Positions 1-64,000 are shown, numbered from the stretch's first letter. The stretch: DNA of 64,000 nt from Macrostomum lignano (GCA_002269645.1 NIVC01000234.1:1-64000); one strand, 5' to 3'. Notes: generated from the letters alone by a model not told the origin. Numbers and translations: made by a program.

Positions 1-51
1 AAATATTTGTCATACTTCAATAACTGCCGACAAGGCAAGAAATAAAACATA

Positions 52-1965
52 CCGGTAACCCCCAGAACACCCGGTAATCGACAAGACACACCCAATAACC
101 CCCAAAGACACACCCACTAATCCAAGACACACCCACTAATCTCAAGACACACCCACTAATACCAAGACATCCACTAATACCAAGACACACCCACTAATCC
201 CAAGAAACACCCACGAATCCCAAGACACATCCACTAGTCCCAAGGCACACCCACTAGTCCCAAGACACATCCACTAATCCCAAGACACACCCACTAATCC
301 CAAGACACACCCACTAATCCCAAGACACAACCACTAATCCCAAGACACACCACTAATCCCAAGACACACCCACTAATACCAAGACACACCCACTAACCCC
401 AAGACACACCCACTAATCCCAAGACGCACCCACTAATCCCAAGATACACCCACTAATCCCAAGACACACCCACTAATCCCAAGACACACCCACTAATCCC
501 AAGACACACCCACTAATCTCAAGATACACCCACTAATCCCAAGACACACCCACTAATCCCAAGACACACCCGCTAATCCCAAACACACCCACTAGTCCCA
601 AGGCACACCCACTAATCCCAAGACACACCCACTAATCCCAAGACACACCCACTAATACCAAGACACACCCACTAACCCCCATGACACACCCACTAATCCC
701 AAGACACACCCACTAACCCCCAAGACACACCCACTAATCCCAAGACACACCCACAAATCCCAAGACACACCCACTAATCCCAAGACACACCCACTAATCC
801 CAAGACACACCCACTAATCCAAGACACACCACTAATCCCAAGACACACCCACTAATCCCAAGACACACCCACTAATCTCAAGACACACCCACTAACCCCC
901 AAGACACACCCACTAATCCCAAGACACACCCACTAATCTCAAGACACACCCACTAACCCCCAAGACACACCACTAATCTCAAGACACACCCACTAATCCA
1001 AGACACACCCACTAATCCCAAGACACACCCACTAATACCAAGACACCCACTAATCTCAAGACACACCCACTAATACCAAGACACACCCACTAATCCCAAG
1101 ACACACCCACCAATACCAAGACACACCCACTAATCTCAAGACACACCCACTAATCTCAAGACACACCCACTAATCTCAAGACACACCCACTAATCTCAAG
1201 ACACACCCACTAATCCCAAGACACACCCACTAATACCAAGACACCCACTAATCTCAAGACACACCCACTAATCTCAAGACACACCCACTAATCCCAAGAC
1301 ACACCCACTAATACCAAGCACCCACTAATCTCAAGACACACCCACTAATCCAAGACACACCCACTAATCCCAAAACACACCCACTAATCCCAAGACACAC
1401 CCACTAATCCCAAGACACACCCACTAATCCAAGACACACCCACTAATCCCAAGACACACCCACTAATCCCAAGACACACCCACTAATCCAAGAGACACCC
1501 ACTAATCCCAAGAAACACCCACGAATCCCAAGACACATCCACTAATCCTAAGACACACCCACTAATCCCAAGACACACCCACTAAACCCAAGACACACCC
1601 ACTAATACCAAGACACACCCACTAATCTCAAGACACACCCACTAATCCCAAGACACATCCACTAATCCTAAGACACACCCACTAATCCAAGACACACCCA
1701 CTAATCCCAAGACACGCCCACTAATACCAAGACACACCCACTAATCCCAAGACACACCCACTAATCCTAAGACACACCCACTAATCCCAAGACACACCCA
1801 CTAATCATAAGATCCCAAGATCCTAATCCTAAGACACACCCACTAATCCTAAGACACACCCACTAATCCAAGACACACCCAATAATCCCAAGACACATCC
1901 ACTAATCCCAAGACACACCCACTAATACCAAGAACCCCACTAATCTCAAGACACACCCACTAATC
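52..1965. repeat. Tandem minisatellite, 20-bp unit CCCAAGACACACCCACTAAT
   Basis: Continuous head-to-tail copies with point variants and 1-2 bp indels. Confidence 0.95.
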
Positions 1966-2261
1966 TAATCTAACTAACCACCCTCACTAGGCCCGAGAAT
2001 CTAAAGGGGATTAATTGTTTCCTTTTGCTCTAAGTAAGCCTGTCATGACAACTACACTAAGAAATTTTCGAATTTTAAAATGACTTTTAACATGCAAGAA
2101 GCGTTCTTTAAGAACTCGTTTTAATTCAAATTTGAAAATGAAATGGTGCTCGAAATCTTCGCGAGAAACTCGATTGCTAAATATTAAAAACAAAGGATTT
2201 GTAGGAGCCAGTAGGCTTGTGTATTTTCGCGACAGGGACAAGCAACCGATTTGTTGACAGT

Positions 2262-2958
2262 ACATTAGAGAAATTTATCATTCTGGGACAGTACATAACA
2301 CAAATTTATCATGCTGTGACAGTAAATTACAGAAGTTTATCATGCTGTGACAATACATTACAGAAAATTATCATGCTGTGAAAGTAAATTACAGAAGTTT
2401 ACGAGCGTATCATGCTGTGACAATACATTACAGAGATTTATCACGCTGGGACATTACAGAAATTTATCAAGCAGTGACAATACATTACAGAAATTTATCA
2501 AGCTGTAATAATACATTACAGAAATTTATCATGCTGTAATAATACATTACAGAAATTTATCATGCTGTAATAATACATTACAGAAATTTATCAAGCTGTG
2601 AAAGTAAATTACAGAAGTTTATCATGCTGTGACAATACATTACAGAGATTTATCACGCTGGGACATTACAGAAATTTATCAAGCAGTGACAATACATTAC
2701 AGAAATTTATCAAGCTGTGACAATACATTACAGAAATTTATCAAGCTGTGACAATACATTACAGAAATTTATCAAGCAGTGACAATACATTACAGAAATT
2801 TATCAAGCAGTGACAATACATTACAGAAATTTATCAAGCTGTGACAATACATTACAGAAATTTATCAAGCTGTGACAATACATTACAGAAATTTATCAAG
2901 CTGTAATAATACATTACAGAAATTTATCACGCTGGGACATTACAGAAATTTATCATGT
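2262..2958. repeat. Tandem minisatellite, about 31-bp unit ACATTACAGAAATTTATCAAGCTGTGACAAT
   Basis: About 20 copies just downstream of the DEG/ENaC stop codon. Confidence 0.9.
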
Positions 2959-3173
2959 TAAGCTTGAAGAATTGCTAGAAACAGTCAACAGAGGGTTACC
3001 AATTGCTCACAGACTGAGCAGCGAAGAAGCGATGCTTCTGCAATTCTCTATCAATATACGCTGCTGAAATAAATCAATGATGAGCTTCAACACTGAGCTC
3101 AGTGGGCCATTTGCAATGAATTGAAACTGAAGCCAGTGACCGATCCAAACCGCTATGCAGATTCGATTCGAAC

Positions 3174-6100
3174 TCAGGACTCTTCTTCAATGTCCGAGTC
3201 GTCATCGTTTCTCCTGCACTTCTGCACCAGAATATAGATGAACTCAAGCAGCTCAAATGTGCTCACGACGCTGATGCCGAGCCAGAGTCCCAGAGTTCCT
3301 CCAATCTGCGGGATATGGAGAAAGCATGCAGTACTCGAATTTTGAGCAGATGTCAAATCAGCTGCTGCCCTGTTGCTAGGGAAGAAACTGGGCAGAAGCT
3401 CAGTGCGGCCAAAGGAACCGTAGCGGGATGCCAGTGCGGCCAAAGGAACCGTAGCGGGATGCCAGTGCGGCCAAAGGAACCGTAGCGGGATGTCAGTGCG
3501 GCCAAAGGAACCGTAGCGGGATGCCAGTGCGGCCAAAGGAACCGTAGCGGGATGCCAGTGCGGCCAAAGGAACCGTAGCGGGATGTCAGTGCGGCCAAAG
3601 GAACCGTAGCGGGATGCCAGTGCGGCCAAAGGAACCGTAGCGGGATGTCAGTGCGGCCAAAGGAACCGTAGCGGGATGTCAGTGCGGCCAAAGGAACCGT
3701 AGCGGGATGCCAGTGCGGCCAAAGGAACCGTAGCGGGATGCCAGTGCGGCCAAAGGAACCGTAGGAACCGTAGCGGGATGTCAGTGCGGCCAAAGGAACC
3801 GTAGCGGGATGTCAGTGCGGCCAAAGGAACCGTAGCGGGATGTCAGTGCGGCCAAAAGAACCGTAGCGGGATGTCAGTGCGGCCAAAGGAACCGTAGCGG
3901 GATGTCAGTGCGGCCAAAGGAACCGTAGCGGGATGCCAGTGCGGCCAAAGGAACCGTAGCGGGATGTCAGTGCGGCCAAAGGAACCTTAGCGGGATGCCA
4001 GTGCGGCCAAAGGAACCTTAGCGGGATGCCAGTGCGGCCAAAGGAACCGTAGCGGGATGCCAGTGCGGCCAAAGGAACCGTAGGAACCGTAGCGGGATGT
4101 CAGTGCGGCCAAAGGAACCGTAGCGGGATGTCAGTGCGGCCAAAGGAACCGTAGCGGGATGTCAGTGCGGCCAAAGGAACCGTAGCGGGATGTCAGTGCG
4201 GCCAAAGGAACCGTAGCGGGATGTCAGTGCGGCCAAAGGAACCGTAGCGGGATGTCAGTGCGGGATGTCTGAAATGCGGGAATATTGCAACCGGAAAGCA
4301 GCTCTTACCTCCGACAGGGCCTCGGTCCAGTGGTACTTGTACATCTCTTCGTAAGCATCCGCCGCAGGACTCTGCAAGCTGATACGGACTGCTGCCAGCT
4401 CTTTGGCCAGTTCGCTGCGAGGAATACAAGACGCTGCAGATTCAACGATTTTTCTTCTATAGTCTTCAAGCGAGCTTAGGTCAGTAACATTAAATTTTCC
4501 TAAAACATTGAAATTGCAACCTTCGTACCCTCGAGCTAGCATATACAGCTGAATTTCCTGCCTGGTTTCGGTGCTGTTCCGAAAAATGTGATGCACTTTG
4601 CCATCCTCGGGCAGGAACTCGACTCCATGTCTGACTTGCGGCACCATCAGGTTCTCCCAGATCTCTTGAATGGCGCTGAACGGGGGCCAACTGCGGCTCT
4701 GCTGCCAAGGCCGTTGCTGGGTGAAGTGGCACCACATCCGGTGCTGGAACTGCTTCGCTAGCTCTTGGCTTTTCCTCTGTGCGTGCTGAAACCAGTGATC
4801 ATGGCAGTCAATTCTCTTCAGCACAGCATCCGATGGGGTGATCCACTCCTGCGGTGGAGCGAAGTAGCACAGGTCGCTCGTATTCACCGAGAACGGGAGC
4901 AGGTGTGAATAGCAGCCGCAGTTGCTGTGCAGGATGCTCTGCTGTGCCTCGACTACGAAATCGGAGATGGACTTTGAGTAGGCCTTGGTGACCACGTTCA
5001 GCGAGGCGTTGGAGAAGTGCCTGACATAGTTGATGGTTTCGATAGGAGGCTCGGAGCATCTGCGGCTCGGCTTCGACATGAGTCGGTTGTGGATCGGCCT
5101 GAGTTTGATGGAGGTGCTGCTGGCTGAGGCCACGTCCACGAACTCGGTCTCTGCGGTTTGGCATGGGCTGTGAGACTTTTTTAGCATGCGTTGTGAGACT
5201 GTTTTAACATGGGTTGTAAGACTTTTTTAGCATGGGCTGTGAGACTTTCGTGGAATGAAGCACTTTCAACTAAAAGATAAAAACTTATTAAAAGTTTATC
5301 TAAATATAAGAAAAAAGATCATTGACACTAAATTAAGCAACTAATTTATTAAGTTTTGGGCTACTTTTTGCTGCAAAAATCAAATTCGCGGGTAGCGAAG
5401 CAAAATTACGCACGGCTCATCGGGAAGCTTTTCTCCTCGTGAATGAAAATGCGCAATCCAGCGGACTGCAGCTCGTCGCTCTGCAGCAGTCGGTTGATGG
5501 CTTTGCTGCGTGAGAACTTGCGAAACATGCAGCCGTCGCGCAGTGCTTCATTTCGCCAATTTCCATGCCAGTCGGGAAACTTATCGTTGCCATCGGTGAA
5601 GAGCACCATGTCCAGCTCGGCTCCCCTGCCCCCAGGACCGCTGGACGACTGCCGTGGGTCCGGGTGGAACGTGTAGCAGTTCCAGAACCGGCTGGTCTGG
5701 ACAAGCGAGAAGTTTCTGTGACTGCACGGCTCGCTGTTGTAGCGGCAGCTCAGCAGCATGGTCTCGTCGAGCTGGGAGATGTCTCTGGTGTCGCCCGACA
5801 CCCACATCACGTCCAGGACCTTTTTGCACACCTTCTCAAGTCGGCTATCATAGCTTTCACCCGATTCTTGCGGGCGCCTCTGGGTGTCCTCCTTGAACCA
5901 GTTGACGAAGTTGCCCCAGAAGTTTTCAAAGTAGTCAAACACCTCAAACTTAAACCTAAACTTAAAGTGGGATTCATAGAAATCTTTTAAAGACAGCAAA
6001 GATGCAGAAGCGGGCTTCAAGTTGCAGATTGTGATGTCGGGAAACTGAGCTCGTTCGCTCCTCAGCTTCAGCTGAGACTCAACGGAGCGCTCGGTGAACT

Positions 6101-6278
6101 TCTGCACCAACTTGGCCAGGTGGACGGTGCAGCCGATCAGGGCAGCTACGAACAGAAGCAACCAGAAGAGCCGTCTAGCTGTGCTTCTGGACAGAAAGAT
6201 GTGCAGCAAGCCGTGGGTTCTCGTGATGCCAGCCAGCTCCTGGGCGGCACCGGTCACCGTGCGGAGTCGAGTTCGCAT
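3174..6278 (-). CDS. DEG/ENaC family sodium channel, FaNaC-like; exons 6278-5414, 5150-4309, 3305-3174; about 612 aa
   Basis: N-terminal HG motif (TRTHG), TM1 (RRLFWLLLFVAALIGCTVHL), FPDITICN, C-x-Y-N-x-x-x-C and GLRIFIHE, CGC thumb, and TM2 ALSE|IGGTLGLWLGISVVSTFELLE with the GxS filter. GT-AG introns (5151-5413 phase 1, 3306-4308 phase 0) join all three ORF pieces in frame. Confidence 0.93.
3401..4268. repeat. Intronic minisatellite, 31-bp unit CAGTGCGGCCAAAGGAACCGTAGCGGGATG(C/T)
   Basis: About 28 near-identical copies filling intron 2 of the channel gene. Confidence 0.95.
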
Positions 6279-9189
6279 TTTCCTCTTCAGCTAATTGTAA
6301 CTTAAGCTTGTAGATTTCTCAAAGCAGTTGCTAACGAGTTATTTGCTTAGTGCCCAGAGAATATCGAGCGCTCAAGCCAAGAACTCTTTCGCCCGGCAGT
6401 CCTGTTGCAGCAGTGCGAGCTGCGTCCGATCGCTGCCCTAGACTAAATCCCTACCGCGACTTTCGTACTTTGCTACATTGGCAAGCTCAGAACGCAGCTG
6501 ATTGATAGACAATTTATTCATATTGGAAGAGAATTTGAAATTTGCTAAACTATGCATACCATGAAGACCTTTCTCGAATTGGTGTGATATCACTCTGGCA
6601 TGATCCATTAGTGTGATGTCACTCTGGAAATGTTTATAAATGTTATGCCAGTCTGGAATTATTACGAGTCACTCCAATTTTCTCCCAGTGCCTAGTGTGA
6701 GGTCATTCCAATATTCTCCCCATTTGAGTAATCTGTGAATTAGGCCTGGCAGAGGCCATGCACAATCTTCTTCATAACCAAAGCAGGTACATTACCGATC
6801 TCAGCCTGTACTCGTATGACGTGGAAGCAGCGGGAGGCCTGCTTGATCATATGACCCACTCAAATGAAATCCTGCTGTCCGAATTGGAACTCTCCGCTCC
6901 ATATTTAAAATCTAGCATTTCACCACGCCACAAAAATAAAGCAAATGGAAACTGCATGGCAACCACACGTGAAATCCTTCTGACAGCACATCGGCACTAA
7001 TTGATGTACCATTTGAAATTGTCCAGAATAAATTTCTCGTCAATCGCGCCACAGCTACAGCTTTACGTCATAAATTAAAATCAGCAAGTCTGGGGGAATT
7101 GAATCACCCTCCACCTAGACAGTCAAATAAGCGGCGATTCACGTCCTTCAGTGCACCCAACCTTTCGCCGGCCACACCGCGGTGACACCATCCGCTTTCA
7201 ACCGGTGCAGGACATCTTGCTGCTTACATTTACGATGCAGGACCCGTTTTGTGAACAGTACTCTCTGTTCCCTGCATGGTGGTGTGCCTTGTCGATTGTA
7301 CTTTCATGTAGGCTGGCTCGAATGTCTGCCACTGGTCCCCCGCTGAAGATTTAATGAGTAAAATTGCAGTTTGTAGTCTGCAGTTCTACATGAACATGCA
7401 AAATGCATTCTAGCCAATGCTAATTATAGAAGATAGAAACATTCCCCATAGTTTCCCCATTTCTCAATAATTTTCATAGCACAAAACTGTAAAACTTTAT
7501 ATCTACAGTATGCCTGAAGCCTTAACAACATTCTCAACGCCGTTTTCACCACTCGGGGACTAACAATAGGGTGGCATCTACATGTATAAAACGCTCGAAA
7601 GCACAGGGAGAGGTGGGGCTAACGCACTCAATTTCTGGCAATTCCCGTGCGGCTGCATCCTATATTGTTCCTCAATTCCATTGCACCTTCCGCGCAGTGC
7701 CCGAGCAGCTAACTTATGCAACTGCAGGCAATCCGCAGCAATAAAGGCCATTCATGCATTCTCCCTGTTGGACGCGGAGCACAATTCTTCATCATCTGTG
7801 AATGCCCCGCCCACTCTATGCTTGTCAGCTACCTTAAAGGAGAAGGACAGGACTGCGCTGCGAACACCCGGTACCACTGGGATGCATTTACATGTAACGT
7901 TTACGGTTACGAGCACCACTTAGCTTCCCGAATGACCAAAGCCCTGATCTGCAGCTAAATCAAGTAATTGTCAGTTAAATAAAAAACAGAAAATTTTACG
8001 CGCCTGCAATCCTCGGACCTTGGGCCATGTTTTGCGCAGTACAGAATTTTTTAAAAGTATGCAATTTTCAAATACCGTCACTTTTTTAGTGTATAACAAA
8101 ACCCTTTGTATTGTGAGGCCCATAAATACAATATTTTGATGAAGACAGCCTAAGAACTTACAACATGCTATACCTGTTATCACTCTAAAAATCATGAATT
8201 GTCTATTTTTCGCGCCAATTTTTAATTCTAACTACACTCGCCGAATGAGCACGTACTTGGTAACATGACTTTCAAGTAGTAGGCCAATCGCGTGACCGCC
8301 CTATCGGAAAACATCTCTTGGCTCTATTTATGCCAGGTTCTGTCCTCTCTGCTCGCGCTCATAATTTAGGTCTAAGCTATCATTAACTAGAGTAGCCACT
8401 TCACTTTCCAACACCAGCTCTTCACCATTTGGATATCATATCACTTATCACTTTTGCTTCATATTATTATGTAAGGCCTAATAGATAATAGCATAGCCCA
8501 AGCAACCAGATTTACCAAGACTTTTTACACTTGTAGTCTAGCAGATCAGATTAGAGTGTCAACAGCTGGTACTAGTAAATTTACACCTGTTAACATTAAC
8601 AACTGTTTGCTTCAAATTGTCATTGGTTTCTTGATAAAGTATCAGGCCAATGATGAGCTTGAATAGTAGCCTAGCTTGGCCTACTGAAATATATTAACTA
8701 TTTTAATTGCAGATGGATTGAAATTGATTGACAGGTATTTCCAATTTAAGAGTTTAAAAAAATCTTTAATGGATAGATTTTAAGTTTGCAAAAATAGATA
8801 CAAGATAAGATCATAAGTGGGACTTTGGCTGGTTATTGTTGACCCTTATTGGTCAAAGAAAAAATCTTACTAAACAAGAAGTGCACAAGTGGGTTCTTAA
8901 ACAGCATTAAAGTATTTTATTTTTAGCAGATATAAAAGAGTACTGGATGTTTTAAGTTAGTTTACATTGATAGGCTAATGATATTGTAAGGTTATTAGAG
9001 ATTTATTTATATAGACAGTTCTTTAAAATCTTGACCTCGTTCAAAGATGAAAATTTAATTTCCCTTGAATTTTCTAAAATAAAAATGTCCAGGAGAGTAG
9101 CTAGAACAGAAACAAATACACTAAGAACAGTCTAATACTTGCACTAGACTTGCAATATACAAAGTTAAAATATAGGGTAAGGGTAGGCT

Positions 9190-11050
9190 CTAACCCATTT
9201 GTAGTTTGTAAGTTAAAATCAATTTCACGAGTGCAGTAAACACCGCGAGTAACTATGAGTGCAATTCAAACACAAATTGCCTCGCCACCTAATTGGTATT
9301 GTTTTTATTAGTAATATACAAGCATCCTTTTCATAAAAAGGTAATAATAAATAATGTTTAAGCAGATGCAAACTGAATGGTTTAAGGGGTGATAAAAATT
9401 TCTTAGGCATAAACACATTGATAATTTAATAGACTTACAAATGGGACAAAAAATTTTTTGAAAATCTTAGGGCCTATACAATCTTGAAAATATTGATGTC
9501 TTTGAAAAATCTTTAGTAATAAGTTGGTTTGGTCAATAGATACTTTATATTAATATTTTTTGAGAACAGTGATTGAAATTTATCAGTTTAAATAATCTTC
9601 TAAGGGATATTAGAATAACTACTAGGGGGTAAAATTCACAGATTATCAATCACATGGTTGCGGTAAACAGCCCGAGTAACTATGAGTGCAATTTAACAAT
9701 AAATTGCCTCGCCACATAATTTGTACTTTTTTAAAATCAATACATGAGCATCAGTTTTACTTTTAGATAAAAGTACTGGTGAATAATATGTAAGCAGAGC
9801 TAAACTGACTGGTTTGAGAGGTGATATAAAGTTTCTAAACACATTAACAATGATAGACCTTAATATTTTTCCCAAATCCTTAACCATCCTTTAAATTAGG
9901 CCTATATTAGGCCTATCTTTGAAAAATCTTTAGTTAATAAGTTAGGTGGTCAATTAATACTTTATTTTAATATTTTTTCGAGTGAAATTGATCAATATGA
10001 ATAATGACTCTTTTAACAATTTTTTATGAATTATTTAGCTATTTTTGCAATGCTATGATAATAATGTAACAAGCTATTTTATAGCAATATTGTTTTCAAT
10101 TATTTACTATTTAATTTTGTTAAAATCAGTTTAAAGTCACTTTGGATAACATAATTACTTCATTCTAAGGGCATTAAAAAGGTTAGTGATAATGATAGAA
10201 TGATGATCAGGGTAAAATTTGCTTATTATCAAGCATATAGCTGTGGTAAACAGCCCGAGTAACTATGAGTACAAGTGAACAGTAAATTGCCTTGCCACCT
10301 AATTGGTACGATTTTTCTAAGTAGTATACAAGTATCATTTTTTATTAAAATATTTTAATGTCAATGAATGATTTTAAGCAGAGACAAACTGAATGGTTTC
10401 AGAGTTGAAAAAACATTTCCTTAACACATTGTCTAAGATTTAGGAAAAATAGTCTGTCATTTTCAATCTTTTAAATGGTGTTATGCTTAAACAATATTTC
10501 ATTTATAAGTCTGTAGGCCAATATGTACTTATTTAAATGTTATTTTGAGTATAAATGATTTTCAACTGATTTCTATAAACTATATGCACTTTTGAATAAT
10601 ATTTTGTGAATATTATTGTTATTTTTATAATCCCATCCCATTAAAACAATATTGTTAAAAGACAAAAGTTATTTAACAATGTTGTTTATAATTAATTATT
10701 TACCATTCATTTTTTATTCAGATTAGTTTTAAGTCATTTTATATAGCCTATCTACTTTATTCCAAGAGCATTGGAAATAATAGTGATGAAAATATAAGAT
10801 AATTAGAGAGTAAAATTCTTAGATAATCAATCACGTGGTTGTGGTAAACAGCCCAAGTAACTATGAGTACAATTGGACAGTAAATTGCCTTGCCACCTAA
10901 TTGGTACTCTTTTTCTAGGTAGTATACAAGTATCATTTTTAGATAGAAGTGAATAATGTTGAGATAAGCAGAAATGAACCAGATAGTTCCAAGAGTGAAA
11001 GTTCCTAACACATTGAAAATAGCAGACTTGATAATTTTTTCCTAAATCCT
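9190..11050 (+). repeat. Four diverged tandem units (about 430-600 bp), each with a 63-nt core resembling 28S rRNA H69-H71
   Basis: Core GTAAACAGCCCGAGTAACTATGAG...TGCCTYGCCACCTAATTGGTA starts at about 9236, 9663, 10246 and 10844. Downstream AT-rich blocks (TAAGCAGA...AAACTGA.TGGTTT, AACACATT) are also shared between units. Confidence 0.85.
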
Positions 11051-11228
11051 CAACAATCTTTTATCTTTTTAAAGTGTGCTATCTTATTATTTAATATTTA
11101 ATATTTATTATTTATTTAATATTATTTATTATTATTTTGAGTATAAATTATTGTAAATTAATCTGATCTCAAATTGATATGTACTTTTGACTCAATATTT
11201 CGGAAATAATAGTTATTTTTGTAATTTT

Positions 11229-13928
11229 ATGATCACAGTACCATGGTAACAATGCCATGATAATGCCATGATAACAGTGCCATGATAACAGTGCCATGAT
11301 AATGCCATGATAATGCCATGATAACAGTGCCATGATAATGCCATGATAATGCCATGATAATGCCATGATAATGCCATGATAACAGTGCCATGATAATGCC
11401 ATGATAATGCCATGATAACAGTGCCATGATAATGCCATGATAATGCCATGATAATGCCATGATAACAGTGCCATGATAATGCCATGATAATGCCATGATA
11501 ACAGTGCCATGATAATGCCATGATAATGCCATGATAACAGTGCCATGATAATGCCATGATAATGCCATGATAACAGTGCCATGATAATGCCATGATAATG
11601 CCATGATAACAGTGCCATGATAATGCCATGATAACAGTGCCATGATAATGCCATGATAACAGTGCCATGATGATGCCATGATAACAGTGCCATGATAATG
11701 CCATGATAATGCCATGATAACAGTGCCATGATAATGCCATGATAACAGTGCCATGATAATGCCATGATAACAGTGCCATGATAATGCCATGATAACCGTG
11801 CCATGATAATGCCATGATAACAGTGCCATGATAATGCCATGATAACAGTGCCATGATAATGCCATGATAACAGTGCCATGATAATGCCATGATAACAGTG
11901 CCATGATAATGCCATGATAGCAGTGCCATGATAATGCCATGATAACAGTGCCATGATAATGCCATGATAATGCCATGATAACACTGCCATGATAACAGTG
12001 CCATGTTGACAATGCCATGATAACAGTGCCATGTTGACAATGCCATGATAACAGTGCCATGATAATGCCATGATAACAGTGCCATTTTGACAATGCCATG
12101 ATAACAGTGCATGTTGACAATGCCATGATAACAGTGCCATTTTGACAATGCCATGATAACAGTGCCATTTTGACAATGCCATGATAACAGTGCCATAAAA
12201 ATGCCATCATAACAGTGCCATGATAGCAGTGCCATGAAAATGCCCATGATAACAGCGCCATGTTGACAATGCCAGGATAACAGTGCCATGATAACAGTGC
12301 CATGATAACAGTGCCATGATAACAGTGCCATGATAATGCCATGATAACAGTGCCATGAAAATGCCATGATAACAGTGCCATGTTGACGGTGCAATGATAA
12401 TGCCATGATAACCGTGCCATGATAATGCCATGATAACCGTGCCATGATAATGCCATGATAACAGTGCCATGATAATGCCATGATAACAGTGCCATGATAA
12501 TGCCATGATAACAGTGCCATGATAATGCCATGATAACAGTGCCATGATAATGCCATGATAACAGTGCCATGATAATGCCATGATAACAGTGCCATGATAA
12601 TGCCATGATAACAGTGCCATGATAATGCCATGATAACAGTGCCATGATAATGCCATGATAGCAGTGCCATGATAATGCCATGATAACAGTGCCATGATAA
12701 TGCCATGATAATGCCATGATAACACTGCCATGATAACAGTGCCATGTTGACAATGCCATGATAACAGTGCCATGTTGACAATGCCATGATAACAGTGCCA
12801 TTATAATGCCATGATAACAGTGCCATTTTGACAATGCCATGATAACAGTGCATGTTGACAATGCCATGATAACAGTGCCATTTTGACAATGCCATGATAA
12901 CAGTGCCATTTTGACAATGCCATGATAACAGTGCCATAAAAATGCCATCATAACAGTGCCATGATAGCAGTGCCATGAAAATGCCCATGATAACAGCGCC
13001 ATGTTGACAATGCCAGGATAACAGTGCCATGATAACAGTGCCATGATAACAGTGCCATGATAACAGTGCCATGATAATGCCATGATAACAGTGCCATGAA
13101 AATGCCATGATAACAGTGCCATGTTGACGGTGCAATGATAATGCCATGATAACCGTGCCATGATAATGCCATGATAACCGTGCCATGATAATGCCATGAT
13201 AACAGTGCCATGATAATGCCATGATAACAGTGCCATGATAATGCCATGATAACAGTGCCATGATAATGCCATGATAACAGTGCCATGATAATGCCATGAT
13301 AACAGTGCCATGATAATGCCATGATAACAGTGCCATGATAATGCCATGATAACAGTGCCATGATAATGCCATGATAACAGTGCCATGATAACAGTGCCAT
13401 GTTGACAATGCCATGATAACAGTGCCATTTTGACAATGCCATGATAACAGTGCCATTTTGACAATGCCATGATAACAGTGCCATAAAAATGCCATCATAA
13501 CAGTGCCATGATAGCAGTGCCATGAAAATGCCCATGATAACAGCGCCATGTTGACAATGCCAGGATAACAGCGCCATGATAACAGTGCCATGATAACAGT
13601 GCCATGATAATGCCATGATAACAGTGCCATGAAAATGCCATGATAACAGTGCCATGATAACAGTGCCATGTTGACGGTGCAATGATAATGCCATGATAAC
13701 AGTGCCATGATAATGCCATGATAACAGTGCCATGATAATGCCATGATAACAGTGCCATGTTGACGGTGCAATGATAATGCCATGATAACCGTGCCATGAT
13801 AATGCCATGATAACCGTGCCATGATAATGCCATGATAACAGTGCCATGATAATGCCATGATAACAGTGCCATGATAATGCCATGATAACAGTGCCATGAT
13901 AATGCCATGATAACAGTGCCATGATAAC
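11229..13928. repeat. Satellite of interleaved 11-bp (GCCATGATAAT) and 14-bp (GCCATGATAACAGT) units with higher-order duplication
   Basis: Visible directly. The diagnostic variant CCATAAAAATGCCATCAT recurs at about 12193, 12934 and 13481. Confidence 0.95.
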
Positions 13929-15227
13929 CTGTTAGATGAATCTCGCATAGCTCAAATTTTACAATAAAGCTATCAATTTTATTAGTTAATTTAAAAATAT
14001 ATTCAACATTTTCAGCTTTATTGAAATGAGAAAAGAATACAAAAGACACTTCAGTCTGTTTAAAATTTATTCTTTATTGATCTCATTTTTTTCAAATTTT
14101 TCAAAAATGAATTCGGCCAAGTCTTTTAAATGCATATATTTATTTAATGAAGTAATTAGTCATCATGCATACCAATTGTGACTGATAAGCATCACATGTA
14201 CTAATGCATCCATTAGGCATTTATTTAGCAGGCTTTGTATTTTCTAGATTAGAAAGCCAGCTGACTCAAATTCCACCCCATGCAAGCATTAGAATGGCTG
14301 GCCAAGCCCCCGCTAGTTTGATCTAGTTCTAACTGTTTGGCTAAACTTTTCAAGGGTAAGGGCGGGAAGTTGGTCGATATTTTGTTTCAGCTGTGGAAAG
14401 TCTAAACCGAACTCTACTTATCTCTGTCTCTTCTCTCTCCCCTCTCTCATTTATTTTCTATTTTCATAGACTAGAGAACGATTTGAGTACAACGGGGCGG
14501 TGTGACTGGTAGCTGAATAGGGCACAGAGGGAAGAGGCAAAACAAGAGAGAGGGCCAGCATGCACAATAGCGCATATTTCTGTGCCCCTCTCCCGCTGTC
14601 CCTAACCCAGTTTTAACTGGCGCACCGACCGCATTTTGCAGTTTTAGCACGTACAGTAATGAAATGAACTCTGCCCCAGATCGTTACTGGCTATGGTATG
14701 GATTTTGTACGCGCGTCAATGCGCGGAGATCTTAAGTTTAGATTTCGGGGTTCAGCTTATAATAATAATAATCTCATATAGGGCATTAAGTCACACCTAA
14801 TTCTGACTGTATTTCATTATCTAGATTAGCTAGGTGCAAGTACGTAGCTAATTGTAGCTATCTCAACAACTATAACCGGAATTAACAGGAATTGACAAGT
14901 ACACTAGCACGCTATGTACTTTCCTAGGCAGAGAGAATAGAGTTTAACTTTGACTAATAAAAGACAGGCGCCTAATGTTGAGGCTCTGAGGAAAACTCAG
15001 GAATACTTTTGAAGCTTTGCTTTCTTTAAAGATACTGTAGAGACTTCAATAAATACACTTAACTACTCAACAGGTAAGCAAACCCAGATGATAATCATAG
15101 AGCTAATGAGCTTTGAAGCTTGAAATTTGCTTTTGCATATAGTGCAGTCCTGCTAAATAGCATCAAGTAATTAATCTCACAGAGTCCGAGGTTAGTCGTT
15201 TCCCAATTGCTCAATCTCATTTGGAGT

Positions 15228-16452
15228 CCGGGTTTCTCCTGATTGCCTAGTCTCATAGAGAGTCAGGGTTTCTCCTGGCTGCCTAATCTCATAGAGAGTC
15301 AGGGTTTCTCCTGATTGCCTAGTCTCATAGAGAGTCAGGGTTTCTCCTGGCTGCCTAATCTCATAGAGAGTCAGGGTTTCTCCTAATTGCCTAGTCTCAT
15401 AGAGAGTCAGGGTTTCTCCTGGCTGCCTAATCTCATAGAGAGTCAGGGTTTCTCCTGATTGCCTAGTCTCATAGAGAGTCAGGGTTTCTCCTGGCTGCCT
15501 AATCTCATAGAGAGTCAGGGTTTCTCCTGATTGCCTAGTCTCATAGAGAGTCAGGGTTTCTCCTGGCTGCCTAATCTCATAGAGAGTCAGGGTTTCTCCT
15601 AATTGCCTAGTCTCATAGAGAGTCAGGGTTTCTCCTGGCTGCCTAATCTCATAGAGAGTCAGGGTTTCTCCTGATTGCCTAGTCTCATAGAGAGTCAGGG
15701 TTTCTCCTGGCTGCCTAATCTCATAGAGAGTCAGGGTTTCTCCTGATTGCCTAATCTCATAGAGAGTCAGGGTTTCTCCTGGCTGCCTAATCTCATAGAG
15801 AGTCAGGGTTTCTCCTGATTGCCTAATCTCATAGAGAGTCAGGGTTTCTCCTGGCTGCCTAATCTCATAGAGAGTCAGGGTTTCTCCTGATTGCCTAGTC
15901 TCATAGAGAGTCAGGGTTTCTCCTGGCTGCCTAATCTCATAGAGAGTCAGGGTTTCTCCTGATTGCCTAGTCTCATAGAGAGTCAGGGTTTCTCCTGGCT
16001 GCCTAATCTTATAGAGAGTCAGGGTTTCTCCTGGCTGCCTAGTCTCATAGAGAGTCAGGGTTTCTCCTGGCTGCCTAGTCTCATAGAGAGTCAGGGTTTC
16101 TCCTGGCTGCCTAATCTCATAGAGAGTCAGGGTTTCTCCTGGCTGCCTAATCTCATAGAGAGTCAGGGTTTCTCGTGGCTGCCTAATCTCATAGAGGGTC
16201 AGGGTTTCTCGTGGCTGCCTAATCTCATAGAGGGTCAGGGTCTCTCCTGGCTGCCTAATCTCATAGAGAGTCAGGGTTTCTCCTGGCTGCCTAATCTCAT
16301 AGAGAGTCATGGTTTCTCTTGATTGCCTAGTCTCATAGAGTCAGGGTTTCTCGTGGCTGCCTAGTCTCATAGAGAGTCAGGGTTTCTCCTGGCTGCCTAA
16401 TCTCATAGAGAGTCAGGGTTTCTCCTGGCTGCCTAATCTCATAGAGGGTCAG
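15228..16452. repeat. Tandem minisatellite, 36-bp unit TCTCATAGAGAGTCAGGGTTTCTCCTGGCTGCCTAA
   Basis: About 33 copies ending about 280 bp upstream of the nuclear receptor start codon. Confidence 0.95.
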
Positions 16453-16735
16453 ATGTTTTTCTCCTTTCGATTCTCTAATCTCACAGCTACAGAGCTGTCT
16501 TGTAATTCAGTAACGCCGTTAAATCAAATTATTCATTAAATAGACCTGTTAGAACAATTTATTAATAAAGATTTTTCAATTCCACAACTTTATTCCAGAT
16601 TCCAGTGCGATTCGGCAAAAAAATTAATTAATAAACAAACTGTACTAGACCGAGGCTCGCATTGATCGGTCCAAGTAAGCGCTGTCAGTAACGTCTTTTA
16701 AGCATAGTAACTTAAACAGAGGCTCCGAGAATCAG

Positions 16736-19700
16736 ATGACATCGTCCGATTGCTTAGGCCTGTTGGCCGTCATGGAAGCCACCGCTCGAGAAGATCTGTG
16801 TGCGCCGGCTCAGCAGCAGCGGCGGCGACGGGAGCAGCCAGCGCAGGAGCAGCAGCCATCCTCCTCGTCCTGTTCGACCATGGCAGAGCCGCCGTTGTCT
16901 CGATGCGCCGTCTGCCAAGACGTAGCTAGCGGAGTTCACTACGGTGTGCCAGCCTGCGAAGGCTGCAAAGTGAGTGGGATTTCTCTGTTGAGGTAGCGTG
17001 GCTGTGACTCTAATATAATACTTTAGCGTGTCTCTTAGGCAACCCTAGTTAAGGTTCGATCTGGCGGGTGTTTCACGAAGAGATCGATTTTCTTATTTCA
17101 GGGGTTTTTTTCTGACTCACCTGTCAGAAGTCCTGACCCATCTGTGCTAGAATTCAGACTCCTGACCCACCTGTGCTAGAATTCAGACTCCTGACCCATC
17201 TGTGCTAGAATTCAGACTCCTGACCCATCTGTGCTAGAATTCAGACTCCTGACCCATCTGTGCTAGAATTCAGACTCCTGACCCATCTGTGCTAGAATTG
17301 AGACTCCTGACCCACCTGTGCTAGAATTCAGACTCCTGACCCATCTGTGCTAGAATTCAGACTCTTGACCCATCTGTGCTAGAATTCAGACTCCTGACCC
17401 ATCTGTGCTAGAATTCAGACTCCTGACCCACCTGTGCTAGAATTCAGACTCTTGACCCATCTGTGCTAGAATTCATACTCCTGACCCATCTGTGCTAGAA
17501 TTCAGACTCCTGACCCATCTGTGCTAGAATTCAGACTCCTGACCCATCTGTGCTAGAATTCAGACTCCTGACCCATCTGTGCTAGAATTCAGACTCCTGA
17601 CCCATCTGTGCTAGAATTCAGACTCCTGACCCATCTGTGCTAGAATTCAGACTCCTGACCCATCTGTGCTAGAATTCAGACTCCTGACCCATCTGTGCTA
17701 GAATTCAGACTCCTGACCGATCTGTGCTAGAATTCAGACTCCTGACCCACCTGTGCTAGAATTCAGACTCCTGACCCATCTGTGCTAGAATTCAGACTCC
17801 TGACCCATCTGTGCTAGAATTCAGACTCCTGACCCATCTGTGCTAGAATTCAGACTCCTGACCCATCTGTGCTAGAATTGAGACTCCTGACCCACCTGTG
17901 CTAGAATTCAGACTCCTGACCCATCTGTGCTAGAATTCAGACTCTTGACCCATCTGTGCTAGAATTCAGACTCTTGACCCATCTGTGCTAGAATTCAGAC
18001 TCCTGACCCATCTGTGCTAGAATTCAGACTCCTGACCGATCTGTGCTAGAATTCAGACTCTTGACCCATCTGTGCTAGAATTCAGACTCCTGACCCATCT
18101 GTGCTAGAATTCAGACTCCTGACCCATCTGTGCTAGAATTCAGACTCCTGACCCATCTGTGCTAGAATTCAGACTCCTGACCCATCTGTGCTAGAATTCA
18201 TACTCCTGACCCACCTGTGCTAGAATTCAGACTCTTGACCCATCTGTGCTAGAATTCAGACTCCTGACCCATCTGTGCTAGAATTCAGACTCCTGACTGA
18301 CCCACCTGTGCTAGAATTCAGACTCCTGACTGACCCACCTGTGCTAGAATTCAGACTCCTGACCCATCTGTGCTAGAATTCAGACTCCTGACCCATCTGT
18401 GCTAGAATTCAGACTCCTGACCCATCTGTGCTAGAATTCAGACTCCTGACCCATCTGTGCTAGAATTCAGACTCCTGACCCATCTGTGCTAGAATTCAGA
18501 CTCTTGACCCATCTGTGCTAGAATTCATACTCCTGACCCACCTGTGCTAGAATTCAGACTCTTGACCCATCTGTGCTAGAATTCAGACTCCTGACCCATC
18601 TGTGCTAGAATTCAGACTCCTGACCCATCTGTGCTAGAATTCAGACTCCTGACCCATCTGTGCTAGAATTGAGACTCCTGACCCATCTGTGCTAGAATTC
18701 AGACTCCTGACCCATCTGTGCTAGAATTCAGACTCCTGACCCATCTGTGCTAGAATTCAGACTCTTGACCCATCTGTGCTAGAATTCAGACTCCTGACCC
18801 ATATGTGCTAGAATTCAGACTCCTGGTCACCCATCTGTGCTAGAATTCATACTCCTGACCCACTTATAATAAAATTCAGAGTCCTAAACGACATGCAGCT
18901 AAAAGTCTTGACCTACTTTGAATGAGCTAGATGAGCCGTGACTCACCACCATCAGAAAATACGGAAGGGCACAAGTTTTTAGCCACGCCTGAGGTACAAC
19001 ACGTACCGCCATGATTTATCACACACTCACAGCGCCACTTGTTTCAGCACGTGTTCTAACATTTCACGAGAAAAGCATAATTCGCATTCAGCCGTCAGAG
19101 CCAATTAACTCTAAGCACCTCAGCAAACTGTCCAGCTGAGTTCATGAAGTTGAATTGCAAGCACTATTATGCTATGATCTACTATGCTTATGGCTTTTGG
19201 AGAGCAGGCATGCAACCGCTAGTTTCGTCCAAGGACTACTCAAGTAGGACAGAAGACTACGTTTGTTGGAAAACTTTAGGAAGCAGTTTTTACCGTATAA
19301 ATACGAGTATATTTCGGAGGTTAGCATTTTTTCATTAACATAGAAATTACTAGTGAATGAATAAGATGGTTTATTATGTTTTTTGAATTCATGGCCATGA
19401 CCTATGTATTTCACCCGAATTAAGAAGTAATTAACTAAGAACTAACTAAGAATGTTTAGTTATACATCCCCAACCCACATCCCTACCTCCCCTCGACTTT
19501 GCCCACCTCTATAGTGTGCACAGATCCAAACCCCTGGCTTTAGTAGGGCAAATAGTAAGGCTTAGGCTGTAGTTGGGGGCTCGCCGCCCCCCACACCCCT
19601 GGCATTAGTTAGGCTACTAGTGGGGAGCTCGCCGCCCCCCACACCCCTGGCATTAGTTAGGCTACTAGTGGGGAGCTCGCCGGCCCCCCCCACACCCCTG

Positions 19701-22700
19701 GCATTAGTTAGGCTACTAGTGGGGAGCTCGCCGGCCCCCCCCACACCCCTGGCATTAGTTAGGCTACTAGTGGGGAGCTCGCCGGCCCCCCCCACACCCC
19801 TGGCATTAGTTAGGCTACTAGTGGGGAGCTCGCCGGCCCCCCCCACACCCCTGGCATTAGTTAGGCTACTAGTGGGGAGCTCGCCGGCCCCCCCCACACC
19901 CCTGGCATTAGTTAGGCTACTAGTGGGGAGCTCGCTGCCCCCCACACCCCTGGCATTAGTTAGGCTACTAGTGGGGGGCTCGCCGGGCCCCCCCACACCC
20001 CTGGCATTAGTAAGTCTAGTGGGGGAGTAGTATTCAGATACTACTGAAGTAACTGTGCCTTTAAGTTGGCCTTCATTGGCGAGAATTTATGTTCGTGCAC
20101 AAGCCCCAAATTAATTAATTAACGAGGTGAGAGTTGAGACACATTCAACACTCTGGGACTTGTTGTGCACCGTTCCATAGACTCTGGGTTTCATAGGTGT
20201 CAAGCCCTCAATGGAAGCTCCTGGAAGCTACTTCCTGGAAGTACGATGAGCAGATGTGCAACCGACAGCTCAGCCGCAGCTATTGCGCGGCGCATCTGAA
20301 GGCTGCGTACGGCTGTTCAGTCCAATGACTGGGTGGGGGGGGGGGTCGCCGACACCCAGCTGTAAAATGGGTGTCAGCATTAGCTGGGGTAATTGAGGGT
20401 GTGTGTGGCGTGGGTGAACTGAAGCAATGCAGTGTTAAGTGTCTTGCTTAAGGACACAAATTGTTCTAAGTGGGATCGGGAATCGAACTCCCGACTTTCC
20501 CGTCATTCTACGATCTACATCTACTTGAGTAGTCCTTGGTTTCGTTCGCGGCCGGGACTCCTTGAAAAACAAGGAGAGGATAGGATCGACCTGCCCATTG
20601 CCACAACACGCAAAACAGTGGTCTGTAGCTGGTTGAAGATGACAGGTGGCTTGAGCAGCTGACCAGCCATCCACCTTACTAACCCGATCAGGCACCCTGT
20701 GACTTTTTTCTGTTTTTTTGTTTCCAAACATCAAAGATTCGCTGCGTGGACGGCGTTTTTCGACCACAGAAGAAGGCGATAAGGCACTGGATGGGTTGTC
20801 CGCCTTTCTGCTTTTGAGTGGCGCAGCTGCTTCAGTGCTTGGTTTGGGAAAATAAGGCGCTGCATAGAGGCCAGTGGAGACTATTTTAAGAAGCTGTGAA
20901 ATTTCGCCGGCATAACTGCTTCTGCTCTCGCGCGTGGCTAATGCCCCATGTACGAGCGTATAAAGGTCCCACATCGAACCACCTACAAATTTATATATAA
21001 GGGTCTTAACCCACCTAAAACGAATATACAGGGTCTTGACCCACCTAAAACGAATATACGGGGTCTTGACCCACTAAAACGAATATACGGGGTCTTGACC
21101 CACTAAAACGAATATTGGGTCTTGACCCACCTAAAACGAATATACAGGGTCTTGACCCGCCTAAAACGAATACACGGGGTCCTGACCCACCTAAAACGAA
21201 TATACAGGGTACACATACAGAGAATACAATACATTGGGTCCTGACCCACCTTCAAAGAATATATAGGTTCCTGACCCACCTAAAACGATTATATAGGGTC
21301 CTGACCAAGCTAAAACGATTATATAGGGTCCTGACCCACCTAAAACGATTATATAGGGTCCTGACCCACCTACAGAGAATATATAGGGTCCTGACCCACT
21401 TAAAGAGAATATATAGGGTCCTGACCCACATACAGAGAATACATAGGGTCCTGACATACCTACAGATAGTATTAGAGTAATAAATTATCTAAATAATTAC
21501 TTAATTGATTATTTAACTTTCTTCATAATTGAAACATTTGTTAAAAGTAAAAATGACTTGTGGGACAAACTTGGACATACATTTGTAACAATTTTTTCCA
21601 GTAACAATATTAATGCCACAGTGTTATTGAACAAGCAAATACATTTAAATAAATCTAAGCTTACCAGTGAAGTGTATATGAATTCTGCTTTTGCTGTACA
21701 TTGCAGGCAAACTCCATTCTGCTCAATTAGATATATCGGCCTAAAAATTACAAGCAAAATGGATGCAATTAATAATTTTTAATTTTCAATAAAAAGTGTT
21801 TATTTTGAACTTGAATATGACTTATTGCCCAACCAGCAACTAGAATCCACAAAAAGTACATCAGTAAAGATATTAATCTCTATAAAAGTTTTATACTGAT
21901 ATTAGAGATTTTAAACTGATCCTTTTAGCCTAATAATTGTTAATAATAAGGACTTCAGTCTTATCACTTAACATACTAATTAAATCTATATATAAGCTAG
22001 TGAGATGAATAGATTTTTTAAAAATAATAGACCCTAGCAATAAGTTTAAGAAAAATGTGTTATCAGATGATAGAATAAAATAGATAGTGAATCTCCCAGA
22101 GTGGAACTAATAAAAATAATAAAAGTACTATAATTGATTAATAGTAAATAGTGAGACTTACTTGCACCTGCTTTCTATTGCTTACTACCATCTTGTCATT
22201 ACTAATAGCTAAAATCTACAATAGATATTAAAATGACTAGATGGGCCACTCAGGCATATATACTTAGTAAAACAGTTTTCTACTTTCAGTTCAGCAGCAA
22301 TGAGGAATGCATAAGTTTTTTATAAAAATAGAGGCAGCTAAAATGACTTTGAAAGTTTAGAAGCCAAAGCTTGCAGATGAAAATAGCTTGCTAATTGGTT
22401 TAGCCATAATGTACATTAGCCACTTAAATGTACATGGCTGATTTAGATTGGAACAACCAAGGAAGGTCATAAAAATGGGTGGCAGGCGGGTGGGGTAGGG
22501 GTTCTGTGTGGAGTTTGAGGGTTTAAACTGGGGGTGAAAGGCAATAAGCATCTGTGAAATCTACATTATATAGGTTTTGCTAGCTTAAGTTTATATGAGA
22601 AGTGCTTGAGATGCTAATGCACAAGACTAGGCCTAGTTAGCTCTATGCTTGTAGCACATTTCTACAAATTTCTAATAATAGCTATAGAAGTAAAAATAAA

Positions 22701-25700
22701 TAGAATTTTGGCAAAATAACTAAAAATAGATTTTGAGAACAAAAATTAGGAATTATAACAAACTGAACATATTATTTTAATTATTGGTAGATCTAAAGAG
22801 GAAACTAAGAAGATATAGGGAGGGTTGTAAGTATCCTGGGAAATAGAAAAAAATGTTTGCCTTTTTGTAGTTATATTGCCTAAAGTTATCTTCAGAACTT
22901 AAGTTCATTGGTAGACCCCCGCCCTAGGAAAAATATTTGGCTTGCCATTGATTTTAATAGCATGCATAGCTAAAGAAAGATAATTATATTAAATAGCAAT
23001 TAATAATATATACTCTATAATATATTTAAAAAAAAGTTTTTATACCAAAACCAATTCAAGTTCAATTTAGTTCCTACCACATGCCAGCAGTTAGTTCTCA
23101 ACATCTTATCTCAACTAGCTATGGGAAATGCAATGTGTGTAACAGAGTCACAAAAAGCAGGGAATATAGACTTATGGCTAGAATTGGATAATAGCTATCA
23201 CTTGTTGGGATAAAAAATGTTCACTTTAACTTTTTTAGTTAGGCGAGTCTTATAAGATCTTTGGTTTTGTAGTCATCATTTTGTAGCAATGGCAGATTTA
23301 GAGGGAGTGAGGGGCAGCTGCCCCCTATTTTATGGCTAGCAATGATGGAGCTCTTTTCTTTTGCCCTAAAAAGGTCTTTACTATCATTAGTTTTATCTTT
23401 ATAGATATAATACCCCTTTAATATATTAATTTCATTATTAAGCGTCCTACTAGTGTTTATGGCGCCCCTCTAGTGTATATTCTGGCACTCTTCTAGTGTA
23501 TATTCTGGCACTCTTCTAGTGTATATTCTGGCACTCTTCTAGTGTATATTCTGGCACTCTTATAGTGTATATTCTGGCACTCTTCTAGTATATATTCTTG
23601 CACTCTTCTAGTATATATTCTTGCACTCTTCTAGTGTATATTCTGGCACTCTTCTAGTGTATATTCTGGCACTCTTCTAGTGTATATTATGGCACCCCTT
23701 CCTAGTGTATATTCAGGCACTCTTCTAGTATATATTCTTGCACTCTTCTAGTGTATATTCTGGCACTCTTCTAGTGTATATTCTGGCACTCTTCTAGTGT
23801 ATATTCTGGCACTCTTCTAGTATATATTCTTGCACTCTTCTAGTATATATTCTTGCACTCTTCTAGTGTATATTCTGGCACTCTTCTAGTGTATATTCTG
23901 GCACTCTTCTAGTGTCTATTCTGGCACTCTTCTAGTGTCTATTCTGGTACTCTTCTAGTGTATATTATAGCATCCCTCTAGTGTATATTATAGCATCCCT
24001 CTAGTGTATATTATGGCATCCCTCTAGTGTATATTATGGCATCCCTCCAGTGTATATTATGGCGCCCCTCTAGTGTATATTATGGCGCCCCTCTAGTGTA
24101 TATTATGGCGCCCCTCTAGTGTATATTATGGCGTCCCCTCTAGTGTATATTATGGCGTCCCCTCTAGTGTATATTATGGCGCACCTCTAGTGTATATTAT
24201 GGCGTCCCCTCTAGTGTATATTATGGCGCACCTCTAGTGTATATTATGGCGTCCCCTCTAGTGTATATTATGGTGCCCCTCTAGTGTATATTATGGTGCC
24301 CCTCTAGTGTATATTATGGCGTCCCCTCTAGTGTATATTATGGCGCACCTCTAGTGTATATTATGGCGCCCCCTCTAGTGTATATTATGGCGCCCCTCTA
24401 GTGTATATTATGGCGTCCCCTCTAGTGTATATTATGGCGCCCCCTCTAATGTATATTATGGCATCCCTCTAGTGTATATTATGGCGCCCCCTCTAGTGTA
24501 TATTATGGCGTCTCCTCATGGTTAAGATCCGAAAGTTATATCAATGCTTATTAAAAAAAGGTTTTAATATTTATGGTCTTTGATTTGGCCAAAACTTTGT
24601 CTTGATTATAGCTGTCACAGTAGTTGTTAACAATTGAGTCAATGCTAACAAATAAAAAGTTGATTTTATTATATTTTTTGTTCTTATTGGGTTTTTTATT
24701 GATTATTTAAAAAAGAACAAAGCTAAAAGGCTTAGCCATTGGATAGATAAATAAAAACAGACCATATGATACATAATTATTTGTAGTATAGTTATATAAT
24801 TGTAGCTATATTAGAATATAATTATATAATCAGACGCCTAAAGGCTAATCTTAACTGGCTAAAGCTTAGAACTAATGAATTAGCTAAGCTTAAAGTCCCT
24901 ATTCTAGAGAACTTCATAGCTATGCCTAAGACAAGCTAAAATATTGATGAAATTACAAAATATTTTCATAATTAATTAATGAAGCCTAATCTAATGATGC
25001 AGTCTAGAGTCATTTTCAATTGGCATTGCATTGAATAGAATTGGCTAACTATAACTAATCTAAGAGTTGTTTAGTGCTTTCCCTATCAATTCCCTTGGCC
25101 TAGGGCCTAGGCTATCCCAATGTTTTCCAGCGAGTCTCCTCCTATGTTTCTCCTCGCTCCTTGTCGACTAGCCTATAGCTCCAGCAGGCCATTATAGGCA
25201 TTATAATACACCCCAGCTCAGCCAGTATGTGGATAAGACAACCAGCCAATAGCAGATGGTTGCTTCGTCAGCTAGATGCTAGTTTGCTTAACACGGGCTA
25301 AAGAAAACAGCGTCAAAAAACACAAGCCTTTCTTAACTCAATAGCTAGGCCTACTCTCATTAATGAACAAATCAATTATTGAAATAAGTTTAAAGAAGTA
25401 GTTATGCTTACCAGTTGCGTTTGTACGCCTTTAGAAGCAGAATTTAATTCATTACCAATTCCGCTTTAGTCGATATTACATAGCCTTTGTAAATTAATAA
25501 GATATTAATTAACAATCTTATGAATAAACGGATTTCGGCCCGTCACTGCTGTCTGTCTGCTTGCGACTGTTTAAGTTCCAAGTTGATTAGGTAGGCGATC
25601 GAAAGTTGTCTACGCCTTGGTCTAGTCTGCAACTCGAGTTCTATATATATATATAAAGAGAGAACGTTAACTTAGAGTGTTGACAAATCTTGTTTGGCGG

Positions 25701-28700
25701 GGACCCCCTTCCTTATCCAAAAGTACTTTACTCAAATATGATGGTCACGGGGAAATTCGTGCTGTTATTGACGGTTAATAAAACTAATTTGATGCTAAAA
25801 ATAGAAACAGCTAAAAGTTCTTATTAGTTCTCGAAGCTAAGGAAGAGTATGATTATAGTGGCTAGATCTTTTTGGGTAAAGTTAATTGCAGACGATAACA
25901 TTTAGGTTTTATTTAAATGCGTTTTTTAAATCTCTATTGTTTAAAACCATGTCTGTCTTTCTAAGATGTTTTAATTATAGTAATTAATTAATTAATTAAT
26001 AACTGGCTAATTTTATCACTGCCGCCACCACTAAACAGGGCTTCTTCCGACGAATTGTGTCATCGCGCAATCTCGGCGGCTCGTGCGGCCACATCATTCC
26101 TATAGAGATGACTCCGCAGACTAGGAACACCTGTCAGTGGTGCCGATTGAAAAAGTGTTGCGCAGTTAATATGGGTAGGGAACGATCCAAGCTCGGCAGG
26201 CGGGCTAAAGGTACGCGCGATCAGCCTGTGGCAGCCGCATCTTCCTCTGTAGGGTCTAGCACTGACTGCTCAACCGGTATTGTTGAAGTGCCGGACAATG
26301 GGCCGATTTTGAATGAGATACCCCTGCCCGGACACAGTCCGGTAACTATTAGCGCAGCTGCAGTCTCTTCGTCACCCGGCAGTTCCCACCAGCACATATC
26401 GAGCGCCTCTATAACTGACAGTCAGCTGATGCTCTATATCGAGCAGAAGCGTCAAGAATTCGAACAGCAACTCAGTCGTAGACTTGGCGCCAATGGTATC
26501 ATTGGACCAGCTTTCAGTCATCTGAAACGATCGCCGCCGAGTGATTTGCACAGCTTCGCCAGCTACTCGCCAATGCAGCCGCCGCCTCCGCTGAAGCGTC
26601 AACGAGGCGGATCTGCCAGTGCCGCGATTGACTTTCTCGAACTTGACCAGCCGCCTGGATACAATAATTTAAATAATTATCAATCTGAACAGGTTCAATT
26701 TGAGCAACAGCCTAATGCTCATCATCGGCAGCAGCAGCAACAGCAGCAAGAATTAGGCCGAGCCCCGAAGAAGGTCTGGCTACAGAAATCTCTGTTACCA
26801 GAAGTTTTGCCTATAGCAGCATTACAAACTGGCGAGTCAGTGGCTTCACACTGTCAACGTTTAGTTGGTCCTCTCCTGACTCAAGCTCTCACCACCTTTG
26901 TACAGCGGGCCACGTTTGACGAAAAAGTGACTAACTTACTGTTGACTGGGATTGAGCAATTCTACGCTCACTGGCCGCCTACCGCTGCCACAATGCCCGG
27001 CTCCATGGTACCGCTAATCACTGATAACATCAACTTGATTCTGGCCGGTCACAGGCGCTCTTTTCAGTTCTCGCCTGAGCGGATGGCCCAGTTCAGGGCT
27101 GAGCGGCTGCATTTGGTGAGCACTCTGCCATCTGACTGCCTTTCCTGTCTGCCTCTCCTGTCTGCCTCTCCTGTCTGCCTCTCCTGACTGCCTCTCCTGT
27201 CTGCCTCATGTCTGCCTCTCCTGTCTGCCTCATGTCTGCCTCTCCTGTCTGCCTCTCCTGTCTGCCTCTCCTGTCTACCTCTCCTGTCTGCCTCTCCTGT
27301 CTGCCTCTCCTGTCTATCTCTCCTGTCTGCCTCTCCTGTCTACCTCTCCTGTCTGCCTCTCCTGTCTGCCTCTCCTGTCTGCCTCTCCTGTCATCCTCTC
27401 CTGCCTACCTCTCCTGTCTGCCTCTCCTGTCTACCTCTCCTGTCTGCCTCTCCTGTCTACCTCTCCTGTCTGCCTCTCCTGTCTACCTCTCCTGTCAACC
27501 TCCTGTCTGCCTCTCCTGTCAACCTCCTGTCTGCCTCTCCTGTCTGCCTCTCCTGTCTACCTCTCCTGTCTACCTCTCCTGTCTACCTCTCCTGTCTGCC
27601 TCTCCTGTCTACCTCTCCTGTCTGCCTCTCCTGTCTACCTCTCCTGTCTGCCTCTCCTGTCTGCCTCTCCTGTCATCCTCTCCTGCCTTTCCTGTCTGCC
27701 TCTCCTGTCATCCTCTCCTGTCTGCCTTTCCTGTCTGCCTCTCCTGTCTACCTCTCCTGTCTGCCTCTTCTGTCTGCCTCTCCTGTCTACCTCTCCTGTT
27801 TAGCTCCAATCAACCTGTCTACTATCTACCTACCTGTCTACCTCCTATATACCTGTCTCCTATCTACCTCTCCAGGTCTAACACTCTCTTGTCTAGCTAC
27901 CTCTCTTATCTACCTCTCTCCTATCTGCCTCTCCTGTCTGCCTTTCCTGTCTGCCTCTCCTGTCTGCCTTTCCTATCTGCCTCTCCTGTCTACCTCTCCT
28001 GTCTACCTCTCCTGTCTACCTCTCCTGTCTACCTCTCCTGTCTGCCTCTCCTGTCTGCCTCTCCTGTCATCCTCTCCTGTCTGCCTCTCCTGTCTGCCTC
28101 TCCTGTCATCCTCTCCTTTCTGCCTCTCCTGTCTGCCTCTCCTGTCTGCCTTTCCTGTCATCCTCTCCTGTCTGCCTCTCTTGTCAACCTCTCCTATCTA
28201 CCTCTCCTATCTGCCTCTCCTATCTACCTCTCCTGTCTGCCTCTCCTGTCATCCTCTCCTGTCTGCCTCTCCTATCTACCTCTCCTGTCATCCTCTCCTG
28301 TCTGCCTCTCCTGTCATCCTCTCCTGTCTGCCTCATGTCTGCCTCTCCTATCTACCTCTCCTGTCTGCCTCTCCTGTCATCCTCTCCTGTCTGCCTCTCC
28401 TATCTACCTCTCCTGTCATCCTCTCCTGTCTGCCTCTCCTGTCATCCTCTCCTGTCTGCCTCATGTCTGCCTCTCCTGTCTGCCTCTCCTGTCTGCCTCT
28501 CCCGTCTGCCTCTACCTCTCCTGTCTGCCTCTCCTGTCTACCTCTCCTGTTTGCCTCTCCTGTCTACCTCTCCTGTCTGCCTCTCCCGTCTGCCTCTACC
28601 TCTCCTATCTACCTCTCCTGTCTACCTCTCCTGTTTAGCTCCAATCAACCTGTCTACTATCTACCTGCCTGTCTACCTCCTATATACCTGTCTCCTATCT

Positions 28701-31700
28701 ACCTCTCCTGCCTACCTCTCCAGGTCTAACACTCTCTTGTCTAGCTACCTCTCTTATCTACCTCTCTCCTATCTACCTGTCCTGTCTACCTGTCCTCTGT
28801 CAACCTCTCCTGTCTAACTCTCTCCTATCTCTCTCTCCTATCTGCCTCTCCTATCTACCTCTCCTGTCTGCCTCTCCTGTCATCCTCTCCTGTCTGCCTC
28901 TCCTATCTACCTCTCCTGTCATCCTCTCCTGTCTGCCTCTCCTGTCATCCTCTCCTGTCTGCCTCATGTCTGCCTCTCCTGTCTGCCTCTCCTGTCTGCC
29001 TCTCCCGTCTGCCTCTACCTCTCCTGTCTGCCTCTCCTGTCTACCTCTCCTGTCTGCCTCTCCTGTCTACCTCTCCTGTCTGCCTCTCCCGTCTGCCTCT
29101 ACCTCTCCTATCTACCTCTCCTGTCTACCTCTCCTGTTTAGCTCCAATCAACCTGTCTACTATCTACCTGCCTGTCTACCTCCTATATACCTGTCTCCTA
29201 TCTACCTCTCCTGCCTACCTCTCCAGGTCTAACACTCTCTTGTCTAGCTACCTCTCTTATCTACCTCTCTCCTATCTACCTGTCCTGTCTACCTGTCCTC
29301 TGTCAACCTCTCCTGTCTAACTCTCTCCTATCTCTCTCTCCTATCTGCCTCTCCTATCTACCTCTCCTGTCTGCCTCTCCTGTCATCCTCTCCTGTCTGC
29401 CTCTCCTATCTACCTCTCCTGTCTGCCTCTCCTGTCATCCTCTCCTGTCTGCCTCATGTCTGCCTCTCCTGTCTACCTCTCCTGTCTGCCTCTACCTCTC
29501 CTATCTACCTCTCCTGTCTACCTCTCCTGTTTAGCTCCAATCAACCTGTCTACTATCTACCTGCCTGTCTACCTCCTATATACCTGTCTCCTATCTACCT
29601 CTCCTGTCTACCTCTCCTGTTTAGCTCCAATCAACCTGTCTACTATCTACCTCTCCTGCCTACCTCTCCAGGTCTAACACTCTCTTGTCTAGCTACCTCT
29701 CTTATCTACCTCTCTCCTATCTACCTGTCCTGTCTACCTGTCCTCTGTCAACCTCTCCTGTCTAACTCTCTCCTATCTCTCTCTCCTATCTGACCTCTCC
29801 TGTCTTTCCTTCTACCATACCTACTCCTCTCCCACGTTACCTCTGCTCTCTTTCTCTGACTTATTCCTTCCGATTAATCCCAATGATTTGCAACTGATAA
29901 AATACTATTAAAAATCCAAACTCCTGACGATCATCTCACTCCAGACTCGCGAGCCTCTGGCAGACGAAGAGCCTGTAGTGATATCCCGCCTTCACGCCTG
30001 TCTGCCCAGCATTCTCAACCGAGTGATCGGCTTTGCTCAAAGTATTTTTAACGACTCAAAATTCACAGTTTCTGTTTCGAGTACACCGTCGGCTGTGCAA
30101 GTTTCCAACGTCGATACAAAAATTTGTGCGGAAGATAAAAGGCATCTGTTATTGAGCCACTGCTCACAGCTGGTTGCTATGCGGTTCTGCTTCTCGTTGG
30201 TCAAGCGGCAGGAGGGCTATATTATTGATCCGACCATGAACTTCAGGCTGACCAGGTTTGCAATAGTCGTGTGTGTCTGTTTATGCGGTGGCTCATGATT
30301 AGCACTCCAGTGTGACTCTAGATAGCACTCCAGTGTGACTCTAAATAGCACTCCAGTGTGACTCTAAATAGCACTCCAGTGTGACTCTAAATAGCACTCC
30401 AGTGTTGACTCTCACATGTCACTCCAGTGTGACTCTAGATAGCACTCCAGTGTGACTCTAGATAGCACTCCAGTGTGACTCTAAATAGCACTCCAGTGTT
30501 GACTCTCACATGTCACTACAGTGTGACTCTAGATAGCACTCCAGTGTGACTCTAAATAGCACTCCAGTGTGACTCTAAATAGCACTCCAGTGTTGACTCT
30601 CACATGTCACTCCAGTGTGACTCTAGATAGCACTCCAGTGTGACTCTAGATAGCACTCCAGTGTGACTCTAAATAGCACTCCAGTGTTGACTCTCACATG
30701 TCACTCCAGTGTGACTCTAGATAGCACTCCAGTGTGACTCTAGATAGCACTCCAGTGTGACTCTAAATAGCACTCCAGTGTTGACTCTCACATGTCACTC
30801 CAGTGTGACTCTAGATAGCACTCCAGTGTGACTCTAGATAGCACTCCAGTGTGACTCTAAATAGCACTCCAGTGTTGACTCTCACATGTCACTCCAGTGT
30901 GACTCTAGATAGCACTCCAGTGTGACTCTAGATAGCACTCCAGTGTGACTCTAGATAGCACTCCAGTGTGACTCTAGATAGCACTCCAGTGTGACTCTAG
31001 ATAGCACTCCAGTGTGACTCTAGATAGCACTCCAGTGTGACTCTCACATGTCACTCCAGTGTGACTCTAGATAGCACTCCAGTGTGACTCTAGATAGCAC
31101 TCCAGTGTGACTCTAAATAGCACTCCAGTGTTGACTCTCACATGTCACTCCAGTGTGACTCTAGATAGCACTCCAGTGTGACTCTAGATAGCACTCCAGT
31201 GTGACTCTAGATAGCACTCCAGTGTGACTCTAGATAGCACTCCAGTGTGACTCTAGATAGCACTCCAGTGTGACTCTAGATAGCACTCCAGTGTGACTCT
31301 AGATAGCACTCCAGTGTGACTCTAGATAGCACTCCAGTGTGACTCTAGATAGCACTCCAGTGTGACTCTCACATGTCACTCCAGTGTGACTCTAGATAGC
31401 ACTCCAGTGTGACTCTAAATGGACAGCTGGCTAACATCAAACATTTATTTCAACCAGTCCAGGACAAAAAAGCATGATTACCTTTGCGTGCTGTTCCATT
31501 TAAATAAATCTCTAATAAATCACGCTCAGAAGATCTTGGGACTCGCTTAGGAAAAATCCTCTGTAATTGCTCCTTCCTGCTCTCTAATTAAAGCGATTTC
31601 TGCTGCCTTTCAATATTGAATCTCTTTGTAGTTAAGCTCTGTTCCTTGCAGATTTTCAAGCTTTTCCGTTTCTTCATTTTTCTCTTCGTTTACCTGGTCG

Positions 31701-34700
31701 CCCGGGCCTGCACCTGTTGCCTCGCTCTAATTCCCAATTTCGCAGCCCCTCTATTGACGCCTCTATTCGCTTCCTTTTTTGCCTTCTTGATATTGCTCTT
31801 CTGTGGCTTACAGTTCCGTATTTCACATCTTGTGCCCTCCAGCTCTTTCATTATTATGTTCTGCTTTCTGTTCTGTTTGCTTTCTGTGCCTCTATCCTGT
31901 CCCTTCACCTCTATCCTGTCCCTTCATCTCTATCCTGTCCCTTCACTTCTATCCTGTCCCTTCATCTCTATCCTGTCCCTTCATCTCTATCCTGTCCCTT
32001 CACTTCTATCCTGTCCCTTCATCTCTATCCTGTCCCTTCACTTCTATCCTGTCCCTTCACTTCTATCCTGTCCCTTCATCTCTATCCTGTCCCTTCACTT
32101 CTATCCTGTCCCTTCATCTCTATCCTGTCCCTTCACTTCTATCCTGTCCCTTCATCTCTATCCTGTCCCTTCATCTCTATCCTGTCCCTTCACTTCTATC
32201 CTGTCCCTTCATCTCTATCCTGTCCCTTCATCTCTATCCTGTCCCTTCATCTCTATCCTGTCCCTCCATCTCTATCCTGTCCCTTCATCTCTAGCATGTC
32301 CCTTCATCTCTATCCTGTCCTTTCAGCTCTATCCTGTTCCTCCATCTCTATCCTGTCCTTTCATCTCTATCCTGTCCCTTCATCTCTATCCTGTCCCTTC
32401 ATCTCTAGCATGTCCCTTCATCTCTATCCTGTCCTTTCAGCTCTATCCTGTTCCTCCATCTCTATCCTGTCCTTTCATCTCTATCCTGTCCCTTCATCTC
32501 TATCCTGTCCCTTCATCTCTAGCATGTCCCTTCTCAGTACTTCTTCCGCTTTCTTGTGTCTCTATCTGCCTCTGTAGTTTGGGAAAATTCCCTTTCACAA
32601 GGAAATTTTCGAATTACCATCTGTTGGTAATTTTTGGCTGACTCATGCAACTGTAAGATGTGTGAGCTGCGTAATTGACTGAGCGCGATTTTATCTCCTG
32701 GATTTGGAGTAGGAAGGGAACTAGAAAATGGCAATCACGAGCCAAACGCGTGATTATGCCTATCAAATTTCTTCACTCTGGGAAGTCTGTCTGCCTATCT
32801 AGTGTGATCAGATGATACAGGAGATTTTCTATAATAGTCAGGTCAACGCCCAATCCATGTCGATTCTGTAACTGGATGCCAACTCTTAAACGAAAGGGCT
32901 CAACAAAAGGTTGAACAAAAGTCATCATGCATTAAGCAATCAGTCTTAGCAGTCACGAATTTTTGCGAGCACTGGGGAATTTCAATCACCTTTTTGCCTT
33001 GAAGGTTTTGTGCCTTTGAGTCTAAACGAGAGTGATTTAATAATATTTTACTTGTTAAACTCTTGTATTGCGTTAACTTTAGCATCTAATTGAGTGATCC
33101 AGTGTGACTCTTGATAGCACTCCAGTGTGACTCTTGACTGGCACTCCAGTGTGACTCTAAAATGGCACTCCAGTGTGACTCTTGATAGCACTCCAGTGTG
33201 ACTCTTGACTGGCACTCCAGTGTGACTCTAAAATGGCACTCCAGTGTGACTCTGGATAGCACTCCAGTGTGACTCTAAAATGGCACTCCAATGTGACTCT
33301 GGATAGCACTCTAGTGTGACTCTGGATAGCACTCCAGTGTGACTCTTGACTGGCACTCCAGTGTGACTCTAAAATGGCACTCCAGTGTGACTCTAAAATG
33401 GCACTCCAGTGTGACTCTGGATAGCACTCCAGTGTGACTCTAAAATGGCACTCCAGTGTGACTCTGGATAGCACTCCAGTGTGACTCTAAAATGGCACTC
33501 CAGTGTGACTCTGGATAGCACTCTAGTGTGACTCTGGATAGCACTCCAGTGTGACTCTAAAATGGCACTCCAGTGTGACTCTGGATAGCACTCCAGTGTG
33601 ACTCTTGACTGGCACTCCAGTGTGACTCTAAAATGGCACTCCAGTGTGACTCTTGACTGGCACTCCAGTGTGACTCTAAAATGGCACTCCAGTGTGACTC
33701 TAAAATGGCACTCCAGTGTGACTCTAAAATGGCACTCCAGTGACTCCAGTGTGACTCTTGACTGGCACTCCAGTGTGACTCTAAAATGGCACTCCAGTGT
33801 GACTCTAAAATGGCACTCCAGTGTGACTCTAAAATGGCACTCCAGTGTGACTCTAAAATGGCACTCCAGTGTGACTCTAAAATGGCACTCCAGTGTGACT
33901 CTGGATAGCACTCCAGTGTGACTCTTGACTGGCACTCCAGTGTGACTCTAAAATGGCACTCCAGTGTGACTCTTGACTGGCACTCCAGTGTGACTCTAAA
34001 ATGGCACTCCAGTGTGACTCTAAAATGGCACTCCAGTGTGACTCTAAAATGGCACTCCAGTGTGACTCTTGACTGGCACTCCAGTGTGACTCTAAAATGG
34101 CACTCCAGTGTGACTCTAAAATGGCACTCCAGTGTGACTCTAAAATGGCACTCCAGTGTGACTCTAAAATGGCACTCCAGTGTGACTCTAAAATGGCACT
34201 CCAGTGTGACTCTAAAATGGCACTCCAGTGTGACTCTAAAATGGCACTCCAGTGTGACTCTAAAATGGCACTCCAGTAATCGAAAGCTTCTTCAAAGCTG
34301 TATTCAAAATTAGCATTGCTTCAGCCGCAAACACCTGGTGAAAATTGTTACAGGCGATTTCTGCAATCGGCCCGGCATCCCACTCTGTCGCTTTTGTTCA
34401 CTCGATTCTTCGACGTCTCGGCCAGATGGGACTCGCTGGCAATGACTGACAGTGAATTGGCTTTTTTGTCGGCCATCTGCCTCACCTCGCCGTGTAAGTT
34501 AATTATCCTATTTTTTTTCTTTGTCTGTTTCTTGCGGTAAACAGGGACGCAGTTTAGCCTGTTCAGGTTTGACTAGCAGCCAAGTCAAAATATTCATAGA
34601 TGTAAGTTTGGAGCCAAAATTACCTCATACACGTTTGGCGCCAAAATTACCTCATACACGTTTGGCGCTAAAATTACCTCATCATACACGTTTGGCGCTA

Positions 34701-36326
34701 AAATTACCCCATACACGTTTGGCGCTAAAATTATCTCATAATACACGTTTGGCGCTAAAATTACCCCATACACGTTTGGCGCCAAAATTACCTCATAATA
34801 CACGTTTGGCGCCAAAGTTACCCCATACACGTTTGGCGCCAAAATTACCTCATCATACACGTTTGGCGCCAAAGTTACCCCATACACGTTTGGCGCCAAA
34901 ATTACCTCTTATACGTTTAGCGCTAAAATTACCTCATCATACACTTTTGGCGCCAAAATTACCTCATCATACACGTTTGGCGCCAAAATTACCTCATCAT
35001 ACACGTTTGGCGCCAAAATTACCTCATCATACACGTTTGGCACCAAAAGTACCTCATACAAATTTGGCGCCAAAATTATCTCACACACGTTTGGCGCCGA
35101 GATTACCTCATGGCGCCAAAAATATGTCTAATGGCGCCGCCAAAAAACAATACCAGAAACACGCGCTCCTTGCTACTATCCATTATTAAATGATAATCTT
35201 TGATTTCATAGCAAGTTTCCGTATCCAACATGACAGACATGGGCACCCGCCCAGAATCAGCGTTTGCAAATCTGAACTCTGTTGTCAGCGTGCACCTGTC
35301 AATCGTTGGCTTGTTCTGGACTCATCTGTGCAATGAGGAAGCCCGACGGCACGACTGGTCGCCTGAACTGCTGCAGCAGAGTCACGAGCTCCGGCTGTCG
35401 GTGCGGCTGGCTGGTGAGCACTTTGACTGCTTGGGGCTTTGGTTGCTGGGCTTCAGATCCTCACTTGCTGGGCCTCAGATCCTCACTTGCTGGGCCTCAG
35501 ATCCTCACTTGCTGGGCCTCAGATCCTCACTTGCTGGGCCTCAGATCCTCACTTGCTGGGCCTCAGATCCTCACTTGCTGGGCCTCAGATCCTCACTTGC
35601 TGGGCCTCAGATCCTCACTTGCTGGGCCTCAGATCCTCACTTGCTGGGCCTCAGATCCTCACTTGCTGGGCCTCAGATCCTCACTTGCTGGGCCTCAGAT
35701 CCTCAGTTGCTGGGCCTCAGATTCTCACTTGCTGGGCCTCAGATTCTCACTTGCTGGGCCTCAGATCCTCAGTTGCTGGGCCAGCCTCCCAGATCCTCAC
35801 TTGCTGGGCCTCAGATCCTCAGTTGCTGGGCCAGCCTCCCAGATCCTCACTTGCTGGGCCTCAGATCCTCACTTGCTGGGCCAGCCTCCCAGATCCTCAC
35901 TTGCTGGGCCTCAGATCCTCAGTTGCTGGGCCAGACTCCCAGATCCTCACTTGCTGGGCCTCAGATCCTCAGTTGCTGGGCCAGCCTCCCAGATTCTCAC
36001 TTGCTGGGCCAGCCTCCCAGATCCCCATTCCAAGAAACGAATGCAGTACATTTCGCCGCCACCCAATCCATGCCGCAGCCATCAAGCGCCTGTTCCGCCT
36101 GGCAGCCGTATTCAGCCTGCTATTGGACATCAACAGCTTGAGCAGTGACACTTTCGTCTTAATGGAATCCCAAATTAATAGGATTGCATTTTGCGACGAG
36201 GATAGTAGTTCGTTGGGTGAGAGTTCCGACTCGTCGGAAATACTACTGCCCAATGGGGTGAGTAATGGGCAATTTCGCCAGCTCCCTCAGCACCAACAGC
36301 AGCTGCATCTTCAGAATTGGTGGTAG
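16736..36326 (+). CDS. Divergent nuclear hormone receptor (C4 DBD plus LBD); exons 16736-16969, 26039-27115, 29945-30255, 34354-34493, 35237-~35400, ~36021-36326; about 743 aa
   Basis: Finger 1 CAVC-x13-CEGC ends at the donor AAA|GTGAGT and joins GFFRR...CQWCRLKKC and RSKLGRR (P-box CEGCKG, NR1/NR2-like). LBD motifs: RVIGFAQSI...EDKRHLLL (H3-H4), DSELAFLSAICLTSP (H8), and an amphipathic H10/11-like KRLFRLAAVFSLLLDIN. Phases 0, 0, 2, 1 are consistent for introns 1-4. The exon 5 donor and exon 6 acceptor are less certain. Confidence 0.85.
17124..18875. repeat. Intronic minisatellite, 29-bp unit TCCTGACCCATCTGTGCTAGAATTCAGAC
   Basis: About 60 highly homogeneous copies in intron 1 of the nuclear receptor. 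Confidence 0.95.
19575..20028. repeat. Tandem repeat, 51-bp GC-rich unit (GCTACTAGTGGGGAGCTCGCCGGCCCCCCCCACACCCCTGGCATTAGTTAG)
   Basis: About 9 copies, period 51 measured between GCTACTAGT starts (19661, 19712). Confidence 0.9.
20305..20515 (-). mobile_element. tRNA-derived CORE-like SINE, copy 1 (with an internal inversion)
   Basis: Minus strand has a B-box (GGAGTTCGATTCC) followed by TGTGTCCTTAAGCAAGACACTTAAC...CTTCAGTTCACCCA, which resembles the MIR/CORE domain. Homologous to the copies at 37.5 kb and 46.0 kb. Confidence 0.7.
20997..21452. repeat. Tandem minisatellite, about 30-bp unit GGGTC(C/T)TGACCCACCTAAAACGAATATACA
   Basis: About 15 diverging copies. Confidence 0.9.
23465..24515. 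repeat. Tandem minisatellite, 23-24-bp unit TCTAGTGTATATT(C/A)TGGC(ACTCT/GCCCC)
   Basis: About 45 copies, with two sub-types segregated left and right. Confidence 0.9.
27120..29800. repeat. Pyrimidine-rich satellite (about 13-bp CCTCTCCTGTCTG) with higher-order duplications, nuclear receptor intron 2
   Basis: Starts right after the exon 2 donor. The marker TTAGCTCCAATCAACCTGTC recurs at about 27799, 28635, 29137, 29531 and 29621. Confidence 0.9.
30297..31420. repeat. Minisatellite, 23-bp unit GATAGCACTCCAGTGTGACTCTA (nuclear receptor intron 3, 5' side)
   Basis: Period 23 measured directly. Same family as the 33.1-34.3 kb array. Confidence 0.93.
31890..32530. repeat. Pyrimidine-rich minisatellite, 19-bp unit TCTATCCTGTCCCTTCA(T/C)(C/T)
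   Basis: About 33 copies in the middle of intron 3. Confidence 0.9.
33100..34277. repeat. Minisatellite, 24-bp unit CACTCCAGTGTGACTCTAAAATGG (nuclear receptor intron 3, 3' side)
   Basis: Period 24 measured directly, with a core identical to the 23-bp array at 30.3 kb. Confidence 0.93.
34605..35125. repeat. Minisatellite, 27/30-bp unit containing the palindrome TTTGGCGCCAAA (nuclear receptor intron 4)
   Basis: About 18 units of ACACGTTTGGCGCCAAAATTACCTCAT(CAT). Confidence 0.9.
35452..36020. repeat. Minisatellite, 22-bp GCTGGGCCTCAGATCCTCACTT grading into 28-bp GCTGGGCCAGCCTCCCAGATCCTCA(C/G)TT (nuclear receptor intron 5)
   Basis: Visible directly. It is the reverse complement of the array at 39.6-40.6 kb. 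Confidence 0.92.
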
Positions 36327-37467
36327 TCCAACATCCCAGGCATGTGAGCGAGTTTTAATTCAAGTAAACAAATTTTAATGTAGTGCCCGCGTAATGCTAC
36401 TGATCTTGTTAGTAGGTGAATTGCGCATTGTGAGCTCAATATCTGTGTTTGTGTAAGATTTCTTTGTTTTATTTCTCTGTACGATGTACAAAGGAATGAA
36501 AGTTAAAGTATGCTTTAGTATTTGTATACTACTTGTGCTTGCTATATCATTTTAGGTATTGTTAGTATTCGTTATTACATGTAGTGCGCTGTAAAACAAA
36601 TGTAATTGTGCTTTTTTGTCCACCTGTTTTATTTTCTTTTGCTCTCTGCTTTTTGGTTAATTTTTTCACCGTTTGAGCCTCAACTGTTTGTTTTTGTAAA
36701 CCTTGTCTTCAGTTGGTAACTGGTTGTCCCTAACTTTATAAAATCTAATATTATCTTAGAAATGAATTCTTAGAATACCGACATTTCTGGTTACCAGCCC
36801 AACTAGTCTTATTAACAAGGATGATCATTTTTAATTGGCTTTCGTATATTATAGAGTTTTTGGATTGCTTTTAAAATATTAAAGTTTATTGTTATATAGA
36901 TTGTTATGTATTCTAGACATTGTCTGTGTCAATTGTTTGTCCACTCAGATCCAAATTGCTTTCTGATTTCATGTTTTTTTTCTTGCCTACTTTCTGTGCT
37001 AAGATGGCTTTAGTGGAACTATGGTTAATATTACTATTATGTTTTATCTAAACTTTTCTACTACTTTTCAAACATTTGTGCTGTGCGTTTTAAACTCTTT
37101 GTTTTGAATTTTACGCGTCCAATATTCCCTATAGAGAACCTGTCCAAACCATGTGATTTTGTTTTATTTCATTTTTATTTACTTTTTCTGTTGCAATTTA
37201 AACCCCCATCCTGTGTCGCTTTCTGTAATTTATGTGCCATAATTTATCAATTTCCTTAATTGTTCATTTGTTTGTTTGTGAGTCCGAGAAAATAACAAAG
37301 CAGAAGTTCTCAGAAAAAAATAAATCATAACTTTTAATGAAAATTTCCACTTTAAAAGTCGTAAAGTTGCAGTTTTAAAAAAAATTTAACCAGAGACTGA
37401 AGCCTCTGACATTGATCTTGCCTGCTTTTCTCATACCACTTGTGCGACTATTTACAGTGTGTATGAA

Positions 37468-37607
37468 GTCCATTTTACAGCTGGGTGAACTGAAGCAATG
37501 CACAGTTTATTATCTTGCTCAAGGACACTAATTGTTCCGAGTGGGTCGAGCTTCGAACCCCCAACCTTCAAGTCGTGAGTCTGACGCTTTTACCAACTAG
37601 GCTGCAA
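37468..37607 (-). mobile_element. tRNA-derived CORE-like SINE, copy 2 (A- and B-box present)
   Basis: Minus strand reads GCAGCCTAGTTGGT (A-box-like)...GGGGGTTCGAAGC (B-box)...TAGTGTCCTTGAGCAAGA...GCTTCAGTTCACCCAGCTGTAAAATGG. Confidence 0.7.
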
Positions 37608-38329
37608 TTAACCTCTTTGATTAAACTGTTCTCGGTACGACTGTGCATGGTGCTTCCAAATCCACCAGTTATAGCCATAGAGTATAGCCACGCGACCACC
37701 TCTGTGTGGGCATTCTATAGAAATCAAGGGCACAAAAGCGCGCGGATACGTACGCAAGTCATAAGCACAGGCACACACTCACACAGGAGTGTACAGCGGC
37801 CCTGACTTCATTGATGGTTAGGCATGTACATTTTTCTGTGCCTTGGGGTTGTTGGTCTTTAGTTGCGTTAGTTGCACGAGCAGAGCCAAGCCGAGAGTCC
37901 AATTTAGACCCAAATAAATTTGACTGCACTTGGGAATCGAGCCTGGGCCGCTGGCACATCAGAGGGGCTCTAAGCTACGGCCCCTTCGACTAGAACATTA
38001 TTTTTTAATACATAAATTGAACATAAGCATGTTTCAATTTCTTTATTACCCTGTGTTTGCTTGCTTTATATTCTCCCTATACTGATCGATCTGTATATAC
38101 TTCTCATGAAATCACTGCATCTACGATGCATATCGCGCGCCTATGACAGACAGAAATCAAACTTCAAGTATTTATCTTTTCTAGCCTACAGCAACAAGGA
38201 CAGTTTTATACATGTAGCATCGTTTCTTAGGTAGCATCTTCTAAAGGAACTGGAAAAATAACTCGCTTTGACGGTTTCTGGGTGTTTTAGCTGATTCCCA
38301 ATTTTTCTCTTTAGCCTCCCTCCCTCTGT

Positions 38330-38505
38330 ACATGTAGCTGGCGCCTCCTAATTGTAGCTGGCGCCCCCCAATCTGTAGCTGGCGCCTCCTAATTGTAGCT
38401 GGCGCCCCCGGATCTGTACCTGGCGCCTCGTTAATTGTAGATGGCACCTCCGATTCCTACCTGTAGATGGCACCTCCGATTCCTACCTGTAGATGGCGCC
38501 CCCCC
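38330..38505. repeat. Short tandem repeat, about 20-22-bp units with a TGTAG(C/A)TGGC(G/A)CC core
   Basis: About 8 units, sharing the core with the 41.9-43.1 kb array. Confidence 0.75.
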
Positions 38506-38774
38506 CTCAATCGTTATAACAAACTTTTATTTGAAAGTATCTACTCTAGTACTGCTGATATTAAAATTATAATTAAAAAATGTTTTGTATAGTTGAATCA
38601 AAGTTGAGCACAGCTCGGGTTAATTGAGGGCTATCCTTCATCCTCGAACAGCACGCTCATTGACTGGGTCTTCGTGGTCATTGCGGTTGGCACTGGAGTT
38701 GCAAACGGGGATGAATATAATTAATTAAATAGGCCTTCAAAAAGTGATTGTGTGTGAGCATTAAAAATTGTGAT

Positions 38775-39118
38775 TCTTCCCACCCATTCTGACTCTTCCC
38801 ATCCCATCCAATCCTGGTTATTTCCACCCCACCCTGATTCTTCCCACCCATCCCGATTCTTCCCACCCATCCTGATTCTTCCCACCCCATCCTGATTCTT
38901 CCCACCCCATCCTGATTCTTCCCACCCCATCCTGATTCTTCCCACCCCATCCTGATTCTTCCCACCCCATCCTGATTCTTCCCACCCCATCCTGATTCTT
39001 CCCACCCCATCCTGATTCTTCCCACTCCATCCTGATTCTTCCCATCCCATCCCATCCTGATTTTTTCCTTCCCATCCCATCCGATTCCGATTCTTCCCAT
39101 CTCTTCCCGATTCTTCCC
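38775..39118. repeat. 20-bp minisatellite ATCCTGATTCTTCCCACCCC abutting the AMPD stop codon (3' UTR)
   Basis: Period 20 visible directly. Confidence 0.9.
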
Positions 39119-39121
39119 AAA

Positions 39122-40944
39122 CTAACAGCCACAGGACCCACCCGACAAGCCGCTGTGCCCGTTGTGAGCTCTCGACCTCGGATTAGCGGTGGTAACCAGG
39201 GCCAATTCGTGCAGCAGATTCTCGAAACGAAACGCCACTCGAACGTTAGGCAGATTAGTGTACCGAATATCGTTGCCAAGGACGCCTTCGTGTTGATAGG
39301 CCGGGCCGAGCCAACGCTTCTTCACTTCGTGAGGAAAGCCAGACATGATTACAGAGTTTCTGGCCAGCTCGCACATGTCTGTGTTGGTGAGCTTCCACAC
39401 CTGGGCCGCGATGGAGTACTCTTCCGTCAGCGGCTCCTTGGTGAAGTGGAACATCAGCGGATCGTCTGTGCTCAGCGTCACGCACAGGCCTTTGGCGTGA
39501 AAGTCTGGCAAGGGACTGCGGCTGTAGGGCAGGAACAGGCTGTTGTTGGAGAGCGGCGACATGGCCATGGGCACCTGGGCCAGGTAGTACAGGTACTGCA
39601 GCACCGGTGCCTGCGGGCGAGAGGGGGGCGAAAGTTGTAACGTGGGAGGCTGGCCCAGCAACTGGGGATCTGGGAGGCTGGTCCAGCAACTGAGGATCTG
39701 GGAGGCTGGTCCAGCAACTGAGGATCTGGGAGGTGGCTTACCAACTGAGGATCTGGGAGGCTGGCCCAGCAACTGAGGATCTGGGAGGCTGGCGGCCCAG
39801 CAACTGAGGATCTGGGAGGCTGGCCCACCAACTGAGGATCTGGGAGGCTGGTCCAGCAACTAAGGATCTGGGAGGCTGGCCAGCAACTAAGGATCTGGGA
39901 GGCTGGACCAGCAACTAAGGATCTGGGAGGCTGGTGGCCCACCAACTGAGGATCTGGGAGTCTGGTCCAGCAACTGAGGATCTGGGAGGCTGGCGGCCCA
40001 GCAACTGAGGATCTGGGAGGCTGGCGGCCCAGCAACTGAGGATCTGGGAGGCTGGTCCAGCAATTGAGGATCTGGGAGGTGGCTTACCAACTGAGGATCT
40101 GGGAGACTGGTAGCCCAGCAACTGAGGATCTGGGAGACTGGCCCAGCAGCTGAGGATCTGGGAGGCTGGCCCAGCAACTGAGGATCTGGGAGGCTGGCCC
40201 AGCAACTGAGGATCTGGGAGGCTGGCCCAGCAACTGAGGATCTGGGAGGCTGGCCCAGCAACTAAGGATCTGGGAGGCTGGCCCAGCAACTGAGGATCTG
40301 GGAGACTGGCCTAGCAACTGAGGATCTGAGAGGCTGGTAGCCCAGCAACTGAGGATCTGGGAGGCTGGCCCAGCAACTGAGGATCTGGGAGGCTGGCCCA
40401 GCAACTGAGGATCTGGGAGGCTGGCCCACCAACTGAGGATCTAAGAGGCTGGCCCAGCAACTGAGGATCTGGGAGGCTGGTGGCCCACCAACTGAGGATC
40501 TGGGAGGCTGGCCCAGCAACTAAGGATCTGGGAGGCTGGCACAGCAACTGAGGATCTGGGAGGCTGGTGGCCCAGCAACTGAGGATCTGGGAGGCTGGTG
40601 GCCCAGGAACTGAGGATCTGGGAGGCTACCAACAAAGGATTTGTATCAAAACTATCAATACACCTGGCCCAGCAACTGAGAAGCAACACAGCCAACCTTT
40701 CTGAGCAGCAGGCCGTGGCTAATATTGTCAGCCAGCAAGAAGGCGGTTGCCAGATGATGCACAGGTCCAGCCTCGCCACAGTGCGGCCTGAGAACGATCG
40801 GTTGCAGGCCTCGCTCCCGTCTCAGAGCGTTCAGCGGCACCAGGTTAGCGTACAGGTAGTACAGGTAGTAAGCGTACGGCGGGTTGCGCTGACTCTCCGT
40901 CCATTCGGCCGGTTCCGGGGAGTCGTGATCGAACACCACGGACT
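39122..40944 (-). CDS. AMPD: AMP deaminase, last two coding exons (40944-40697, 39610-39122); 5' exons not found in the window
   Basis: [33 protein letters not shown]|[49 protein letters not shown] and RVAFRFE; catalytic His/Glu/Asp residues intact. A phase-0 GT-AG intron spans 39611-40696. Confidence 0.95.
39640..40626. repeat. Intronic minisatellite, about 28-32-bp unit GGAGGCTGGCCCAGCAACTGAGGATCTG
   Basis: Fills the last AMPD intron. Same family as 35452-36020 in the opposite genomic orientation. Confidence 0.93.
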
Positions 40945-41335
40945 CTGACTTGGAAAAAGTTGTGGCTCAATCACTCAAATTTGCTGCAAATTTTCAGTTC
41001 AGAGCAGGCAAAGTGGCCAAAGAAGGTTAAGAAAACAGTTTTCTGATTTTTTAACAGACTTAACTTTTAAATTTTCAACATTAAAATAGCAAATTCTGCA
41101 TTGATATATACAAGTCTGGCATTTGAGTTGCCAGCCGTCTAGGACGAGATACGCGTTAAACCCGGTCTACCGATCGATCGATCGGTCCGCTCAACTTTAG
41201 ATATAGCTAAGAGAAAGAGAGAGAGATGTTCAATATCGATTTAGTAAGTAGTATTGCAAGGCCGAAGATTGATTAATTTATTGATTTTTTTGTCAAGCAT
41301 TTCTTTCAAACTCCAATGTTCACGCTGTTGGGCCT

Positions 41336-41890
41336 GGGGCCCGTGCTATAGAATACTCTTAACTCCTAAATCCTTAAGAGTGTCCTAACTCCTAGCTCCT
41401 AGCTGGCTTTTCTGTGCTATAGAATCAAGAGTAAATTTTAAGAGCTAGGAGACTCCTTAAGGAGTCAGGGAGGCTCCTAATTGAATTTAGGAGAGCTAAT
41501 TAAGGTGTACAGCGTGCTATAGAATTAGGAGTAACATCTAGGAGCTAGGAGTTAGGAGTCGGCCTTTAGGAGTGATTTCTAGGAGGGTGTGTCCTATAGA
41601 AAGAGAGAATTTTACTCCTAGCTCCTAGCTCCTAGTCAAAAGATCAAGGGCCGGGTAGTCAGTCTTAGAACTGCTAGGAGTGATGCTTTCCGACAGCGAA
41701 ACCGATTCAGGAGATGAAGGAAGAGCCAATAATCGACGACCTCGACAATTTAAGGATCGGATAAATTTCCTCGACGACTTTCTAACTGCTTCGCGTTTTC
41801 GGCTGAACGAGAATCAGCTTGCAAACCTAACAAACCGAATTCGAGATCGAATTGCGCACCGGACACGCTGCAACTATGCTTTGAGCGCCG
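41336..41890 (+). mobile_element. PIF/Harbinger DNA transposon 5' fragment (terminus with subterminal repeats plus transposase N-terminus)
   Basis: Begins GGGCCCGTGCTATAGAA, with repeated GTGCTATAGAA and TAGGAG/CTCCTA motifs in both orientations. ORF 41680 (RPRQFKDRINFLDD...SRFRL...IAHRTRCNYALSAE) matches the Harbi1-type transposase N-terminal pattern and is truncated by the minisatellite. Confidence 0.65.
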
Positions 41891-43093
41891 AGCCCTCTGT
41901 AGCTGATGCCCCTCTGTAGCTGGCGCCCTCTGCAGCTGATGCCCTTCTGTAGCTGATGCCCCTCTGTAGCTGGCGCCCTCTGCAGCTGATGCCCTTCTGT
42001 AGCTGATGCCCCTCTGTAGCTGGCGCCCTCTGCAGCTGATGCCTCTCTGTAGCTGATGCCCCTCTGTAGCTGATGCCCTTCTGTAGCTGATGCCTCTCTG
42101 TAGCTGATGCCCCTCTGCAGCTGATGCCCTTCTGTAGCTGATGCCCCTCTGTAGCTGATGCCCCTCTGTAGCTGATGCCCCTCTGTAGCTGGCGCCCTCT
42201 GCAGCTGATGCCTCTCTGTAGCTGGCGTATTCTGTAGCTGATGCCCCTCTGTAGCTGATGCCCCTCTGTAGCTGATGCCCCTCTGTAGCTGATGCCCCTC
42301 TGTAGCTGATGCCCCTCTGTAGCTGATGCCCCTCTGTAGCTGGCGCCCTCTGCAGCTGATGCCCTTCTGTAGCTGATGCCCCTCTGTAGCTGGCGCCCTC
42401 TGCAGCTGATGCCTCTCTGTAGCTGGCGTACTCTGTAGCTGATGCCCCTCTGTAGCTGATGCCCCTCTGTAGCTGATGCCCCTCTGTAGCTGATGCCCCT
42501 CTGTAGCTGATGCCCCTCTGTAGCTGATGCCCCTCTGTAGCTGATGCCCCTCTGTAGCTGATGCCCCTCTGTAGCTGATGCCCCTCTGTAGCTGATGCCC
42601 CTCTGTAGCTGATGCCCCTCTGTAGCTGATGCCCCTCTGTAGCTGATGCCCCTCTGTAGCTGATGCCCCTCTGTAGCTGGCGCCCTCTGTAGCTGATGCC
42701 CCTCTGTAGCTGGCGTACTCAGCAGCTGATGCCCCTCTGTAGCTGATGCCCCTCTGTAGCTGATGCCCCTCTGTAGCTGATGTCCCTCTGTAGCTGATGC
42801 CCCTCTGTAGCTGATGCCCCTCTGTAGCTGATGCCCCTCTGTAGCTGGCGCCCTCTGTAGCTGATGCCCCTCTGTAGCTGGCGCCCTCTGCAGCTGATGC
42901 CCCTCTGTAGCTGGCGCCCTCAGCAGCTGATGCCCCTCTGTAGCCGGCGCCCTCTGTAGCTGATGCCCCTCTGTAGCTGGCGTACTCAGCAGCTGATGCC
43001 CCTCTGTAGCTGGCGCCCTCTATAGCTGATGCCCCTCTGTAGCTGGCGTACTCAGCAGCTGATGCCCCTCTGTAGCTGGCGCCCTCTATAGCC
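41890..43093. repeat. Minisatellite, 17/16-bp units CTGTAGCTGATGCCCCT / CTGTAGCTGGCGCCCT
   Basis: About 70 copies between the Harbinger fragment and the Gypsy gag. Confidence 0.95.
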
Positions 43094-43094
43094 A

Positions 43095-45730
43095 ACAGCG
43101 TGAACGCGGCGGAGATGGTGAGGCCCAGGGCCAGTGGAGGCCAGAGCTGCCAGCGATGCGGCCAGGCGCCACATCGCCGACCCGACAGACTGCCGGGCTC
43201 TGAAGGTTACGTGCCACAAGTGCGGCAAGACTGGCCACTTCGCGAAGGTCTGCCGGAGTGCCAGGACCCACTTTGTCACAGCCAACGAATCCAAGCACTC
43301 TGACTCAGCCGTGACCAGAGACGAGCCGGTTTTCTACTGCGGTGCGGGCACCCGTGCTGCATTCTGCGATGTGAAAATCAACAGAAGGCAGGTCAAAATG
43401 GAAAAGGACAGCGGAGCCTCGTGCTCACTGATCTCGAGAAAGATCTGGGAAGAACTCGGCAGGCCGCCCCTGAAGTCGCCCAAGTCTCGGATGCTGGCCT
43501 ACGACGGGCACGTAATGAAGCAGCTCGGCATCCTGGAGTGCCTGGTGGAGACTGGCGGCCCTGATGGCCGCTTCGCTGCGGCGGAGCTGCCCGTCATCGA
43601 ATGCGAGCAGAAGTTCGGGTTGCTCGGCCGGGATCTGCTCAGCTCGCTGCTGGGTGAGCACCCAAGTGTCATCGTGCACCAGGACGATGTACTCATGGGA
43701 GCGGTGTCGAAAGCGGAGCTGCAGAATATCAGAGAGAAGGTGCTGGACAAGCTGAGGACGGCTAATGGGAAAATCAACGAAGCGAAGTGCATTTTGGAGG
43801 CCAATTATCTTGAAGTTCCTGGGCCACATCATCGATGAAGAGGGGATCAAGCCGGACCCGGGAATGGTGCAGAAGATTCAGGATGTGGAGGCTCCGAAAA
43901 GCAAGAAGGATCTCGAGCGGTTTCTGGGACTTGCGCAGTTCTATGGTCGATTGGTTCCCAACTTTGCTGAGAAGTGTCGGCCTCTGCAGGAACTTCGTCG
44001 AGCGGACCGTGTGTTTGACTGGAGTGCGGCTGCCGAGGCGGCGTTCACCAATGTGAAGCAGAGCCTGAGCTCGAATCCGTGTGTGAAACCGTTTGACGTC
44101 AACTCGCCGGTGTGTCTGCGGGTGGATGCTAGCGAGCAGTCGCTGGGCGCTGTGCTGGTGCAGTCAGGACACCCAGTCATGTACCTCTCTCGGGCGCTGA
44201 CCAAGTCTGAGGCCAATTACTCCAACATTGAGAGGGAGGCACTGGCCATTATTTGGGCGGTGGAGCGAGCCCACAAGATGCTTCTGGGGAAAGAGGTTCA
44301 CGCTGCAGACTGACCACGAACCACTGAAGTACATCTTCAATCCCAGCAAGAATCTTCCTAAAACAGTGTCGGCAAGACTAACTCGCTGGGCACTGCGACT
44401 ATCTGCTTTTGACTACGAGGTGGAGTATGTGCCAGGAAGACTTATGGTGGATGCGGATGCCTTGTCTTCTTTGAGTTTTGCTGCCCAAGACCCTCCGAGT
44501 GACGCTGTGCACCAGCTGGAGCATGAAGAGGTCGTGTCAGAAGGAGCTCTGATGACTCTGCAGGATCTTCGTGACGGAACCAGGATGTGCGCGTTGATGA
44601 AGCGGCTGCAGCAGAGGATCCGAACGGGCCGGTGGGGCCAGGTGTCGCAGGTGGAGAGGCCGTACAAAGCGTGCCGGGAGGCGCTGTCGGTGGAAGATGG
44701 TCTGGTGATCCACGGAACCAGAATTGTGCCGCCACCTGATCTCCGCAGGCGCATCCTGGAGGTGGCGCACGACGAGGTGCATCCGAGCGTCGACAACACC
44801 AAGGCGCACATCTCCAAGGAGTTCTGGTGGCCGGGTCTCGATCGCGATGTTCGCAGCTTTGTGGAGCGCTGCCAGCAGTGCTCAGAAACTCGGCCAGTCC
44901 TGCAGCGGAGAATCGACACCTGGCCAGCAGAGAGTGAGCCGTGGTCCCCGGTTCACATGGACCATTGTGAGATATCTGGAGTCGGCCTGCTACTGCTGCT
45001 GTCGGACTCCTACTCGGGGTGGCCTGAGGCCATCCAGGTGCCAGACCGAACTGCGGACAGTGTCCTGTGGGTTCTGAGAGTGGTGTTCGCGAGGAACGGA
45101 GTGCCTCGGACGCTGATGTCGGACAATGCGCCGGAGTTCAAGTCAGAGAGAGTGTCCCAGTGGCTGCACAGCATCGGGTTCCAGGAGCTGCACACTCCAT
45201 CCGGTCTCGAACGGTCAGACAAAAAGGCTGGTGAGGATCATTAAGGATGGACTCAAGGCGTGGACAATAATGGTGCCGTTCGACCACTTTCTGCAGAAAC
45301 TGCTGCTGACGATCAGGACCAGCCGGCCCAGTGGAAATCGAGCGGCATCTCCGGACATTCTGATGTGGGGTCGTCGCCTAAACATGACTGAGCAGGTGGG
45401 CGATCCAATCTTGCTGAGGATGCGTCCGGGATGCTCGCCGGTTCCGGCCAAGTACGTGGTGCAGCAGGGCCGAACACGGCGCTGGTAGCCCCTGCGGACC
45501 AATCGGACGGCGGCCTGCGGCTGCATGGCGCACTCGAATCAGTGAACCGGCCGGATGAGTGCGCCTGGGTCGCTTTAGGGGGCCGAACCTGAGTCGGAGT
45601 TGCGGGAGCAGCTTCCTGACGCCAAGGTTGAGCAACTCTCTGATCCGGAACCAACGGCAGCGCCCCTGACCAGCGGCCGGAGGGAACCGTACGAGCTTCG
45701 GCCGCGCCAGCCGGTCTGCTATAAAGACTA
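43095..45730 (+). mobile_element. Decayed Ty3/Gypsy (Mag-like) LTR retrotransposon: gag knuckles, protease, partial RT, RNase H, integrase
   Basis: CQRCGQAPH and CHKCGKTGHFAKVC knuckles; protease DSGASCSLI...LLGRD; RT VHQDD and FLGHII; RNase H DASEQSLGAVL...YSNIEREALAI...TDH; integrase H-H-C-C, HMDH and SDNAPEF. Several frameshifts; 5' LTR not seen. Confidence 0.92.
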
Positions 45731-45961
45731 GTGACTCTTTGTGACTGTACTTGACTCTGATTTTTTACTACTGGTTTCAGTCTTCGTTTGCTTTTGCGGG
45801 GGGCAGTGTTGGGCCTGGTGCCTGGGGGGTTGGGTGTGTGCTTTTACTCTGCGTATCGTTTGTGATTTTAACCCTGTGCGTGCGCCCTGTGTCTGGTCTC
45901 ACGCTCTTTGCACGTCTCTGCTCTATCGTGACTTGAATGTACACTGTTGGTGTTTTAGCCC

Positions 45962-46112
45962 TTAGGTCGGGGGTTCGATTCCAGACTCGAATTGTGTTCT
46001 TAAGCAAGACACTTAACTCTTCATTGCTTAAGTTCACCCATCTGTTAAATGGGTACCAGCATTAGCTGGGATAATTTAAGATGGGTGTGGCGTCCCCCCA
46101 GTCCACGGACTG
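45962..46112 (+). mobile_element. tRNA-derived CORE-like SINE, copy 3
   Basis: GGGGGTTCGATTCC B-box, then TGTGTTCTTAAGCAAGACACTTAAC...AGTTCACCCATCTGTTAAATGGGTACC. Confidence 0.7.
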
Positions 46113-47289
46113 AACAGCTAGCTGTATGCAACCAATCCATAATTTTTTCCTAAAGCCTGCCTGTCTTGCGCCTTTGAACATTGCACTTTTATGCTAGACA
46201 CAACTTTTTACAGTCGCGTATGCTTTTTAGGTTAAGGTTAGCTTAATTTTTGCCCTGAGTCCATGGACTGGAGTTTTCCTACTGCTGTACATCTAGTGGT
46301 TTATGTGTTAGATGAGTCAAGACGTATTTATAGATATTTTCATATTAGGTTTGAAGTTTTTTCTTGATTTTACTTTTGGTTTGGGAATAATAAAATAGCG
46401 AGCTGTCAGTTTGAATTCACGCTTTGCTCTGTGCCGCGATCCCAGCATCAATTAAATGTGATTCGACGCCTAAAAACAGAATGCTTATTGAACTGACAGG
46501 ACTCAATTGATATGTTTCCGAGTTTTGCATTGACAGCAATTTTTGCATAGCACAACAGCCTGGCCTGGCAATGCAACTTTAAGGGGGTTTAACTGTCATT
46601 CCAATGAGACACGGTAATTTAAATAAAAACTTAGGAAATGCTCTATGGTCAAAACGTTTTGCTTTTCGTGACTGGCTGGGCTTAGAAGAAGTTAACTAAA
46701 GACAAGCTGGCTTTCAAAACAAAATTGAAAAACATGTTCGCTGAAGTGTCTGGAGACCACAGATGATCTAATGATTTGAATATTAATTTACTCGTCGCCT
46801 CCTTGCATTCATCAACTCATTCAGTCTGAGACTACAAGCAGCGGCCTGAGATTGTGTCTTAGCTGATATGAGAATAATAGCAGAGTAATTGAAAAGCTGC
46901 CATGAGCTGCTATATTTCTGATGTCGTTGCAAATGCTGAAAAACTGCTTTGAGATTATTCTGGCACACACCAAAAATGGAATATTTATAAGTAACTATTA
47001 ATAGATAAATATAACGATTACGAGTTTCGGCTCAGTGACAACTGACAAGAAACCCGGGAGCTGGCGCGACCTCCTGGATATTACCTCCTGGGCAGTGAGC
47101 CTCCAGGCAGCACGCTCAGCCTGACCGCCCGTACGCCTCTGACCCCCACAGCGCCACCCACACCGCAAAGCCAGCAGAGGCACGCGTCCGAACAAGACCA
47201 ACAGCCAAGCCGCCGCTGCTTTTTCTCGCCCAGCTCCGCACGGGCCGGGTCTAAAGGCTATCGTCACCGTACTGGGCTAGAACCCAACG

Positions 47290-47720
47290 CCACTTGCTCG
47301 CAAGGCACCAGCACCAGCACCACCAGCACTATAACCACCAGCTGCGCCACCAACACCACCAGCACTAACCACCAGCACTAACCACCAGCACCACCAGCAC
47401 TAACCACCAGCACCACCAGCACTAACCACGAGCATCACCAGCACTAACCACCAGCACCACCAGCACTAACCCACCAGCACCACCAGCACTAACCACCAGC
47501 ATCACCAGCACTAACCACCAGCACCACCAGCACTACCACCAGCATCACCAGCACTAACCACCAGCACCACCAGCACTAACCACCATCATCACCAGCACTA
47601 ACCACCAGCACCACCAGCACTACCTCCAGCACCACCAGCACCATTACTAGCACCACCAGCACAACCCCTAATACCAGCACCAGCACCATCACTACCACCA
47701 GCACTACCAGCACCACCACG
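47290..47720. repeat. Degenerate (CACCAG/ACC/CTAA) simple repeat
   Basis: Runs of CACCAGCAC(TAA)C. Confidence 0.85.
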
Positions 47721-48918
47721 CCAGTGCCGCCAGTGCAGAATGCACAACAGTAAACTGTATGCGAAGGCAAAAAAAAACATTTCAACAATTTACGTTTTGA
47801 TAACAAATGGTCGAAAAATGTTAACTTTTTTCAAACGCAAATTAATATATTAATATTTATTGGGGTTAAAAAATCAATAGAAAAATTTCTGCAAGAGTAA
47901 TATACGATATTATAATAATATCACATTTCGTACGTTATGAATCGCAGCTAAAATAAAAAGTCAGTACTACTGCGGCAAAAAAGGTTTGCTAAATAGAATT
48001 TCATGATAATGGTATTATATCGCATTTTAAGGTAATAAACAAACTGATTTCTTAGTACGAGCGTACTTAGTAAGTACTCAGTGGTTAGTTTACTTAAATC
48101 AAATGGCAAAGAGCAGCAGAAAACAGCCCAAGCAATATCCACTGCTTTCGTTTCACTTCACCTGGCAAATCAAATACTCAAGCGAGTAAGTAAAGCACAG
48201 TCGGGAAATATATGATCATGTACCATGTCAAGTTAAGAGAACAGTTAGCAATTAACGAAATTACACTACGCGGCTAGCTACGTGTTATAATAATAAAGCA
48301 TGATAACCAAATGATTCTTATTCTCAAGTGTTCTCATGTTTCAAAGAGAAGTGAATTTCTAAAGCGATATGCACTTCAGGTGTGTCATAAGTGAAACTCT
48401 GCTACCTCTTCTTCGCAGAGTGAGTTTCAGCTAAGTCCCGACGCTGGGATGAGTGGCAGAACGGTCTAATGCGTTTTGCCTCTCGCACCACCGTCCCTGA
48501 GCTCGATTCCGCGGAGAGGCCACACTAATTTGAGGCGCAGCCGTGGAGAGAAGATTTGGGGGCTTTTCGTGCAATTTACGCTCATGAAGGCCAACCTCCA
48601 AGGCACAGAGAGAATGTACACTGCCTGACGTCACAAAATGATGTGTCAAAGGCCCACAGCCCTCCTGCAAATATTACTATTATTAAGCCCCGAAGCTGAA
48701 TTGCCATCGGGTCATTGGTACTAATGGATTCATTGACTTAATTGTCAGTTTTCTCTCTAGTTACTTAACGAGGACGGTGACATTGTTAATGACTAATACC
48801 CGAAGTACACACACATTTTGAATAACTGCAGAGTGCAAAAATTAAAAGAGCAAATTTATAGAACTTAATTGAAAAATCTGATTAAATAAAGTCGTGAAAA
48901 ATGAATGATAAATATGTG

Positions 48919-64000: not shown

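Follow-up and report, generated by a model that had tools for sequence, protein, structure and literature searches.

The locus considered here raises the question of what a short stretch resembling 28S ribosomal RNA is doing, four times over, in intergenic DNA of the flatworm Macrostomum lignano. It lies in the window (the whole stretch of DNA that was analysed, 64,000 nucleotides, positions 1-64000 of contig NIVC01000234.1), in about 10 kb of intergenic DNA between divergent genes for an ASIC-type channel and a nuclear receptor. The ORF at 5406-6278 on the minus strand is an ASIC/ENaC-type channel exon whose nearest relatives are M. lignano proteins with 86-90% identity (an exact look-up of this ORF returned no record), and the four copies lie 3-4.8 kb upstream of its start (6278, minus strand). 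An earlier note, made from the sequence alone, had described four diverged AT-rich units that each keep a 63-nt core, and probe searches confirm this, placing the cores at 9235, 9662, 10245 and 10843. The units are arranged head to tail in tandem, with one 63-bp core in each, as follows.

9175-11229, plus strand: whole array (family D1), units of 427, 583, 598 and at least 447 bp, spacing 427/583/598
9235-9297, plus strand: core 1, 42/63 identical to 28S, the most diverged copy, without TAAAAT at -32
9302-9306, plus strand: T5 run, 4 nt past core 1
9630-9635, plus strand: TAAAAT box, exactly 32 bp upstream of core 2
9662-9724, plus strand: core 2, 42/63 identical to 28S
9727-9732, plus strand: T6 run past core 2
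10213-10218, plus strand: TAAAAT box, exactly 32 bp upstream of core 3
10245-10307, plus strand: core 3, 42/63 identical to 28S, within a segment of about 100 nt (10243-10342) that is 95% identical to unit 4
10312-10316, plus strand: T5 run past core 3
10811-10816, plus strand: TAAAAT box, exactly 32 bp upstream of core 4
10843-10905, plus strand: core 4, 43/63 identical to 28S, within the conserved segment 10841-10940
10910-10914, plus strand: T5 run past core 4
10373-10413, plus strand: second, weaker conserved block (family D2), TAAGCAGAG..AAACTGAATGGTTT.AGAG, about 65 nt past the core
9357-9397 and 9789-9829, plus strand: further copies of the second block (family D2)
about 10966-11000, plus strand: degenerate copy of the second block (family D2)

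Unit boundaries were placed 60 bp 5' of each core, and the 447 bp given for unit 4 is a lower bound, the 3' end of the array being the start of a ATGATAACAGTGCC minisatellite. In all four units the T run begins 2-4 nt past the core; its columns (T128-T132 of the alignment) are invariant in 4/4 units, while the 2-4 linker bases between core and run vary. The motif AACACATTG is found about 20 nt after the second conserved block. What is repeated is the full unit of 427-598 bp, core and spacers being homologous, and not the core alone. Since the spacers of neighbouring units are homologous, the array arose by local tandem duplication, and it consists of four units which each carry an indel-free conserved module.

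The surroundings are extraordinarily minisatellite-rich nuclear DNA, with dozens of arrays of 13-94 bp period across window positions 1-64000, many of them 0.5-2.7 kb long and several creating long spurious ORFs. The 25-nt ATGATAACAGTGCC minisatellite (11229-13928) begins inside unit 4, at the place where units 2 and 3 read GCAATGCTATGATAATAATG and ATAATCCCATCCCATTAAAAC, and appears to have grown out of a seed sequence that the repeat unit already contained. Further along the window, a C-terminal exon of AMP deaminase (39122-39859, minus strand) is bordered directly by two minisatellites (38771-39052 and 39643-40627), and three tandem paralogous ORFs of 205-231 aa with a weak CCCH zinc-finger match occupy 49543-51741 and 52133-55138 on the minus strand, adjoining a 1001-aa ORF without a Pfam family. 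A degraded gypsy-type LTR retrotransposon (protease, RNase H and integrase in broken frames) and DNA polymerase fragments are found at 43134-45488 and 57966-59419; the fragments are of the type-B, organellar or viral kind and perhaps belong to a Maverick/Polinton-like element. The gypsy integrase, used as a query, retrieved only short metagenome contigs and no M. lignano loci.

The likeness of the core to 28S rRNA was assessed in several ways. Two probes allowing up to 3 mismatches, GGTAAACAGCCCGAGTAACTATGAGT for the left block and AAATTGCCTYGCCACCTAATTGGTA for the right block, match only at the four cores (9235/9662/10245/10843 and 9274/9701/10284/10882, respectively), where shuffled sequence is expected to give 0 matches. 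The ungapped identity of cores 1-4 to the 28S segment GGTAAACGGCGGGAGTAACTATGACTCTCTTAAGGTAGCCAAATGCCTCGTCATCTAATTAGT is 42, 42, 42 and 43 of 63; this segment was checked against the 84-bp rDNA target oligonucleotide given in the methods of bioRxiv 10.1101/2024.11.11.623112. Divided by part, the matches amount to 20-21/24 on the left, 3-5/15 in the centre and 18-19/24 on the right, and they are thus concentrated in the two blocks (40/48, compared with 4/15 for the centre; Fisher p 9e-5). For copy 3 the hand counts made earlier were reproduced (42/63 without gaps, 21/24 in the left block and 16/20 in the final 20 nt of the right block).

The probability of at least 42/63 matches is 8e-12 per position, and the expected number of such matches is about 1e-7 for a core defined beforehand by its conservation and set against a 7-kb rDNA unit, about 2e-4 when every 63-mer of the array is compared with rDNA, and about 1 when every 63-mer of the window is compared with a megabase of sequence that is well known. 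When the 84-nt 28S target was compared with the 64-kb window by blastn, the top four matches were the four cores, with E values of 1e-5 to 2e-4 under +1/-1 scoring and 0.004 under default scoring; rescaled to the whole rDNA unit the significance is borderline (E about 0.01). The Rfam model LSU_rRNA_eukarya gave no match, either at the gathering score over the whole window or at E<=10 over 9000-11250. The similarity to LSU rRNA on which the earlier note had staked its reading is therefore positive but weak by blastn and negative by Infernal, and the note had named the latter outcome, no significant covariance-model match, as one that would refute it. Because the BLAST support is weak, descent of the core from 28S is to be regarded as probable, roughly three in four, and not as proven; the signal is weak but unlikely to be due to chance.

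The resemblance is confined to the core, as had been claimed, since the flanks of the units score like shuffled sequence when compared with 28S upstream and downstream and no rRNA similarity was found beyond it. The blocks span about -35 to -12 and +5 to +28 relative to the nick made by the R2 retrotransposon, and between them lies a 15-bp spacer which is fixed in length and free in sequence. The cleavage-site sequence CTCTCTTAAGG|TAGC is absent from all four cores, the 15-nt centre matching 28S at the 3-5 positions noted above, so that unrelated sequence of equal length has indeed taken the place of the R2/I-PpoI centre. Inspection shows that the cores do not rebuild the H69 stem (GGGAG/CUCUC in 28S); the stem partners are absent and, as the earlier note had it, nothing compensates for them. 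An LSU rRNA gene or pseudogene is not supported as an identity: there is no covariance-model match, no extension into adjacent 28S and no sign of the H69-H71 helices. A nuclear copy of mitochondrial rrnL was rejected, the left-block GAGTAACTATGA being, by inspection, the cytosolic 28S form and not the mitochondrial or bacterial one.

The four copies are not equally conserved along their length. With gap columns counted, pairwise identity is 82-95% in the core, without indels, and 55-71% in the flanks, where about 20% of the columns are gaps, and the cores are therefore better conserved than the spacers, a comparison that had been suggested as a check. At non-gap positions units 3 and 4 are identical at 62/65 in the core and at about 75% in the flanks (Fisher p 8e-5), and the best 65-column window for this pair also scores 62/65, starting at 10242-10245, against a median of 35/65. 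Taking all four units, conservation goes up at about -2 and comes down past the T run; between units 3 and 4, 95% identity persists for about 100 nt, some 30 nt beyond the T5 and up to a second T run. The extra conservation of the two 28S-like blocks over the centre and the spacers is real.

Whether this pattern needs any function to explain it is the point on which a neutral origin has to be weighed. A short fragment of 28S rDNA, captured through repair or by a reverse transcriptase and with its centre replaced in one event, could later have been copied four times by local tandem duplication and be functionless, the apparent conservation resulting from short-tract gene conversion together with a core whose higher GC content would make slippage rarer there than in the AT-rich spacers. 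The 100-nt, 95% identical stretch shared by units 3 and 4 does resemble a single conversion tract. Conversion tracts are contiguous; in most pairs, however, the variation of the 15-bp centre exceeds that of the blocks on either side of it 2-4 times, and the columns invariant across the four units number 41/48 in the blocks as against 7/15 in the centre (p 0.004). Also against a neutral history are the position of the conservation peak, which is at one shared place in 6/6 unit pairs, and the count of 0 indels over 65 bp in four copies where the flanks have about 20% gap columns. In its favour are the results that no RNA structure, Rfam match or coding signal was detected and that no other copy of the core was found in the window, in a sample of about 150 kb or in metagenome contigs. 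The earlier suggestion of an amplified rDNA relic, read as a neutral one, is in our estimate as probable as the reading favoured below, and it is taken up again with the second copy of the locus.

A number of specific identities were tried and set aside. A coding exon was considered, as a minus-strand frame is open through the four cores (ORFs of 43-84 aa at 9225-9416, 9693-9887, 10207-10338 and 10757-11011), but the differences among the copies are mostly non-synonymous and no homologue was found; the predicted proteins of public assemblies hold no counterpart of the 84-aa ORF that spans core 4, and all plus-strand frames across the cores contain stops. The spliced leader of M. lignano is CGGTCTCTTACTGCGAAGACTCAATTTATTGCATG (PMC8629364). 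An SL RNA gene was sought by the criteria of a 35-nt SL followed by a GTAAG donor and of an Sm site between hairpins, and was rejected, CGGTCTCTTACTGCGAAGACTCAATTTATTGCATG being absent from the units and no three-hairpin fold being formed. On the minus strand a C/D or H/ACA snoRNA was dismissed, as there are no properly placed C/D boxes (by inspection) and no Rfam match. A scan of the window for tRNA and tmRNA genes gave nothing, no convincing terminal inverted repeats were found around the AT-rich block, and a search of the literature on M. lignano repeats or 28S-derived repeats found nothing relevant.

The position of the blocks invites comparison with the mobile elements that insert into 28S genes. 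The array is not an R2 target, an R2 insertion or a SIDE, in that the cleavage site is absent and the two halves are merely 15 bp apart; nor is there a reverse-transcriptase ORF near the array or, by Rfam, a ribozyme family. The independent insertions expected of a SINE are likewise not seen, there being homologous spacers, no A-rich or simple-repeat tail and no direct flanking repeats, and the SINE-like unit of the earlier note is not upheld, as the units have neither a tail nor a target-site duplication and no other copy was met with in about 150 kb or in the metagenome scan. It might still be argued that the core descends from a mobile element, which would be either a SINE made from 28S or a non-autonomous relation of some non-LTR retrotransposon that targets 28S and has a 28S-like UTR. 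28S-targeting non-LTR families are numerous in flatworms, and some R2 lineages carry diverged 28S-like sequence in the 3' UTR (PMC5035012). We consider this origin improbable: the homology of neighbouring spacers points to local duplication and not to insertion, no poly(A) or simple-repeat tail, target-site duplication, or reverse-transcriptase or ribozyme remnant is seen by inspection, and no further copy occurs in the window or in four other M. lignano loci (L001-L003 and L018), a sample of about 150 kb which is weak for this purpose.

That the blocks serve as a decoy for R2-type or other rDNA-targeting nucleases, the protein being bound by the flanking blocks and unable to cut, had been proposed, and it has a certain appeal in that the blocks flank the nick while the centre that would hold the nick is neither 28S-like nor conserved. 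This we judge very improbable. Each block differs from 28S at 3-6/24 positions, including the GC-rich run of the left block, and the nick-proximal bases read by the zinc fingers of A-clade R2 proteins are the very part missing here, these proteins making base-specific contacts close to the nick (bioRxiv 10.1101/2024.11.11.623112). Moreover, four copies set against hundreds of rDNA units would provide little titration, and no R2 element was found in the window. The wider proposal that the blocks are kept as mimics of 28S, whether as a sense rRNA-mimic RNA competing for factors of H69-H71 or as DNA which binds a retrotransposon protein and goes uncut, also seems improbable to us. The earlier note had, besides, offered a source of antisense-rRNA small RNAs as a candidate.

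The reading that we favour, at a probability of about three in ten, is that the units form a small family of Pol III-type genes for small RNAs, which would have developed from a piece of 28S that had been captured. In units 2-4 a TAAAAT box stands exactly 32 bp upstream of the core, so that transcription, were it to occur, would start at about the first conserved base, and the T5-T6 run 2-4 nt past the last conserved base would stop it. The RNA so made is predicted to be about 70 nt long, unstructured and in sense orientation, with the sequence of the H69 loop (GAGUAACUAUGA) and that of H71. Of the units, 3 and 4 look intact, and 1 and 2 may be decaying copies. Such an RNA could, to give one example, compete for factors which recognise that part of the 28S.

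Several features are consistent with Pol III-type genes: a conserved short unit is repeated in tandem with a variable spacer, the A/T box and T run are in the places where such genes would have them (these being weak, short motifs in AT-rich DNA), and for a core that is chosen in advance by its conservation, the match to 28S exceeds chance. The same local layout surrounds a tRNA gene, a true Pol III gene from this genome, in two paralogous ASIC loci, L002 and L003, where A/T boxes stand at roughly -25 and -35 and a T7 run follows 2 nt past the gene. This gene (L002 9427-9497 and L003 9451-9521, minus strand in both) precedes the paralogous ASIC genes by about 500 bp, is encoded on the strand opposite to theirs, and reads by inspection as tRNA-Gly with anticodon GCC; neither the window nor the collinear locus L001 described below has a counterpart of it.

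Other observations argue against Pol III-type genes. At about 31% GC, TAAAAT and T5 are cheap motifs; the identity of units 3 and 4 past the T5 is left unexplained by a terminator at the first run; and in L001 the box and the T run of unit 2 are altered, cores 1 and 2 there diverging at the background rate. No credible Rfam family, be it LSU, snoRNA, snRNA or other, was found on 9000-11250 at E<=10 or, at the gathering score, in the whole window, the matches listed having E>1 and being chance, and no shared RNA fold emerged from single copies on both strands or from folding the alignment over 78 and over 102 columns. On neither strand do the copies fold with lower energy than shuffled sequence (z from -2.0 to +1.9, with copy 3 at +1.6 to +1.9). 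Core 2 differs from L001 and from the other cores by C>A and G>T (window 9716 and 9722), changes which could pair in an ACC-UAAUU-GGU hairpin of 3 bp, with one compensatory-looking replacement of C-G by A-U; this is not significant, as 86/500 shuffles reach an equal result.

The same anatomy may be looked at as DNA. In that case the blocks would be clustered transcription-factor sites forming a cis-regulatory module, duplicated four times and situated upstream of the divergent ASIC-like and nuclear-receptor genes, and the 28S likeness would be exapted or coincidental. A constant distance between two blocks whose spacer is free to vary, the absence of RNA structure and a conservation that is not bounded by the T run would all suit such a module, as would the placing of the array within a divergent intergenic region, 3-4.8 kb upstream of the ASIC start. 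By inspection, the right block contains TAATTG, which is a homeodomain core, and ATTGG, which reads as a CCAAT box on the opposite strand, and the left block opens with GTAAACA, the canonical forkhead site. These motif words are short and may be chance matches, tandem enhancer arrays with a period of 0.4-0.6 kb are unusual, and a cis-regulatory module leaves the 28S likeness, the exact -32 position of TAAAAT and the T runs unexplained. We rate a cis-regulatory module as somewhat less probable than Pol III-type genes or a neutral relic.

A second copy of the locus, in the M. lignano contig NIVC01000105.1 (L001), allows the question of constraint to be approached from another side, with the reservation that this between-locus comparison involves two copies of one locus only. 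L001 is collinear with the window and likewise has the four cores. Across window positions 5100-11240, aligned with the reverse strand of L001, divergence is a mosaic, in which the ASIC exon is about 95% identical (90% as protein) and most of the intergenic DNA 98-100%, with a single divergent patch at 9200-10000 that covers units 1 and 2; the alignment also has about 455 gap columns near 6600-6800. Units 3 and 4 are identical in the two copies and are hence uninformative on constraint. Cores 1 and 2 have 5-6 substitutions in about 130 nt, or about 4.6% against a local background of about 5.6%, and in unit 2 of L001 the box reads TAAAGT in place of TAAAAT and the run TTTTGT in place of T6. Units 1 and 2 thus bear no sign of present constraint, although with counts this small a threefold lower rate would escape notice, and this divergence of the two cores at the local background rate speaks for a neutral relic.

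Beyond these two loci, searches with nhmmer found no further copy of the core elsewhere in the window or in L001-L003 or L018 (about 150 kb of M. lignano DNA), the paralogous ASIC loci L002, L003 and L018 being without it. Of two scans of JGI metagenome contigs, the first gave 0 matches and the second 14, and as the left block is absent from every one of the 14, these matches are chance.

Among known systems, the closest things are rDNA-derived fragments outside rDNA and tandem arrays of small-RNA genes. With the former, that is pseudogene pieces, orphons and tandem repeats, the array shares a stretch like 28S domain IV in non-rDNA surroundings and local amplification. It differs from them in that only the two 24-bp blocks are 28S-like, the 15-bp centre and everything outside being unrelated, that the blocks are better kept than their surroundings, and that the Rfam LSU model is blind to the array. 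Like 5S rDNA, tRNA clusters and SL-RNA repeats, it is a head-to-tail series in which a short conserved segment alternates with fast-evolving spacer, and as in small-RNA gene arrays there is an upstream A/T box at a fixed distance and a T run directly downstream. In contrast to these, it belongs to no known RNA family and has no conserved fold; it has, in addition, only four copies, two of them apparently decaying. SINE28 of mammals is dispersed and derived from another part of the 28S; it is likewise a non-coding repeat with an rRNA-derived part, whereas the present array is made of local tandem duplicates with homologous spacers. Diverged 28S-like sequence from near the R2 site, retained outside a functional 28S gene, is also known in the 3' UTRs of R2 elements (Kojima, Seto and Fujiwara 2016; PMC5035012) and in R2 SIDEs (PMC3414825). 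Compared with these, the array lacks an R2 body and any remnant of a ribozyme or reverse transcriptase, has not been inserted into rDNA, and has both sides of the R2 site present and adjacent.

The array is real and mildly unusual, and is a modest curiosity. As a neutral relic it would be of little consequence, adding another rDNA-derived scrap to a genome that is already very rich in repeats. If the blocks are kept as mimics of 28S, the host would have made one of its loci out of part of its own rDNA. Should the blocks really be under constraint, they would represent a non-coding element recruited from a fragment of 28S rDNA, one that retains exactly those parts on either side of the most heavily targeted site in animal rDNA, and the array could point to a new small RNA or to an interaction with mobile elements specific to rDNA in a tractable flatworm model.
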